DNA of 63,953 nt, the filler included, from Acidimicrobiia bacterium (lineage in GTDB: Bacteria; Actinomycetota; Acidimicrobiia; Spongiisociales; CAZKJJ01), in assembly GCA_046759765.1 (NCBI GenBank). It is 8 parts of 8 records of this genome, joined end to end, with 100 filler letters (N's around TTAATTAATTAA, not from the genome) between each part and the next. Parts side by side here need not be neighbours in the genome. Positions count along the whole stretch, not along the records: positions 1 to 8,593 come from JBHICV010000109.1; 7 more parts are not named here. One strand, given 5' to 3'. The notes beneath the pieces were generated by a model. It was not told the DNA's origin. It searched no databases and worked only from the letters and a program-made list of their open reading frames with translations. Shown here one piece after another: positions 1 to 63,953 of the stretch (within the stretch, counting starts at the first letter, position 1; the number at the start of each line of letters is the position of its first letter). The position numbers were made by a program, and so were the translations under genes.

Positions 1-219
1 CGAGCGGATTCCATCGAGACGCTGACCGACCGGATGCAGCTGGTTAGTGTCGAGCTGATCGAGTGGTACGGAGTAAGACTGTTCACCGACGGCTGGATCG
101 CAGAAGACATCGATGAGGACGAGGTCTCTGTGCTGCAGGCGCTCGAATTGGAGGCGAGTGTTCGTGATCCTTACCGCCAGCTAAGCCGCCTCTTTCATTG
201 GGTTGGTCAACGCATCTAG
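1..219 (+). CDS. Probable SAM-dependent methyltransferase, C-terminal part (5' end outside window)
   Basis: Frame open from base 1; C-terminal WYGVRLFTD...ELEASVRDPYRQLSRLFH resembles actinobacterial class I methyltransferase C-termini. Confidence 0.55.
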   Translation, partial: RADSIETLTDRMQLVSVELIEWYGVRLFTDGWIAEDIDEDEVSVLQALELEASVRDPYRQLSRLFHWVGQRI

Positions 220-295
220 CGTTAACCGACCCCTGCACTGCGGCTCGCCCGACCAAGCACGAATCGCGCCGAGTTCACACCGCATCGGCCACGCA

Positions 296-323
296 CCCGC
301 CCATATCGGCATGTATCCGCTAC
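296..323 (+). repeat. dif-like 28-bp site copy A (CCCGCCCATAT CGGCAT GTATCCGCTAC)
   Basis: Matches copies at 1095, 1357, 3671, 4682 and 51901(-); the repeat is direct observation, the function is inferred. Confidence 0.65.
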
Positions 324-501
324 CCAGGACGTAGGCGAAACTGAGGGTATCGCCGGTCATCTAACCGTGGAAGGATGATTCGTCGCTGGTAGTCCCCTGT
401 GTTGCAAGGGCAGGGGCGGACATCCACGGTCCAAAGTACGGTCGATCCGTGAAAAGCGATCCGACTCTCTGCGGCGGAACAGGCGACCCACCGGTGACTG
501 A

Positions 502-1089
502 ATGAGTGAGCTTGCAGCATTAGCCGCGTTCTCGTTCGTGAGCGCCGCGACGCCCGGACCCAACAATGTCATGTTGTGGGCATCCGGAGTCCAGTTCGGT
601 CTCCGGCCAACTCTGCCCCATGTCTTTGGAACATCCATTGGCATTGGGACGATGGCGGTCGCTGTTGCCGCTGGGCTGGGGGTTCTGATCACCACATTTC
701 CCCAGCTGGAGTTGACGCTGAGAGTAATCGGATCTCTTTATCTGCTGTACCTCGCCTACAAGATCGCAGGCATCAGCGTCGTCCAGCAATCCAACATGGC
801 CAGTCCGCTCGGGCTGGGACAGGCGACAGCATTCCAATACGTCAACCCCAAGGCCTGGGTATTCGTCCTGGCAGCACTCACCGCTTTTCGGCCAACCGGA
901 CTGCCAGTTGTCCTGGGTAGTGCACTCATGGCGCTAACCATGATGTTCGTTGTCGTCCCTGCGGCCTTCCTATGGGCAGCTGGAGGCACCGTCCTCAACC
1001 GCCTCATCAGCGGACGGCAGGCGCGCCGCATCCTCAGCGTCATCCTTGCTGTCTTACTCGCTGCCACCGTTGCCTACATCTGGATCTGA
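502..1089 (+). CDS. LysE family translocator
   Basis: ATPGPNN, YLLYLAYKIA and FQYVNPKAW motifs; hydrophobic 195 aa. Confidence 0.93.
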   Translation: MSELAALAAFSFVSAATPGPNNVMLWASGVQFGLRPTLPHVFGTSIGIGTMAVAVAAGLGVLITTFPQLELTLRVIGSLYLLYLAYKIAGISVVQQSNMASPLGLGQATAFQYVNPKAWVFVLAALTAFRPTGLPVVLGSALMALTMMFVVVPAAFLWAAGGTVLNRLISGRQARRILSVILAVLLAATVAYIWI

Positions 1090-1094
1090 GATGA

Positions 1095-1122
1095 GCCGCC
1101 CATATCGGCACACATGCGCTGG
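1095..1122 (+). repeat. dif-like site copy B (GCCGCCCATAT CGGCAC ACATGCGCTGG)
   Basis: 5 bp after the LysE stop codon; matches the other copies. Confidence 0.7.
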
Positions 1123-1174
1123 CTCAATCGCTCACGGGGCGTACACTCGCCGCGTCTGGATGAGGTAGGTGAGT

Positions 1175-1357
1175 ATGAGCTCTAGCAGAGCAGGTGTCGC
1201 GGGTGGAGGGGCGATCTACGGCCTGGGCATTTTCGGAGCATTCGTGTACTTCTGGCAGCAAGCAGACACGTTCTGGGAGTACGTGTTGTCCTTCTTCCAG
1301 GGACTCTTGTGGCCAGCCTTCATGGTCTATGAAGTCTTCGCTGCCCTTCGCGGCTGA
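1175..1357 (+). CDS. Small two-helix membrane protein
   Basis: 60 aa, GAIYGLGIFGAFVYFWQQA...QGLLWPAFMVYE; purine-rich SD upstream. Confidence 0.8.
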   Translation: MSSSRAGVAGGGAIYGLGIFGAFVYFWQQADTFWEYVLSFFQGLLWPAFMVYEVFAALRG

Positions 1358-1384
1358 CCGCCTATATCGGCACATATGCAGAAC
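1357..1384 (+). repeat. dif-like site copy C (ACCGCCTATAT CGGCAC ATATGCAGAAC)
   Basis: Starts on the last base of the TGA stop; ATAT/ATAT inverted repeat around a 6-bp spacer. Confidence 0.7.
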
Positions 1385-1811
1385 TGAAGTAGACGACGGG
1401 TGCTTGCCCATATTCCGGTTATGGCCAAGAGGGGCGTGGGTTGAGATACGAACTGCTGACACTCGCTTGAACCCACTACTCAATCTGGCGACCGAAAGCA
1501 CCAAGATGGTCTCGGCGGGTCTCTAGCCACCCATTTCAACGGCCCCGTCGCGCGAAGCAAGATGAGCGTATGCTCACACGGTCGAGTGGACGGAGGATGG
1601 GGGCCTACTTGAGGTGTTCAGACGTCCCTCGCCAAACTGGGACTTCGCGGTGCCGCGAGCACCGAGGAGTGGACATAAGCTTGGGGCTCCGGCGGCTCGG
1701 GATCGCTATCTAGGTATTCACGATCGCGCTGGGACTTTGCCATCATCTTGAAGGTGTTGCGGTTCAATCGCTCCGGATGCCCCATCTAGTGAAAGAGAGG
1801 GGTGTAGCCGA

Positions 1812-2480
1812 ATGGAAGAGCCATTGAACGCTGCGATCACAGCCCTAGTGGTCACAGACCCTCAGAACGACTTTCTGAGCACAAAGGGCGCGTTCTGGGA
1901 CGCGGTAAAGCAGAGCGTGAATGAGAACAACACGATCGAGAACATCGAAACGATGTTCCGCGCTGCCAAGGAGGGCGGGGTTCCGGTGTTCATCTCGCCT
2001 CACTATTACTTCCCGTGGGACCACAAGTGGAAGTTCGCAGGCACGATCGAAAAGGCGATGCACGACGTTGGTATGTACGATCGGCCGAACCCCCTCGACT
2101 TGACCGGGTTCGAAGGCTCTGGTGCTGACTTTCTGGATCAGTACAAGCAGTACATCCACGACGGCGAGACGGTGGTTGCCAGTCCGCACAAGGTCTACGG
2201 CCCGGAGAACAACGATCTCCTGCTTCAGCTGAGAAAGCGGCGCATCGACTCCGTTTACTTGTGCGGAATGTCAGCCAATCTGTGCACCGAGGCGCACCTG
2301 CGCGAATTTCTGGAACAGGGATTCGAGGTGACTGTGGTCAGGGACGCCACGGCGGCGGCGATACTCCCCGACCTCGGCGACGGTTACGCGGCGGCGCTGA
2401 CCAACTTCAAGTTCCTAGCGAATGCTGTGGTCCGCACTGAAGAGGCGGCGTCGGCACTCCAGACTGCCAAAGCCGAATAA
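1812..2480 (+). CDS. Cysteine hydrolase (isochorismatase family)
   Basis: TDPQNDF, HKVYGP and GMSANLC motifs (D-K-C triad); SD GAGAGG. Confidence 0.92.
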   Translation: MEEPLNAAITALVVTDPQNDFLSTKGAFWDAVKQSVNENNTIENIETMFRAAKEGGVPVFISPHYYFPWDHKWKFAGTIEKAMHDVGMYDRPNPLDLTGFEGSGADFLDQYKQYIHDGETVVASPHKVYGPENNDLLLQLRKRRIDSVYLCGMSANLCTEAHLREFLEQGFEVTVVRDATAAAILPDLGDGYAAALTNFKFLANAVVRTEEAASALQTAKAE

Positions 2481-2696
2481 GGGTCGGACGCAGTCGGGCG
2501 TCTTCTTGCGTGGTGACGGCAGGCTGGCTTCGGTCCGACACGTTTCGCGCGTCCGAAGGACTCCAGGACGTCACGCAGGTGGTGCTGACAACCGAGCTGA
2601 GTATGGGCGACGCGGTGCGGATGCCGCTTGTTTGCGCAGGGCGCGTGCGCGCCGATTTTCGGTTTGATCCGAGGGCTACGGATTGAAGGGGGTGGT

Positions 2697-3512
2697 TTGG
2701 CTTCCGTCCTTCGGTTGTTTCCCGGTCCGGTCACAGAGTTACCGTTGGAAGGGCTCTATCTGGGGCTCAACCTTCGGGACTCGCAAAGAACCGACCGTGC
2801 GTTCGTTTATAGCTCCTTTGTCATGAGTCTCGACGGTCGGATCGCGGTTGGGCAGCCCGACGATTCGATCGGCGGTGTCCCGGCCGCAATTGCAAATGAC
2901 CGTGACTGGCGTCTGTTCCAGGAGTTGGCGATCCAGGCTGACGTCCTGATCACCAGCGGCCGGTACGCGCGCCGGCGGATGTACGGAAACGCTGATCCAA
3001 TCGTCACGGTGTACGACGACCCTCGGCTGGCCGACCTGGTGTCTTGGCGCCGAGACCATGGGCTGCCTGACCAGCCGGTGGTGGCCGTGGTTAGTCGCTC
3101 GCTCGACTTCGACCCCTCCGGTCTCCACGCCGGCGACGTCATAGTCATCACCGCAAACAGCGCGGACTCCGAGCGCGTCGGAGCGATTAGACAAGCGGGC
3201 CTGCCGGTTCACATTGCAGGGGACGACTCCGTTGAAGGAAGTGAGATGGCCCGTCAGCTAGCCGAAGAAGGGCTACGGATAGCGTTCTCCGCCGCCGGAC
3301 CCCAAGTCCTGTGGACACTGATCGATGCCGGAAGACTCGATCGCCTCTTCCTCACTCTCACCGACCGAATACTGGGAGGTGAAAGCTATACAGGTCTGGT
3401 GGAGGGCGCCGTCTTCAGAACACCCGTGCGTATGGGTCTCAAGTCGCTCTACCTGGACCAAGGATCCGATGGGGCCACTGAGCAGCTATTCGTCAGTTAT
3501 TTTCCGACGTAG
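2697..3512 (+). CDS. RibD C-terminal/dihydrofolate reductase family protein
   Basis: FVMSLDGRIA, DWRLFQEL, AGPQV and LDRLFLT motifs; start placed at TTG 2697 after GAAGGGGG. Confidence 0.85.
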   Translation: MASVLRLFPGPVTELPLEGLYLGLNLRDSQRTDRAFVYSSFVMSLDGRIAVGQPDDSIGGVPAAIANDRDWRLFQELAIQADVLITSGRYARRRMYGNADPIVTVYDDPRLADLVSWRRDHGLPDQPVVAVVSRSLDFDPSGLHAGDVIVITANSADSERVGAIRQAGLPVHIAGDDSVEGSEMARQLAEEGLRIAFSAAGPQVLWTLIDAGRLDRLFLTLTDRILGGESYTGLVEGAVFRTPVRMGLKSLYLDQGSDGATEQLFVSYFPT

Positions 3513-3521
3513 GTGAAATAA

Positions 3522-3671
3522 GCCCCGGCCACTGGCCGACTTGTCTTCAATCTCTTTGGCCTGCCCTACCCCGGCCTCTACGACAAATTCCTGATCGTTG
3601 TGAGCTTCGTGTTCAACGCAATGATCGTCTGGTATGCCTGGACGTGGATCTCCGCCCTTGCCCAGTCCTAG
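3522..3671 (+). pseudogene. 3' fragment of a membrane protein gene (DUF6326-like)
   Basis: Frame with no start codon at its 5' end, LVFNLFGLPYPGLYDKFLIVVSFVFNAMIVWYAWTWISALAQS*; IVWYAWxW end resembles DUF6326 C-termini; not in the ORF track. Confidence 0.5.
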
Positions 3672-3698
3672 CTGCCTGTAGAGGCACATATGTGTTAC
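3671..3698 (+). repeat. dif-like site copy D (GCTGCCTGTAG AGGCAC ATATGTGTTAC)
   Basis: 16/19 identity to copy C over gcctNtaNNggcacatatg; starts on the last base of a TAG stop, same register as copy C. Confidence 0.6.
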
Positions 3699-3756
3699 TC
3701 GAGATAGATCTAAGGGTTGAGATCTTGCGGCTGATGGGCGGGCCTAGCCTTCTTCC

Positions 3757-4656
3757 GTGACCGGATCTCCTGATCTGTTGGTGCGTGTTGGTGATCGTCG
3801 CCTGCATGGCTGGCTTGGGGGAGCTGCCGACGGGTTGGCGCTGTTGTTTCAGCCGGGTACGCCCGCACCGCCGGTGTACTGGGCTTCTCTCGATCGTGCA
3901 GCAAAGGAACGTGGCCTGACGCTCCTCAGCTACGCCCGGCCGGGCTATTCGGGTTCCACTCGCCACCACGGACGGTCGGTCACAGACGCTGCGGCGGATG
4001 CATCGTCTGTGATGGAACACGCCGAAGCGGACGTTTTCGTGACTTTGGGTCATTCCGGTGGCGGACCGCACGCCCTTGCCTGTGCGGCTCTTCTTCCCAA
4101 CCAATGTGTCGGTACTGCGACACTGGGTTCCGTTGCCCCGTTCGATCTGTTTGGCGGCGACTGGATGATGGGAATGGCGAATGAGAATGTCGAGGAGTTC
4201 ACCACCGCATTGCAGGGGGAAGAAGCCCTCGAGCCGTTTCTGGCTGCTGAACTCGACCACTATTCCGCAGTAACGGGGGAGGACATCGCCGCGGCGCTTC
4301 GCGGCCTGGTCTCCGATGTTGATCGGAAAGCGCTGACCGGGGAACTAGCCGACGTGTTCGCCCGCTCTATCCGGCGGGCTGCTGCCGACGGGCTAGAGGG
4401 TTGGATCGACGACGACCTGGCTTTTTCGAAGCCGTGGGGATTCGACCTGGGGTCAATAGAAACGCCAGTGGCAATCTGGCAGGGACGGCACGATCGGATG
4501 GTTCCCTTCGCCCATGGAGAATGGTTGCATTCCCATATCCCTACCTCGAAGCCGCGGCTTCTCGAGGACGAAGGCCATATCTCGCTTCTAACGGAACGAC
4601 TGGGCGACATACTCGACGACCTCGTAGATATCTCAGATACCCGTGAGCCGCTGTAG
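3757..4656 (+). CDS. Alpha/beta fold hydrolase
   Basis: GHSGG nucleophile elbow, WQGRHDRMVP, EGHIS; TAGCCT 6 nt before GTG (leaderless). Confidence 0.93.
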   Translation: MTGSPDLLVRVGDRRLHGWLGGAADGLALLFQPGTPAPPVYWASLDRAAKERGLTLLSYARPGYSGSTRHHGRSVTDAAADASSVMEHAEADVFVTLGHSGGGPHALACAALLPNQCVGTATLGSVAPFDLFGGDWMMGMANENVEEFTTALQGEEALEPFLAAELDHYSAVTGEDIAAALRGLVSDVDRKALTGELADVFARSIRRAAADGLEGWIDDDLAFSKPWGFDLGSIETPVAIWQGRHDRMVPFAHGEWLHSHIPTSKPRLLEDEGHISLLTERLGDILDDLVDISDTREPL

Positions 4657-4681
4657 GCAGATCGGAGACAACCGCCCAGCA

Positions 4682-4710
4682 CCCGCCCATACCCGGCACA
4701 TAACGCCTGA
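4682..4710 (+). repeat. dif-like site copy E, 1-bp insertion (CCCGCCCATAC C CGGCAC ATAACGCCTGA)
   Basis: 25 bp after the hydrolase stop; shares GCACCCGCCCATA with copy A. Confidence 0.55.
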
Positions 4711-4751
4711 ATGGCAAAAACCAAGTCCATGGCGTGTATGGACGGCCACAC

Positions 4752-5315
4752 TCAGACGTGGGTAAGCACACCCTCTAGCGGCCGAGGCACCCGGGTCAGG
4801 TCAAGCGCATCTACTAGCAAGCGCCCGTACCGGGTCTTCCGCCCGGACCCGGCGCCGAAGAAACGCCGAAGCTGCTCCTCGCTGGCCCTGGTTCGCCACG
4901 GCGGCTGGTTTTGGAGGGTGCGAAAGGCCCCGAGCTCACCTTGACTCTCGATGACCCTCTCCACCGAGTCGACCCCAAGAGCCCGAATCAGCTCGTCCTC
5001 GAGGTCAACGACGCAGACGTAGAAACCCAGCGCCTCCATATCAGAGCGGGAGAGATCGGTGCCGAGTCCAGCTCGCTCCAGCCCTCGCTGAAAGTCGGCT
5101 ACCTCGCCTTTGTCGCAAAGGCCCGCCACTGTGCCTTCAAACCCCTGGACACCCAACAGGCGGTCCAAATACTCTCCCAGCGCCGCAGCACCGCCCATCG
5201 GCATCACCGATACGCCCTCCGCTTCAAGATTCCGTCCCAAACGTCCTGCCAGCGCTTCAAGGGCCACCTGATCGCTGACACCTTCAACAAGAACAACTGC
5301 TTCGACGCTCTTCAC
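4752..5315 (-). CDS. Stand-alone TOPRIM (OLD-nuclease-like) domain protein
   Basis: VVLVEGVSD, MGGA, GLCD and CVVDLEDELIRALG motifs; TACTCT 6 nt before GTG 5315. Confidence 0.85.
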   Translation of the reverse strand: MKSVEAVVLVEGVSDQVALEALAGRLGRNLEAEGVSVMPMGGAAALGEYLDRLLGVQGFEGTVAGLCDKGEVADFQRGLERAGLGTDLSRSDMEALGFYVCVVDLEDELIRALGVDSVERVIESQGELGAFRTLQNQPPWRTRASEEQLRRFFGAGSGRKTRYGRLLVDALDLTRVPRPLEGVLTHV

Positions 5316-5741
5316 AGGATGAGAGTATCGCCCCCACCCTTCATCGCCGGATAACGCGCGCTGGCTGACGCTCGATATAGCGCTAGGAGGCGAGTCACCT
5401 GTACGCACCAGAATCGCGTGTGGCGCGATTCGGGTGAAAGAGCCTTTACGACGTGAGAGAGTTGGCGTGGTTGCCGAATCCATCAACGAGTCATTCACGG
5501 ACTTCGCGACAGCGGGGTCGGGTTCTTCTTAGCTGCGGCAATGGTTGGGCAGCGAACGCGGCAGTTTGGTGTTGCGGTACCTCCAACAAACACGACAACC
5601 AGCTTCAAAGGGCTGAAGCACAGGCCGTGCGGCTTGCGGCCATCGATCCGGCGCATCGGGGACTCGTCGTGGTGGGCCCAGCGGTGTGAGGAGGGAGGAG
5701 TGTTCGGGAACCGGATCGGTAGCCTCAGGTGTCAAATCTGT

Positions 5742-6515
5742 ATGCGCTTTTGGCAACGTATTGGACTGCTCCTCGTGGCGGCGTTGCTGTTTGCCGCCTG
5801 TGGATCGGATGAGCCCCCCTCCGCACAGACGCTTGAAGGAGCTTGGGTGTTGACCGCTGCCTCGGTCGATCGGACAACCCTCAGGCTGGACGACAGGTGG
5901 CGGGTCACGATGACGATTGCGGGTGCCGAAATCTCCGGTCGGGCCGCATGTAACAGCTATGGCGGAGCTGTCTCGATTGACAACGGGATGTTTTCGGTTG
6001 GCGAGATCGCTCAAACCGAGATGGCCTGTGAGCCGGTTGTGATGGAGATCGAGTCGTCGTTCATGCAAGGATTGCTCCGCGTCACAGCTGCCACCCGCTC
6101 TGGCGACATCGCTTCGCTCACCGGCGAGGGCGTCGAGTACACATTCAGCCTTCTTCCACCCGTTCCGACTGCCGAGTTGATTGGAACCAGATGGTCGCTG
6201 GACACCATCATCCGCGGTGACACAGCTAGCTCCACCGCGGCTACTGCCGACCCTGCCACGCTGCTTCTCAACGATGATGAGACGTTCATCGGTAGCACTG
6301 GCTGCCGTGAGATCTCGGGCGAGTACGTCGTGTTGGGCGACACAGTCCAGTTCACGTCGTTCAGCGCCGACGGCGAGTGCCGCACCGAAGTCCGGTCTCA
6401 GGACAGCCAAGTCGTGACTGTGCTGGGAGACGGATTCAGGGTCGAGATCGACGGCGACCGGCTCACTGTCACCGCCTCGGGAGGAGAAGGGCTCTCGTAC
6501 AGAGCGGAGCGATGA
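5742..6515 (+). CDS. META (HslJ) domain lipoprotein, two META domains
   Basis: Lipobox LFAAC; GRAACNSY..TEMAC and GSTGCRE repeats; start moved to ATG 5742. Confidence 0.88.
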   Translation: MRFWQRIGLLLVAALLFAACGSDEPPSAQTLEGAWVLTAASVDRTTLRLDDRWRVTMTIAGAEISGRAACNSYGGAVSIDNGMFSVGEIAQTEMACEPVVMEIESSFMQGLLRVTAATRSGDIASLTGEGVEYTFSLLPPVPTAELIGTRWSLDTIIRGDTASSTAATADPATLLLNDDETFIGSTGCREISGEYVVLGDTVQFTSFSADGECRTEVRSQDSQVVTVLGDGFRVEIDGDRLTVTASGGEGLSYRAER

Positions 6516-6581
6516 ATCGACACTGGCTCGTCACTGCGTGCCGAACGCCAGCAAAGGTGCACCCTGGATAGAGTTTGATCC

Positions 6582-7928
6582 TTGGAGCCCACTACTGGAT
6601 ATGCGGAGCTCGGTGATCAGCGGATCGCCTATCAGATCCTGGGTGACGGTCCGATCGATGTGGTCTACACGTTTGGATTCGTGGGTTCGATCGACGTCGA
6701 GTGGGAGGATCCGTCTGTCCGGCTCTTCTTTCAGCAGATAGCGAGGTACGCCAGGGTCATCCGGTTCGACCGGCGGGGCACAGGGGCGTCTGATCCGATC
6801 GCTTTGGATGCGCTGCCGCCGTGGGAGTCTTTCGCCGACGAAATCGAGGCGGTCATGGATTCAGTGGGATCAGATCAGGCTGCCGTCATCGCCGGGGGCC
6901 CGGCAGGCCCGGTCGGTCTGCTCTTTGCCGCCACCCGTCCGGAGCGGGTGAGGGCCCTCATTCTCTATCAGACGAGCGTCCGCTACCTGGAGGATGACGA
7001 CTATCCCATCGGGATTCCCCGCCAACAGTTAAACGAGTATCAGGCCCGGGTTCGAGAAGGCTGGGGCACCGGTGAGGTGCTGGACCTGATGTTTCCCAGC
7101 CGGGCGGGTGACGAGCGGTTCCGGACTTGGTACGCGAAGCTCGAGCGGTCGATCAGCAGCCCAGGGGCGATCCAGAAGTACATGGAAGCCGAGGCGGAGA
7201 TAGACGCCCGCGCCCTTTTGCCCACGATCACCGTACCTACCTTGGTGATCCATCGAACTGACAGCGAAGTCTCGCCGCTGGCCTGGGGGAGGTACATCGC
7301 CGACCACATCGAGGGGGCCCGGCTGGTTGAGCTACCCGGCGGCGACGTTGCCCCGTACTGGGACCATCCGGAACTCACCCTCGACGCGACCGAAGAGTTC
7401 CTGACCGGAATACGCAGGGAAGCGCCCAAGGACCGGCAGCTTGCCACCGTTCTCTTCACGGACGTCGTTGATTCCACCCGGAAAGCCGAGGAGCTCGGTG
7501 ACCGCCGTTGTCGGGTGCTGATCGACCTTCACGACAGCACGGCCCGTGACCTCGTGCATGATCACGCCGGCCACCTGGTCAGGACCACCGGGGACGGCAT
7601 CCTGGCCACTTTCGATGGGCCGGGCCGAGCAATCCGGGGTGCCACCGTCCTGCAGGACGAGCTCGCCAAAGCGGACCTGCAGATCCGCACCGGAATCCAC
7701 GCTGGAGAGATAGAGATCCTCGACAACGACGTGGCTGGCATTGCCGTCCATCTGGCCGCACGCATCATGGCTGCCGCCGGAGCCGGGGAGATCATGGTGT
7801 CCCGCACCGTCCGTGACCTGGTAGTGGGTTCGGGCATCTCCTTCAAGGACCGCGGCTCGTACACCCTCAAAGGCATCGAAGGCGAATGGCAGCTCTACTT
7901 GGTCATCCAACCCGGCGCGGTTACCTAG
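6582..7928 (+). CDS. Alpha/beta-hydrolase fold fused to class III adenylate/guanylate cyclase (LipJ-like)
   Basis: FDRRGTGASD N-terminal fold; TVLFTDVVDST, TTGDG and GIAVHLAARI cyclase motifs. Confidence 0.92.
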   Translation: MEPTTGYAELGDQRIAYQILGDGPIDVVYTFGFVGSIDVEWEDPSVRLFFQQIARYARVIRFDRRGTGASDPIALDALPPWESFADEIEAVMDSVGSDQAAVIAGGPAGPVGLLFAATRPERVRALILYQTSVRYLEDDDYPIGIPRQQLNEYQARVREGWGTGEVLDLMFPSRAGDERFRTWYAKLERSISSPGAIQKYMEAEAEIDARALLPTITVPTLVIHRTDSEVSPLAWGRYIADHIEGARLVELPGGDVAPYWDHPELTLDATEEFLTGIRREAPKDRQLATVLFTDVVDSTRKAEELGDRRCRVLIDLHDSTARDLVHDHAGHLVRTTGDGILATFDGPGRAIRGATVLQDELAKADLQIRTGIHAGEIEILDNDVAGIAVHLAARIMAAAGAGEIMVSRTVRDLVVGSGISFKDRGSYTLKGIEGEWQLYLVIQPGAVT

Positions 7929-8145
7929 CCGCGATCTGCGCTTCGAAGGTCTCCTAGGACGCAAGCACATGTCACCCGATCTCGAGCGGTCACGCCGGTT
8001 CCACGAAACGCACCGAACGAGCACTTCGGAGTGCGTGTCGTGGCATCATCCGCCACATGATCTCGGCTGACCAAGTCATGCCGCTTTTCCTTGAGTTCTG
8101 GTCCTCCGATTCACGCTCCATGACATCGACGGCGACTCGGCGCCG

Positions 8146-8593
8146 GTGATGGACATCGCGAGGCGCCGCAAGCTCGCTCGGGATCTCCTCGCTGGCTATG
8201 CGAGTGGCCCCGCTGCGGCGACTCAACCGACGGCCCGGGCGCTGGCGAGGGTGGAAGAGGCGCGCGCCATCGTGTTCGTCGAAGGGATCAGCGACCAGAT
8301 CGCGCTTGAGACGCTCGCCGGGCGTCGCGGCCGGGATCTCGATGCCGAAGGCGTGTTGGTCCTGCCGTTGGGCGGCGCCCAAGCGATCGTTCGCTACCTG
8401 CCCCGGTTTGCTCCCGCGGGAGCGGACGTGAGACTGGCCGGTCTCAGCGACGCGGGCGAGGAGGACATCTTCCGGCGCGGTCTCGCCAGGGCCGGCTTCG
8501 GTTCGCCCCAGACCCGCGCCGACATGGGGCGCCTGGGCTTCTACGTCTGGGTGGAGGATCTGGAGGACGAGTTGATTCGCGCCGTGGGTTCCC
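8146..8593 (+). CDS. Second TOPRIM (OLD-like) domain protein, 3' truncated by contig end
   Basis: IVFVEGISD, LGGA and DLEDELIRAVG motifs; paralogue of 4752-5315. Confidence 0.82.
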
Positions 8594-8693
8594 NNNNNNN
8601 NNNNNNNNNNNNNNNNNNNNNNNNNNNNNNNNNNNNNTTAATTAATTAANNNNNNNNNNNNNNNNNNNNNNNNNNNNNNNNNNNNNNNNNNNN
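8594..8693. other. Artificial contig linker
   Basis: N run + TTAATTAATTAA + N run, 100 bp. Confidence 0.99.
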
Positions 8694-10332
8694 GGGCGCG
8701 ATCCCCCACCGGGCACGGGGCGGGCGCCGCCCGCCCCGCGACGAGATCGACGAAGCGAACGGAATGGGTACGACGGCGGCCAGACCGGCGAAGAGGATGT
8801 ACTCGATTTGGTCCGTGGCCAGGCTCGTCATGGTCGCAACTCCGACGGCGAACAGAAGGGCGATGCGACCGTCGAACAGGATTGAGGCCATCAGCCCGAT
8901 GGCGGCGGCAGGAATAAGGAATCCGACCGCTGGCTGCTCGAACTCGACCGCTAAGAAAGAAGCAGCTCGGGCGCCCAAAGCGGCCAGCACAATCAGCAAA
9001 CCGAAGAGAGCCACGCGGCGTTCCACCGACCACAGCCGGGGACGGAACCGAATCAGATAGAAGGACAGGAGTAGCACGGCGAGCGTCACGATCAGGGCCA
9101 GCGCGGCCGCGTTGGCGGCGCTGCCCGTCTCCAGCAGGCCCGACTCGTCGAGGGCCTGTAGCTGGATGGGCGAGATTATGTCGCCCTGCTCAACGATTTT
9201 CTGGTTCTGCTCGAAGGTGACTTCGACCGGATCCACCGCAGCTCGGGCGGCGTCACGGGCCGCCTGGGTCCTGGCTTCGTTGGGGAAGCTGTTGAGAACG
9301 ATATTGGTGGCCACGATGTCCGACACTGCTTCGCCCGCCTCGCGGTCGGCGGTGCCGTCGTCGAAGAACACCGTGCGGGGCGCGGCATAGAGCTCGGCGG
9401 CGAGAGCGTCGCTGTCCGCCGCGGTACGGATCTCCCTCGCCATCGTGTCTTCGGCCCGTCGCAGGGCTTCGATCTCGACTTGATCGAGGTACGGACTCTC
9501 GGCCAGCGCACGGCGGGCGACGTCGTCGCTGGCGAGTGCGACGAGCTTGGTGATCGTTGTTCCGCGCAGTCGCGGATGACTCTGCAGAAGCAGCGCCTCT
9601 TGGGTAGCGCGTGCTTCGGTTACGGGAGCGAAGCCGACGTCGAGAGCCTGAAGGGATGACCCGGCGCGGACCTCCAGCTCTGGAAAATCTCCCGTCGAAG
9701 GCGCCAACAGATCGGGGAATCCAGGAGCCGAGTAGTCGATGTGGATGAAGACCGTGCCGGCGGGCAGGTCGCCCACTCGGAACACACCGAGGGCGTCGGT
9801 GGTGGCGCTGCGGACCGATCCGTCCGCGGCCACGACCGTCACGTCGATGCCTTGGAGGGGACCGTCGCCCGCCTCAGGCGCGTAGTCACCGCTGGCGTCT
9901 GCGTCGACGAATACAAGGCCGGTGACCTCGCCGGGTTGCGGCAAGGTAGTGGTCGTCTCCTCTTGTGCCGGCGGCAGGGTGGGTGTGAGCTCCGGGGTGG
10001 GTAGCCCGGGCACCGGCGGAATGGCGGCCGTCGGCGGCTCCACGCCTGCTTCGACGTCCGCAAACAGAACCTGGACCTGCTGGCGGACCTCGTCTACCCG
10101 CGTCGGATCCCGTTCGTAAACGGTCTCGACCGCCGCCGCGGCCGCCTCCTGCCGCTCGGCTGTGGCGGCCTCGTCGGTGATGACGATTTCACGCGTGGCG
10201 AAGTAGGTCTTCGGGGGGAGGCTCGGCAGCCGGACGACCGATCAGGAGCGAGCCCCAGGCCAAGCCGATAGTGAGCAGAAGAATGAGAATCTTGGCCGGG
10301 CTGATCCGCCACGGAGTGAACTCCCTGGTCAC
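8694..10332 (-). CDS. 7TM-HD family phosphohydrolase (PgpH/YqfF-like), N-terminal part, with inserted SdrD B-like domain and a frameshift near 10215; HD domain beyond contig end
   Basis: Directly downstream of phoH (GTGA overlap); N-terminal TM, PKTYFATRE, NEARTQAARDAARAAVDPV and QKIVEQGDII extracellular motifs, then TM helices; GTG 10332 is out of frame with the main ORF. Confidence 0.75.
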
Positions 10333-11303
10333 GACTCGTTCTCCTGGTCGTAGCGCTCATACGCCTCGACGATCGCGGCAACGATCCGGTGCCTGACTAC
10401 GTCTTTGGGCGTCAACACCTCGAAAGCCACCCCGGGGATTCCCTCCAGCACATCAAAGACCTGTTGCAGACCCGAGCCCTTCGGGTATTGCAGATCCACC
10501 TGCGTCACGTCGCCGGTGATAACCATCTTGGAGTTGAAACCGAGCCGGGTGAGGAACATCTTCATTTGCTCGGGGGAGGTGTTCTGAGCCTCGTCGAGGA
10601 TGACGCAAGCGTCGTTGAGTGTTCGGCCTCGCATGTAGGCGAGCGGAGCGATCTCGATCGTGCCCCGTTCCATCAGGCGGGCCGTCTCCTCCGGGCCGAG
10701 CATCTCGAACAGAGCGTCATAGAGCGGCCGCAGGTAGGGGTCAATCTTCTGGGACAGGTCGCCGGGCAGGAAGCCGAGCCGCTCCCCTGCTTCGACGGCA
10801 GGTCGGGTGAGGAGAATGCGACTGACGGCTCCGCTCTTGAACAGCTCGATGGCGGCTGCCATGGCCAGGTAGGTCTTGCCGGTCCCGGCTGGACCGATGC
10901 CGAACACCAGGGTGTTCTCTCTGATGGCGTCGATGTATTGGCGCTGGCCCAGGGTTTTGGGCCGGACGATCTTGCCGCCACCGACAGCGATCCCCTCGGT
11001 GAACACGTTGGCAGGACTGGGGACGTCCTCCGCCACCATTTCGATGACGCGAGCGACCCGTTGGCCGTCGAGGCGTTGGCCCTCCTGAACGAGGATGAGC
11101 AGCTCGTCAAGCACGGTACGAACCTGCTCGGTCTCCTCCGAGGGGCCGGCGATGATGAACTCGTTGCCGCGGGCGACGATCTTCGTGTCGGCGAAAGCGC
11201 GTTCGATCGTTCGCAGGTGCGCGTCCCGTTCACCCAATAGCTCCAGCATCAGGTGGTTACTCGAAACGCGAAGCCGGACTTCAGCGGAAGAGGCTTGCAG
11301 CAA
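10329..11303 (-). CDS. phoH: PhoH family ATPase (PhoH-like/YbeZ)
   Basis: GPAGTGKT, RPAVEAGERLGFLPG, YMRGRTL and DEAQN motifs; likely start TTG 11303 after GAGGA. Confidence 0.95.
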   Translation of the reverse strand: MLQASSAEVRLRVSSNHLMLELLGERDAHLRTIERAFADTKIVARGNEFIIAGPSEETEQVRTVLDELLILVQEGQRLDGQRVARVIEMVAEDVPSPANVFTEGIAVGGGKIVRPKTLGQRQYIDAIRENTLVFGIGPAGTGKTYLAMAAAIELFKSGAVSRILLTRPAVEAGERLGFLPGDLSQKIDPYLRPLYDALFEMLGPEETARLMERGTIEIAPLAYMRGRTLNDACVILDEAQNTSPEQMKMFLTRLGFNSKMVITGDVTQVDLQYPKGSGLQQVFDVLEGIPGVAFEVLTPKDVVRHRIVAAIVEAYERYDQENES

Positions 11304-11340
11304 TGGATCCTCGGTGAGTGAGGAAGCGTGGAATGAAGGC

Positions 11341-11346
11341 ATTATA
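11341..11346 (-). promoter_or_regulatory. -10 hexamer TATAAT upstream of phoH
   Basis: Perfect TATAAT on the minus strand in an AT-rich intergenic patch; no well-spaced -35. Confidence 0.45.
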
Positions 11347-11408
11347 CCCGGGACCTGTTATGTAAATCGAGAGGGTTACCGGCGGTTTCCGGTTCGTTAA
11401 ACCGAGGC

Positions 11409-11876
11409 TTATTCGGCTTCTACCAGCAGATCCCTCAGTGTCTCCTCGTTGGCTCCCACCAAGCCTGCCAACAGGCGCAGGTCGCTGTGCCGGATGGTGA
11501 GGATGCGCCCGTTGAAGTCCTGGCGCAATACCTGGATGGAGCGGAGGAAGCGCTCGATGAGGGCAGCGGTTTCCTCGTCTGCGCTCTCCACTCGGTTGAG
11601 GTCGATGGTGATGCCGCCGCTCGGCCACGCCATCGGAGCGCTGGCAGGTTCCTGGCTGGGAGGTAGGAGCTGGTCGACGGGAACCCCGTAGAAGGAGGCC
11701 AGCCGCTGCATGCGCGGCAGCGAAAGACTGCGTTCTCCCCGTTCGTAGGCTCCGAGCACCGATGCTTTGAATTCCTGCTCAGAGCGCGCCTCGACGTCCT
11801 GAAGCGAGAGCCCCTTCTGCTTGCGGATGCCACGTAGTCGCTGCCCGACGGCTACGTTGTAGCTCTCCGCCGTCAT
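11409..11876 (-). CDS. bldD: BldD-family XRE transcriptional regulator
   Basis: RLRGIRKQKGLSL..VLGAYERGER..FYGVPV..LLP HTH; C-terminal IDL..RQDFNGRILTIRHSD collinear with Streptomyces BldD. Confidence 0.85.
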   Translation of the reverse strand: MTAESYNVAVGQRLRGIRKQKGLSLQDVEARSEQEFKASVLGAYERGERSLSLPRMQRLASFYGVPVDQLLPPSQEPASAPMAWPSGGITIDLNRVESADEETAALIERFLRSIQVLRQDFNGRILTIRHSDLRLLAGLVGANEETLRDLLVEAE

Positions 11877-12165
11877 GGGTCCCCCTCCAGGTGCCTACCG
11901 GCGAGTCGAGCGTAACACACCGGCTCGCGCCGAGCTGGCACCACTTTCCGTGACATTCGTGGCCACTGCGAGTCTAGGCCTGGAGGCCCCTCCCAACCAA
12001 TAGGACCGGCTTTTGTTTTTGCCGGACTCACTGTTTTTCCTGGTCTTTGCCGATATCAGGCCGGCTCACGTGGGTGCTGTACAGATGGCCAGAGCGACCG
12101 CCGGCCGCAACCCTGCGGTTTCAGCCGCGCTTGCGCGCACAGAGTGGTCGTGAGCGGGTGGTTGG

Positions 12166-13242
12166 CTAGGTCCGACGGAGCTTCCGCTTTGAACGCACGT
12201 CCTCGCCGCGCAGCTCCGCGTAGGTACGTAGCAACTCTTCCTCCTCCGACGTGAGAGAAGTCGGAATCGCAACGTTGACCCGCACCACCAGCTCGCCTCG
12301 CCCTCTCCGGTTGAGACGGGCCATGCCCTCTCCTGGCAGGCGGAATAGCGAGCCGGCCTGCGTCCCGGCCTTGATGCGTAGCTGTTCGGTGCCCCCGTCG
12401 AGAAGCGGTACGGGGATGGTCGTGCCGAGGGCGGCCTCGGCAATGCCGATCTCGACTTCGTGTAGCAGGTGGTCGCCGTCTCGAACGTACCGCTCGTCAG
12501 GAAGCACGTGGATCTCGACGAAGAGATCGCCTGCCGGTGCGCCTCGTGGCCCGGCTCCTCCCTCGCCCGTCAGTCGTAGGCGGTTGCCGTTTGCTACGCC
12601 GGCCGGTACCTCCACCTTGACGGTGCGCTCGCCTTGAGTTATCCAGCGGCCACGGCAGGTCGGGCAGGGATCGGAGATGATTTCCCCGGAGCCGCCGCAC
12701 TGGTCGCAGGTGGTGACGCTCATCACTTGGCCGAGGAAGCTCTGGCGAGCGACCCGGATGGTTCCTTGCCCGTCACAGCGGGGACAGCGAATGGGTTCTG
12801 ACCCGGCCGCTGCTCCGGAGCCGAGACAGGTCGCACAGGTGACCGCGGTGTCAAACGTCAGCGTGTGCTGCCCACCGAAGGCCGCATCGACCAGAGTGAT
12901 CTCCGTGCTGACTAGGACATCCCGGCCCCGGGGCCTCTGGGTCGTGGCGCCGCGGAATCCCACGTCACCGAAGACCATTCGCAGGAGGTCGTCCATAGAG
13001 CCGAAAGTCGAGAAGAGGTCGCCGACGTCGATGGTGTCGCCCCGGTCATACCTGGCCCTCCGCTCCGGATCCGAAAGAACCTCGTGCGCCTCGGCGATCT
13101 CCCGGAAGTGCGCTTCCGCATGAGGGTCGCCCGGATTGGCGTCTGGGTGGGTCGTCCGCGCCAGCCGTCGGAACGCCTTCTTGATCTGTTCGGTGGTGGC
13201 GTCTCGCGGGACACCGAGCACTTGGTAGTAGTCCGGGGGCAT
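12166..13242 (-). CDS. dnaJ: Molecular chaperone DnaJ
   Basis: J domain with HPD, four CxxCxGxG-type repeats, C-terminal domain. Confidence 0.97.
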   Translation of the reverse strand: MPPDYYQVLGVPRDATTEQIKKAFRRLARTTHPDANPGDPHAEAHFREIAEAHEVLSDPERRARYDRGDTIDVGDLFSTFGSMDDLLRMVFGDVGFRGATTQRPRGRDVLVSTEITLVDAAFGGQHTLTFDTAVTCATCLGSGAAAGSEPIRCPRCDGQGTIRVARQSFLGQVMSVTTCDQCGGSGEIISDPCPTCRGRWITQGERTVKVEVPAGVANGNRLRLTGEGGAGPRGAPAGDLFVEIHVLPDERYVRDGDHLLHEVEIGIAEAALGTTIPVPLLDGGTEQLRIKAGTQAGSLFRLPGEGMARLNRRGRGELVVRVNVAIPTSLTSEEEELLRTYAELRGEDVRSKRKLRRT

Positions 13243-13251
13243 TCGCTCAGT

Positions 13252-14259
13252 CTACGGCTGGGATCCCAGCTGCTCGGAGAGGCCGTCGGAGACCTCTTCG
13301 ACTATCGAGATGGCCCGGCGGTAGTCCATCCGCATCGGACCGATGACACCAACACGGCCGCTGATTCCCTCGGCGGCCTCGTAGTCCGTTGAGACCATGG
13401 CGACGTCGACCTCGGCGGGGAGGTCCATCTCGGCACCGATCCGAATGGACGTGCCGTCGGGCGACCCGGCGATGATCCCCAGCAGCTCGGCCTCTTGGGA
13501 CATCAGCTCGAGTATCTGTTGGACTTTGGCGAGGTCGTCCCACAGCGCCGCCATGCGGTTGGTACCGCCGAGGTAGAGCTCCTGGGTCGACTCCCCCTCG
13601 GGCTGCGTCGAGACGAAGATCGCCTCTAAGACCCCGGCAACCGAGGGCGATACATCGGTCAGGACCTCGTCGGCCATCACTTCCAGCTCCGCAACCAGCT
13701 GTCCCTTCAGGTGCTTGGCCAGAACCCTCTCCGCCAGATTGAGATCCTCCGGGGTAACAGGAGCGTCGAATCGGACCAGCTCCTGGCTGACCCGGCCGGC
13801 GTCAGAAACGATGATGATCAGCGCCGACTGCGAACCGAGCGGTACGAGGTGGACGCCTCGCAGCACCTCGCCTCGAAGGCCAGGCCCGACTACGAGGGCG
13901 GGATAGTTGCTCACGTCGGCCAGCATCTCGGAGGTCTGCTTGAGGAGCAGCGAGAGCTCGTGGTGAACGGTCCCGAAGAAGTCGTGGATGCGAGTGAGGC
14001 TCTCCGCGCGCAGTTTGCGGGGGCTCAGATGATCGACGTAGTAGCGGTAGGCGGCGGCGGTGGGAACGCGCCCCGCCGAAGTGTGGGGTTGCATGCAGAA
14101 CCCTTCGCCCTCGAGAGAGGCGATGTCGTTGCGGATCGTCGCTGACGAGACGCCAAGGCCGGTTCTGTCCAGCACCGCACGCGAAGAAACTGGCTCGCCG
14201 GTGCGGATGTAACAGTCGACGAGCGCCCGCAGAACTTGGGCTTTTCGCTCGTCCAGCAC
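13252..14259 (-). CDS. hrcA: Heat-inducible transcription repressor HrcA
   Basis: GEPVSS, SSATIRND, QPHTSAGRVPT and GPMRMDY motifs; TAATCT 6 nt before GTG 14259. Confidence 0.97.
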   Translation of the reverse strand: MLDERKAQVLRALVDCYIRTGEPVSSRAVLDRTGLGVSSATIRNDIASLEGEGFCMQPHTSAGRVPTAAAYRYYVDHLSPRKLRAESLTRIHDFFGTVHHELSLLLKQTSEMLADVSNYPALVVGPGLRGEVLRGVHLVPLGSQSALIIIVSDAGRVSQELVRFDAPVTPEDLNLAERVLAKHLKGQLVAELEVMADEVLTDVSPSVAGVLEAIFVSTQPEGESTQELYLGGTNRMAALWDDLAKVQQILELMSQEAELLGIIAGSPDGTSIRIGAEMDLPAEVDVAMVSTDYEAAEGISGRVGVIGPMRMDYRRAISIVEEVSDGLSEQLGSQP

Positions 14260-14268
14260 GACCACAGA

Positions 14269-14295
14269 TTAGCACTCCCCCCCTGAGAGTGCTAA
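14269..14295. promoter_or_regulatory. CIRCE operator (HrcA site)
   Basis: Perfect TTAGCACTC-N9-GAGTGCTAA directly upstream of hrcA, overlapping its putative -10. Confidence 0.97.
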
Positions 14296-14305
14296 GACCG
14301 GCTCG

Positions 14306-16117
14306 TCAGCTCGGCCTGCCATCGACCTGCAGGACCGAGATGAAGGCCTCCTGCGGGACCTCCACCTGGCCGATCATCTTTGCGCGCTTCTTGCCCTTCT
14401 TCTGCTGGTCCAACAGCTTGCGCTTGCGGGTCACGTCCCCGCCGTAGATGCCGGCGAGCACGTCTTTGCGGCGGGCCTTGATCGTCTCGCGGGCGATGAT
14501 CCGGTTGCCGATGGCAGCCTGGACGGGCACGTCGAAGAGCTGGCGGGGAATCAGCTCGCGTAGCCGCTCTGTCATCAATCGCCCGTAGGCGTAGGCCTTG
14601 TCTCGGTGGGTGATGGAGGAGAACGCGTCGACGGCCTGGCCGTTGAGAAGTATGTCGACCCGGACCAGGTCTGCCTCACGGTATCCGGCGGGGTCGTAGT
14701 CGAAGGAGGCGTAGCCCCGTGTCTTCGACTTGAGCGAATCGAAGAAGTCGAACACCACCTCGGCCAGCGGCAGCTCGTAGACCAGCTCCACTCTTTCCGG
14801 CGTCAGGTATTGCAGATGGACTTGGGTGCCTCGGCGGGCCTGCAGCAGTTCGATGATCGGACCGACGTACTCGGCCGGGGTGATGATCAATGCTCGGACA
14901 ATCGGCTCCTCGATTCTCGAGATCTGCCGCTCGGGCGGAAGATCGAGAGGTGAGCGGATGTCGACCTGCTCGCCTCCCTCGAGCATGACCCGGTAGGCGA
15001 CGGAGGGGGCGGTGGAGACCAGATCGAGGTCGTACTCGCGCATTAGCCGCTCCCGGACGATCTCCATGTGCAAGAGCCCGAGGAACCCACCGCGAAAGCC
15101 GAATCCGAGCGCTCGGGAGGTCTCCGGCTCGAAGGACAGCGCGGAGTCGTTGAGTCTCAGTTTCTCGAGTGCTTCCCGCAAACGGACGAAGTCGTCGCCG
15201 TCGGCCGGAAATAGCCCGGAGAACACCATCGGTTTCGGCTCGGAGTAGCCAGGTAGCGGCTGATCGGCCGGGGCGTGAACCGAGGTGAGGGTGTCCCCCA
15301 CCCGGATCCGGTCGATGTCCTTCACTCCGCCGATGACGTAACCGACTTCGCCCGGCCCCAGGCTGCCTACGGGGACTGCCTTAGGGCGGATGACGCCGAT
15401 CTCGTCGGCTGCTCGGCGCTCGCCGCTGGCCATGAAGAGGATCTCGTCGCCGGTGGTCAGCCTCCCGTCCACGAGGCGGACATAGGAGACGACACCTCGG
15501 TAGGTGTCGTAGTACGAGTCGAACACCAGAGCTTTGAGCGGCGACTCGTCATCGCCGTCGGGAGGTGGAACTCGGGCGACGATCTCCTCGAGGAGCTCGG
15601 CAACACCTTGACCGGTCTTGGCCGATATCCGCAGCACGCCCTCAGGTTCGACTCCCAGGAAGGCCCCCAGCTGGGCGGCGGTGGCATCAACGTCGGCGGC
15701 CGAGATGTCGATCTTGTTGACGACGGGAACGATTTCCAGGCCGGCCTCCAGAGCCAGGTAGGCGTTGGCGAGGGTCTGCGCCTCTACACCCTGGGCGGCA
15801 TCGACCAACAGCAGGGCCCCCTCGCAGGCAGCCAGCGAGCGGGACACCTCGTACGTGAAGTCGACGTGGCCGGGCGTGTCGATCAGATTCAGGACATGAT
15901 CAACGCCGTCGAGGGCTGTGTACTCGAGCCGGACCGCCTGCGCCTTGATCGTGATTCCGCGCTCTCGCTCGAGGTCCATGGCGTCGAGGACCTGATCTCG
16001 CATCTCCCGCTCCGGCAGAGCCCCGGTGGCTTCGAGGAGACGGTCGGCCAGCGTCGACTTGCCGTGGTCGATGTGGGCGATGATGCAGAAGTTACGGATG
16101 GTGTCAGTGGGGGTCAC
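14306..16117 (-). CDS. lepA: Elongation factor 4 (LepA)
   Basis: [35 protein letters not shown] and [12 protein letters not shown] motifs. Confidence 0.98.
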
Positions 16118-16207
16118 CTCAGCGCTCCGCGAGGCGGGAGAGCGCCATTGTATCGTTATCCGGCCCACTGCTACCCTGACGCCGCGCCACCCTCGTGGCG
16201 CTCCCTC

Positions 16208-16486
16208 ATGGCCAACATTCGATCTCAGATCAAGCGCAATCGACAGAACACCAAGCGGCGGCTACGGAACATGAGCATCCGGTCGGAGCTTAAGAGTCGC
16301 GCCCGCGCCGCCCTCGATGCTGCCGAGGCCGGTGACACCGCGACCGCCCTCGATGCGCTTCGGATGGCGCAGAAACGCATCGATATGGCAACTGCCAAGG
16401 GTGTGCTGCATCCGAAGACAGCGGGACGTCGCAAAGCGCGCTTGATGCGCCAGGTCAACGGCTTCCTGGAGGGCGGAGAGGCTTAG
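16208..16486 (+). CDS. rpsT: 30S ribosomal protein S20
   Basis: [13 protein letters not shown]...[16 protein letters not shown]; divergent from lepA. Confidence 0.97.
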
Positions 16487-17199
16487 CTTGCCCTCCGGGC
16501 CTTTCCCCCGTACCAGCGACATAGAGCAACGGTCAGCCGCTCCATCGTTACCCGGTGAACCTCCGGCGGTGCGGTTTTCAGCACCTCGTCTGCTCGGCGG
16601 AGCGCCTGCAGCGAGGCGGTTAGCTCCGAGTCCGAAACAGACGCGCGCCGGGACCACGCTTTCTTCACCGGATATTCGCTGGGTGACCGATCTATCCACG
16701 TGGCGAAAGTCTCGAGATCGGGAGCGGTGGCGGCCAAAGCCCTGTGTCGGAGCTCATTCTCCAAGAAACCGACGAGTTGGAGGGGGTGACCGTGGGTCCA
16801 GAAGTCGGACAGCCGGCGCAGCGCCTCGCCTGCTTTCCCGTCCGAGACCGCGTCGGCGTAGTGCCACATCGGCTCGTCCGGCCGGTTGCGGAAGCGGTCC
16901 AAAACGGTCTGCCGGGTGATCGGCCCGGAAGAAGCGGCCAGCTGATCGAGGGCCTGTGAGAGCCCGGCCACATCGGAGCCGAACCGCTCCAGCAGCGCAC
17001 CGGCGGCCCCATCCCCGAGTCTTAGCTCCCGTTGAGTCGTCTCCTCCGAGAGCCACTTAGCGGCGTCGCGCTCTCGGAACTTCTTGACCGTTTCGGTCTC
17101 GCCCAGCTCACGGACAGCTTTGGCCAAGGCGCCCGTTAGTGACCCGTTCGTCAAGATCACCACCGTGGCGCCCGCTTCGGTCGTCTCCAGCAGCTCTGC
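16483..17199 (-). CDS. holA: DNA polymerase III delta subunit, 5' truncated
   Basis: Convergent with rpsT (conserved synteny); LAQALDQL-like clamp-loader lid, YPVKKA, LRRADEVLK. Confidence 0.82.
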   Translation of the reverse strand, partial: AELLETTEAGATVVILTNGSLTGALAKAVRELGETETVKKFRERDAAKWLSEETTQRELRLGDGAAGALLERFGSDVAGLSQALDQLAASSGPITRQTVLDRFRNRPDEPMWHYADAVSDGKAGEALRRLSDFWTHGHPLQLVGFLENELRHRALAATAPDLETFATWIDRSPSEYPVKKAWSRRASVSDSELTASLQALRRADEVLKTAPPEVHRVTMERLTVALCRWYGGKARRAS

Positions 17200-17200
17200 C

Positions 17201-17300
17201 NNNNNNNNNNNNNNNNNNNNNNNNNNNNNNNNNNNNNNNNNNNNTTAATTAATTAANNNNNNNNNNNNNNNNNNNNNNNNNNNNNNNNNNNNNNNNNNNN
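17201..17300. other. Artificial contig linker
   Basis: N run + TTAATTAATTAA + N run. Confidence 0.99.
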
Positions 17301-17301
17301 A

Positions 17302-18606
17302 TCACTGAGCGGTCGCTTCGAAGGGATCTTCGACCGTCTGCGGGCGAAGGGGAGATTGCGCGAGGCCGACGTCGACGCCAGCCTGCGGGAGGTCAGGTTG
17401 GCGTTGCTCGAGGCCGACGTAAACGTCGGCGTCGTCAAGGATCTTCTGGGCCGAATCCGGGAGCGAGCCGTTGGGACCGAGATAACGAAGAGCCTCACGC
17501 CCGGCCAACAAGTCATCAAGATCGTCCACGATGAACTCGTACGCACCCTCGGAGGGGAAGCAACCCCTCTGGCACAGGCCCCTAAACCCCCGCTCGTGAT
17601 ACTGGTGGTCGGCCTCCAAGGGTCGGGCAAGACCACGACCGCCGCCAAGCTGGCCGTTCGTCTCAAGGCCAGAAAGCCCCTGCTCGTGGCCGCGGACCTG
17701 CAGAGACCCGCCGCCGTTGAGCAGCTCGCCCAGCTCGGCGAAGCCGGCGGCATCGATGTCTTCCAAGCCCGCGGCTCCAAACCCGTGAAGGTAGTGAGGG
17801 ACGCCGCCCGTTCGGCCGCACAGAGCGGTCATGGAGTGCTGATCGTCGACACGGCAGGACGCCTCCAGATCGACGATGAGCTCATGGGCGAGCTTTCGGT
17901 ACTTCAGAAGACCTCAGATCCCGATGAGGTTCTGCTGGTCGTCGACGCCATGACCGGCCAGGAGGCAGTGTCGGTTGCGCAGGGCTTCTCCGCAGCCGCA
18001 GAGGTGACCGGCTTCGTTCTGAGCAAGCTCGACGGCGATGCTCGAGGCGGTGCCGCCATCTCGGTTCGCGAAGTGACCGGAAAGCCGGTGAAGTTCGCCG
18101 GTATCGGCGAGAAGCTCACGGACTTAGAGGTCTTTCACCCCGACCGAATTGCATCTCGAATACTCGGCATGGGAGATGTGCTGAGTCTCATCGAGAGGGC
18201 GGAGGCGGCCTTCGACGAGGAGGAGGCCACCAAGGTCGCGGCCAAGATGCGTGATGCCAGCTTCACGTTGGAGGACTTCCTTGACCAGTTCTCCCAGGTG
18301 CGCAAGATGGGATCGATGGGGGAGCTGCTTGCTATGCTGCCCGGCGCCGCTCCTGTTATTCCGGAGGTCGATGACCACGACCTCCGGCGGGTGGAGGCGA
18401 TCATACGATCCATGACGCCCGCTGAGCGTAGGGACCCGAAGATCATCAACGGGAGCCGCCGACGACGCATCGCGGCGGGATCAGGCACGAGCGTCCAGGA
18501 CGTGAACAACCTGCTCAAACAGTTCACGCAGACGCAGAGGATGATGAAGAGCTTGGCGCAGGGCCGGGGCTTCCCGGATCTGGCCGGATTGATCGGAAGG
18601 AAGTGA
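17302..18606 (+). CDS. ffh: Signal recognition particle protein Ffh (first codons missing)
   Basis: [34 protein letters not shown] and SRILGMGD motifs, M domain. Confidence 0.98.
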
Positions 18607-18610
18607 CGAG

Positions 18611-18931
18611 ATGGCTCCCAAGATCCGCCTTATGCGAATGGGGAAGAAGAAGCAGCCGACCTACCGAGTGGTCGTTGCCGACTCCCGTTCTCCGCGCGAT
18701 GGCAGGATCGTCGAGAAGATAGGGCGCTATGACCCGCGCCAGGAGCCGTCGCTCGTCGAGATCGACAACGAGAGGGCTGTCTACTGGCTCGGTGTCGGCG
18801 CACAACCCACCGAACGGACGCGGAAGCTGCTGGAGATATCGGGCGCCTGGTCGAGGTTCCGTGCCTCCCGGGGCGACGTCCATACCGCGACCGGAGCGGA
18901 GCCACGCGAAGAGGAAGGTGACGAGGCGTGA
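18611..18931 (+). CDS. rpsP: 30S ribosomal protein S16
   Basis: [34 protein letters not shown]. Confidence 0.98.
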
Positions 18932-19179
18932 AGAAGGGCGACATCACGCAACGAGTGGTCGACTACTTGGTGCGCGAGATCGTCGACAATGCCGATGAGG
19001 TTTCGGTCACGATCATCGAAGAAGGCCCTAACGAGGTTCTCGCCGAGGTGAGAACCGCCAAGAGCGATCTCGGCCGGGTGATTGGTCGCCGGGGCCGCGT
19101 CGCTCGGGCTATCCGGGTAGTCGCCCAGGCGGCCGCAGATGAGGAAGGCCTCCAGTCATCGGTTGAGTTCGTCGACTGA
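18928..19179 (+). CDS. khpA: KH-domain RNA-binding protein KhpA
   Basis: [11 protein letters not shown] motif; position between rpsP and rimM. Confidence 0.92.
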
Positions 19180-19684
19180 GAGCCGCGTAGCCGTTGCCCG
19201 GGTTGGCCGTCCACACGGCGTTGGCGGCGCCGTGACTGCCGAGTCGCTCTCGGATGATCCGGAACGTTTTCAGCCTGGAGCCCGGCTGACCACCGACGAG
19301 ACCCCGCGCCGAGATCTCACAGTCATCGAGGTGCAAAAGTCGGGGACCAAGGGTCTCATACTGCGCTTCGCGGAGGTATCGGAGCGGACCTCGGCCGAGG
19401 ACCTGAGGGGAGTGCTACTCACCATCGCTTCCGGTGAGCGCAGGGTCTTGGGAGAGGACGAGTACTGGCCTGAGCAGCTGAAGGGTCTCGAGGCCCGTGC
19501 TCCCGATGGGCGAACTTTGGGTTTCATCCAGGACGTGATTTCGGGTCCGTTTCAGGACCGGCTGGTCGTGGAGCTGGTTGGAGGACCCGTGGTCGAGGTC
19601 CCTTTTGTCGATGATCTGGTGCCCGAAGTCTCGATCCGTGGGGGCACCGTCACCATCGTGCCCATCGAAGGGTTGCTCACCTGA
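19163..19684 (+). CDS. rimM: Ribosome maturation factor RimM
   Basis: VGRPHGVGG, DEYW..QLKGL and VPFVDDLVPEV motifs; synteny; start uncertain. Confidence 0.92.
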   Translation: MSSSTESRVAVARVGRPHGVGGAVTAESLSDDPERFQPGARLTTDETPRRDLTVIEVQKSGTKGLILRFAEVSERTSAEDLRGVLLTIASGERRVLGEDEYWPEQLKGLEARAPDGRTLGFIQDVISGPFQDRLVVELVGGPVVEVPFVDDLVPEVSIRGGTVTIVPIEGLLT

Positions 19685-20525
19685 TATCGATGACCTTCGT
19701 GGCGGCTCCTTCGGAGCCGTTGACGACGAGCGAGACGGTTCCGACGGGGCCGGTCGGCACAACGAGGTCGTATTCACCCCAGAGGTCGCCCAAACTTGAC
19801 GTCTCGTCCTCAACCAGCTCGCTACCTGTCTGACTGGAGCGAACCTGCGCCGTCACCAAGGAGCTGCGCGCGTAACCCTGCACGCGGAGCGGATAGGTCT
19901 GCGTAAAACCGGTGGGCTGAGTTATCACAACCTGGTCGCCGACTTCCGGCGAGCCGATCGGTTCGGCGCCCGGTGCGAGGTCGATCGTGATGACAGCAGG
20001 TGATCGATCTACGAAAACCCGCGCGGCTGAAGGCGCAGCCAAGTGGAGGTCGACGAATAGCAGCCCTTCCTGGGACCTGACGACAAACGAGGCCTCGACC
20101 AGGCTGCCCTCAAAACGATGATCAACAACGGAAGTCGTCTCGATCGCCGGGTCGAGCATGATACGAATGACGCCCTCCTCGCGGAGGATGAGCGCTTTGA
20201 CCTCTCCTGCCTGTCGTGCGGGAGCCCCCCCTGCCGTGGACAGAGAGATTCTCAACCGTTCACAGCCTTCCTCAGACGTCAGACTCCAGGAGGCGAGGTG
20301 GCTCGCATCCGGCTCACCTTCTTGAAGGGAGATCGGTAGCTCTCCCGGTCCCTCAGAGAGAGGCGGATCGCCCAGCACACATCCTCCGACAGGAACGGTC
20401 GTCTCAACTGGTTCCGGTGGCGGGGTACTGGTCGTGCGATCGACAGAGGTAGGGGGTGGGGGAGCCTGGGTCGTCGGGCTGCAAGCAGCTAAGACCACCA
20501 GGAGAGCTATAGCCCTACCGGTCAT
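19677..20525 (-). CDS. Lipoprotein with AMIN-like and C-terminal Ig-like (Gmad2-type) domains
   Basis: Lipobox VLAAC, Pro/Thr linker; TACGGT 6 nt before ATG 20525; domain names tentative. Confidence 0.65.
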   Translation of the reverse strand: MTGRAIALLVVLAACSPTTQAPPPPTSVDRTTSTPPPEPVETTVPVGGCVLGDPPLSEGPGELPISLQEGEPDASHLASWSLTSEEGCERLRISLSTAGGAPARQAGEVKALILREEGVIRIMLDPAIETTSVVDHRFEGSLVEASFVVRSQEGLLFVDLHLAAPSAARVFVDRSPAVITIDLAPGAEPIGSPEVGDQVVITQPTGFTQTYPLRVQGYARSSLVTAQVRSSQTGSELVEDETSSLGDLWGEYDLVVPTGPVGTVSLVVNGSEGAATKVIDIR

Positions 20526-20581
20526 GGATCGACCGTAGCTCTCGCGGTGGCCAAGGGAGACCGTGATACCGTTGCTCGAAC

Positions 20582-21721
20582 ATGCGTCACCCGGCACCCG
20601 ACCCCGACCTCGCTCTCGAGTATCTGACGGGCGCCCGTCCGGAAGCTCCCCTGCTCGCGGCAGCACGCCGCCTGCGCGACGAGGGACATGGTCAGGTGAT
20701 CACGTACAGCCGCAAGGTATTCATCCCGCTGACCACATTGTGCCGGGATACCTGCAGCTACTGCACTTTCGCCAAGCCACCCGGTGCGGGCGGCCGCTAT
20801 CTCTCGGTCGACGAAGTGATGGCGGTGGCCAGGGGCGGTGAGAGCTCTGGATGCACCGAGGCACTGTTCACACTGGGAGATCGTCCCGAAGATAGGTGGC
20901 CACAGGCGAGGTCGTTTCTCGCCGAGGGGGGTTACTCCTCGACGCTCGATTACGTACGAGCGATGTCCGAGTTGGTCGTCACGGAGACATCGCTGTTTCC
21001 CCACGCCAATCCTGGCCTCATGAGTGACGGCGACATTCGTTCCCTTCGTCCGTCGAACCCGTCCATGGGTCTGATGCTGGAGAACATCTCGGAGCGTCTG
21101 ATGGAACCTGGTATGCCGCATCACAATTGTCCGGACAAGCATCCGGCCCTGCGCGTAGCCACCATCGAGTCCGCCGGTCGTTGGGGTGTTCCCTTCACTA
21201 CCGGGCTTCTGATCGGGATCGGCGAGAACCATCGCGAGGTAGTCGACAGTCTTTTCGCGCTGGAACGGCTCCACGCCAAGGGACGCCACATCCAGGAGAT
21301 CATCATTCAGAACTTCCGAGCCAAGCCGTCCACGCGGATGAGGCGGAGCGCGGAGCCGATACCCTCTTATGTAGCGAGAGTTGCCGCACTCGCCAGATGG
21401 GTCTTCGGTCCCGAGATGAACATCCAGGTACCGCCCAACCTCACGGACCGCTTCGAGCTCTACCTTGACGCAGGTGTCAACGATTGGGGAGGTGTGTCCC
21501 CGCTGACTCCCGACTGGGTCAACCCCGAGTTGCCCTGGCCGCATCTGTTGGAGCTGAAGGCGCGAACAGAAGCAGCCGGCTTCAGGCTGCTACCGCGGCT
21601 GCCGGTCTATCCCACCTTCATTGACTCAGTCTGGATCGACGAAGGCTTGCTTCCCTCGGTTTTGGATGCGACCGATGACCTGGGGTTTGCTCTGATCCCA
21701 CAATTGGAGGGTGTCTCTTGA
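20582..21721 (+). CDS. cofG: FO synthase subunit CofG (F420 biosynthesis)
   Basis: ITYSRKVFIPLTTLCRDTCSYC, PHANPG, IIQNFRAKP, QVPPNL and DWGGVSP motifs. Confidence 0.95.
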   Translation: MRHPAPDPDLALEYLTGARPEAPLLAAARRLRDEGHGQVITYSRKVFIPLTTLCRDTCSYCTFAKPPGAGGRYLSVDEVMAVARGGESSGCTEALFTLGDRPEDRWPQARSFLAEGGYSSTLDYVRAMSELVVTETSLFPHANPGLMSDGDIRSLRPSNPSMGLMLENISERLMEPGMPHHNCPDKHPALRVATIESAGRWGVPFTTGLLIGIGENHREVVDSLFALERLHAKGRHIQEIIIQNFRAKPSTRMRRSAEPIPSYVARVAALARWVFGPEMNIQVPPNLTDRFELYLDAGVNDWGGVSPLTPDWVNPELPWPHLLELKARTEAAGFRLLPRLPVYPTFIDSVWIDEGLLPSVLDATDDLGFALIPQLEGVS

Positions 21722-23592
21722 ACGAGGTTGTGACGTACTGCAGGGTCAGGCCGGCCTTGGCGATCAACGAGCTGGCCATCGCGACACGGCGCAAGGAAGG
21801 AACTACGACTCTGGAGAAAGGCCACTTCGAGCCGGACGAGATAAGTGTGACCGCGGGCGGGGGAGTACTGCCCGTGGAGACAGCTTCTGCCGACACCATC
21901 CCGGCGGCGTGGGTAGTCCCACCGGAGGTGGCGCTGGCATTGGCGTCACAGGGAATACCCGGCTGGCGCATAACCGTCGTCGACGAGGCGCCGCAGGAGA
22001 GCGTGCTGGACGGCATAGTTCGCTCGGAGGCGGCGTTCTTGCGCACCGGACGCAGCCAGGTTCCCGAAGCCGCGTCGCTGGGAAGGCTCCCGGGCGTCGA
22101 GGCACGAGTGTCTGTATTTGTTGACACCGTCGAGGACGCCGTCGCGGCGGTGGCTGCGGGGGCACGTGATCTGCTGCTTCGAGACTGGGACGCCGAGGGC
22201 ATCGGCGAGCTGAGAGATGCACTGCGGCCGGTGGGTCTCGTCGAGCGGGGAGCCTTGCCCTACGGCCTCTCCACCGACGACGCGCGCGGCTCTTTGCCCA
22301 AGGAACTGTTCCGGGCGTGGCTCGATCAGGTCGATGGATCCGGTGCCGTCCGGCCGCGGACCCCCTGGGCTCCCGGAAAGGAAGTCGGCGCCCCGGTCCC
22401 ACCGGATCGCTTGTCCTTCGAGTGGTCGGACCCACTCTGGGTGGGAAGTCCGGCCGCTGACAACCTGGAGACGGCATCCACCAGCGTCAAACCCATCCTG
22501 GCAAGGGCGCTCGAGGGATCGCCCCCCGGCACTGATGAGCTTGCCACTCTGTTCCGCGCCCGCGGCGCCGATGTTGAGGCGGTGGCCCGCACTGCGGACG
22601 AACTCCGGAGGCGGGCCGTCGGCGAGGTCGTCACGTACGTGGTCAATCGGAACATCAACTACACCAACCTGTGCTACTTCAAGTGCGGCTTCTGTGCGTT
22701 CTCCAAAGGACCTCGGAGTCTCAACCTGCGGGGCGACCCCTACCTCATGGACCTTCCCGAGATCGCGCATCGGGCCGAGGAGGCATGGGAGCGAGGCGCC
22801 ACCGAGGTCTGTCTGCAAGGGGGGATCCACCCCGACTTCACGGGTGAGTTCTATATCGAAGTCGTCGAAGCAATCCGTTCGGCAGTGCCGGCAATTCACA
22901 TCCACGCCTTTACCCCGCTCGAGGTCTGGCAAGGCGCCGAGACCCTCGGCATCAGTGTCAGGGACCTACTGCTGCGCCTACGCGACGCGGGCCTGGGAAC
23001 CCTGCCCGGAACGGCAGCCGAGATACTGGATGATGGAGTTCGTGCCTTTCTCTGTCCGGACAAGATTCGGACCGCGGAGTGGGCGCATGTGATGGTCACG
23101 GCCCACGAGCTCGGCCTGCGCTCCACCTCGACGATCATGTTCGGCCATATCGACGGACCAGAGAGCTGGGCCAACCATCTCGAGGTCCTCCGCCAAATCC
23201 AGCGGCGCACGGGCGGAATCACCGAGTTCGTGCCGCTTCCCTTCGTTCACATGGGTGCGCCCATCTACTTGCGGGGCCGGTCGCGGCCCGGACCAACCTG
23301 GGATGAGGTGGTTCTGATCCACGCGGTGGCTCGTATCGCCTTCGATGGCCTCATCCCCAACATTCAGGCTTCGTGGGTCAAGCTCGGCCTGGAAGCCGGG
23401 GCCCGGCTCCTTGATGCGGGCTGCAACGATCTGGGCGGCACGCTCATGGACGAGATCATCTCGCGATCTGCCGGCGCCTCGCACGGAACGGAGGTCACGC
23501 CCGAAGACTTTCGTACGGTCATCACCGCTGCCGGCCGAGTCCCGGCCCAGCGAAACACCGTCTACGAACTGGCCGAGAAAGAAAGGGCTTGA
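21718..23592 (+). CDS. cofH: FO synthase subunit CofH with ~270-aa N-terminal extension
   Basis: VTYVVNRNINYTNLCYFKCGFC, EVCLQGG, PGTAAEIL, NIQASWVKLG and NDLGGTLM motifs. Confidence 0.92.
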   Translation: MNEVVTYCRVRPALAINELAIATRRKEGTTTLEKGHFEPDEISVTAGGGVLPVETASADTIPAAWVVPPEVALALASQGIPGWRITVVDEAPQESVLDGIVRSEAAFLRTGRSQVPEAASLGRLPGVEARVSVFVDTVEDAVAAVAAGARDLLLRDWDAEGIGELRDALRPVGLVERGALPYGLSTDDARGSLPKELFRAWLDQVDGSGAVRPRTPWAPGKEVGAPVPPDRLSFEWSDPLWVGSPAADNLETASTSVKPILARALEGSPPGTDELATLFRARGADVEAVARTADELRRRAVGEVVTYVVNRNINYTNLCYFKCGFCAFSKGPRSLNLRGDPYLMDLPEIAHRAEEAWERGATEVCLQGGIHPDFTGEFYIEVVEAIRSAVPAIHIHAFTPLEVWQGAETLGISVRDLLLRLRDAGLGTLPGTAAEILDDGVRAFLCPDKIRTAEWAHVMVTAHELGLRSTSTIMFGHIDGPESWANHLEVLRQIQRRTGGITEFVPLPFVHMGAPIYLRGRSRPGPTWDEVVLIHAVARIAFDGLIPNIQASWVKLGLEAGARLLDAGCNDLGGTLMDEIISRSAGASHGTEVTPEDFRTVITAAGRVPAQRNTVYELAEKERA

Positions 23593-23646
23593 CAAACCGC
23601 TGTCTTTGTGACATCATTCTGACATCACAGGCAGAAGGAGATGTCA
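23589..23646 (+). promoter_or_regulatory. Promoter (-35 TTGACA) with TGACATCA operator repeats
   Basis: TTGACA 23589-23594; TGACATCA at 23609 and 23620 (11-bp period); inverted GATGTCA 23640-23646. Confidence 0.65.
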
Positions 23647-23777
23647 TGATGCTAGATCACTCAGTCGTTCGGGCTCTGCAGTCGAGATACGAGGCTCCAC
23701 CACCGGCGTCACGCAGGCGACGCAAGGAACGCGTTCGCAGGACGCGGGTTGTCCTCCGTCCGGCCCCGGCTCGCTGA
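23646..23777 (+). CDS. Small Arg-rich protein (43 aa)
   Basis: SD GAAGGAG 5 nt before ATG; TGATG stop/start overlap with the next gene. Confidence 0.55.
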   Translation: MMLDHSVVRALQSRYEAPPPASRRRRKERVRRTRVVLRPAPAR

Positions 23778-24217
23778 TGGACCCTGAAGCGGCCATCGCT
23801 GGTCTCGAGGGCGCGCTGGACCAGCAGCTGGTCGTGGCAGGTGCCGACCCGGTAGTGGAAGAGGCCGCCCGAGCTTTGATGGCAGCTCTTCAGGCTTCCA
23901 TCAAAGAGCTCACGATCGAGTTGGCAAGCGCGGCGGCGGCCGAGATTCAGGCCCAGCTGCCCGACTACAACGTCGAGGTCCTGATGGAAGAAGGAGAGCC
24001 GCGCCTGTCTGTTCGCCCTATCGAAGCGGAAGAAAAGGTCGGCCCGTCGGAGTACGAGGCCCGGGTCACCGTGAGGCTTCCCGACAGCCTCAAGGAGCTG
24101 ATCGAAGCCTCCGCCGGTGACGCAGGCGACTCTGTCAATACCTGGATCGTGAAAGCGCTCTCGTCGAAGACTCGACCCCCGCGTGGAAGTCGCGTGTCGG
24201 GAATCTACGAACTATGA
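23777..24217 (+). CDS. Ribbon-helix-helix (HicB-like/Arc) DNA-binding protein
   Basis: ARVTVRLPDSLKELIE..A...GDSVNTWIV RHH motif; typical neighbour of DUF4097 genes. Confidence 0.8.
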   Translation: MDPEAAIAGLEGALDQQLVVAGADPVVEEAARALMAALQASIKELTIELASAAAAEIQAQLPDYNVEVLMEEGEPRLSVRPIEAEEKVGPSEYEARVTVRLPDSLKELIEASAGDAGDSVNTWIVKALSSKTRPPRGSRVSGIYEL

Positions 24218-24972
24218 GTGAGCGGACCGAACGTCTCGAAGTTGGCGAGCGCCCCCGGGTCGAGCTGAGGTTCGGTTCCTCCGACACTTGGGTTAGGAAG
24301 GGCGCCGAAGGCCAAATCGACATCGTTATCCGGGGCAAGAACGTCGACGCGGTGATCATTGAGCAGTTCGGAGATCACGTTCGGCTCAGTCAGGACCGTG
24401 GCCGCCGTGCCCGCGTGCGGCTGGAGCTCGAAGTGCCGCAGAGAACTGAGCTCCAGGTGGCAACGGGATCTGGGAACCTCACTACTGACGTGCCGCTCCG
24501 CGCGTTGGACTATCGGGCCGGATCCGGCGACATCCGTGCCTCCGTTATCGAGGGCGACTGCGCTATCAAGACCGGCTCAGGCGACATCTACCTCGGCTTG
24601 GTGGAGGGTCGGGCGAGAATTGTTGCCGCCTCGGGCGATGTGCAAGCCGACCAGCTGGACGGTGATTCCAGCATCACCACCGCTTCGGGAGACATCCGCA
24701 TTGATCGCGCGAGTGGCCTTACCACGCTCAAAGCGGCTTCGGGGGATGTTGAGGTCTCGGAGTTTCTAGGTGCGGACTTGACGATCGGGACCGTGTCAGG
24801 CGACACCGCGATTGGCCTTCACGCCGGGAAGCGGGTGGATCTAAGGCTGTCGAGCGTTAGCGGGAGGGTGGCTATACCGGAGGCCACGCCTGCAGCAACG
24901 GAAGCCAAGGGTGACCAGAGGGTATCCGTGCGGACGGTTTCCGGGGACATTCGGATAGCACGGCTCTCCTAG
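24214..24972 (+). CDS. DUF4097 beta-strand repeat protein
   Basis: Repeated TGSGD/TASGD/TVSGD motifs. Confidence 0.9.
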   Translation: MSERTERLEVGERPRVELRFGSSDTWVRKGAEGQIDIVIRGKNVDAVIIEQFGDHVRLSQDRGRRARVRLELEVPQRTELQVATGSGNLTTDVPLRALDYRAGSGDIRASVIEGDCAIKTGSGDIYLGLVEGRARIVAASGDVQADQLDGDSSITTASGDIRIDRASGLTTLKAASGDVEVSEFLGADLTIGTVSGDTAIGLHAGKRVDLRLSSVSGRVAIPEATPAATEAKGDQRVSVRTVSGDIRIARLS

Positions 24973-25006
24973 CCGGGCTGCGCCCAACCAAGAGTCGGCT
25001 AGCTAG

Positions 25007-25735
25007 TCAGTCGCGCGCCTGGAGCGTCACGGCAGTTCCGGTGGCCGTAACCACCAAACTCCCGCCGATTTCGTGAACGGCTACTTCCGTGCCAACAACG
25101 GCGTGAGCGCCGCGGGCGACGGCATCGTCCAGCATCCGTTGTATGGCCACGGCCCGCGCCTCGCTCACAACAGCCTCGGGGTCCCCGGAGCTCTCCGTCG
25201 CGACATCACCTGCAACGACCCCCAAGTATGTGTCCACGTCCCATTGCGCCACGGTGTCGCTCGTGGCGACGATCGGCCTCCAAGTCGAACGCCCATCTTC
25301 CGACTCCACCCAACCTTGAGCCGTCTCCCGCCATCTCGAGCCCCACTCGACGCCTGGACTTGCGGCGACGATCCGTTCCTCGCCCTCTTCGGTGGCCGTC
25401 TCCTCGATGGGGACCTCGGCCTCCGCTTCGGAGGGCTCCGACAGCTCTTCGAGTTCTGAGAAGACCTGGGGATGCGTCTCAGGCAAATCGGTCTCGGCAT
25501 CGGAGGAGATCTCCTCAACGGCGGCGGCGACCTCTAATGAGGCCACGAGATCCTCTAGGTCTGCGTCTTCGCCGATCTCGGTGGCCTCGTCGGCCGCGTG
25601 TGGCTCCGCGACGGTCTCTGCTACTAGCTCCTCGGCTGGTTCTTCGACTGGCTCGGGGGTCTCCTCGTCGGCCGGTTCTTCGACCGGCTCGGCGGCCTCG
25701 GCGATGGGTTCTTCGACTGGCTCGGGGGTCTCCTC
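25007..25735 (-). CDS. Acidic-repeat protein with C-terminal YbjQ/heavy-metal-binding-like domain, 5' truncated
   Basis: YLGVVAG..EARAVAIQRM..A..RGAHAVVG..VTATGTAV; Glu/Pro-rich N-terminal region. Confidence 0.7.
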   Translation of the reverse strand, partial: EETPEPVEEPIAEAAEPVEEPADEETPEPVEEPAEELVAETVAEPHAADEATEIGEDADLEDLVASLEVAAAVEEISSDAETDLPETHPQVFSELEELSEPSEAEAEVPIEETATEEGEERIVAASPGVEWGSRWRETAQGWVESEDGRSTWRPIVATSDTVAQWDVDTYLGVVAGDVATESSGDPEAVVSEARAVAIQRMLDDAVARGAHAVVGTEVAVHEIGGSLVVTATGTAVTLQARD

Positions 25736-25736
25736 G
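25638..25736. repeat. Coding repeat (EETPEPVEEP)
   Basis: Exact 30-bp duplicate at 25638-25667 and 25707-25736 with a partial copy between; lies at the contig end. Confidence 0.9.
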
Positions 25737-25836
25737 NNNNNNNNNNNNNNNNNNNNNNNNNNNNNNNNNNNNNNNNNNNNTTAATTAATTAANNNNNNNN
25801 NNNNNNNNNNNNNNNNNNNNNNNNNNNNNNNNNNNN
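25737..25836. other. Artificial contig linker
   Basis: N run + TTAATTAATTAA + N run. Confidence 0.99.
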
Positions 25837-26424
25837 AGTGATCAACCGCTCCCGCTGAGCCTCCCGCAGAAGGCGGGCGGCCGGCTGTGGCTTCCCATGC
25901 TGGTAATGGCCCTGATGGGCTTCGCGGTGGGAATAGTCCTGGCCGTGATCCGGGCCAACGAGATCAGCAACGGCGGAGCGGCAGACACAATTGCGGCCTT
26001 GGGACAGTTCGTTCCGGCCGCGATGTTCCTCGGCTTCGCGGCTGTATTTGCGGCGATCTCATTTGCGATCGCGAGGATCCTGGGCGGACTCCGCACCAGC
26101 GGAGGGGCCGTTCAGCAGTCCGCCGGCGCCAAAGTCGAAACGCTCCGGACGCCCAAGACCGCCAAGGCGTTCATCGCCGGTATGGCTCTGGCGATGATGA
26201 CGATCCTGGTAGCGGTCGTGATCCACGTGGTAGTGGGTGCCGGTGTCCTTGCGGGCACCGTCTCGCTGGCCAGTGCTGAGCAATCGGCCATCTGGCTGGA
26301 GGGTGTACGCCGGATCGGTGTTGCGATCTACCTGTTCGCCATCGCCTTGGGGCTTGGAACCATCATCCATGTGTTGCGCTTCCAGGCGATCCGCATCCGG
26401 GAGCTACCGGGCGAAGCGCAATAA
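25837..26424 (+). CDS. Membrane protein of unknown function, 5' truncated
   Basis: Open frame from the contig start; four hydrophobic helices. Confidence 0.8.
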   Translation, partial: SDQPLPLSLPQKAGGRLWLPMLVMALMGFAVGIVLAVIRANEISNGGAADTIAALGQFVPAAMFLGFAAVFAAISFAIARILGGLRTSGGAVQQSAGAKVETLRTPKTAKAFIAGMALAMMTILVAVVIHVVVGAGVLAGTVSLASAEQSAIWLEGVRRIGVAIYLFAIALGLGTIIHVLRFQAIRIRELPGEAQ

Positions 26425-26466
26425 GCCGTCAGCTGTTAGCAGTCAGCTATCAGCTGTCCGCAATCA
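26425..26466 (+). repeat. Heptamer tandem repeat (GCNRTCA)x6
   Basis: gccgtca gctgtta gcagtca gctatca gctgtcc gcaatca. Confidence 0.75.
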
Positions 26467-26494
26467 GTGGGGCGTCTCTTAGGGGACGCCCCAC
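26467..26494 (+). terminator. GC-rich hairpin, probable terminator
   Basis: GTGGGGCGTC/GACGCCCCAC perfect 10-bp stem downstream of a gene; no strong U tract. Confidence 0.55.
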
Positions 26495-26546
26495 CCGCGT
26501 TCCTGTCAATCGGAGCCGTGGAAACTGCGGCTGAGATTGACAGAAA
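26495..26546. repeat. REP-like palindromic element, family 1 copy 1
   Basis: CGCGTTCCTGTCAATC...GATTGACAGAAA with inner stem; related copies at 35024 and 36973. Confidence 0.75.
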
Positions 26547-26573
26547 GCTCAGCCAGTACTCTCCTCCTCCGTT

Positions 26574-28616
26574 ATGGAGTGGTTCGCAAGACTCTGGTCG
26601 AAGGCGTTCAGGCCCGGTTCTACTGCCGGCCTGATCGTGATGGCCGGCATCGTCGGCGCCGGAGTAGGCGTGATGACGGTGCTGCTCGTCTTGGGCATCG
26701 AAGGTGTCGGCGAGGTGACAGGCTGGGCTGCGGACAACCTGCCGATCGAGTGGTTGTGGATGTTCATCACCGTTCCGCTGGGACTACTGGCCGCCTGGCT
26801 GATCGCTCGGCGTTTCGCTCCCGAGGCAGCCGGCGACGGCGTTCCCGAGGTCATTGCTGACCTGACCGTGCGGGGCGGATACGTCCGCACCAGGGTGATG
26901 TGGATCAAGACGATCGCCACGAGCTTGACCCTCGGAGCAGGCGGATCTGCCGGCCGGGAGGGACCCATCGTTCAGATCGGTTCGTCGGTGGGAGCTTCCT
27001 TCGGACGCTGGGCTCACCTGGGCGAAGACCAGATCAGGAGTCTGGTGGCCGCCGGGGCCGGAGCGGGGATCGGAGCCAGCTTCAACGCTCCGATTGCAGG
27101 CATGTTGTTTGCGATGGAGGTCATCCTCGGGGGGTTTGCCGTGAGGCACCTGAACACAGTCGTCGTTGCCTCCGTGACCGCAGCCGTCGTCAGCCGCAGC
27201 CTCATCGGGGAAGAGCTCACCTTTCCGGCCGTCAGGTACGCCGTCGCCCATCCGACAGAGCTCCTGGTTTATGCCGCTCTTGGCATCCTGGCCGTGGCTA
27301 CCGGCTGGCTATTTCTTCGTCTCCTGAGCGGATTCGAGGGCTTCTCCGCCGGTATGCGGAAGCTCCCAAGGTGGGTCACCCCTGCGGTCTTTGGACTGGT
27401 CGTGGCGGCCCTGGGTCTGGCTTCGGTGAGCCTCCATGACGGATTCGACCTCTCTAATCCTCCTGTGTTGGGCACCGGTCAGGACTTTGTCTCGATCATC
27501 CTCCGAGGGGGTACGTTCGCATGGTGGGTGTTCCTCGGACTGCTTGTGCTGAAGGTGGTGGCCACGTCGGCAACGTTGGGCTCGAAAGCATCGGGAGGCG
27601 CGTTCGCTCCGAGCCTCTTCATCGGAGCAATGCTCGGCGCTGGTTTCGCCAGCCTGCTAGCTCCGTTGTGGACTATCTCCGAGCTCCAGACCGGCGCTTT
27701 TGCGCTCGTTGGAATGTCCGCGGTCTTCGCCTCGGTTGCTCGCGCTCCTCTTACCGCCATCTTGATCGTCTTCGAGCTCACCCGGGACTACGGACTGGTC
27801 CTACCGCTCATGCTGGCGACCGCGCTCGCCACGCTGCTCACCGACCTGCTCCATCGCGACAGCGTTTACACAATGGCGCTGCATCGGATGGGAGTCCGGC
27901 TCCCCCGCCGTAGCGAGGTTGACCTACTCGACACCGTCCACGTCCAGGATGTGATATCGCCCGTGCCGCAGATAGTCGAGCCGTCGATGAGCCTCGCGGA
28001 GGCTCAAGAGGCCATGGATAGCTCCCGACACCACGGCCTACCCGTGGTGGAGGACGGCCGGCTGATAGGGATCATCTCGGTGACGGACGTCCTCCGGGCC
28101 GGCGGTCCTAATGCGGATATCGCCGCTCGAGACGCCATGACTCCCGACCCGACCACGGTCACCCCCTCCCAACCCGTCTCGCACGCCCTGGAGCGGATGG
28201 CGGCCCTGGGAGTCGGGCGCCTCCCAGTCGTCGCGGAACACGAAGCCACGAGGCTCCTGGGGATGTTTCGCAGGGAGGATGCGGTTCGCGCCTATCACCT
28301 GGCGCTCGGCACCGCGACCGCGGCCGAAGGAACCCGCGAGCGGCTCCGAATCCGCACGAGGCCTGGGACGCGTTTCTCCGAGTTCCAGATACGGCCGGGG
28401 TCGCCGGCCGACGGCCGTCACTTGAGCGAAGTGGCCTGGCCGGACGGTCTTACCATCGTGTCGATCCACAGGGAACGAGAGGTTCTCGTCCCGTCTGGAC
28501 ACACCCTCCTCCGCTCGGGAGATCGGCTGATTGCGTTCGGAAGCGAGGCTGCCGAGGATCAGCTCGAGGCGCGGCTTGCGCCGGGACGAGGGTGGGAAGA
28601 GGTTCCGGGCAGCTAG
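26574..28616 (+). CDS. ClC family chloride channel/transporter with CBS pair and RCK-C (TrkA-C) domain
   Basis: GDGVPE, GREGP, FNAPIAG, GGAFAP and RAPLT motifs; CBS pair (HGLPVV, RLPVV); IHREREVLVPSGHT. Confidence 0.95.
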   Translation: MEWFARLWSKAFRPGSTAGLIVMAGIVGAGVGVMTVLLVLGIEGVGEVTGWAADNLPIEWLWMFITVPLGLLAAWLIARRFAPEAAGDGVPEVIADLTVRGGYVRTRVMWIKTIATSLTLGAGGSAGREGPIVQIGSSVGASFGRWAHLGEDQIRSLVAAGAGAGIGASFNAPIAGMLFAMEVILGGFAVRHLNTVVVASVTAAVVSRSLIGEELTFPAVRYAVAHPTELLVYAALGILAVATGWLFLRLLSGFEGFSAGMRKLPRWVTPAVFGLVVAALGLASVSLHDGFDLSNPPVLGTGQDFVSIILRGGTFAWWVFLGLLVLKVVATSATLGSKASGGAFAPSLFIGAMLGAGFASLLAPLWTISELQTGAFALVGMSAVFASVARAPLTAILIVFELTRDYGLVLPLMLATALATLLTDLLHRDSVYTMALHRMGVRLPRRSEVDLLDTVHVQDVISPVPQIVEPSMSLAEAQEAMDSSRHHGLPVVEDGRLIGIISVTDVLRAGGPNADIAARDAMTPDPTTVTPSQPVSHALERMAALGVGRLPVVAEHEATRLLGMFRREDAVRAYHLALGTATAAEGTRERLRIRTRPGTRFSEFQIRPGSPADGRHLSEVAWPDGLTIVSIHREREVLVPSGHTLLRSGDRLIAFGSEAAEDQLEARLAPGRGWEEVPGS

Positions 28617-28768
28617 CTGCGCCGGTCCGAGTCGGCGCGGCTGGTGGAAGCTCTCCAGGACCGGCTCATGCACTCCCGGCAGTGATAGGCGCCGTTGAGC
28701 AGAACGAAATCGCCCTCAACGGGCAGACCGCACCGGCTGCACGTTCTGTGCAGGAAGTCATCTGCCAC
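28613..28768 (-). CDS. Putative small zinc-binding protein (CxxC-x16-CxxC)
   Basis: 51 aa: CSRCGLPVEGDFVLLNGAYHCREC. Confidence 0.5.
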   Translation of the reverse strand: MADDFLHRTCSRCGLPVEGDFVLLNGAYHCRECMSRSWRASTSRADSDRRS

Positions 28769-29014
28769 CCGGGAGAAGGGACCGTCCCCCGAGATCAAAT
28801 CTGAAATCAGAACGCCTGGGCTGGAATTGCTCATCAGCTTGTTCCCAGCCACTGAATCGACCGTAGGGACGAAAGCCTTTAGGTATCGCCCTGCACCCGG
28901 CGAGCGCTTGGCAGCTCGCGGTCAGGCGTCGGCAACTGATATGAGCCATCGGTGGCCGCGGACGCCGGCGGGAATGGGCCGAACGAGATCACGAGTCGGT
29001 GCTCCCGGGCGAGG

Positions 29015-30262
29015 TCAGCTCGTCGTGGCGAGAGTGAGCGTCGGAGGATCAGAGTCAAGCCCGTAGTACTCGAAGTGGCCCGGATCCGGGTTAGTCCAAA
29101 GATGGCCGGAGGCGATCCCGACTGCCGCCATCCGGTTCAGCAGCTCCTCGTTGACGGGTGAGCCCGGTCCTCCGCTGCGTGAATTCCCGAAGTTTATGTC
29201 CGCCGCCACTCCCCACGAGTGCCGTGATAGACGGGCTGAGCCTCTCATGTATCGAGACACCCAGCATCCCTGGAAAGCACTCCGATCGATTACGGAGCCG
29301 AGCCCGTCGTCGACGAGGCTCTGCATCACCTCGTGCAGCAGGTCGACGTAGATGCGATGACAGGTCGTCCGTCCCAGGAGCGGCAGATTCTCGGTGGCGA
29401 TGTTGGCGTCAACCCAGTCCGGGTCTATGACGAACCGTCCTCCCGAAGTAGGCCGGTAGGCAAACTCGCCGAATGTCTGCTTGATGAACAGTTGGCTGCG
29501 AACCGTCGGGCGCCGACCGCTGGCTCCGCTGCGATCCCGGACTCGGACAGTCGAGCTGCCCGGCACTGTGTCGTTCAGGAGAACCTCGAGCTCCTCGACG
29601 GATCCGTCGAAGTCGACGAGGGCGTAGCTCCTCTGTGAACGAGGCACTGCCAGCCCGTCGGTCGCGACCACCAGCTCGGCCGAGCCGAGCATCTCATCCG
29701 GGAGCACTGCCGCCACCCGGCCTTCGAAGCCTCCCTCGAAGACGATATGGTCGCCGGCAGCCAGGCGACGGATCTCGGCGGAGCTCTCCCCGAGCAACAC
29801 CTCGTCGGAGGCAAGTGACCCGATCACCAACGCGGCGTCTTCGTCTACGAACCGGCCGTAAGTGGACGCCTCCAGCACGACCCCCTGTGCGGGAATGACG
29901 AAACGTCGGGGCGGCTGATCGACGATCCGGCCGCCAGCTTTGCGTGTCTCGGCGATATGAAGAGTGGCGACCTCGATAATCGTGACGCCGGTCACACCCG
30001 GAACATCGAGCGCCAGCTGATCGAAATCCGGATGCAGGCCGTCGGGCATCCACACTACGAACGCGGTGTCCTCCACCGGAGGCACAGTCGTGGTGGTAGC
30101 AAGAGTATTCGCACTCTTAGCGGCGGGGGTGGTTGTCACGGGAACCACGGATGTATTCACCCTCGGCAGCGACGTCGGAGCCGGCACTGCAGCTGACTGG
30201 CCCCCGCACGACGCAGCCAGCAGCCCCAGCACGACGAGCAGACGTAGGTATCGCGGCAACAT
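29015..30262 (-). CDS. M15 family metallopeptidase lipoprotein
   Basis: Lipobox LAASC; SRHSWGVAADIN and DPGHFE zinc motifs. Confidence 0.88.
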   Translation of the reverse strand: MLPRYLRLLVVLGLLAASCGGQSAAVPAPTSLPRVNTSVVPVTTTPAAKSANTLATTTTVPPVEDTAFVVWMPDGLHPDFDQLALDVPGVTGVTIIEVATLHIAETRKAGGRIVDQPPRRFVIPAQGVVLEASTYGRFVDEDAALVIGSLASDEVLLGESSAEIRRLAAGDHIVFEGGFEGRVAAVLPDEMLGSAELVVATDGLAVPRSQRSYALVDFDGSVEELEVLLNDTVPGSSTVRVRDRSGASGRRPTVRSQLFIKQTFGEFAYRPTSGGRFVIDPDWVDANIATENLPLLGRTTCHRIYVDLLHEVMQSLVDDGLGSVIDRSAFQGCWVSRYMRGSARLSRHSWGVAADINFGNSRSGGPGSPVNEELLNRMAAVGIASGHLWTNPDPGHFEYYGLDSDPPTLTLATTS

Positions 30263-30450
30263 TTCCTTGATCTGGTCGGCTACATCCTCGAACCAATTGA
30301 CGAATTCCTACTTAAGGCAAGTCTCGGACATCGCTTGCTGTGAGCCGAACGTCGTGGAGATCGACCTCAATCCGACGCTCGGGTGGTACTCGGCTAGCCC
30401 GGGGGCGCTCCTGTCGGGCAGAATGGGGCGCCCAGTATCGCGGAGCGGGC

Positions 30451-31602
30451 ATGCGAATCGGGATCCTGACCGGCGGCGGAGATGTTCCCGGCCTCAATGC
30501 TTCCATCAAGGCCGCGGTGAACAGAATCGCCGCCGAGGGTTACGAAGTGGTGGGTATCCGCCGGGGGTGGGATGGATTGGTGCGAACCAATCCTGACGAT
30601 CCCGACACGGTGGCAGAGAACTTCGTGCCGCTTGAACCGGGTGCGGTTCGCACGGTCGACCGAACGGGTGGGACCTTTCTCCATACGTCACGAATCAACC
30701 CCGCCAAGGTAGATCACGCGGAGGTGCCGGCCTTCATCGAGCTGGGCGGGTCGGTCGATGGAGGGGTCGTCGACCTAACTTCGCATGTGCTGGGAGTGCT
30801 GGACTCCCAGAAGATCGACGTGCTCGTTCCCATTGGGGGCGACGACACCCTCTCCTACGGGCTGCGCCTCCACACCGAAGGCCTGCCCATAGTCGCCATC
30901 CCCAAGACCATGGACAACGACGTCCACGGCACCGACTACTGCATCGGATTCTCCACCGCGGTCACCCGGGGCGTGCGCTACATCCACCAACTTCGGACGG
31001 CGACGGGCTCCCACGAGCGAATCGCCGTGGTGGAGCTCTTCGGGCGGTACAGCGGTGAGACATCGCTCGTCACGGCGTACCTGGCAGGAACTGACCGCGC
31101 CATAATCTCGGAGGTCCCCTTTGACATCGATCGGCTAGCCGAGTTCCTCATACAGGACAAGGCCGCCAACCCGTCGAACTACGCCATCACGACGATCTCA
31201 GAAGGGGCGCGTGCTATCGGGGGATCCCTGATGCAGTCCGGGGATACTGACGCCTACGGACATCGGAAACTAGGCGGAATCGGTGCCGCTACCGCCGACC
31301 ACCTGGCCCAGAAGACCGGCTCGCGCATGATCTATCAACAGCTCGCTTACCTGCTGCGCTCCGGTCCGCCGGATTCGCTCGATCTGATGGTGGCGACCAA
31401 CTACGCGGTAACCGCGGCCGACCTGGCGATGGACGGCACACACGGTCGGATGGTGGCCCTACGCGGCGGCACCTATACACACGTTCCCATCTCCGTTACG
31501 GGGGAGGGAGTAAAGCGGGTCGATGTTGACGAGCTATACGACGCCGACGCTTACCTGCCCAAGGTCCGCCACGTCTTGGGCAAGCCCATGTTCCTGTACT
31601 GA
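30451..31602 (+). CDS. pfkA: 6-phosphofructokinase (probably PPi-dependent)
   Basis: [32 protein letters not shown] and ELFGR motifs. Confidence 0.93.
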
Positions 31603-31632
31603 CAAAGAGCGACTTTGGCGAGTGAGGACCGC

Positions 31633-33273
31633 TCAGGCCGTTTCGATCGTCGCCTCGTCGTCCAGCCCGAGCAGCTCGATGCTCATCTCCCGCAACCGGA
31701 ACTTCTGAATCTTGCCAGTGACGGTCATCGGGTATTCGTCGGTGAACGCCACATACTTCGGGATCTTGAAGTGGGCGATCTTCCCCCGGCAGAACTCCCG
31801 GACCTCGTCTTCCGTCAGGTCCGAGCCAGGTTTGCGCACCACCCACGCCATCGGTTGCTCACCGAACTTGGTGTCCGGAATCCCGACGACCTGGGCGTCC
31901 ACGATGTCGGGATGCGTGTAGAGGTACTCCTCGATCTCGCGCGGGTAGATGTTCTCACCGCCGCGAATGATCATGTCCTTTATCCGACCGACGATGTTTA
32001 CGTACCCGTCGGCGTCCATCGTGGCGAGATCGCCCGTGTGCATCCACCCTTCTGAATCCACCGCCTCCGCGGTCTGGGTGGGGTCGTTCCAATAGCCCAT
32101 CATCACCGAGTAACCCCGGGTGCAGATCTCTCCCGACTCACCCCGCGCTAAGGTCTCGCCGCTCTCCGGGTCGACGACCTTCACCTCGACGTGGGGATGC
32201 ACCTGCCCCACCGTCGAGACTCGCCGGTCGATGTCGTCATCCGGGTCGGTCTGGGTCGAGACCGGTGACGTTTCGGTCATGCCGTAGCAGATCGTCACCT
32301 CGTCCATGTGCATGTCGGATATCACCCGCTTCATCACCTCCACCGGGCAGGGGGAGCCTGCCATAATGCCGGTCCGCAGACTGGATAGGTCGTAGTCCTC
32401 GAAGTCTGCTTCGCCCAGCTCGGCAATGAACATGGTGGGAACGCCGTACAGGCTCGTGCATTGCTCCGACTCCACGGTCTGGAGCACTTCCGACGGTTCG
32501 AAGCCGGCTCCGGGGACCACCATCGCGGCCCCGTGGGTGGTGCAGGCCAGGTTCCCCAGCACCATCCCGAAGCAGTGATAGAACGGCACCGGGATGCACA
32601 CTCGGTCCTCCTCGGTGTAGCGGCACAGCTCACCGACGAAGAACCCGTTGTTCAAGATGTTGTAGTGACTGAGTGTCGCACCCTTGGGGAACCCGGTCGT
32701 TCCGGATGTGTATTGGATGTTGATCGGCTGCGTGTGATCGAGACCGACGCTGCGCTTCCGGAGCTCGCCTCGCGGCACCGACTCTCCTGCCAACAACAGG
32801 TCATCCCAGGCGGGTGATCCGAGAAAGATCGTCTCTTCCAGGGTCTCCAGGTCATTCTGAACCTCCGCGACCATGTCGCGATAGTCCGAGGTCTTGAAAC
32901 TTGATGCCGAGACTAAGAAGCGACAGCCCGACTGCCCCAGCGCATACTCGAGCTCAGATGTCCGGTAGGCCGGGTTGATGTTGACGAGGATCGCTCCGAT
33001 CTTGGCGGTGGCGTACTGGATCAGCACCCACTCAGCGTTGTTGGGCGACCAGATACCGACCCGGTCGCCTACTTCGATGCCGCGGTCGAGGAGCCCCCCT
33101 GCCAGCGTGTCCACTGCATCGTTGAACTCCGCGTATGTGTACCGCTGGTCTTGGTAGGGCACCACCAGCGCCTCCCGGTCCGGAAACCGTTCAACGGTCG
33201 CTTCCAGGTTCTGCCCGATTGTTTGAGTCAGCAGCGGAACATCCACCCGCCCGCTCGCTTGTGCCACCGTCAT
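31633..33273 (-). CDS. AMP-binding fatty-acyl-CoA ligase (ACSF2/YngI-like)
   Basis: [29 protein letters not shown] and GKIQK motifs. Confidence 0.95.
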
Positions 33274-33320
33274 GCCTTCGCCCTTCGCCAGAGTTCAACA
33301 ACCCTATCCGGACCGCTCGA

Positions 33321-34232
33321 TCAGAGCCGATCCAGGGCCTGTTCCAGATCCTCGATCAGATCCTCGACGTCTTCGAGCCCGACTGACAGGCGTACCAGCG
33401 GATCCGTGATCCCTACCCGAGCCCGCTCGGTTGGGTCGACATCCCCGTGTGTCATGGTCACCGGATGGGTGATCAGCGACTCAACCGAGCCAAGGTTCTC
33501 GGCGAGCGCCCACAACTCGACCGAGTCCATGAGCTTCTTGCCGGCGTCCAGTTCTCCTTCGACCTCGAAGGTAACCATCGCCCCGAAACCAGACGCCTGC
33601 CGCTTGGCCAAGTCGTGCTGAGGAAAGGATCCGAGACCCGGATAGGTAACCATGGACACCTTGGGATGCTCCTCGAGGAACCTGGCGATGACCATCGCGT
33701 TGTCGGACTGCCGCTCCATCCGGTCGGCGAGTGTCTTGACGCCCTGCAGAGTCAGCCACGCCACCTGAGGTGACATGATGGTGCCGGTGGCGTTCTGGAT
33801 GAAGGCAACCTGATCATGCAGGTCCGAAGTGCGACTCACGACCGACCCGCCCACCGTGGCGTTGTGGCCGTCCAGATACTTCGTGGTCGAGTGGACGACC
33901 AGATCGGCGCCGAGCTCGAGCGGGCGCTGGAGATAGGGCGTCAGAAATGTGTTGTCGATCGCATGAAGAATGCCGTGGCTTCTCGCCCAGTCCGAGATAG
34001 CCGCGATGTCGGTGAGTTTGAGCGTGGGATTGGCAGGCGTCTCCGTGAGGATCAGCCGCGTGTTGTCGCGGCGCGATTCCTCGACCTTGCTCGGGTCGGC
34101 TGTGTCGACGAACGCGGGTTCGACGCCGAACCGAGCGAGAACCTTGGTTGCCAAGCGGTAGGTCCCGCCGTAGGCAACGTCGGAGATGATGACGTGGGTA
34201 CCGGCTTCACAGAAGGCCAGAAATACCGCGGC
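33321..34232 (-). CDS. PLP-dependent trans-sulfuration enzyme (cystathionine gamma-synthase/lyase family), 5' truncated
   Basis: YGGT, ETPANP, DNTF, HSTTKYLDGH and VRLSVGLE motifs. Confidence 0.93.
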   Translation of the reverse strand, partial: AAVFLAFCEAGTHVIISDVAYGGTYRLATKVLARFGVEPAFVDTADPSKVEESRRDNTRLILTETPANPTLKLTDIAAISDWARSHGILHAIDNTFLTPYLQRPLELGADLVVHSTTKYLDGHNATVGGSVVSRTSDLHDQVAFIQNATGTIMSPQVAWLTLQGVKTLADRMERQSDNAMVIARFLEEHPKVSMVTYPGLGSFPQHDLAKRQASGFGAMVTFEVEGELDAGKKLMDSVELWALAENLGSVESLITHPVTMTHGDVDPTERARVGITDPLVRLSVGLEDVEDLIEDLEQALDRL

Positions 34233-34233
34233 G

Positions 34234-34333
34234 NNNNNNNNNNNNNNNNNNNNNNNNNNNNNNNNNNNNNNNNNNNNTTAATTAATTAANNNNNNNNNNN
34301 NNNNNNNNNNNNNNNNNNNNNNNNNNNNNNNNN
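34234..34333. other. Artificial contig linker
   Basis: N run + TTAATTAATTAA + N run. Confidence 0.99.
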
Positions 34334-34335
34334 GA

Positions 34336-35013
34336 ACGGAAGGCGGCTCGGATCTGGCAGCTGCCCACGACGCGTTTCTGCTTGAACATATGGACGACTG
34401 GCTGGTCCGTGAGATCGTTCTCTACTGGAAGCGAACTCTGAAGCGGCTGGATGTCGGATCCCGCACGGCTTTCACGTTGGTCGAACCCGGCAGTTGCTTC
34501 GTGGGTTTGCTAGCGGAGCTGGTGTTCGCTGCCGACCGGAGCTACATGCTCGAGGGGCAGCGAGTCGGAGATGACCGAGAGGCGCCCGTCCTTCGACTCA
34601 CGAGCATGAACCTCGGCCCCTTGCCTATGCCCAATGGCCTCTCTCGCCTCGAAACCCGCTTCTGGGGCCACCCCGAGCGTCTGGCCGAGGCTGAGGCCAT
34701 GGCGGGAAAGAATCTCACCGCCAAGGAAGCGGAAGATGCAGGTCTCGTGACTTTCGCCCTCGACGAAATCGACTGGGATGACGAGCTCCGACTTGCTATC
34801 GAGGAGCGGGCAAGCTTCTCACCCGATTCTCTCAGCGGCATGGAAGCGAACTTGCGCTTCGCTGGACCCGAGACCATGGAGACGAAGATCTTCGGCCGGC
34901 TATCCGCGTGGCAGAACTGGGTGTTCTCCCGGCCGAACGCGTCGGGAGAGGAAGGCGCGCTGCGCCGATATGGGACCGGCGTACGCCCCACGTATGATCG
35001 CGAGCGCACATGA
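34336..35013 (+). CDS. boxC: 2,3-epoxybenzoyl-CoA dihydrolase BoxC, 5' truncated
   Basis: SPDSLSGMEANLRFAGPETMETKIFGRLSAWQNWVF is the BoxC C-terminus; upstream of boxB. Confidence 0.92.
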   Translation, partial: TEGGSDLAAAHDAFLLEHMDDWLVREIVLYWKRTLKRLDVGSRTAFTLVEPGSCFVGLLAELVFAADRSYMLEGQRVGDDREAPVLRLTSMNLGPLPMPNGLSRLETRFWGHPERLAEAEAMAGKNLTAKEAEDAGLVTFALDEIDWDDELRLAIEERASFSPDSLSGMEANLRFAGPETMETKIFGRLSAWQNWVFSRPNASGEEGALRRYGTGVRPTYDRERT

Positions 35014-35023
35014 GATCTCCGGG

Positions 35024-35078
35024 TTTCGTGTCAATGCACGCGTCGCTTTCCGACGCGTCGATTGACAGGAACGCGAAA
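35024..35078. repeat. REP-like palindromic element, family 1 copy 2
   Basis: TTTCGTGTCAATG...CGATTGACAGGAACGCG; 17 bp identical (reverse complement) to 26496-26512. Confidence 0.75.
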
Positions 35079-35089
35079 CGGAGGGACGG

Positions 35090-36532
35090 GTGAGCTTGGA
35101 CGTCGACTACGACGAGCAGATCCCCAACAACGTGGGGCTGGCTGACGACGCCCGGCTCAAGCGGGCGCTCGAGTCCTGGCATCCTGGATATCTGGACTGG
35201 TGGATGCGGATGGGTCCGGACGGCTTCCAGGAGGCCCTCGTGTATCTCCGTACGGCGGTGAGTGTCGACCCGAGGGGTTGGGCGCGCTTCGACTACGTGA
35301 AGATGCCAGATTACCGGTGGGGGATCCTGCTGGCCCCGGCCGTAGAAGGCCGAACGGTTCAATGTGGCGTCCACGTCGGGGAGCCGGCCTGGCAGGAGGT
35401 ACCGGGTGAGTATCGGGCCTTGCTGCGGCGGCTGGTAGTCATCCAGGGCGACACAGAGCCGGCCTCCGTCGAGCAGCAGCGCTATCTGGGCAAGACCGCA
35501 CCATCGCTCTACGACATGCGGAACCTATTCCAGGTGAACGTCGAGGAGGGGCGACACCTGTGGGCGATGGTCTACCTACTTCAGCGCTACTTCGGGCGGG
35601 ACGGACGCGAGGAGTCCGAGGAGCTCCTCCGAAGGCAATCGGGAGATGTGGACAAGCCCCGAATCCTGGGTGCTTTTAACGAGCAGACGCCGGATTGGCT
35701 GTCCTTCTTTCTCTTTACCTTCTTCACCGATCGGGACGGCCGCATGCAACTCGGCGCTCTCGCCGAGTCCGGCTTCGATCCGCTCTCGCGCACGTGCCGG
35801 TTCATGCTCACCGAAGAGGCCTTCCATATGTTCGTGGGCGAGTCGGGACTCACCCGGATTCTGCAAAGCACCTGCGAGGCCATGCGGACGGCGGGGATCG
35901 AGGATCCCTACGACGTTGAAGCGGTGCGAAAGCTCGGCGTCATCGACCTGCCGTTGATTCAGAGAAAGGCCAATCTGCACTACTCACTGACACTGGACCT
36001 CTTCGGATCCGAGATCTCAACCAATGCCGCCAACGCCTTCAACTCCGGCCTCAAGGGCCGGTTCCAGGAGTCCAAGATCGACGATGACCACCAGCTGTCG
36101 GAGGACACGTACCCGGTGCTCCAGGCCACCAATGGCGGTTTCGAAGTGCGGGACCAGCCGGCCCTAACCGCCCTAAATACCCGGCTACGGGACGACTTCA
36201 TCACCAACTGCTCCCGCGGCATCGACCGCTTCAACAAGACGATCGCAAGCACTGGCGTCGACTTCGAGTTGCGGCTGCCCCACCTGGCTTTCCATCGACA
36301 GATAGGGGAGTTCGCCGGTATGCGCGTTTCTCCCGACGGTTCCATCCTCAGTGAGAAAGAGTGGGATAGCCGGCGCTCGGAGTTCCTGCCCACATCGGAG
36401 GATGCCGACTTCATCACGGAGTTGATGAAGCAAGAGGTGGGCGCCGGCGAGTTTGCCTCCTGGATCGCTCCTCCCCGTTCTGGCATCGACAACAAGCCGG
36501 GGGACTTCGAGTACGTGCGGCTGGTCGCCTGA
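35090..36532 (+). CDS. boxB: Benzoyl-CoA 2,3-epoxidase subunit BoxB
   Basis: IPNNV, QGDTEPASVEQQ, NVEEGRHLWAM, TDRDG and TEEAFH diiron motifs. Confidence 0.96.
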   Translation: MSLDVDYDEQIPNNVGLADDARLKRALESWHPGYLDWWMRMGPDGFQEALVYLRTAVSVDPRGWARFDYVKMPDYRWGILLAPAVEGRTVQCGVHVGEPAWQEVPGEYRALLRRLVVIQGDTEPASVEQQRYLGKTAPSLYDMRNLFQVNVEEGRHLWAMVYLLQRYFGRDGREESEELLRRQSGDVDKPRILGAFNEQTPDWLSFFLFTFFTDRDGRMQLGALAESGFDPLSRTCRFMLTEEAFHMFVGESGLTRILQSTCEAMRTAGIEDPYDVEAVRKLGVIDLPLIQRKANLHYSLTLDLFGSEISTNAANAFNSGLKGRFQESKIDDDHQLSEDTYPVLQATNGGFEVRDQPALTALNTRLRDDFITNCSRGIDRFNKTIASTGVDFELRLPHLAFHRQIGEFAGMRVSPDGSILSEKEWDSRRSEFLPTSEDADFITELMKQEVGAGEFASWIAPPRSGIDNKPGDFEYVRLVA

Positions 36533-36533
36533 G

Positions 36534-36959
36534 GTGGAGGCCTTCGCCCATCGCCGACGGGTCACTTGGTCCGACACGGACACCGCCCGCATCGCCTATA
36601 CGGTCAGGATCCTCGACTACGCCATGGACGCGATCGAAGCCTGGTGGGAAGTCACGTTCGGGGTGACCTGGTATGGAATGGTCGTGGATCGTGGCACCGG
36701 CGGACCGTGGGTGCACTTCGACGCCGATATCTCGGCCCCGCTCACGCCGGAGCACGAGGTCAGCAGCAGCGTGTTCGTCGAGAAGGTCGGCACGACGTCG
36801 CTGTCGTTCAGGGTCGAGGGAGTGCGGTCGGACGGCGTGCCTTGTTACGTCGCCCATCTGACCACCGTCTTCGTCGACCACGACGAGTGGAAGCCGATTC
36901 CGATTCCGGACGATTTCCTGAAGCCGATCAATGAGTACCGGCGGGCAGCGGGGAGCTGA
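36534..36959 (+). CDS. Acyl-CoA thioesterase (4HBT hot-dog fold)
   Basis: VTWSDTDTARIAY, VEKVGTTSL and PIPIP motifs. Confidence 0.85.
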   Translation: MEAFAHRRRVTWSDTDTARIAYTVRILDYAMDAIEAWWEVTFGVTWYGMVVDRGTGGPWVHFDADISAPLTPEHEVSSSVFVEKVGTTSLSFRVEGVRSDGVPCYVAHLTTVFVDHDEWKPIPIPDDFLKPINEYRRAAGS

Positions 36960-36972
36960 CGAAGCCTCGAGG

Positions 36973-37023
36973 TTTCCTGTCAATCTGAATGGCGCCAGGC
37001 GACATTGCGATGACAGAACGCGG
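36973..37023. repeat. REP-like palindromic element, family 1 copy 3
   Basis: TTTCCTGTCAATCT...GATGACAGAACGCGG between convergent genes. Confidence 0.7.
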
Positions 37024-37025
37024 CC

Positions 37026-37823
37026 TTAGACCGACTCGTCGTGGACCTCGACCAGCCGGTTGACGAAGTCGGTGATCGCCTCGAGCGTTGCCTCGGGCTG
37101 CTCCAGATAGGGGGAGTGGCCGCAGTCGGGTAGCACCAGCTTCTCCACCGGAGCCATGATCTCGTCGAGCGCGTCGATGTGAGCCAGAGTCCCGTGGCCG
37201 TCGTCCTCACCCTGGATGGCGAGGATGGGCACGCGGATGTAGTCCAGGTATTCGGTGATGTCCCAGTCCTTGAATCCCGGATCTTGCCAGGCATCGGCCC
37301 AGCCCTGGAAGGCGATGTCGACATGCTCATGGTGGCGAGCTAGGCGTTCCCGCAGATCTCCTTCTTCGAAATCGTGCGTGATCTCGCGGCCTTTGGCCCT
37401 GGTGACCTCTTCCGTGAAGAAGTGGGGGGCCATCAGCACCAGACCGCGGACTCGGAGGTCGCCGCTCCCGCCTGCATATACCGCCGCGATTGAGGCGCCA
37501 TCGGAGTGCCCGATCAGGATGGCCTTCTGTACTCCCGTGGCGTCGAGGACCTTGCCTACTACGTCACGGGCCTCGTCTTCCATGAAGGTGAGTGGTCGAG
37601 GGAGTTCGATTGGATCTGAACGGCCGTAGCCCGCCCGGCTGTAGACGAGGCCGCCGATTCTGTTCTCCGCCACGACACGATCGGGAAAGTTCTTCCACGT
37701 GCTGACCGATCCCAGGCCGTGGTGCAGGAACACAAGAGTGATCGCCGCGTCCGGTGCCTCCCCGATCCACCGGTACTCGAGACGCGTGCCGTCGACGACG
37801 AGGGAGTGGGATCCGGCCGTCAC
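37026..37823 (-). CDS. Alpha/beta hydrolase (box-cluster-associated lactonase-like)
   Basis: LHHGLGS, GHSDG, QGEDD and CGHSP motifs. Confidence 0.9.
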   Translation of the reverse strand: MTAGSHSLVVDGTRLEYRWIGEAPDAAITLVFLHHGLGSVSTWKNFPDRVVAENRIGGLVYSRAGYGRSDPIELPRPLTFMEDEARDVVGKVLDATGVQKAILIGHSDGASIAAVYAGGSGDLRVRGLVLMAPHFFTEEVTRAKGREITHDFEEGDLRERLARHHEHVDIAFQGWADAWQDPGFKDWDITEYLDYIRVPILAIQGEDDGHGTLAHIDALDEIMAPVEKLVLPDCGHSPYLEQPEATLEAITDFVNRLVEVHDESV

Positions 37824-38101
37824 CCCGTCTCGACCTGCTCGATCTGGGTAAGGACTCGGTCGGCTCCCAGACCATCAGCGATCTTCCGGGCGCGCTTGAG
37901 CGAACTCTTGAGTGCGAAGGACAGTATTTGGAACGAGCCCGCGTCATCCAGGACAGCCAGGTCATGGTGCCGGCAGAAGCGGGCCCCTTCCGGAAGGGCC
38001 TCACCGCACTCGGGACAGCGGGAACCGAGCTCACTACCACAAGAGGGACAGAACCGGGCGTCAGTCTCGACTTCTGGCGAGCAGGAAGGGCAAGTCGACA
38101 T
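37820..38101 (-). pseudogene. Double zinc-ribbon ORF, probable internal-deletion remnant of a DZR-cyclase-AAA-TPR gene
   Basis: CPSC..ARFCPSCG..CPECG..ARFC breaks inside the 4th CxxC, then a helical tail typical of TPR C-termini. Confidence 0.55.
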
Positions 38102-38135
38102 AGTGGGCGAGTCTACGAGAAGCGAACCCAGGAAA

Positions 38136-38966
38136 TCACAGGGCGATCACGGCCACGGCAGCAATCGCCAAGGCCAGCCCGGCGAGCTGGGATTGACTGA
38201 GTCGCTCGTGGAAGAAAATCCGCGCCAGGCCGACAGTAGCCGCCGGATAGAGCGAGGTGATGACCGCCACAATGGCGAGCAGCCCGATGTGAGCGGCCGC
38301 GATGAAAGCGAAGTTCCCTGTGACCGAGCAGAGGCCCGAAGCCACCACCGCCTTCCAGGCAGTTCGATCTGGCAGGAGATGCCTCGCGGTCAGCCATCCC
38401 AGCCCCAGGGTGATGATCGAGCCGGTGACCCGTGCGGAGAGCAGCGGCCACGCTCCCGAGTCGGCGCCGGTCCGGCTGAAGGCTATGTACAACACCGCGA
38501 AACCGAGGCCGGCGAGCAAACCGAACATCAACCCGGGCTTCACGGGCCGATCGGGATGATCATCGGGCACCCTCGAAACAAGCGCGATGGCGATGACACC
38601 GAGGAAGATGCCGATCCAATCGAGAGATTCCGGACGGTCGCCAACCACCACCCCGAACAGAACCGCGAGGGCGGCGGCGGACACCGCTGAGACCGGAGCG
38701 ACCACGCCCACTCTGCTGGCCGCGAATCCTCGATAAAGCGCCAAAACACCGAGCCCACCCCCCGCCCCGGCGACGGCTCCCCACAACCAGTCCTCTGCGC
38801 TTGGATCAGCTTCGAAGAACGGAGCGGCAATGAGAAGCGCGCCAACTCCGACAATCTGCACCCAGAGCGCGACGCCGAAGACATGACCGCGGCGCGAGGC
38901 CACGCCACCGAGGAAGTCGGCGGTTCCCACGAATCCAGCGGCCAACAACGAGAGAGCTATCTCCAT
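38136..38966 (-). CDS. EamA/DMT family transporter
   Basis: ADFLGG, VGVVAP, SLYP and HERL motifs; about ten TM helices. Confidence 0.92.
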   Translation of the reverse strand: MEIALSLLAAGFVGTADFLGGVASRRGHVFGVALWVQIVGVGALLIAAPFFEADPSAEDWLWGAVAGAGGGLGVLALYRGFAASRVGVVAPVSAVSAAALAVLFGVVVGDRPESLDWIGIFLGVIAIALVSRVPDDHPDRPVKPGLMFGLLAGLGFAVLYIAFSRTGADSGAWPLLSARVTGSIITLGLGWLTARHLLPDRTAWKAVVASGLCSVTGNFAFIAAAHIGLLAIVAVITSLYPAATVGLARIFFHERLSQSQLAGLALAIAAVAVIAL

Positions 38967-39034
38967 GGAAGGGCGCAGGCTAGAACCAGCGGATTCCCCT
39001 CACACTGGAGGCCGGCGACGCCTAGTTTTGTAGC

Positions 39035-42000
39035 GTGGAGTTCCGGCTGCTCGGACCCTTAGAGGTGACCCACGAAGGGGCTCCAGTGCCCATCGACGGC
39101 CGAGATCGCCGCTTGGTGTTGGCGCTCCTTCTGGCCCATGCCAACGAGACCGTCGCCGCGGATGCCCTCGTAGCCCATCTAGCGCCGGATCCCTCGCCGG
39201 AAGTGCGCCAGGTCCTACAAGGTGAGATAGCCGCGTTGCAGGAGGCGCTCAACGTCGAGGCTGAGCTGCTCAATCCGAAGGCACCGGGCTACCGGCTCGA
39301 TGTGACTCCACGCCAGGTAGATGCGCTCCTTTTTCAGGATCTGGTCAACCGAGCTGAGGAAGCTTTGGCCGATGACCCGGCTGAGGCCAGGGAGGTGCTG
39401 GGAGAGGGTCTGGGCCTGTGGCGCGGCGTTCCCTTCGCCGACCTGGCCGGTGAGCCTGGGCTGCGACCTTTCGTAACGCAGCTCGAGGGGCGCCGGCGGC
39501 GTGCCGTCGAACGGCGTATCGACGCAGAGCTGGCCCTCGGCAACCACGAAGAGTTGGTCCCCGAGCTGGAGGCTCTGACCCGAGAGCATCCACTCGAAGA
39601 GGAGTTCTGGAGCCAGTTGATGCTGGCCCTCTATCGGTCGGGCCGGGCCGCCGACGCACTGACCACCTACGACAAGGCAGAGCGAGTCTTGTCAGAAGAG
39701 CTCGGAACCGAGCCATCCGAGAAGCTGCAAAGCCTCCGGGGACGAATCGCCGACCGAGACGAGACCCTCGACATCTCCCGTGAGGTCGTTGTCGAAGAGG
39801 TCACCTTGCTATTCACGGACCTGGAGGGCAGCGCCTCCCTCTGGGAGAAACATCCCGACGAGATGGGCGAGGCGATCGCTCGACACGACCGGCTCATATC
39901 GGCCGTTGTAGCCGATTACGGGGGCAAAGTATTCAAGGGGACGGGCGACGGTGTCTTGGCCGTGATGCCCAGCACCTCCTTAGCCGTTCAGGCGGCGATC
40001 GTCTCCCAGCAAGAACTATTGGCAGAAGAGTGGGGCACCGTCGGCCAGCTCAAGGTAAGGATGGCCATCCACGACGGTGACGCCGAACACCGCGGCGACG
40101 ACTACTTCGGGCCGACTCTCAACCGCGCAGCCCGGCTGATGGCCTGCGGTCACGGCGGACAAGTGCTGCTGTCCTCAGCGGCCAAGAGCCGGCTCGACGA
40201 GACAGACGGATTCGAGCTTCTCGAGCTGGGCGAGCACCGGCTGCGCTCTCTCGGGGAGCCGGAGGTCATCTTCCAGCTGCTAGCCGAGGGCTTGCCCTCA
40301 GAGTTCCCACCTTTGCAAGTGGATAGTGCTCCGGTCCACCTCCAAGCGGCCGGATTCGCGCGCACAGTCCGCGGCTACGAGCTGCGGGAACAGATCGGAG
40401 AGGGCGACTTCGGGCTCGTCTACCGGGCCTATCAGGCTTCGGTCGGAAGAGAGGTGGCGCTAAAGGCGATTCGGCCCGAGTACGCCAACGACCCGGATTT
40501 CGTCCGCAGCTTCGAGAATGAGGGTCGGCTGGTTGCTCAGCTCGAGCATCCCCACATTGTCTCTCTATACGACTTCTGGAGAGAGCCCGACAACGCCTAT
40601 CTAGTAATGCGGTGGATGCGGGGCGGCAGCCTGCGGGACTCGCTTCGTCAAGGTCCGTGGCGGCTCGAGACTGCGCTTCCTCTAATCGAGCAGATCGGAT
40701 CTGCACTCGGTTATGCCCACCGTCACGGTGTGCTGCATCGCGACATCAAGCCCACCAACGTTTTGCTCGACCAGGACGGCAACGGCTATGTCTCCGACTT
40801 CGGACTAGCGACAAGGCTGCGGGACCCGCAGGACGCATCGCAGGTATGGACCAGCTCACCCGCCTACCTCCCACCCGAAGCCGAGCGAGGTGAGGCTCCG
40901 TCGGCCAGGTCGGACATCTACAGCTTCGGCTTGCTCGTGGGGGAGCTGCTTACAGGTGAACCACCCTCCTCAGAGCGCACCGATCTTTTGGTGCCGCTTC
41001 CAGAAGCCCTCTGGGCCGCGATCTCGAAAGCGACCGCCTTCAGGCCGGAGGAGCGATTCGAGACAGTGGACATGTTTGTTGCAGCTGTCCGCGAGGCAGT
41101 CGAGCAACCGGTCGAGCGCCCGAGACCCGCCGCGCCTTTTGCCGAAGTCCGCAACCCCTACAAGGGCCTCCGGCCTTTCTTCGAGGCTGACGCGGAGGAC
41201 TTCTTCGGCCGGGAAGCCTTAGTCGCACAGCTACTCGACAAGATCGGCAGCTCCCGGCTTATCGGCGTGGTTGGCGCCAGCGGATCCGGCAAGTCGTCGG
41301 TGGTTCGGGCGGGACTCGTGCCAGCTCTCCGCAAGGGCCGCTTCGATGGGTCGGACTCGTGGTTCATCGCCGATTGCTTTCCAGGTGCTTACCCGTTTGA
41401 GGAGCTCGAAGCCGCGATGCTGAGAGTGGCGGTCCGAGACCCGACTGCCATCGATCAACTCAGTGCAGATCCGCGTGGTCTGCTTCGCGTCTCCAAGCAG
41501 ATCCTTCCCGACGACGGCTCGGAGCTCCTCCTTCTGATCGATCAGTTCGAGGAGCTTTTCACCCTGGTCGATGACGAGGACGTCCGGCAGAGGTTCTTGG
41601 AGTCTCTGGCGACCGCCGTGACCGATCCCCGGAGCCGAGTGCGGGTCATCGTCACCCTGCGAGCCGACTTCTTCGATCGGCCGCTCCAGTACTCGCCGTT
41701 CGGGGAGCTCTTGAGGGACGGACTCGTTCCCATTACTCCCCTCAATGAGGCCGAGTTAACGGAGGCTGTCTCGGGTCCTGCGCGCGGGGTCGGACTGGAA
41801 GTAGAGCCCACCTTGCTTTCACAGGTGGTGGCGGATGTCCGAAAGCAGCCCGGTGTGCTCCCGCTCCTCCAGTACTCCCTAACTGAGGTCTTCGACCGGC
41901 GGGACGATGGGCGCCTCACTCTGGGGGCGTACGAGGCCTCGGGCGGCGTCCTCGGAGCTCTGGGCAGGCGCGCGGAGGAGATCTACGCCACGCTCGATTC

Positions 42001-42711
42001 CACGGGGCAGGAAGCCTGCCAACAACTATTCCTCCGTCTCGTGACCGTGGGCCAGGCAGACGACACCCGAAGACGGATCACCCGCGCCGAGTTGCGTGAC
42101 CTGGACATCGATCAAAGAGCCCTCGACGAGGTAGTGGACCAATTCGGCACCTATCGCCTGCTGGCCTTCGACCGCGATCCCGTATCGCGGGCCCCCACCG
42201 CAGAAGTGGCCCACGAGGCGCTACTCCGGGAGTGGCAGCGGCTCCGAGGCTGGATCGAGTCGCGCCGCGAGGACCTGCTCCAGCACCGGCGGCTGGCGTC
42301 AGCTACGCGGGACTGGCTGGAGGGAGATCGGGAGCCGAGCTACTTGCTCAGAGGAGGGCGCCTGGAGCAGATGGAAGAGTGGGCGGCCGAAACCGATCTC
42401 TCCTTGACTACCAGTGAGCGCAGTTTTCTGGAGGAGAGTCATCAGGCGGAGGAGGGCCGGGCTCGGAGAAGGCGCCGACGGCGCGGCGCCGTGGTTGGTG
42501 GTCTGGCGGTTGCAGCCGCAGTCAGTCTGGTCCTGGCGGTGTTCGCCTTCGCGCAGCGAGGGGAAGCGGAGGCCCAGGCCCGGGAGGCCGCCTCCAGGGA
42601 GCTGGCGGCCGCATCGGTGGGCAATCTCGCCATCGATCCGGAGCTCGCCTTGCTCCTCGCCCTCGAAGCGATTGAGACAACGGTGGATCAGGACGGGTTC
42701 ATAGTGCGTGA
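39035..42711 (+). CDS. wHTH-BTAD + class III cyclase + Ser/Thr kinase + nSTAND NTPase membrane protein, 3' truncated
   Basis: MEFRLLGPLEV/LMLALYRSGR; FTDLEGS, GDG, NRAARL; GEGDFG, HRDIKPTN, DFG; GASGSGKS, IDQFEELF, AHEALLREW; TM helix. Confidence 0.92.
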
Positions 42712-42811
42712 NNNNNNNNNNNNNNNNNNNNNNNNNNNNNNNNNNNNNNNNNNNNTTAATTAATTAANNNNNNNNNNNNNNNNNNNNNNNNNNNNNNNNN
42801 NNNNNNNNNNN
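42712..42811. other. Artificial contig linker
   Basis: N run + TTAATTAATTAA + N run. Confidence 0.99.
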
Positions 42812-43326
42812 GTCGAAGTCAGCCAAATCATCATAGGGGATCCAGCCGCATCCACCGGGGACCCGGCGGGTAGTGCCTTGATCCCCCGATGTCCCGCCGC
42901 GTCGAGGAGTACGCCCCGCGTGAAGAAGGGGGGCAGCTTCTCGGCATCGCCCACTGAGGGACCCCAATCGGTTAGATGCTCCGCGATGTTGCCCCCGCCA
43001 TACCAGTGACTATCCGGTCCCACCGTCATGTGCGCGAGCGCGTCGACGTGCGTGCCCGAGTGGGAGGTTCCGCTTACCACCTCGGCCATGTATCCCAGCC
43101 CAGCTTCGTTGGGCGGTCCCCACGGTTGGGCCCCCTCGGCTCGGATGCCGCCCGGAGTTCGGTAGGCAGTTACCTGGAAGGGTGGGTGGCCCGGGAACAG
43201 GGGCATGCCGGGGAACCTGGTCGCAGCGAGCGAGAACCAGCGTCCCTCCTGCACGAGCCCGGCAGCCTCGACCACTTTCTGGTGGGGCATGTCGGCTATC
43301 GGTCCGACTTCCTTGTAAGTGCTCAT
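42812..43326 (-). CDS. Cyclase family metal-dependent hydrolase (kynurenine formamidase/isatin hydrolase-like), 3' truncated
   Basis: HSGTHVDALAH and TRGVLLD motifs. Confidence 0.88.
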
Positions 43327-45563
43327 GATCTCTCCTGTAGTGCTTCCCAGACCCGCTCGGGGGTCAGTGGAAGATCCCGAATGACGGCGCCCGTCGCAGC
43401 CCGGATCGCAGCTCCTACCGCGGGGGCGGCGGGGAGCACCGCTCCCTCGCTGATTCCCTTGCTGCCGTACGGTCCAGGGCCGTCGGCGTTCTCCACGCTG
43501 CCGCTGACGAGTTGGAGCGGGAGGTCCTTGCTCGTTGGGATCCGGTAGTCGATCGCGCCCAGGTTCTGGATTCGGCCCGATTCGTCCAGGATCAGGTGCT
43601 CCATGAGTGTGTGGCCGAGGCCCATGATTGCCGCGCCCTCGTCCTGACCGGCGACCTGGGTGGGATTCAAGGACTGGCCAACATCGCTCACCGTGGCGTA
43701 ACGATGGAGGATCATCTCGCCGGTCTCGGTGTCGACCTCGACCTCGGCGGCTGAGCAGTTGAGTTCGAAGAAGGCGGCCGTGCCCCCGAGAGGATGGTAC
43801 GGATCGCCTTCCTTGCGCATCTCCCCGTTGCCGACTAGCTCACCGCCAAGTGGGCCGAGACCCTCTTGCAGGACTTCCACCACAGGCAACTTCCGATCGG
43901 GCAAACCAACGATGCCACGTTCGACCACTATCTCCGCCTCGTCAACCTCGTAGAGACGGGCCGCCATTGCGCGCAGCTGGGCGTGGATGTCCTGACAGGC
44001 CCGCAGGATGGCAGTCCCCATGAGGACCGACGATCGACTGGCGGAGGTCTGCTGATCGTAGGGAACTACCGCTGTATCACCCATGATCACGGAGATCCGC
44101 TCGAGCGGTACTCCGAGCTCTGTAGACGCGATCTGGGCGAAGATGGTGCGGGCGCCCTGGCCCATGTCGGACGTGCCCGAGTAGACGAGGGCGCTGCCGT
44201 CACCGAGTAGCCGGACCGTCGAGTAGGAAAGGCCGGCGGTGGGCCCGGACTTCAGGCCAATCGCGATGCCGCGGCCTCGTCCCGGGGGTAACGGTTCACT
44301 CCACTCGACCAGCTCGGCGGCCTTCCTGATGCTCTCCGCCCAGTCACCATCAGCCGGTGTATCGGAGGGGATAAACGCCTCCCCCGGACCGGCAAGGTTG
44401 AGTAAACGGATGTCCAGAGGGTCGATGCCCAAAGAGAGCGCTCCCTCGTCGAGGTTGGATTCCCGCGCCCACGTCAACTGCGGGACCCCGAACCCGCGAA
44501 ATGCGGTGCTCGGAGTCGTATGCGACAGAATCGCCCGGCCGAGGATCCTGGCCGCCGACACTCGATAGGGGCCACAGGCGATGTAACTGGACTTGCTTGT
44601 AACGCGATCGGCGATGTCCACGTAGGCCCCGATCAGAAAGTTCGCCTCTACGTCCTGGAACGCCAAGGTGCCGTCGGATAGAAACCCGGTCCGGAGGCGA
44701 ACCTCTGTCGATGCCCGCCGCACGGTCTGGAAGGTTTCCTCCAACGTCAGGATCAGCCGGACAGGGCGACCGGTTTCCATGGCCATGAAGGCCATCAGCG
44801 GCTCTAACTTTGGGTTCTGCTTTCCTCCGAAGGCGCCGCCCGGATCAGGTGCCAGGACGCGTACCTTCGCCAGTGGCAATCCGAGAATCTTTGCCATCAT
44901 CTTCTGGAGCAGATACGGATGCTGGACGCTGCTCCAAACGACTATCCCGTCCCCATCCGGTGCGGCCATGAAGCCGTGGGGCTCGATCGCGAAGTGGGTG
45001 ACCATCGGAAATGCATACGTGTTCTCGACTACGAGGTCCGCCAGCACGTCATCGATGTCACCCCAACCGAACTCGTGCTCTCGTAGGATGTTCGTGCCCG
45101 CCAACGGGTCTCCGGGGCGCAACTCCGGATCCTGGACAAGGGGTGACTCGGGAGCAAGCGCGGCAGACACGCTGAAGACGCCTGGGAGTACTTCGTGCTC
45201 GACTCGCACCAGGCGGGCGGCAGCCTCGGCCGCATCCTTCGTTTCAGCAGCCACGGCCGCTACGGGCTCGCCGTGGTACTTCGTCTCGCCTACCGCCAGC
45301 ACGGGCCGGTCTTCGAACTGCGGACCGAAGCGCGACACGGGCTGAGGCATATTCTCCGCAGTCATGATGAAGTGCACGCCGGGGACCTTGGCGGCGTCGG
45401 TGGTGTCGATGGACAGAAGGCGAGCGCGGGCGCTGTCAAGGGTGACGAGCTTTACGTGGAGCACGTCCGCCAGGCGGATGTCGGCCAAGTACTCCTGCTG
45501 GCCGGTGACCCGTCCGTGCCCTCCGACACGCGGTGGAGAGGTTCCCACGCTTTGGCCGTTCAT
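43323..45563 (-). CDS. Xanthine dehydrogenase family molybdopterin-binding subunit
   Basis: GGAFGGK, AFRGFG, DMGQG, SASRS and SKGISE motifs. Confidence 0.95.
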   Translation of the reverse strand: MNGQSVGTSPPRVGGHGRVTGQQEYLADIRLADVLHVKLVTLDSARARLLSIDTTDAAKVPGVHFIMTAENMPQPVSRFGPQFEDRPVLAVGETKYHGEPVAAVAAETKDAAEAAARLVRVEHEVLPGVFSVSAALAPESPLVQDPELRPGDPLAGTNILREHEFGWGDIDDVLADLVVENTYAFPMVTHFAIEPHGFMAAPDGDGIVVWSSVQHPYLLQKMMAKILGLPLAKVRVLAPDPGGAFGGKQNPKLEPLMAFMAMETGRPVRLILTLEETFQTVRRASTEVRLRTGFLSDGTLAFQDVEANFLIGAYVDIADRVTSKSSYIACGPYRVSAARILGRAILSHTTPSTAFRGFGVPQLTWARESNLDEGALSLGIDPLDIRLLNLAGPGEAFIPSDTPADGDWAESIRKAAELVEWSEPLPPGRGRGIAIGLKSGPTAGLSYSTVRLLGDGSALVYSGTSDMGQGARTIFAQIASTELGVPLERISVIMGDTAVVPYDQQTSASRSSVLMGTAILRACQDIHAQLRAMAARLYEVDEAEIVVERGIVGLPDRKLPVVEVLQEGLGPLGGELVGNGEMRKEGDPYHPLGGTAAFFELNCSAAEVEVDTETGEMILHRYATVSDVGQSLNPTQVAGQDEGAAIMGLGHTLMEHLILDESGRIQNLGAIDYRIPTSKDLPLQLVSGSVENADGPGPYGSKGISEGAVLPAAPAVGAAIRAATGAVIRDLPLTPERVWEALQERS

Positions 45564-46045
45564 CGGTCGACCGCTTCTGCGGCGGCAGCGAGGACCGCCT
45601 CAGTGATCTGCTGGTACCCCCCACAGCGGCAGAGGTTGCCGACCAGCCCCTCGTGAACATCATCAACACTCGGGAAGGGGTTTCGGGCAATTAGCGCGAC
45701 CGCCGACATGAGCTGTCCGGGAATACAGAAGCCGCATTGAGCCGCTCCCTTGTCGAGGAACGCCTTCTGCAGGGGGCTGAGCCGACCCTCGGGTGCCAGT
45801 CCCTCCACCGTCATGATCTCTTGGCCTTCTGCTTCGAGCGCCAGCATGAGGCACGAGTTCACCGGCCGTCCATCAACAAGGATCGTGCAGGCTCCGCATT
45901 CCCCCTCTGCGCAACATTCCTTGGTACCGGTCAGTGAAAGGCCGTCGCGCAAGACGTCGAGCAGCGTATGGTGCGTCGCCACCTCGATGCTGTGAGCCGT
46001 ACCGTTCACAATGAAGGTCAGCGACATGGAGTCCGCGAGCGTCAT
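45560..46045 (-). CDS. [2Fe-2S] subunit (CoxS/CutS family)
   Basis: CAEGECGAC, QCGFC and NLCRCGGY motifs. Confidence 0.96.
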   Translation of the reverse strand: MTLADSMSLTFIVNGTAHSIEVATHHTLLDVLRDGLSLTGTKECCAEGECGACTILVDGRPVNSCLMLALEAEGQEIMTVEGLAPEGRLSPLQKAFLDKGAAQCGFCIPGQLMSAVALIARNPFPSVDDVHEGLVGNLCRCGGYQQITEAVLAAAAEAVDR

Positions 46046-46896
46046 ACCGCCGCCAATCGGGCGCGGGCCACCTCGAGTGCCCGGCGGCTGAGGACGTCCA
46101 GCATGGCTTGCCGGTATTCGGCACTCGCTCGGACGTCCGAGATAGGGCTGGCCTGACCGGTCAACTCTCGTAGAACGGCCTCCCGTTCCTCCTCCGAGCC
46201 TCCGTCAGCCAGGACTCCGGTCCGGTCCTGCGCGAGAAATGGGCGGGGCCCGACGGCCCCGAAGGCGAACGTGGTGACCCCATTGGAGTCCACCAAACAA
46301 CTCAGATTGATCGTGGCCAGATCGACACCACGCCGCCGCGTCATGCGGCCGAATGCGGTACCGACCGTGTGCGAGGGGATTGGTAGGTGGATTGCCGCGA
46401 CGATGTCAACGGGTTCGAGCACCGTCTCTCCGGGGCCGAGAAAGAAGTCATCTAGCGGGACAAGCCTTGTTTCGGAGGGGCTCACAATCTCGACCTGGGC
46501 CATGTGGATGAGGAGTACCGGTGCCGTGTCGGCCGCGGGTGACGCGTTGCAGATGTTGCCGGCCAGGGTTGCTCGATTGCGAATGGCAACCGAACCCACC
46601 GTTGTCGCCGCCTCCACCAGGGCAGGAAAGTGGCGCCGCACGAGCTCATGTTCGATCACATCCGTCATGACGGTGTTGGCAGTGATGCGCAGCGCTCCTC
46701 CGACCTCTTCGACTCCGGGAGCGAGCTCGGCCGCCCGCTTGAGGTCGACCACCATGTCCGGTTCCAGGCTGCCCGCTCGAAGAGCAACGAGTAGGTCCGT
46801 ACCCCCGGCGAGAAGTTGGGCCCTCGGGCCATATTCGGCTAGGAGGGAATGGGCGTGGCCAATCGTCTCAGGCCGCGCATACCGGAATGATTTCAA
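46042..46896 (-). CDS. FAD-binding subunit (CoxM/CutM family)
   Basis: AGGTDL, IRNRATLAGN, ASPAAD and PISDVRASAEYR motifs. Confidence 0.95.
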   Translation of the reverse strand: MKSFRYARPETIGHAHSLLAEYGPRAQLLAGGTDLLVALRAGSLEPDMVVDLKRAAELAPGVEEVGGALRITANTVMTDVIEHELVRRHFPALVEAATTVGSVAIRNRATLAGNICNASPAADTAPVLLIHMAQVEIVSPSETRLVPLDDFFLGPGETVLEPVDIVAAIHLPIPSHTVGTAFGRMTRRRGVDLATINLSCLVDSNGVTTFAFGAVGPRPFLAQDRTGVLADGGSEEEREAVLRELTGQASPISDVRASAEYRQAMLDVLSRRALEVARARLAAV

Positions 46897-47081
46897 GAGG
46901 CCACTCCCGCGCCGCGAGACTCGGCGGCAACGGTACGTTTGCCGCGAGACTTCATGCGATCCCGGAAAAGCTCAGCACCGGTAGCGAAACTTACCGAAGC
47001 CATCAGCCACTATGAAATAAAGCCAACCAGGCTCACCGAGCTTCAGCCCTACCCTTGGTGGAGGACAGACAGGATGAGGCC

Positions 47082-47525
47082 ATGAGGACCCGGTCCAGGT
47101 TGGGCACGCTTGGGGCTGTCGTCGGACTGATGGTCGTCTCGTGCGGCGGGGCCGGTTCAGCTGACTTGAGCCTGGCCTCGAGTTCTCTGGGTGAGTTCCT
47201 GGTCGACGGGGACGGCAGGACTCTCTATGTGTTTCTGAATGACGACCAGACCGGCGAGAGTGTCTGCATCGACGAGTGTGAGGACACCTGGCCGCCGCTC
47301 ACCGAAGAGGTGACGGCTGGAACCGGAATCAACGGATCTCTTCTCGGGGCGGGGGTTCGCACCGACGGGATCGGCCAAGTGACTTACAACGGCTGGCCTC
47401 TGTATAGGTTCTCGGGCGACTCGGAAGCCGGCACGACCAACGGCCAGGGGATCGGGCAAGTGTGGTACGTAGTGGATTCCGCCGGTAACCCGATAGGAGC
47501 GACTGGCTATCAGCCCCGCGGTTGA
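47082..47525 (+). CDS. Secreted-repeat lipoprotein (Lipoprotein_15, Y-x4-D)
   Basis: Lipobox VVSC; LVDGDGRTLY..C...C...WPP and QVTYNGWPLY. Confidence 0.88.
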   Translation: MRTRSRLGTLGAVVGLMVVSCGGAGSADLSLASSSLGEFLVDGDGRTLYVFLNDDQTGESVCIDECEDTWPPLTEEVTAGTGINGSLLGAGVRTDGIGQVTYNGWPLYRFSGDSEAGTTNGQGIGQVWYVVDSAGNPIGATGYQPRG

Positions 47526-47579
47526 TGGGCCGGGCGACGAAATCAGCGGCCTCCTGTGTCGAGGCGCGCTGTGTTTGCC

Positions 47580-48680
47580 CTAAGAGAAGGTAGGGCGACG
47601 CTCGTCCGACCAAGGGTCGACCAGGTTCTTGATCCGACTGCTTCGTCCTTCGAGCAGAGGTATCAAGGCCCCGTCGACCACCTCTTCTAGAGGAAGCGCC
47701 ACAGGAGCAACGTCTTTCCACTTCACTCCGCGCGAGGAAATCAGCCGGGCCGCTTCGGGTATATCCGTGCCGAAGGTGTGCGCGTTGGTGCCGACCAGCT
47801 CGATCTCGCTGAGAGCCAGGTTGCGTGCATCAAGATCAAAGGGCTGTTCTTGTAGGCCGACCACGACCACCGTGCCACCGGGCCGGACTAGCTGAACTGC
47901 ATCAGCGAGCGCTGACGGCGCACCGGACACTTCGTAAATGAGTCGAGGAGCGTTGTCATTCAGACTCTCGCGAAGCGATCGGTCGCCCGAGGCTCGAATG
48001 GTCGCCTCCGCGCCAAGCGCAGAGGCGATCATCAGCCGCTCCCGATCGAGATCCACGGCAGTCACTGTTACTCCTGTCTCGGCGAGGGCATAGACGAGGA
48101 AAGCCCCCACGCCGCCGACTCCGATGACCAGCGCCTCGTCGTCCGGACCCACCCGTCCCCGTCGCATCGAGTGAACCGCAATAGACATCGGTTGAACTAG
48201 GGCCGCGCCGTCATCCGTCAGTCCAAGCTCAGACACGTTCAAGCAGACGGCCGCCGGCACAACGCAGTACTGAGCAAGTCCCCCACTCCTCTGCAGCCCC
48301 ACCGTCGCGTAGCGCTCACACAGATTGGTTCTTCCCGCTTCGCACTGACCGCAAGCCCCGCAGGAGATACCGGCGCCGCTGGTCACGAGGTCGCCCTCTG
48401 AGAAACCTGTTACCTCGGAGCCGATCTGGACAACTCGCCCTCCGAACTCGTGGCCGGGAATCATGGGACCGCGATGGCCCGTAACAGGATGCTGATCGAG
48501 GATCGGGAACATGGTCGGGCCATGCGCGTACTCCGAGGCATCCGTACCACAGACACCTGCCGCATGGACCTCCAGAAGGAGCTCGCCCGGAGCTAACTCA
48601 GGAATGGGTACCTTTTCGACACGGATATCACGTGGGCCGTGATACACCGCGGCGAGCATCATGGTCGGTGGCGTCGACAT
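47580..48680 (-). CDS. Zn-dependent medium-chain dehydrogenase (2,3-butanediol/sorbitol dehydrogenase-like)
   Basis: GVCGTD, GHEFGG, CxxCxxCx7C and GVGGVG motifs. Confidence 0.93.
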   Translation of the reverse strand: MSTPPTMMLAAVYHGPRDIRVEKVPIPELAPGELLLEVHAAGVCGTDASEYAHGPTMFPILDQHPVTGHRGPMIPGHEFGGRVVQIGSEVTGFSEGDLVTSGAGISCGACGQCEAGRTNLCERYATVGLQRSGGLAQYCVVPAAVCLNVSELGLTDDGAALVQPMSIAVHSMRRGRVGPDDEALVIGVGGVGAFLVYALAETGVTVTAVDLDRERLMIASALGAEATIRASGDRSLRESLNDNAPRLIYEVSGAPSALADAVQLVRPGGTVVVVGLQEQPFDLDARNLALSEIELVGTNAHTFGTDIPEAARLISSRGVKWKDVAPVALPLEEVVDGALIPLLEGRSSRIKNLVDPWSDERRPTFS

Positions 48681-48801
48681 CAGGGCACCAGCTTCACTGT
48701 GGTTTCGGCTCGTCGCCGATTCACCATAAACGCGGGAAGGCCCAAGAACTACGGCCTGCCCTCGAACGTACAGTTTCGAGAGCACTTATTGAGAGGATCA
48801 C

Positions 48802-49359
48802 GTGTCAAAGGCATTCACGATCGGTCTAGCGGTATTGGGAACGGTGGCCTTCGCCTGCGGCGCTCCCGATGCAGAGCCGCGGGCTGCTGGCGGAGTCGAC
48901 TCGGACCAGCCGACGGCCACCGAAGCAAGCCCGACAGCCACCGAAGCAAGCCCTGCAGCCACCGAAGCAAGCCCTGCAGCTGTGCCATCGGGTATATCGG
49001 TGGCTGGATCGGAGATCGGAGCGATTGTGGTCGACGGCGATGGTCGAACCCTGTACCTGTTCACCAGCGATACCGACGGGGCGAGTACTTGCTACGGCTC
49101 GTGCGAGGCAACATGGCCGCCGTTCACCGAGGAGCGCCTCGGCCAGCCGGGCTCAGGGATCGACACTGCGCTGCTCGGAACCACCGTCCGCGACGACGGA
49201 CGCGTTCAGGTCACCTACAACGGACATCCTCTATACCAGTACATCGGTGATCAAGCAGCGGGAGACATAAATGGCCATGGAATCGGCGGGCAGTGGTTTG
49301 TGTTCAAGGGGACCGGCGAACCCGTCGACCTGGTGATAATTCCCGGCTACGAGTACTGA
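48802..49359 (+). CDS. Second secreted-repeat lipoprotein (Lipoprotein_15)
   Basis: Lipobox AFAC; VVDGDGRTLY..CYGSC..WPP and QVTYNGHPLY. Confidence 0.88.
   Translation: MSKAFTIGLAVLGTVAFACGAPDAEPRAAGGVDSDQPTATEASPTATEASPAATEASPAAVPSGISVAGSEIGAIVVDGDGRTLYLFTSDTDGASTCYGSCEATWPPFTEERLGQPGSGIDTALLGTTVRDDGRVQVTYNGHPLYQYIGDQAAGDINGHGIGGQWFVFKGTGEPVDLVIIPGYEY
48916..48978 (+). repeat. 21-bp coding tandem repeat x3 (ATEASP[T/A])
   Basis: gccaccgaagcaagcccNNca three times. Confidence 0.92.
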
Positions 49360-49364
49360 CGCTT

Positions 49365-49991
49365 TCAGTCTGTGTGTGCCTCGAACACTGCGGAGTCGTG
49401 GCTGAAGAACGCCCTGTCGGGTCGTAGGGATCGCAGCCGGTCGAGTGATTCACGACCGGTTTCGAGCAGGCTTTCGTCGTGCATGTCCGACGCCGGGATC
49501 TCTCCCGAACTGAACTCGGAAACGTTGTAGCAGCACTGGCCCACGATCAAGGCTCGTCTGTCCGCATCTTCTTCCACCAAGACTGACTGGTGGCCTGGGC
49601 TGTGGCCAGGAGTGGTGATAAGCCACACGCCTTCCGCCACCTGGACGTCGCCAGATACCAACCGTTGCCGAGCCGAGTCGAGGTGTGCCCACTCGGCAAT
49701 GGTGTATTCCCCGTCCAGTGAAGCTTCCATCTCCGCCGCTTGAACCCAGACCGGTACCCGCGCCAGAGCACGATTCTGGCCACAGTGATCGAAGTGGAGA
49801 TGAGTGTTGATCAACCCGGTGATATCTCGCTCATCGACGCCGGCCTCGTTCAGGGCTGTCACGATCGGAACCACCGTGGGCCGATAGAGATCGTTAATGG
49901 CCGGGTGGTCGTCGGCCACTCCAGTATCGACGAGGAGCTTGCCGTCTGGGTGGTGGATCAGAAATCCGTAGATCTCGCAGGTGCCATCCAC
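49365..49991 (-). CDS. MBL-fold metallo-hydrolase (N-acyl homoserine lactonase-like)
   Basis: LVDTG, THLHFDHCG, TPGHSPGHQS and FSHD motifs; frame stays open upstream to ~50063 without a canonical start. Confidence 0.88.
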   Translation of the reverse strand: MDGTCEIYGFLIHHPDGKLLVDTGVADDHPAINDLYRPTVVPIVTALNEAGVDERDITGLINTHLHFDHCGQNRALARVPVWVQAAEMEASLDGEYTIAEWAHLDSARQRLVSGDVQVAEGVWLITTPGHSPGHQSVLVEEDADRRALIVGQCCYNVSEFSSGEIPASDMHDESLLETGRESLDRLRSLRPDRAFFSHDSAVFEAHTD

Positions 49992-50104
49992 CGCGCGTGG
50001 ATGTTGCGCGGGAAGCTCGACCCAGCCGAGGCTCAGCGACTTGATTTCGATCTCAGCGGTGACTCCGGATCCCTCCGTGCACGGCCATACCTAGTCTGCC
50101 GCCG

Positions 50105-50991
50105 ATGCCAGTGCCAGCGCTACCCGACGAATATCAGACCTTCGTCCAGGAAGCCGACTTTTGGGCGGCACTCAGACGTGGAGAGCTCACCTACCTCGAT
50201 GAATGGGACGACCCGTCTGCCGAGCAATCCCAACGGATCGCGGACGACGTGGGCGGGTTCCGGGCCCGAGCCCGGGAGCTGCAGCTAGAGGCTCCTCTCG
50301 ACGCACGGGCCCTGCTAGCCACCCTCGAGGCGACCGCCGAGCTACTGGAGCTGAACCGACGGATTCTCTATCAGTCCGTAGCGGTCAATCCGGAGATCGG
50401 GCTCCTTGGGAACCTGGTCCCCTTCCTGCCGCGCCAGCCGCTGATGTCCGCAGACGATGGCTCGCGCTACTTGGTCAAGCTGGAGCGTTTTCCGGACTTT
50501 GCAGCCGCAATGGCAGAACGGCTGGCCTCCGGGGTGTCGGCAGAACGGACGGTCCTACGAAGACATGCCGAAGCAACTGCTGACTCGCTGGCGGCGATCA
50601 GCGAGAACCCGGCGCCCTTTCTCCAGCAGCCCGCGCCGTCGGAGGGCTTCAATGAATGGGAATCCGCCCTGGCCGAGAGGGTTCATGGACCGTTGGTCGA
50701 GGGACTCGTCGCTTATCGAGACGCGATCATCGAACACTCGGTCCTGGCCGGCCGCGCCGACGACGAGCCCGGGATCATGTTTTGGCCCGACGGTGAAGGC
50801 CTCTACGAGGACTTGGTGCGTGCGAACACCAACCAGGACGTGACTCCTGATGACGTCCATCGCATCGGACTGGAGCGCATCGAACGGCTCGAAGACGAGT
50901 ACAGGGAGATCGCAGGCCCGATCTTCGGCACCACCGACATCGCGGAGATCTTTGCGCGGCAGCTGCTGGCCGATCCTCCGGCGGTGCAGTA
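50105..50991 (+). CDS. DUF885 domain protein, 3' truncated
   Basis: PGIMFWPDGEGLY..LVR..T....TPDDVHRIGL typical of DUF885. Confidence 0.8.
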
Positions 50992-51091
50992 NNNNNNNNN
51001 NNNNNNNNNNNNNNNNNNNNNNNNNNNNNNNNNNNTTAATTAATTAANNNNNNNNNNNNNNNNNNNNNNNNNNNNNNNNNNNNNNNNNNNN
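50992..51091. other. Artificial contig linker
   Basis: N run + TTAATTAATTAA + N run. Confidence 0.99.
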
Positions 51092-51093
51092 CG

Positions 51094-51678
51094 AATTCGA
51101 CAGGCTTGGCCTGGGCCGGCTGGGCAGCCACGTTGAGCGGCGTTATCTGGTGGGTGGTCTGGGTCCACTATCTGGCTGCGCACGGAACCTCCTCTTTCGA
51201 TCACAACCGGACACCACTAGGACTCTCCTGGTACGACTCCACCCGCTCTCTAGTAATCGCACTTGCCCTGATCGTGCTAGCAATCGCGCTGGTTCGAGTT
51301 GGCCACGGTTGGGTTGCCACGCTCAGCCGGTACGGAGCCATAGCAGGCTGGACAGGAGCCGCCGTCGGGATCGTATGGACGCTGGGAGTGACCGAGTGGG
51401 GTTCCACCACCCTCTCGTTCTCCAGCCCCTTCGGCTCAGCCCTCATCGCTTTCGGGACAGCTCTCGGGGCTGTAGCCACAATCGTGTACGGACGGAGAGC
51501 CCTTGTCGTAGGTCTCCTTCCTCGGGGATCAGGGCTCCTCCTCAGTCTCGGGCTGTTCACCGCGTTTCCCTGGCTTCAGGGCACCATGATTGCCTTCGCA
51601 TTCGGGCTGACATGGATGGCAATCGGAGTCCTCCTAATCCGCTTCCCAAGCAAGCAACCCGCCACGATCCCCGCCTAG
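51094..51678 (+). CDS. Membrane protein of unknown function, 5' truncated
   Basis: Open hydrophobic frame with about six TM helices. Confidence 0.75.
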   Translation, partial: NSTGLAWAGWAATLSGVIWWVVWVHYLAAHGTSSFDHNRTPLGLSWYDSTRSLVIALALIVLAIALVRVGHGWVATLSRYGAIAGWTGAAVGIVWTLGVTEWGSTTLSFSSPFGSALIAFGTALGAVATIVYGRRALVVGLLPRGSGLLLSLGLFTAFPWLQGTMIAFAFGLTWMAIGVLLIRFPSKQPATIPA

Positions 51679-51691
51679 CGCAAATGTGCTG

Positions 51692-51900
51692 TGCGATTTC
51701 AGGGGATCGTTGCAACACCTTCGACGAGTGTGGGGTGTCTCGCATGGGAGGTGTGTGGTGCGCAGGCTGTCGGAGGTGGAGCGTTCGGAGATCTGGGATC
51801 GGTTCGAGGCTGGTGAGTCGTTGCGGTCGATCATCCGCCGGTTGGGACGTCCGCCGTCGACGATCCGGACCCATGTGGTGTCTCTGCAGGGTTCCGGCGG
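51692..51900 (+). mobile_element. IS30-family remnant: left end plus 5' transposase fragment
   Basis: GCGATTTCAGGGGATCGTTGCAACAC resembles actinobacterial IS30 ends; SD GGAGGT + GTG 51755 gives RLSEVERSEIWDRFEAGESLRSIIRRLGRPPSTIR (HTH_38-like); no DDE domain. Confidence 0.75.
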
Positions 51901-51928
51901 CCGCTCAATATGTGCCGATCTAGCGCAC
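51901..51928 (-). repeat. dif-like site copy F (GTGCGCTAGAT CGGCAC ATATTGAGCGG)
   Basis: 15/16 identity to copy C over ctaNatcggcacatat; ~80 bp downstream of and co-oriented with the BTAD gene. Confidence 0.6.
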
Positions 51929-52007
51929 CTGAGGAAACGGGCGATAGCACGCAGATCGGGTGATCTGCGTGGTGCGTTTTGGTCCCAAGGGTGATCTCAG
52001 CGAGCGG

Positions 52008-55000
52008 TCACGTTGCGTCTTCGACTCCCAGACGCGTACTTGAGCTGGTGGCCGCGATTGCGGTGTCGAGGGCTTCCTCCGGCCCCATGGCCTGGCCTCG
52101 TTGCCATGCTGCGGTGAATGCTCGCTTTCCGAGCGCGGCCTCAGCCTCTCCGAGGACCTCGTCCTTGGAGAGGAAGCTCTCGTCAATCGGATGGCGCACA
52201 CCGATGTCGGCTCTGAGCACGTCGGTGGCTCCCAGCAGCACCGTGGCCGTCTCCGGGTCTCCGGCACCGAGCGCCCAGGCGGCGGTGCTGTCCAGGCAGT
52301 GGGCGGCGCATTGCGGACTGACGTTTTGGCGGTACAACCCCAGCGCCTCGTGGAGTAGGGGACGGGCCGTTTCGTAGTCGCCTCCATACCACCGGGCCGT
52401 CGCCGAAATCTCGGTGCCGTGGGACAGAAAGAGGTGAGAGCCCATGCGGCGATTCAACGCTTCGAGCTCGTCGACCATTGCCAGAGCCCGGGCGGTTTCT
52501 CCGTACTCCAGCTCCCAGTGGGCCATGACCCACAGGGACGTGGCCACCCCGAACAGGTCGTCGACTTCGCGAAACCCGGCGAGGGCTGTATCGAACCCGG
52601 CGCGCAGCTCTCCCGGGTCGATCTGGCCCCACTGTGTCCGCACCAGGTAGTGGAGGGCGTAGGCAGCACCGTGCCGCTCCCCGAGGCCACGAAACAGCGC
52701 CAGGCTGCGCTCCAATAGCTCGGCCGCCCGCTCATACCCGTGCTCGTCCTGCACTGCCATCAGGGCACCGCCGGTGAACAGCGTCCAGGCCATGACCTCG
52801 TCCGACACCTGCGGTGAGGCGGCGAGGAACAGTTCTACCCAGCGGACACCCTCCCGTAACCCACGGGGGTCCCAGTACCGGAGCAGCGATGCCACAACGC
52901 CCATCCCTGTGGCCGGATCCCCCTCGTCTAGCGCCCACCGCATCGCCGCCCGGAAGTTGTCCAGCTCGGTCTCCACCCTCGTAAGCCAGGCCGCCTGGTC
53001 GGGTCCTTCGACGAGGTTCGCCGCCGCGGCGCGGGCTAGCTTGGCCGCCCAGGCCAGGTGAGCGTTCCTGACCTCTCCGGCTCGATCGCCCAGCTGCTGC
53101 TGTCCAAACGCGGCCACCGTTTCCAGCATCCGGTAGCGGACCTCTTCACCGTGGGGTTCGGCGGCCAGTAATGACTTCTCCACCAGGGAAGTGACACCTG
53201 AGAGAACGTCACCTCCTGCCACTTGGTTGGCGGCCTCGAGGTCGAACCCACCGGCGAACACCGAGAGGCGCTCCAAGAGCCCCTGCTCCTCTGGGGACAG
53301 CAGCTCGTAGCTCCAGGCCACCGCTCCTTCCAGGGTTCGATGCCGGGGAAGAGCGGCGCGGCTTCCCCCGGTGAGCAGGGCGAAGCGATCATCGAGGCGG
53401 CTGGCGATCTGCTGCAGCGACAGCGCCCGCACCCGGGCCGCCGCCAGCTCCAGGGCCAGGGGCAACCCATCAAGGCGCCGGCAGATCTCAACAACCGCGG
53501 CAGCATCGTCGTCCCCCACCGCTAGGTCGGGCCGGGCAGCCTGGGCCCGTTCGATGAAGAGCTGCACCCCCTCGAACCTCATCAGCTCGTCGATCGACGA
53601 GTCGTGACCGTCGGTCGGTATCGCCATCGACGGAACCAGCCACGAGGTCTCGCCCGGCAGACTGAGCGTCTCCCGGCTGGTCGCCAGCACCCGCAGCCCA
53701 GGAGCGGTCTCCAACATTGCCAGGGTCAGGTCGGCGACCGGGTCGATGAGGTGCTCACAGTTGTCCACCACCAACAGCAGCTCCCGGTCACTGAGGAAAC
53801 TGCTGAGGACCTCCAACCATTCTCGCCCCGGTTTCTCCGTCAGCTGCAGGGCCGCAGCTACCTCCCCGGGCACGAGGTCCGGGTCGTTCAGGCCGGCGAG
53901 GCCGACGAACCACGCCCCATCAGGAAACTCACCCAGTATCTCCACGGCGACCTGTAGAGCCAGTCGGGTCTTGCCCGAACCACCGGCGCCGGTGAGCGTC
54001 ACCAGCCGGGATGTCCTCAGGACCTCGGTGACTTCTGCGATCTCGGCTTCCCGTTCCACGAAGGTCGACACCGAAGCCGGCAGGTTGTTGGGGAACCCTT
54101 CGAGGGACTGCAACGGCGGAAACTCTTGGGGCAGCTGCTCGTGCACCAGCTGGTAGACCTGCAGCGGCTGGGAGAGATCACGCAGCCGGTGCACACCCAA
54201 ATCCAGCAGGCCAGTGCCGGAAGGCAGAGACTCCCGGATCAGAAATTCGGTCGCTTGAGACACCAGCACCTGACCGCCATGCCCAGCCGACAGCAGACGA
54301 GCCGCACGGTTAAGAGTCGGACCGAAGTAGTCGCCGCCGCGTTCCTCCGCCACCCCGGTGTGAAGAGACATGCGCACACGAAGCTCGACAGATCCCCAGC
54401 GCTCAGCAGCCAACCCTGCCTGAGCCTCAATGGCTGCTGAAAACGCATCCTCCGGAGACTGAAAGGCGGCAGAGAAAGCGTCACCCGCAGTGGAGAACAC
54501 ATAGCCGCTGCGGCGCTCGATAGCCTGTCGGAGGACTTCATCGTGCCGAGCGAGAGCCTCCCTCATCGTCTTAGGATGGTCCTCCCACAGACGGGTCGAC
54601 CCCTCGATATCAGTGAACAAGAACGTAACCGAACCTTCGGGAAGCGCCTCCGTCCCCTCCTTCGGACTGGGAGCGGGATGCGTCCACGTGAGGTCGGAAT
54701 CTTGAAGCAGTACCTGCTCTTCCAGACGTTGCAGCTCACCGGAGGGTTCGATTCCCAGCTCCTTGCCCAACAGCCGACGGGCCTTCTGATACGCCCCTAA
54801 CGCCTCTGCCTGGCGTCCGGAGCGGTACAGCGCCAACATCAGCCGAGCCCACAGTCCCTCCCGCAGCGGGTACTGCTCCGTGAGATGTTCCAGCTCCCCA
54901 ACCACTTCTACGTGGTCACCCAGAGCCAGCTCCGCCTCGATTCGGCGCTCCCACGCCACCAACCGCAACTCCTCCAACCTGGCCACCTCGGCACGGAGCG

Positions 55001-55430
55001 TCGGCGGTTCATCCGTAACATCAGCCAACGGAGCGCCCCGCCACAGTCCAAGTCCTTCAGACAGCTCTTCTCGAGCCCGCTGAGGATCAGCACCCAACTT
55101 CGAACTCGCATCGCGAATCAGCCTCTCGAACTGCAGCGCATCGACCTGCTCGGTCTCGACCGACAAGACATAGCCGGGAGGCTGAGCCCGCAACAGCTCA
55201 CCATCAACATTCAGCACCCTGCGCAGACTGGCGACATGCGACTGCAGCGACTTCCGAGACGCCAAAGGCGGATCCCCACCCCACAGCTCCTCGATCAGAA
55301 AATCAGTCGAAACCACCTCGTTGGCGTGAACCAACAAGATCGCCAGCACCGTCCGCTGCTGCGGTCTCCCCAAGGTGACCCGTGTGTCCCCGTCGGACAC
55401 CTCAAGCGGGCCCAACACCCGGAACTCCAC
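52008..55430 (-). CDS. AfsR/SARP-type regulator: wHTH-BTAD + class III cyclase + STAND ATPase + TPR
   Basis: MEFRVLGPLEV; FLFTDIEGSTRLWE, NRAARL; LTGAGGSGKTRLA, VDNCEHL, LDGLPLALELAAAR; TPR tail. Confidence 0.94.
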   Translation of the reverse strand: MEFRVLGPLEVSDGDTRVTLGRPQQRTVLAILLVHANEVVSTDFLIEELWGGDPPLASRKSLQSHVASLRRVLNVDGELLRAQPPGYVLSVETEQVDALQFERLIRDASSKLGADPQRAREELSEGLGLWRGAPLADVTDEPPTLRAEVARLEELRLVAWERRIEAELALGDHVEVVGELEHLTEQYPLREGLWARLMLALYRSGRQAEALGAYQKARRLLGKELGIEPSGELQRLEEQVLLQDSDLTWTHPAPSPKEGTEALPEGSVTFLFTDIEGSTRLWEDHPKTMREALARHDEVLRQAIERRSGYVFSTAGDAFSAAFQSPEDAFSAAIEAQAGLAAERWGSVELRVRMSLHTGVAEERGGDYFGPTLNRAARLLSAGHGGQVLVSQATEFLIRESLPSGTGLLDLGVHRLRDLSQPLQVYQLVHEQLPQEFPPLQSLEGFPNNLPASVSTFVEREAEIAEVTEVLRTSRLVTLTGAGGSGKTRLALQVAVEILGEFPDGAWFVGLAGLNDPDLVPGEVAAALQLTEKPGREWLEVLSSFLSDRELLLVVDNCEHLIDPVADLTLAMLETAPGLRVLATSRETLSLPGETSWLVPSMAIPTDGHDSSIDELMRFEGVQLFIERAQAARPDLAVGDDDAAAVVEICRRLDGLPLALELAAARVRALSLQQIASRLDDRFALLTGGSRAALPRHRTLEGAVAWSYELLSPEEQGLLERLSVFAGGFDLEAANQVAGGDVLSGVTSLVEKSLLAAEPHGEEVRYRMLETVAAFGQQQLGDRAGEVRNAHLAWAAKLARAAAANLVEGPDQAAWLTRVETELDNFRAAMRWALDEGDPATGMGVVASLLRYWDPRGLREGVRWVELFLAASPQVSDEVMAWTLFTGGALMAVQDEHGYERAAELLERSLALFRGLGERHGAAYALHYLVRTQWGQIDPGELRAGFDTALAGFREVDDLFGVATSLWVMAHWELEYGETARALAMVDELEALNRRMGSHLFLSHGTEISATARWYGGDYETARPLLHEALGLYRQNVSPQCAAHCLDSTAAWALGAGDPETATVLLGATDVLRADIGVRHPIDESFLSKDEVLGEAEAALGKRAFTAAWQRGQAMGPEEALDTAIAATSSSTRLGVEDAT

Positions 55431-55620
55431 ACCACAACCCTACGCCCCAGGAGTTCCCGGCGAACAGCTAACGAGAACCCGCACATAACACACCGTCGCC
55501 CCGCCGTTCGCGGACTGTGGACCCGCTCGTGAACCGGCACTCGGAGCGGATTTCACGCTCAGCCGGTCAAGCCGGCTCAGCCCTGCGAGCTTCCTGGATG
55601 TCTGCGCCAGGCAGCATCCG

Positions 55621-56493
55621 TCACGGTGCGGCTGCCACCGGGGATGCCGCTCGCCGCGCTCGCTCCCGCTGGATGGTCAGGACGAGATTGGCCGTGAGGA
55701 GGGCGACCACCAGGAACAGAACCGGGCTGACCACCAGGCGGAACAGGAACGAGAGCAGCGCGGTGAATCCGCCGTAGACGACTCGGCCGCGGACGGTTCT
55801 GGGCGATGTAGAGGGGTCGGTGAGCATGATGAACGCGAGGAAGAGGACACCGGTCGCGAACACCTCGAGGACCAGCCTCGTCATCAGGTCGTCGCCGGTG
55901 ACAAGCGCGTAAGCGGCGAAGAGCACGACGAAGGTGACCAGATAGCTGGTGACCAGCTCGACCCGGCGCACTCTGTGCACCAAGACGGCGCCCAGGAGCA
56001 CGACGGCGAGCGCCGACGTCGATCCCGTCCAGCCATGGCCGCCCTCGAGCAGGAAGGACCAACGCTCCATGCGCAGGTACTCTTCGGCGTAGAGGATCCT
56101 CGGTCCAGCCTCCAGGTAGCCGGCGTGGTCGTACTGGAGAGGGCCGGAGAAGAGGAGTATCGACACGGCGATCCCAGCTGCTGCCGGGTTGAAGACGTGG
56201 CGGCCCCGCCATCTCACCAGGTGCTTGGAGCCGATCGCGATCGCAGCCGCTGCCAGCGGTACGTACCACGGCTGGCCTTCGGGCAGGAGGAGCGCGACGA
56301 TGAGGCCCGAGATTAGAGCGCCTTTGGGGAACCTCCGGACGCCGGTGATCGCTGAGCGCAGCGGGACGTCCAGCACGCAAGCGGTCGTGGCGGCGATCAG
56401 CGTCTGGGGCAGGACATCGCCGACGCCGTGGGCATGGATCGCGATGACGATCAGCGCCCCCAGGTACGCGAGCAGGTAGTTCCTGACGGACAT
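55621..56493 (-). CDS. RnfD/NqrB family membrane protein (orphan)
   Basis: ISGLIVALLLP, SKHLVR..GRHVFNPAA and FIMLTDPSTSP motifs. Confidence 0.85.
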   Translation of the reverse strand: MSVRNYLLAYLGALIVIAIHAHGVGDVLPQTLIAATTACVLDVPLRSAITGVRRFPKGALISGLIVALLLPEGQPWYVPLAAAAIAIGSKHLVRWRGRHVFNPAAAGIAVSILLFSGPLQYDHAGYLEAGPRILYAEEYLRMERWSFLLEGGHGWTGSTSALAVVLLGAVLVHRVRRVELVTSYLVTFVVLFAAYALVTGDDLMTRLVLEVFATGVLFLAFIMLTDPSTSPRTVRGRVVYGGFTALLSFLFRLVVSPVLFLVVALLTANLVLTIQRERARRAASPVAAAP

Positions 56494-56517
56494 CCGCCTC
56501 CGGGCAAGCCGCACTGA

Positions 56518-57234
56518 CTACGCCTTCCGCCCCACCGAGATGACGTACAGCGGCTGTTCTTCGGCCGAGGCGGCAACGATCTCGTGCACCCGGTCGTCGT
56601 CGAAGGCCCCGATGACAGTGACGCCGAGCCCCATGGTTCCGGCCTGCAGGTAGACGTTCTGCGCGGCGTGGCCGACCTCCATCCAGACGTAGCGGACGCC
56701 GCGGTCTCCGTACTTCGAGGTCGTTCGCTCGGGAACCGCGGTGAACACCAGATCTATGGCCGCTTCCTCCACCCACTCCTGGTCGACGGCGGCCTTCGCC
56801 AGCTCGTCCCGGCGATCCTCCGGAGCGACCCCCACCATCTCGTGGTCGTCCGGTAAGTACCGGTACACGCCCGGTGCCAGGCCAGTCACGTCGCCGACGA
56901 CGACGTAGACCTCCAACGGGTAGAGCGCTCCCGCCGAAGGAGCCGTCCTGAAGCCCTCGGGATCGTTGGTACCCTGCGCTGCCCACAGCAGCTGTGACAC
57001 CTCCGCCAGGGTGAGCGCGTCACCCGTGTATTCCCGGACCGATCGCCGGTTGAGCAGCGCCTCCTCCACTGAGGTGTCGCTCTCGTGACGGGGCGGGACC
57101 AGCTGCACCCGGGCTCCGGGCTCTTCGCGCACGGCCGGCTCGTCCTGGTCGCCGCATGCAATGGCCAGCACCACCATCATCAGCGTCATTCCAAGATACG
57201 TCCCGATCCTTCTCCTGGTTTGGGACTCTTCCAC
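56518..57234 (-). CDS. SagB/ThcOx family nitroreductase-fold protein with lipoprotein-like signal
   Basis: RRSVREY, QLLWAAQG, RTAPSAGALYP and EVGHAAQNVYL motifs; LAIAC lipobox. Confidence 0.92.
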   Translation of the reverse strand: MEESQTRRRIGTYLGMTLMMVVLAIACGDQDEPAVREEPGARVQLVPPRHESDTSVEEALLNRRSVREYTGDALTLAEVSQLLWAAQGTNDPEGFRTAPSAGALYPLEVYVVVGDVTGLAPGVYRYLPDDHEMVGVAPEDRRDELAKAAVDQEWVEEAAIDLVFTAVPERTTSKYGDRGVRYVWMEVGHAAQNVYLQAGTMGLGVTVIGAFDDDRVHEIVAASAEEQPLYVISVGRKA

Positions 57235-57485
57235 GGTATGCCCTCCCCGTCGTCGTAATTGCCCGGCTCACCCACCATTGTCAGCGCGGTGTGGTGAGAA
57301 CGCCAGGGCCAAATGAGTCGCGAAGGGAGCGGGGACTTGCCGCGCGGACGCTGGCCGACGACTGTGCGAAGCGCAGCCCGCAGTGTTGAGCGCCACGGGG
57401 TCGTCCGGCTCCTCATCTCCAGACTATGGCGCGCCATGCTGGTGATGAGCGTCGAGGCTTGGCGCGTAGCCAGGTCTAATGACCG

Positions 57486-57527
57486 TGGTCAAGGGCAGGA
57501 TCGAACTGCCGACCTTCGGTTTTTCAG
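57486..57527 (-). mobile_element. 3' half of tRNA-Phe(GAA); probable att-site duplication, not a functional tRNA
   Basis: Minus strand CTGAAAA ACCGA AGGTC GGCAG TTCGATC CTGCC CTTGACC A: anticodon loop, T-arm and acceptor 3' strand; 5' half absent. Confidence 0.8.
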
Positions 57528-57644
57528 TCCTGTTGGCGTCGTTCCTGCGTGTCCTGCCCGGTCCCTTTCTGCCGGTAGCTGTTGCGGATTCCCGGGATCG
57601 TCGTCCCGGCGCGCACCCACCGGTCCCGACTGATCCTGGGGAGC

Positions 57645-57665
57645 ATGCGATCAGAATGTGATCAG
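57645..57665 (+). repeat. Tandem 10-bp repeats ATGCGATCAG/ATGTGATCAG, candidate integrase arm-type sites
   Basis: 11-bp period, ~120 bp from the tRNA fragment breakpoint. Confidence 0.5.
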
Positions 57666-57931
57666 GCGGACGCCATCACAGAGCGCATCGATGACCGAGT
57701 GGCGATTCGCCCCGGCCACGATCAGCGCACATATCAACAGTCCCGAACCCGCCGCGCCACTTCACCAACCCGCGCGATATCCGGCAATCTCGAGCGGGTC
57801 TCTGACTGGCGGCTCCACCTCGGCCGGGGTGCGCGAGAAGTGCCGATCCAGAGCGGTCGGCGAGGTGTGCGTTATTACGCGAGATCAGTTGTTCGGGGTG
57901 ACTCCGAGTTTCCGGGTTAGCGTCATCCAGA

Positions 57932-58984
57932 ATGACCGAGTCTGTTGGTGGACTGGAGCTGGCACGGCACTTCTACATGACTGTCGTCGAGCAGCTACTG
58001 ACTGGGATACCGCACGCGGCGGCACTGCTCGGGGAGGGTTCGGAGGTTCTCGGCTTGGATACGGAGCGGTCCACCGATCACAGCTGGGGTCCTCGACTGA
58101 ACGTGTTCGTGGGTTCGGAGGACGTTGAGAGGGCTCGTTCTGTTATCGGCACTGGCTTGCCGGACGAATTCCAGGGTCGGCCGGTCCGATATCCCAGATG
58201 GCAGACGGGCCGGGTCGAACATCATGTCGAAGTGGCCACGGTTGGAGCGTGGTTCGAGTCGTATCTCGGATTCGATCCGCGGGAGTCGATCACAACTGCC
58301 CAAAGGTTGGCTACACCTCAACAGCTGCTGTTGGAGGTCACGAGCGGGAAAGTGTTCCGGGATGACCTAGGTGAGCTAACCGCGGTACGGCAGCTGCTCT
58401 CCTGGTATCCAGACGATGTTTGGCTGTGGTTGATGGCTTGCCAGTGGCATCTCCTCGCCGAAGTGGAGCCACTGGTCGGTCGTACCGCGGAGGTGGGAGA
58501 CGAACTCGGATCCCGAATCCTGGCGGCCAGGCAAGTCGAGAATCTGATTCGACTGTGTCTCTTACAAGAGCGGTGCTACGCCCCATATGGGAAGTGGATG
58601 GTCTCTGCCTTTAATCAAGTGGAGGCGAGCCGCGACCTTGCACAGCATGTCCAGGCCGCTGTCAGTGCCGACGACTATCCAACCCGGGAGACAGCCCTCG
58701 TAAGGGCCTACGAGGCTCTCGCTGCCCGACATAACGCGCTGGAAGTCTCCGACCCCATCGACCCTTCAGCGGGCCCCTTTCAAGTCGAGATTGCTGACGC
58801 CGTCCGGCCGTATCAGGTGATAAACGCTGCCCGGTTCGCTTCCGCATGCCAAAAGGCAATCCGAGATGACAAGCTTCGGGAGCTTCCCCTCATTGGATCG
58901 ATTGATCAGTTCGAAACCAACGACCTTGTCACTCACTTCACCGATCCTTCAACACGGTTCAGTGTCGTTTACGGCGAACTCTGA
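57932..58984 (+). CDS. DUF4037 domain protein
   Basis: LLGEGSEVLGLD..RSTDHSWGPR, GKVFRDDLG, WYPDDVW and YAPYGKW motifs. Confidence 0.9.
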   Translation: MTESVGGLELARHFYMTVVEQLLTGIPHAAALLGEGSEVLGLDTERSTDHSWGPRLNVFVGSEDVERARSVIGTGLPDEFQGRPVRYPRWQTGRVEHHVEVATVGAWFESYLGFDPRESITTAQRLATPQQLLLEVTSGKVFRDDLGELTAVRQLLSWYPDDVWLWLMACQWHLLAEVEPLVGRTAEVGDELGSRILAARQVENLIRLCLLQERCYAPYGKWMVSAFNQVEASRDLAQHVQAAVSADDYPTRETALVRAYEALAARHNALEVSDPIDPSAGPFQVEIADAVRPYQVINAARFASACQKAIRDDKLRELPLIGSIDQFETNDLVTHFTDPSTRFSVVYGEL

Positions 58985-59037
58985 AGTGCCTGATAGGTCT
59001 TAGGGGTGCTGCGGGGTTGTGTTCCGTAGCTTGTAGG

Positions 59038-59137
59038 NNNNNNNNNNNNNNNNNNNNNNNNNNNNNNNNNNNNNNNNNNNNTTAATTAATTAANNNNNNN
59101 NNNNNNNNNNNNNNNNNNNNNNNNNNNNNNNNNNNNN
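59038..59137. other. Artificial contig linker
   Basis: N run + TTAATTAATTAA + N run. Confidence 0.99.
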
Positions 59138-59139
59138 CG

Positions 59140-61134
59140 GTCGGCACCAGCCTCTTCGCTCCACTAATTGTTCTCGAAGGGCCGGGGTGGGAGACCGCAG
59201 CCAAGATGGTTGGGATCCTCTCGGTGGAGGAGCTTCCTCGCTACTGGGTCTCCCTCGCCGGGATAAGCCTCATTGCCTTCTTTCTCGTGTTCCCCAGCGG
59301 ACGCTGGGTACCGACCTGGGCCAGCTACGCGGTCGCGGCGCTCGGGGCGCTTCTTGTGCTCACTACGGTCCTTCCGGACGGGCCGTTCGATCCGGCCGCC
59401 TGGCCCGAGCTGCTGAGTCGGATGTGGGCTCTCGGGATCCCCCTGGCCGTAGTTGCTTCCCAGGTCTACCGGACGGCCATGCTCTCTGAACCTGACGAGA
59501 GTCTGCGCGCCCGTCCCGTCTTGGTGGCGTTCGTCGTTGCCGTTGCCACCTTCGCGGTGCTCTGGGTGCTCAAACCCGAGCTGTCCACCGATGCCTTCGG
59601 CCTCGTTCTCGCTACGGACCGGCTCCGCGCCATCTATGACGTGAACCTCCTGATTCTCCTCACGACCGCCGTCTTCTTGTTCCCGGTCTCGATCGGCTTT
59701 GCAGTTTTCCGATATCGGCTGTTCGACATTGAGCTGGTGGCGAACCGGGCGCTGGTGTATGGCGCCTTATCAGCTCTGGTGGTGCTTGCGTTCGTATCTG
59801 TTGCGAGTGTGATCGTTCTTCTCTCAGGTCAGCAGATGGGGGCACAGCTCACGGGTTCCCAGGCCGGAATCGCCGGTGCAATAACGGGCGCGTTCCTGGT
59901 GGCAGTTTTCCGGCCTGCGCGGCGCCGGATCCAGTCGATCGTTGACCGGCGCTTTTACCGCGAGAAGTACGACGCCGAACAGACCGTTGAGGCCTTTGCA
60001 GTTCGAGCCAACGAGGTCGTCGATCTGACAGTGCTCGAGCAGCAGGTGCGCGACGTGATCTTCGAGACGCTTCATCCGACAGGGATGGGGCTGTGGCTCC
60101 GTGAACAGGCAGGCCGAGAAATCGACTTGGACCTGGACACTCAACAGTTCTTGCTCGAGGCCGGTGAAGCAGTCGACCTCGGGCAGGCCCCGGCCATGGT
60201 CGAGCATCTGCGAGCGGGCGGCTACCAGGTTGCGTGTCCGCTTATTTCGCAGAAAGAGTTGGTAGGAGCCTTGCTTCTCGGTCCGCGAGAGGGGGAAATG
60301 CGCTATTCGTCTTTGGATCTCGAGCTGCTTGACCGGCTGTGCTCCCGGGCAGCTCCCGCCTTCCGGATGAGCCAGCTGGTGCGGGAGCAGGAGGCAGAGG
60401 CGCTCCAGCGCGAACGCGTTGCCCAGGAGATGGACGTCGCCCGCCGCATTCAGCACGATCTCCTTCCTCGTGAGGTACCTGAGCTGACTGGTTGGGAGAT
60501 CGACGTGTTCTACGAACCTGCTCGGGAAGTGGGCGGTGACTTCTACGACTTCATTCCTTTGGAAGGGGAGCAGCTCGCGGTCGTGGTGGCCGATGTCGCG
60601 GATAAGGGAGTTCCAGCTGCCATGGTGATGGCGACGTGCCGGACACTGCTACGCGGGGCGGCCGAAGGCCGGTCGCCGACCGAGGTCTTGGCCACTGTGA
60701 ACGACCTGCTACTTCCCGACATACCCGAGGCCATGTTCGTGACCTGCCTCTACGGGGTCCTGGACCCGAGTAGTGGGCGATTTGTGTTCGCCAACGCCGG
60801 CCACAACCTGCCGTATGTGGCACACGACGGCCAAGCTGATGAGGTGCGAGCCACCGGCATGCCCCTCGGGCTTCTGCCCGAGTCGGAATACGACGCCGCG
60901 GAGATCAACGTGCAGCCGGGGGACGTGGTGGTGCTCTCGAGCGACGGTCTGGTGGAGGCGCACGGATCCGGGCGCGAGATGTTCGGGTTCCCGCGGATGG
61001 TGAGCGAAATAGAGAACACCCCGCGGGGCGAGTCCATCATTCAGAACCTCTTAGACGCCCTGAAGGCTTTCGTCGGTGCTCGGTGGGAGCAAGAAGACGA
61101 CATAACACTGCTGACCGTTCGCCGGCTTTCGTAA
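59140..61134 (+). CDS. Membrane PP2C/SpoIIE (RsbU-type) phosphatase with GAF-like domain, 5' truncated
   Basis: RYRLFDI, VDRRFYR; EVGGDFYD, ADVADKG, NAGH, SDGLVE and EDDITL motifs. Confidence 0.93.
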   Translation, partial: VGTSLFAPLIVLEGPGWETAAKMVGILSVEELPRYWVSLAGISLIAFFLVFPSGRWVPTWASYAVAALGALLVLTTVLPDGPFDPAAWPELLSRMWALGIPLAVVASQVYRTAMLSEPDESLRARPVLVAFVVAVATFAVLWVLKPELSTDAFGLVLATDRLRAIYDVNLLILLTTAVFLFPVSIGFAVFRYRLFDIELVANRALVYGALSALVVLAFVSVASVIVLLSGQQMGAQLTGSQAGIAGAITGAFLVAVFRPARRRIQSIVDRRFYREKYDAEQTVEAFAVRANEVVDLTVLEQQVRDVIFETLHPTGMGLWLREQAGREIDLDLDTQQFLLEAGEAVDLGQAPAMVEHLRAGGYQVACPLISQKELVGALLLGPREGEMRYSSLDLELLDRLCSRAAPAFRMSQLVREQEAEALQRERVAQEMDVARRIQHDLLPREVPELTGWEIDVFYEPAREVGGDFYDFIPLEGEQLAVVVADVADKGVPAAMVMATCRTLLRGAAEGRSPTEVLATVNDLLLPDIPEAMFVTCLYGVLDPSSGRFVFANAGHNLPYVAHDGQADEVRATGMPLGLLPESEYDAAEINVQPGDVVVLSSDGLVEAHGSGREMFGFPRMVSEIENTPRGESIIQNLLDALKAFVGARWEQEDDITLLTVRRLS

Positions 61135-61168
61135 CGATTTCGGAACGGCCGTTGGCAAGGCTGGTTCC

Positions 61169-62047
61169 GTGATGGCACATGCGCAGACTCGACCGGGCGG
61201 AACCCTGATGTGGTTGGGCCGGTCCGCGCTTGCGGGAGTTGGAGGGGGCCTCGTGCTGGGGGTGGGACTCCGGGCTGCGATGCGCGTCGCCGCGGTCTCC
61301 GAGGGTCAGGAGACGAGTTTCACCATCGGGGGGACGTTCTTCATCCTCCTGGTGGGGGCCGCCATTGGAGTGATCATCGGGGCCCTCTACGGGGGCGTTC
61401 GGCGTTGGGTCCCGGGGGCCGGTCTCGGCAAGGGAGCCATCTTCGGTTTCGTCCTTGCTCTTTTGGTCGGGGCATTGCTGTTCGGTCCCTCCGGAAGTGA
61501 GGCTCGGACGATCGGCTCTCCGCTGTTGAACATGCTGACGTTCGGTGGCTCGATTGTCCTGTTGGGCATCGGAATCGAGTGGATGTGGCCGCGAATCGAG
61601 AAACGACCCGCGATGAGCCGAAGGGCAGGCGCGGGGGAAGTATCCGGCGCCATTGTCGGGATAGGTGCCGCGCTGGTGCTCACGGTCTTTGCTCTCGCAA
61701 GGTGGATGGCCGAAACGCCAGATGGATTCTGGCTCACGCTCGGTCTTTTCGTCGGCTTCGCGGCCGAAGGGCTGTTGCTGGGCGCGGTATTAGGCGTCTT
61801 CTACGGTCTGGTCAGGCGCGGAGGACGCTGGTCCCGTGTCGTCTACCCCGTCGCTTTGGTCGTTCTTTGGCTCGTCGTGGTTCTGACTGCTGGCGACGAC
61901 GGGATGACCGGTCCGGACGCAACCGAGATCGTGGCCATAGTGGCGCTGGTTCTGGCCGGATTCGGGGTCGCCAGCGCCTGGCTGACCGAGCGTCTGCTGC
62001 GTGCTGCACCCGTTTTGGTGACGTCTATGCCCCCTATAGGTGGATAG
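61169..62047 (+). CDS. Multi-pass membrane protein of unknown function
   Basis: About eight TM helices with internal duplication (GALYGGVRR/GVFYGLVRR); stop lies inside a REP-like element. Confidence 0.8.
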   Translation: MMAHAQTRPGGTLMWLGRSALAGVGGGLVLGVGLRAAMRVAAVSEGQETSFTIGGTFFILLVGAAIGVIIGALYGGVRRWVPGAGLGKGAIFGFVLALLVGALLFGPSGSEARTIGSPLLNMLTFGGSIVLLGIGIEWMWPRIEKRPAMSRRAGAGEVSGAIVGIGAALVLTVFALARWMAETPDGFWLTLGLFVGFAAEGLLLGAVLGVFYGLVRRGGRWSRVVYPVALVVLWLVVVLTAGDDGMTGPDATEIVAIVALVLAGFGVASAWLTERLLRAAPVLVTSMPPIGG

Positions 62048-62121
62048 GCGTCACCAAAAGGAAGGGGCTCCGTTTTTGTGACGTCTACCCCCCCTATAGG
62101 TGGATGGGCGTCACCAAAACG
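62011..62121. repeat. Two tandem ~50-bp palindromic REP-like elements (family 2), 60-bp period
   Basis: CGTTTTGGTGACGTCTA..CCTATAGG..TAGGCGTCACCAAAA at 62011-62060 and 62071-62121. Confidence 0.9.
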
Positions 62122-62127
62122 AGTGAC

Positions 62128-63291
62128 TCAGTCCCACCAGACGTCTTGGTCGACGACTCCCTGACCGATGAGGTTCTTCTGGATCTGGGTGGTGCCCTCG
62201 ACGATGGTGAGCTGGCGGGCGTCCCGGTAGTACAGCTCGGTGATGTGATCCTTCATGTAGCCGGCGGCGCCGAGCAGCTGGACGGCCCAGCCTGAAGCCT
62301 TCACAGCCAGCTCGGTGGCGAAGTACTTGGACATGGACAAGAAGGGCGCGTACTCCTTGCTGTACTTGCCCTCGTCGACCAGACGGGCGGCACGGTAGGT
62401 GAGAAGGCGGGCAGCTTCGATCTCCGTGGCGAGCTCGGCGTATGTCCACCGAACGCCTTGAAAGTCAGCAATCGTCTGGCCGAAGGCGTGGCGCTCCTTG
62501 TCGTATGAGACCGCATACATGAGAGCACCCTCGGCCAGCCCGATGCCGCGGGCGGCTACGATCGGGCGCATCGAGTTGAGGGCCAGCATGGCGGTCCTGA
62601 ACCCGGTTCCCTCGTCCCCGATGCGGTTCGCGTCGGGGACCCACACGTCGTTGAAGATGACCTCGGCGGTGGGGATCGCCTTGACCCCCATTTTGCGATC
62701 GATCGTGCCGATCGACACACCTTCTGCCGATCTGGGAACGACAAAGGCCGAGAAGCCTCGGTGCCCCGCCTCGGGATCGGTCTTGGCAAACACCGAGTAG
62801 AAGTCGGCCACCGTCGCTCCTGACATCCACACCTTGCGGGCGTTGATCCGATAGCCGTCGCCGTCCCGAACAGCCTTGGATGTCTGTCCTGCCACCCACG
62901 AGCCGGCGTCCACTTCAGAGAGTGCGAAGGCTCCGCGAATACGACCCTCTGCCACTCCCGGCACCCATTCGCGCTTCTGCTCCTCACTGCCGGCTACGAG
63001 GATCGGGCTGGTCGGCAGCCTGCTGAGGAGAAGCATCAACGCAGACGACTGACAGTATTTGCCCACTTCCTCGATCGCCAGAACGAGGCCAAGTGTTCCC
63101 GCTCCAGAACCTCCGTAGTCCTCCGGTAGACCAATCCCCATCAAGCCCATATCGGAGAAGAGCTGGAAGAGGTGCTCGGGGTACTCCTCCTTCTCGTCGA
63201 GTTCCTGGGCGATCGGCTTGACCTTCTCCTGCGCCATCCGACGGACGGTCATCTGGAGCTCATGCAGCTCCTCGGGCAGCCCGAAGTCCAT
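62128..63291 (-). CDS. Acyl-CoA dehydrogenase
   Basis: MDFGL, LPEDYGG, FALSE..AGS, KMGVKA, FGQTIADFQ and IVEGTTQIQ motifs; start moved to ATG 63291. Confidence 0.95.
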   Translation of the reverse strand: MDFGLPEELHELQMTVRRMAQEKVKPIAQELDEKEEYPEHLFQLFSDMGLMGIGLPEDYGGSGAGTLGLVLAIEEVGKYCQSSALMLLLSRLPTSPILVAGSEEQKREWVPGVAEGRIRGAFALSEVDAGSWVAGQTSKAVRDGDGYRINARKVWMSGATVADFYSVFAKTDPEAGHRGFSAFVVPRSAEGVSIGTIDRKMGVKAIPTAEVIFNDVWVPDANRIGDEGTGFRTAMLALNSMRPIVAARGIGLAEGALMYAVSYDKERHAFGQTIADFQGVRWTYAELATEIEAARLLTYRAARLVDEGKYSKEYAPFLSMSKYFATELAVKASGWAVQLLGAAGYMKDHITELYYRDARQLTIVEGTTQIQKNLIGQGVVDQDVWWD

Positions 63292-63315
63292 GGTCGAGAG
63301 GGTAGCGTCGGGTCG

Positions 63316-63953
63316 GTGACGACCCGTTCTCGCATCACCAGCTTCGGCCCTTCCGGAGTCGAGGCCCGTCAGGACCTTCTCGCCTCCGAGGCTCCCATGG
63401 AGATCAGGCTCGACGACACACCCCTCGCTGTGATTATGCGCACTCCTGGCGACGAAGAGGATCTGGCGCTTGGATTCGCGCTCACCGAAGGGATCGTCAG
63501 CTCGCCGACTGAGATCGCCGATGTCCGCCGGCTGCCGGGAGATCCGGAGGACGCCCGCTGGGAGCTCGTTCTTGCGCCCGGGGTGGCCGTTGATGCTGAG
63601 CAGTTTCGTCGCAATGCGTACACGACTTCCTCTTGCGGGATATGCGGAAAGGCATCGATTGATGCAGTGCGCGTGGCCGCACCGGCGGCCATCGAGGGGC
63701 CAATGGTGGACGCCGACGTTCTGCTCGCGCTTCCGAGTCGGCTGCAGGCGCAACAGGACGCGTTCGCGGCTACAGGTGGCCTCCATGCTGCCGGTGCCTT
63801 CACGCCCTTCGGCGAGCTGGTGGATATCCGTGAGGACGTCGGTCGACACAACGCGGTTGACAAGCTCGTCGGGGCTCTAGCCGTCGAGCGGTGGCCCTTG
63901 GGCGGGCTCGTTCTGATGGTGTCGGGAAGGGCCAGCTTCGAGATCGTTCAGAA
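63316..63953 (+). CDS. fdhD: Formate dehydrogenase accessory sulfurtransferase FdhD, runs off window
   Basis: Own translation (not in ORF track): MRTPGDEEDLALGFALTEG, SSCGICGK, TGGLHAA, EDVGRHNAVDK, SGRASFE. Confidence 0.95.
   Translation, partial: MTTRSRITSFGPSGVEARQDLLASEAPMEIRLDDTPLAVIMRTPGDEEDLALGFALTEGIVSSPTEIADVRRLPGDPEDARWELVLAPGVAVDAEQFRRNAYTTSSCGICGKASIDAVRVAAPAAIEGPMVDADVLLALPSRLQAQQDAFAATGGLHAAGAFTPFGELVDIREDVGRHNAVDKLVGALAVERWPLGGLVLMVSGRASFEIVQ

Follow-up and report, generated by a model that had tools for sequence, protein, structure and literature searches.

Dif-like sites as predicted recombination borders of gene cassettes in an Acidimicrobiia MAG

Contig C109 of an Acidimicrobiia MAG (G000; GCA_046759765.1) carries a short motif that recurs between small, unrelated genes, which raises the question of whether the motif is a recombination site delimiting gene cassettes or a repeat of another origin. 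The window, by which we mean the whole stretch of 63,953 nucleotides analyzed, is a chain of small MAG contigs, and only positions 1 to 8593 (C109) bear on the site array. The other genomes compared were also mostly MAGs.

Sites and cargo on contig C109

A first-pass annotation had reported 5 co-oriented copies of a 28-bp site on C109, and all 5 (A to E) were confirmed in place on the + strand, with the layout CCGCCCATAT-CGGCAC-ATATGCGCTACC. The site description needed an addition, as the conserved 28-bp unit extends into CTACC. A decayed second site of a different spacer class also lies 43–45 bp 3' of copies A, C, and D. Copies A, B, and C were strong and D and E decayed, with ungapped identity scored against the 28-mer consensus CCGCCCATATCGGCACATATGCGCTACC. 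The copies (site 1) and their partner sites (site 2 class) were identified as follows.

297..324, + strand: site 1 copy A, CCGCCCATAT-CGGCAT-GTATCCGCTACC; 25/28 to the consensus, 3 mismatches to the 23-mer
346..361, + strand: decayed partner site of copy A, of the site 2 class with a TGCCGG-like spacer; 11/16 match to the site 2 core, 44 bp after the copy A core, the canonical offset
1096..1123, + strand: site 1 copy B; 25/28 to the consensus, 1 mismatch to the 23-mer
1358..1385, + strand: site 1 copy C; 23/28, with an exact 15-mer core at 1364-1378, the copy starting at the base right after the stop codon
1408..1423, + strand: decayed partner site of copy C (site 2 class); 11/16, 45 bp after the core, the canonical offset
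3672..3699, + strand: site 1 copy D, decayed; 20/28 to the consensus
3721..3741, + strand: decayed partner site of copy D, GATCTTGCGGCTGATG then GGCGG, with the G-type outer arm present; matches the site 2 core at 11/16 with an offset of 43, aligned and scored by hand
4683..4711, + strand: site 1 copy E, a relic and the final site of the array, read by eye; CCGCCCATA and CGGCACATA kept, one extra base in the spacer region, right arm decayed

No position reached 20/28 in 50 shuffles of C109 (mean of 0.04 per shuffle at 19/28), and the 23-mer at up to 3 mismatches had 3 matches in the window versus 0 in 100 shuffles. The 15-mer core at up to 3 mismatches had 5 matches in the window versus a shuffle mean of 0.37. 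One of the 5 core matches is weak and lies at 51907, on a different contig. For the site 2 core, control windows scored at least 11/16 in 0.2% of cases. Motif scans of C109 past copy E, up to 8593, found no further site. The copies were also confirmed to follow + strand stop codons, at distances of 77 nt (A), 6 nt (B), 0 nt (C and D), and 26 nt (E). The array at 297-4711 appears to be an old example, with A, D, and E decaying and B and C close to intact, and it may no longer be active because its copies are partly decayed.

The cargo genes, all on the + strand, were annotated as follows.

1..219, + strand: 3' end of a methyltransferase-like gene, 72 codons, open at the contig edge, assigned by similarity to contig C186
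502..1089, + strand: cassette 1 cargo, a LysE-type translocator of 195 aa (Pfam PF01810, E 8.9e-14)
1169..1357, + strand: cassette 2 cargo, a hydrophobic protein of 62 aa without a Pfam family
1812..2480, + strand: cassette 3 cargo a, an isochorismatase-family (cysteine) hydrolase of 222 aa (Pfam PF00857, E 9.6e-27)
2628..3512, + strand: cassette 3 cargo b, a RibD_C-domain reductase-like protein (Pfam PF01872, E 3.7e-15)
3522..3671, + strand: gene fragment, 49 codons from a hydrophobic C-terminus, without a start codon, its stop abutting copy D
3757..4656, + strand: cassette 4 cargo, an alpha/beta hydrolase of 299 aa (Pfam PF00561, E 4.4e-13)

The methyltransferase-like gene is the final gene of the cassette preceding copy A; bases 1-231 of C109 are 92% identical to the end of C186, where the matching ORF has Methyltransf_11/12/25 domains and site 1 also sits upstream of the gene. 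Individual C109 cassettes were found again on unrelated contigs of other genomes. The cassette 2 gene together with copy C recurs at 76–82% DNA identity on unrelated contigs of G001, G043 (2 places), and G045, with similarity stopping at 1377–1379, within copy C. The fragment at 3522..3671 recurs in G045:C262 and G041:C97 (76–78% identity), adjoining a site in the latter, and an 84%-identical copy of the isochorismatase-family gene was identified in G041:C60, without sites within 1.5 kb.

Distribution of the sites and exchange breakpoints

Scatter of the motif through housekeeping DNA was checked in G000, which has 30 copies at up to 3 mismatches: 29 lie on contigs shorter than 10 kb, which make up 1.0 of 2.73 Mb, and 1 on the 1.73 Mb in contigs of at least 10 kb. 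Five other MAGs have 24, 26, 104, 15, and 21 copies. Of 401 genomes belonging to the same order, 53 have the exact 16-bp core (0 for the reversed control), and 17 of these 53 have at least 5 exact copies, with a maximum of 112. The arrays are chromosomal and lie beside tRNA genes, several per genome, and the composite site pair had no match in 72,556 plasmid records.

Among adjacent site pairs, 175 of 187 were co-oriented, with a median spacing of 822 bp (interquartile range, 552–1436). In 130 unique cassettes, a median of 87% of the cassette length is taken up by its longest ORF, and cargo lies on the site strand in 63 and on the opposite strand in 60; the loci behind the pair and cassette counts were de-duplicated roughly, and some pairs are possibly counted twice. 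The cassettes are mostly single-gene modules with unrelated cargo on either strand, and no recurring protein family was found among the cargo, the biggest cluster comprising 9 of 157 site-bearing loci. The integron-like layout proposed in the first-pass annotation holds for the co-oriented site arrays but not for expression logic, because the cargo strands are nearly balanced.

A set of 201 unique site 1 copies, drawn from the window, G000 contigs, and other genomes, has the anatomy ATAT-CGGCAC-ATAT in common, with a left arm of CCGCCC or TAGCGC type and a right arm of GCGCTAC type. In about 20–45% of cases, site 1 is accompanied by a second site, 45 bp downstream, that has the spacer TGCCGG and was recognizable for 8 of 39 copies in G000 and 108 of 241 in other genomes. 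Only these 2 spacer classes were identified, conserved across families of the order, and in both arm variants, taking the reverse complement of the site 1 spacer and shifting it by one base gives the site 2 spacer.

In related genomes, cassette gain and loss maps to the sites and, more finely, to the 6-bp spacer. At the tRNA-Arg(acg) locus of the congeneric G024 and G094, a slot with different contents (775 bp vs 1214 bp) lies between flanking cassettes that are 99.1% and 99.5% identical. At junctions 1 and 3, identity spans the left arm and spacer and ends at the first right-arm base, and at junction 2 it resumes at the inner left arm and spacer; the breakpoints fall at spacer edges where just 6–16 bp are shared, and the junctions are lone site 1 copies. 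This break in homology within the 6-bp spacer is as expected of tyrosine-recombinase exchange. Two cassettes of this array also occur in a separate G024 array, each beginning at a site, and other genome pairs gave additional breakpoints at sites. Breakpoints away from sites also occur, as between L078 and L221, which diverge within an ORF at a point 607 bp away from the closest site.

Near-palindromic arms separated by 6 bp would also suit an operator of a dimeric transcription factor controlling accessory genes, a reading we regard as scarcely credible, given that the sites occur as often behind stop codons or between convergent genes as ahead of genes, are co-oriented (175/187 adjacent pairs), match exchange breakpoints, and accompany cargo of unrelated function.

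An IS110-family RNA-guided transposase gene adjoins sites on C259 and C172, and an IS110-family element is inserted in the site 2 spacer at 5 loci or more, as might be seen if the sites were ends or targets of transposable elements (MITE, IS ends, or IS110 target) and the cassettes ordinary genes between insertions. The element, however, splits sites and is not bounded by them, targeting the partner site without forming it; further, the sites are direct and not inverted repeats, the majority of arrays are without a transposase, and entire genes between 2 sites are swapped with junctions within the spacer. We consider such an origin, which the first-pass annotation had raised for IS or MITE ends, highly improbable.

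The sites may also be compared to REP/BIME-like intergenic palindromes, which would affect DNA topology or mRNA 3' ends, multiply through drift or a REP-associated transposase, and serve as rearrangement hot spots and not as dedicated recombination sites. They are short imperfect intergenic palindromes, present in tens to roughly 100 copies in a genome and in some cases paired with an inverted inner segment, and the full site pair can fold as a bulged hairpin (z of −5.6 and −5.1 on the 2 strands). The insertion of an IS110-family element into the sites fits as well, since IS110-family elements insert into REPs in other systems. We nevertheless assign this reading a very small probability: the Y1/RAYT gene was identified in 0 of 5 site-bearing genomes searched (controls positive in 6 of 14), 29 of 30 copies lie in the fragmented portion of the MAG and not genome-wide, 175 of 187 neighbors are co-oriented, breakpoints fall exactly at spacer edges with only 6–16 bp shared, and the window copies have neither a fold (z of 0.36 to −1.52) nor a T-run after them. 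A sister variant with a left arm identical to that of dif, described below, also argues against it.

Relation to dif and candidate recombinases

The true dif of the order, located separately, is single copy in 31 of 41 relatives; in G025, whose genome is one contig, it is 51.5 kb away from the position opposite dnaA. G043 has 3 dif-type sites and is probably a mixed bin. In G045, the sister site variant is AGCGCCCATAA-GTGCCG-TTATGTGCGGG and dif is AGCGCCCATAA-TCCACG-TTATGTCAAGT, so that 11/11 left-arm and 7/11 right-arm bases agree. The window variant (CATAT/ATATG arms) matches the G000 dif at only 8/11 left-arm and 4/11 right-arm bases by hand count, and hybrid sites with one arm per variant (CATAA...ATATG) are common. 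No cassette site was found beside the G000 dif (C31:1151-1174), and in G024 dif is at 734952 on the contig whose arrays lie near 226 kb, 1190 kb, and 1803 kb.

On the observed site anatomy, copy number, co-orientation, cargo diversity, dif kinship, and breakpoints inside the spacer, we consider it probable that the 28-bp motif is a core recombination site of a Xer-family tyrosine recombinase, delimiting co-oriented, mostly single-gene cassettes in arrays that would occupy a flexible part of the chromosome. The site would consist of 2 roughly 11-bp inverted arms around the asymmetric 6-bp crossover spacer CGGCAC. Serial integration of small cassettes at direct dif-type sites with this crossover spacer, as first suggested, is supported for these predicted sites, and all 3 checks named with it, on motif scatter, on breakpoints, and on another origin of the motif, favored it. 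A directly repeated site pair would recombine, the intervening DNA leaving as a circle with one site, and the circle would re-enter at any site of matching spacer in the reverse reaction; arrays would therefore grow, shrink, and swap slots. With exchange within the spacer, the left arm would stay attached to the upstream cassette, and the downstream cassette would keep the right arm. The second site 45 bp downstream (TGCCGG) would be unable to recombine with the first and would provide a second, independent exchange point on the other cassette flank. We infer the circular intermediates; neither a circular nor a cassette-less form was found in the only public runs holding C109, which are stored as assembled contigs and have 2 joints at a site, with short sides of 21 and 25 letters.

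The paired sites also allow a single-stranded folded substrate, in which site 1, a 17-nt linker, and site 2 would form one hairpin mimicking a duplex dif-like site with 2 bulged bases, like integron attC or CTX, and cassettes would move as single strands by one strand exchange and then replication. The CTX attachment site folds from 2 inverted dif-like sequences. The shifted reverse-complement spacer relation is kept in both arm variants, and 0 of 200 shuffles fold as well as the family 1 pair on either strand. CTX phage is described as integrating by exchange of a single strand pair using its single-stranded genome (PMC3442271). Several observations make this reading very unlikely: only 8/39 site 1 copies in G000 and 108/241 in other genomes have a recognizable site 2, family 2 pairs fold weakly (z of −0.7 to −3.4), arm types on the 2 sites vary independently, with no compensatory pattern by eye, and the G024/G094 junctions use lone site 1 copies. 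Nor was an integron integrase (IntI) identified, the 5 tyrosine recombinases tested scoring 59.6–123 bits versus a cut-off of 265.

The window is correctly described as lacking a recombinase, and no recombinase gene was found on the site-bearing contigs of G000. In some genomes the arrays include an accessory Xer-like recombinase; none was found in G000. XerD-type and XerC-type genes were identified in G000 and in 5 of 5 other site-bearing genomes checked, they are the only tyrosine recombinases seen in G042, and in genus g20, to which G024 and G094 belong, 5 of 10 genomes have sites and 0 of 10 the accessory recombinase. The accessory gene abuts sites in L295, G043:C217, and G045:C79 and lies between converging arrays in G123 and G014; among the 17 genomes with 5 or more sites, 10 have assemblies that lack it, and it is present in 27 genomes without an exact site. 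In G045:C79, a perfectly palindromic 28-bp-type site, its arms resembling the common right arm of site 1, lies 32 bp before the gene, whose product scores about 150 bits on XerC/XerD models, under their cut-offs. This gene is embedded in cassette arrays, alongside a normal XerC/XerD pair and dif in the genome. If these are recombination sites, the host XerC/XerD pair is our best guess for the enzyme in this MAG, about as apt to be right as wrong, the alternative being a dedicated Xer-like recombinase of the kind found within arrays in some related genomes.

Comparison with known cassette systems

No published description of this dif-like-site cassette system was found in the literature. As in the XerC/XerD-dependent dif modules of Acinetobacter, accessory genes are bounded by 28-bp arm/6-bp spacer/arm sites derived from the host dif, and cargo lies in either orientation without its own recombinase. 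On Acinetobacter Rep_3 plasmids, one such account limits pdif exchange to identical or near-identical spacers and has single modules replaced through one matching site pair per side (PMC13141974), and another describes an insertion sequence family that specifically targets pdif sites (PMC10132070), as the IS110 element does here. In contrast to pdif, the sites in this actinobacterial class are direct repeats (175/187), have only 2 spacer classes conserved across families of the order, and often stand in pairs 45 bp apart at junctions, and the arrays are chromosomal, next to tRNA genes; the composite pair had no match among the 72,556 plasmid records.

As in integrons, the arrays are co-oriented, and their cassettes mostly hold one gene, carry no recombinase, vary in function, and are of comparable size (median 822 bp here); in the window the recombination site directly follows the cargo gene, and arrays in some genomes are large. 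Unlike integrons, the system has no IntI among the 5 recombinases (59.6–123 bits vs 265), cargo shows no preferred strand (63 vs 60), array ends yielded no integrase-plus-attI platform, and a genome has several arrays. The sites are core sites of 28 bp and duplex type and not folded attC, which ranges from 57 to 141 bp.

Integrative mobile elements exploiting Xer (IMEX), including the CTX and TLC phages of Vibrio, are likewise integrase-less elements with direct dif-like flanks and use host XerC/XerD, and the paired inverted dif-like sequences here recall the folded CTX attachment site. The target of IMEX integration is the chromosomal dif itself, according to one preprint (bioRxiv 10.64898/2026.06.12.731946), whereas here the spacer is not that of dif, the G000 dif has no site beside it, the G024 arrays are at tRNA-linked loci far from dif, and the units are single genes and not phages. 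XerS is described as genetically linked to its dif-like site (PMC2731167), and the G045:C79 gene, with its palindromic site 32 bp before it, resembles the single-recombinase systems XerS/difSL and XerH/difH; unlike XerS and XerH, it coexists with a XerC/XerD pair and dif and lies in arrays, not at the terminus.

The analogy to dif is stronger than the first-pass annotation could show, as the sister variant shares the whole left arm of dif, and cassettes bounded by such dif-like sites look like integron-style gene shuffling built from Xer/dif machinery.

Cassette sites on contig C109 and across the MAG

The window of 63,953 bases brings together eight small contigs of a single MAG (G000; 308 contigs, 2.73 Mb, completeness of 92%) with runs of N between them, and the array lies on the first of these, C109. 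We identified five copies of a 28-bp motif (site 1, copies A to E) on C109, all in the same direction as the first-pass annotation had claimed, with copies A, B, and C being clear, copy D decayed and matched by no shuffle, and copy E a relic with one extra base. The genes proposed between the sites were recovered by Pfam as LysE, an isochorismatase family protein with RibD_C, and an alpha/beta hydrolase, and the gene fragment of the third module was found to be startless, with 49 codons. The small membrane protein proposed earlier stands as a 62-aa hydrophobic protein, family-less in Pfam.

The left edge of C109 is the 3' end of a methyltransferase-like gene, and its paralogue on contig C186 also lies behind a site, so the array probably continues past the left end of the contig. 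The cassette (the DNA between neighboring site 1 copies) encoding the 62-aa protein, together with copy C, and the fragment preceding copy D recurred singly on unrelated contigs of the genomes G001, G041, G043, and G045. No synteny of the whole C109 block was identified in relatives, recurrence being limited to single cassettes, and the window copies are an ageing example of the system. The genes beyond the last site were annotated as follows.

Genes past the last site on C109
4755-5498, - strand, OLD-like TOPRIM-domain gene, directly past the last site
5541-6512, + strand, META-domain gene
6582-7925, + strand, fusion of alpha/beta-hydrolase and adenylate/guanylate-cyclase

The hydrolase-cyclase fusion has a 448-aa paralogue on contig C130 and numerous partial copies among relatives, and on contig C301 of G043 it starts 46 bp past a site 1. 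A META-domain gene was also found upstream of the tRNA-Arg gene that adjoins an array in the related genome G024. At 51907-51921 of the window (- strand, contig C117), a weak match to the 15-mer core with 2 mismatches, whose partner site was not found (9/16), is probably chance or a relic. C109 was represented in four public runs of one study (word shares of 0.92, 0.74, 0.51, and 0.28), the data being assembled contigs; two joints of one contig each, 1120>1358 (side 21) and 1120>7095 (side 25), were too short to rely on, and the loose ends at 294 and 1096 were other site-bearing contigs of the same MAG.

Allowing up to 3 mismatches to the 23-mer, 30 copies were identified on 19 contigs of G000, and every contig with at least 2 copies carried them on a single strand, without exception. 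Contigs under 10 kb (n = 220, 1.0 Mb) held 29 of the 30 copies, and those of at least 10 kb (n = 88, 1.73 Mb) held 1, lying 41 bp from a contig end. The motif therefore marks a poorly assembling part of G000, presumably strain-variable, and not its core. The G+C of site-bearing contigs was 0.619 vs 0.630-0.632 for the rest.

The anatomy of the site was derived by aligning 40 copies found in G000 at up to 5 mismatches, as well as 201 unique copies taken from the window, G000 contigs, and other genomes. The conserved stretch in the G000 copies is 28 bp, CCGCCCATAT-CGGCAC-ATATGCGCTACC, and has the Xer/dif-type layout of approximately 28 bp, with inverted arms of about 11 bp, CATA(A/T) and (A/T)TATG inner ends, and a 6-bp center. 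Among the 201 unique copies, the left arm was CCGCCC-ATAT in approximately 55% and TAGCGC-ATAT in approximately 20%, the latter giving a perfect palindrome outside the spacer, followed by the spacer CGGCAC and the right arm ATAT-GCGCTA(C/G)C. A partner site (site 2), (GAGCGC or CCGCCC)ATAT-TGCCGG-(A/T)TATGCGCTAC, was found 28-32 bases past the core of 60 of these copies and upstream of none, and its spacer corresponds to that of site 1 in reverse complement, shifted by one base. With a looser score at the canonical offset, site 2 was identified at 8 of 39 G000 copies and 108 of 241 copies elsewhere, compared with 1.4% and 2% of control windows. In the window, copies A and C had a site 2 at 11/16 each, and that of copy D was identified by manual alignment.

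In a minority reading, the pair of site 1 and site 2 acts as a folded single strand: the full pair of family 1, the window's variant with CATAT/ATATG inner arms, forms a bulged hairpin of approximately 25 bp on either strand (z of -5.6 and -5.1, with 0 of 200 shuffles folding as well), and the one-base offset between the two spacers is conserved. However, pairs of family 2, the variant with dif-like arms from G045, folded weakly, window copies B and C gave no fold, most junctions are without a site 2, and the junctions compared between G024 and G094 (see below) are lone site 1 copies. A model in which the sites act as duplex DNA is enough.

An IS110-family element, whose transposase scored 161.6 bits on the NCBIfam "IS110 family RNA-guided transposase" model (cut-off of 140), sits inside the site 2 spacer, between CATAT-TG and CCGG-WTATG. 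Its left junction was identified on contigs C259 and C274 and its right junction on C172, and the cassette site seems to serve this element as a specific target.

IS110-family element
G000 contig C259, L183:560-1880
G000 contig C172, L177:1-1360
G000 contig C274, end of the contig
Also in loci L047, L083, L163, and L295

After rough de-duplication of loci, 175 of 187 adjacent site 1 pairs were co-oriented, and the sites were spaced by a median of 822 bp (10th-90th percentile of 292-1892 bp, maximum of 5227 bp). In 130 unique cassettes, the longest ORF occupied a median of 87% of the cassette, with 63 encoded on the site strand, 60 on the opposite strand, and 7 cassettes having an ORF under half of their length. 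The cargo was mixed, including transporters, hydrolases, methyltransferases, cyclases, sigma factors, an ABC/FtsX pair, an NYN-domain protein, and many family-less ORFs; the largest protein cluster was present in 9 of 157 site-bearing loci, with no dominant family. The earlier observation that the sites follow a stop codon is weak as a general rule, with 125 of 480 sites within 30 bp of a stop (ORFs of at least 60 aa).

Spread of the sites and their probable kinship with the host dif

When one genome per species was scanned, the exact 18-mer was identified in at least 153 stretches, which among the matches listed were mostly small contigs of a few MAGs, with 24, 26, 104, 15, and 21 copies in five MAGs from that scan, and a metagenome scan yielded at least 130 further stretches. 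In an even sample of G000's order, 53 of 401 genomes had the exact core CATAW-CGGCAC-WTATG, and the same core pattern reversed, as a control, was present in 0 of 401. At least 5 copies were found in 17 genomes (maximum of 112), belonging to the families f1, f2, f3, f9, and f11, and occurrence was patchy inside genera, such as 5 of 10 genomes in genus g20. The composite site had no match in the plasmid collection, viral contigs gave 1 stretch with a single exact 18-mer, and four site-rich loci returned 0 Rfam matches at E up to 1.

Hosts in Alphaproteobacteria, Gammaproteobacteria, and Gemmatimonadetes, as indicated by MAG labels including Kiloniellales, are not supported. The Xer proteins of MAGs with off-phylum labels were 55-68% identical to those of G000, as were those of G024 from the same order, and two such MAGs had the order-type dif in a single copy. 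Two were recognized by their contig numbers and coordinates as genomes assigned to G000's order (G042 as G177 and G041 as G224). G045, labelled as Acidimicrobiia, corresponds on the same grounds to G356 of that order, which fits an Acidimicrobiia identity of G000. G043, labelled as Gammaproteobacteria, had three order-type dif sites and is thus probably a mixed bin. MAGs labelled as Kiloniellales or Kiloniellaceae were placed in the order of this Acidimicrobiia MAG, with its dif type and Xer proteins present.

We identified one canonical candidate for the chromosomal dif of G000, ACTGCCCATAA-TCCCTC-TTATGTTAACT, at C31:1151-1174, and the same type, GCCCATAA-TCCACG-TTATGT(A/C)AAG, had exactly one copy in 31 of 41 relatives (a tally that includes G004 and G015, flagged unpublished). 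In G025, a single contig of 3,481,300 bases, this dif lies at 3,027,676 and dnaA at 1,338,560, which leaves 51.5 kb between dif and the antipode of dnaA. This is the true dif, the cassette motif being another sequence. The motif fails as the chromosomal dif proper, with 30 copies in G000. A single 2-mismatch match to the motif in the complete genome G025, 46 kb from the dnaA antipode but in apparent coding sequence, was superseded as a dif candidate once the true dif was found.

Integration of arrays at dif had no case in G000, where no sites were present within 1.1 kb on one side of dif and 1.5 kb on the other, and in G024 a distance of 0.45-1.07 Mb along one contig separates the arrays from dif. 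In these MAGs, the true dif is often no more than a few kb from contig ends (L364:7222-7249 in G045, L231 on G000:C31, and many relatives), and that of G045 occupies the final 29 bases of its contig, which suggests that strain-variable DNA adjoins the terminus.

The search for the dif type in G045 returned 99 matches, which represent a variant sister to the cassette sites with the forms GCGCCCATAA-GTGCCG-TTATGTGCGG and GCCCATAA-CCGGCA-TTATGTGCGG, their spacers being the two family 1 spacers read on the opposite strand. These sites were paired, 45 bp apart, at almost all cassette junctions of G045, and their left arm is identical to that of the G045 dif (AGCGCCCATAA-TCCACG-TTATGTCAAGT) at 11/11 positions and their right arm at 7/11. 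Mixed sites with one arm of each variant were common, and the array of G094 contains both variants. The likeness of the sister variant to the G045 dif, together with the mixed-arm sites, suggests that the sites of the window belong to a family descended from, or mimicking, the host dif, in which the spacers are constant and the inner positions of the arms vary between A and T. Compared directly with the G000 dif, the window variant shows a weaker likeness, with 8/11 positions in the left arm and 4/11 in the right, as counted by hand. One sister-variant site, CGATAA-GTGCCG-TTATGTGC, is also present outside the window at G000:C21:22588-22615, located 2.2 kb from a family 1 site at the end of C21 and on the same strand, as judged by the spacer.

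Exchange breakpoints and candidate recombinases

In a cross-genome, all-against-all comparison of loci, homology started or ended at sites. Locus L054 had 1.2 kb in common with L087, running through site 1 before the two diverged, and 1.1 kb in common with L096, beginning at site 2. Loci L061 and L067 had an 852-bp cassette in common at 95% identity, its right end coinciding with the boundary of left arm and spacer, at which the spacer orientations are opposite. Between L078 and L221, the breakpoint was within an ORF, with the nearest site 607 bp away.

The clearest case was the tRNA-Arg(acg) locus of G024 and G094, 2 genomes of one genus with Mb-size contigs. Downstream of the tRNA, an 853-bp cassette was 99.1% identical in the 2 genomes, the next slot held 775 bp in G024 and, with no similarity to these, 1214 bp (two cassettes) in G094, and beyond the slot 1766 bp were 99.5% identical before the arrays diverged. 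At junctions 1 and 3, identity spanned the left arm and CGGCAC and broke off at base 1 of the right arm, and at junction 2 the outer left arms were unlike and identity began at CATAT-CGGCAC. This pattern puts the exchange point within the 6-bp spacer, CGGCAC, to which the first-pass annotation had proposed testing whether breakpoints map, with the homology boundaries providing the comparative inference. The left arm would go with the upstream cassette and the right arm with the downstream cassette, and the breakpoints match the product that would be expected from strand exchange by a tyrosine recombinase. Homologous recombination over 6-16 common bases is not expected to produce such breakpoints repeatedly. 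Two cassettes of the G094 array were also identified in another array of G024 (L025), each starting at a site. Comparison of L378:4936-6342 (G094) with L023:8248-8265 (G024) revealed 1.4 kb present only in G094, with its right end falling within the spacer of the site 2 that comes first past tRNA-Arg.

Arrays were located on Mb-size chromosomal contigs, beside tRNA and housekeeping genes. Each of the 4 site clusters of G024 (L023-L026) had a tRNA gene less than 3 kb away (Arg-acg, Arg-cct, Ala, and Lys), the arrays of G094 (L378), G265 (L381), and G014 (L383) also adjoin tRNA genes, and the whole island of G123 (L382) is enclosed by two predicted tRNA-SeC copies with 10.8 kb between them. No tRNA was found in the L220, L221, and L279 stretches examined or on C109. 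The arrays may be inside tRNA-targeted genomic islands. In L219 and L298, tRNAs close to the arrays have phage-type integrase genes next to them.

G000 had 14 matches to PF00589, corresponding to about a dozen genes, with 0 such genes in the window or on site-bearing contigs of G000, in agreement with the earlier statement that the window lacks a recombinase. The gene on C33 is XerD-type (342.8 bits on PRK00283, cut-off of 279), the gene on C69 is XerC-type (287.5 bits, under the equivalog cut-off), and orthologues of both were identified in 5 of 5 other site-bearing genomes checked (G024, G041, G042, G043, and G045). G042 had no further tyrosine recombinases beyond this Xer pair. A family of phage-type integrases (approximately 380-500 aa) had 8 matches in G000 and one copy approximately 2 kb from sites in G041, and was rejected as the cognate enzyme; it was present in 28 of 41 relatives (a tally including the unpublished G004 and G015), most of them without sites, and is not specific, and G024 has only a fragment. 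Serine recombinases were also rejected, with one in 4 of 5 site-bearing genomes, none in G041, and no link to the sites.

A distinct Xer-like recombinase of approximately 300 aa abuts a canonical site 1 on the metagenome contig L295 and recurs in G043 (one gene) and G045 (two genes). One of the G045 genes lies 32 bp behind a site, perfectly palindromic, whose spacer is of a third kind, GGTAGCACATAA-TGTCTG-TTATGTGCTACC (L363:5354-5381, G045:C79), and this site may be the enzyme's own. The protein scored approximately 150 bits on XerC/XerD models, below their cut-offs, and far under the integron-integrase cut-off. It was identified in 44 of the 401 genomes sampled (a tally including the unpublished G254), and at least one exact site was present in 17 of these 44 genomes vs 36 of the 357 without it; since kin are not independent, this co-occurrence is only a hint. 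In G123 (L382, C1:2185.5-2192.2 kb) and G014 (L383, C1:522.4-528.6 kb), the gene is located where opposite arrays converge in a mirror-image layout, with + sites upstream and - sites downstream, and the G014 copy is a pseudogene with a stop codon inside.

The Xer-like recombinase was not found in G000 by tblastn, the best matches being the C33 XerD-type gene (34%) and the C69 XerC-type gene (32%), and it was likewise missing in all 10 genomes of g20, the genus of the recent slot replacement, and in 10 of the 17 genomes that carry 5 or more sites. Host XerC/XerD is thus rated the likeliest enzyme in G000 and g20, and we infer that it most likely acts there, with the Xer-like enzyme rated as a dedicated or ancestral partner elsewhere.

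Relation to known cassette systems

The nearest described system is that of the dif modules on Acinetobacter plasmids. Those modules also have dif-derived 28-bp sites, lack a recombinase, and exchange between sites with like spacers (PMC13141974), and they are accompanied by an IS family targeting the sites (PMC10132070). The 2 systems differ in site orientation, spacer diversity, replicon, and host. The Acinetobacter modules have inversely oriented flanking sites, with alternating C and D modules (PMC13141974), whereas the sites described here are direct in 175 of 187 adjacent pairs, a difference the first-pass annotation had rightly drawn, and are located on chromosomal contigs with no match in the plasmid collection, in contrast to the Rep_3-type plasmids of Acinetobacter.

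The arrays resemble integrons in their logic and differ in integrase, cargo orientation, and probably site type. Integron attC sites are long imperfect inverted repeats read in folded single-stranded form; of the sites described here, the full pair of site 1 and site 2 folded (z of -5.6), most junctions are without a site 2, and the window copies gave no fold. Among the 5 tyrosine recombinases scanned, no integron integrase was identified, with scores of 59.6-123 bits vs a cut-off of 265. Unlike in integrons, the cassette ORFs are on both strands (63 vs 60, n = 130). Like IMEX, the system would exploit Xer, but IMEX integrate at dif. REP/BIME elements were rejected, as PF01797 (Y1/RAYT) was present in 0 of 5 site-bearing genomes and the copies are not genome-wide, with 1 of 30 on contigs of at least 10 kb.

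The cassette array at dif-type sites proposed from C109 is real, and its interpretation was essentially right. Judged from sequence comparison, the system is probably a new chromosomal, direct-repeat form of Xer-site-bounded gene modules, widespread and patchy in one order of Acidimicrobiia. We give even chances to the broader reading that this order evolved an independent counterpart of the integron out of the Xer/dif resolution system, with chromosomal tRNA-linked arrays, heterospecific dif-derived sites, and slot-wise exchange. Under this reading, arrays would hold single-gene cassettes, up to a hundred or more, with dif-derived sites at the borders of each; these sites would fall into two spacer classes, CGGCAC and TGCCGG, that are heterospecific, which would permit slot-by-slot excision, insertion, and exchange as a natural form of recombinase-mediated cassette exchange. 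The driver would be host XerC/XerD or an Xer-like recombinase itself riding in the arrays.

In the literature covered, with subscription journals outside its scope, the motif strings occurred in 0 papers, and the portions of text available held no description of such a system. The known gene-cassette systems are mainly integrons, largely of Gram-negative bacteria, and the dif modules of Acinetobacter plasmids, and to our knowledge classical integrons are essentially unreported in Actinomycetota. If the reading is true, the arrays would be a third cassette system, independently derived, chromosomal, and in Actinomycetota, and would account for a share of the strain-variable DNA that fails to assemble in these MAGs (contigs under 10 kb hold 29 of 30 sites). 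They would also provide a defined 28-bp substrate for studying the recruitment of Xer away from dif without FtsK control. The two conserved spacer classes on common arms may form a site pair that is orthogonal by nature and, if so, could become a cassette-exchange tool for high-GC Gram-positive hosts.
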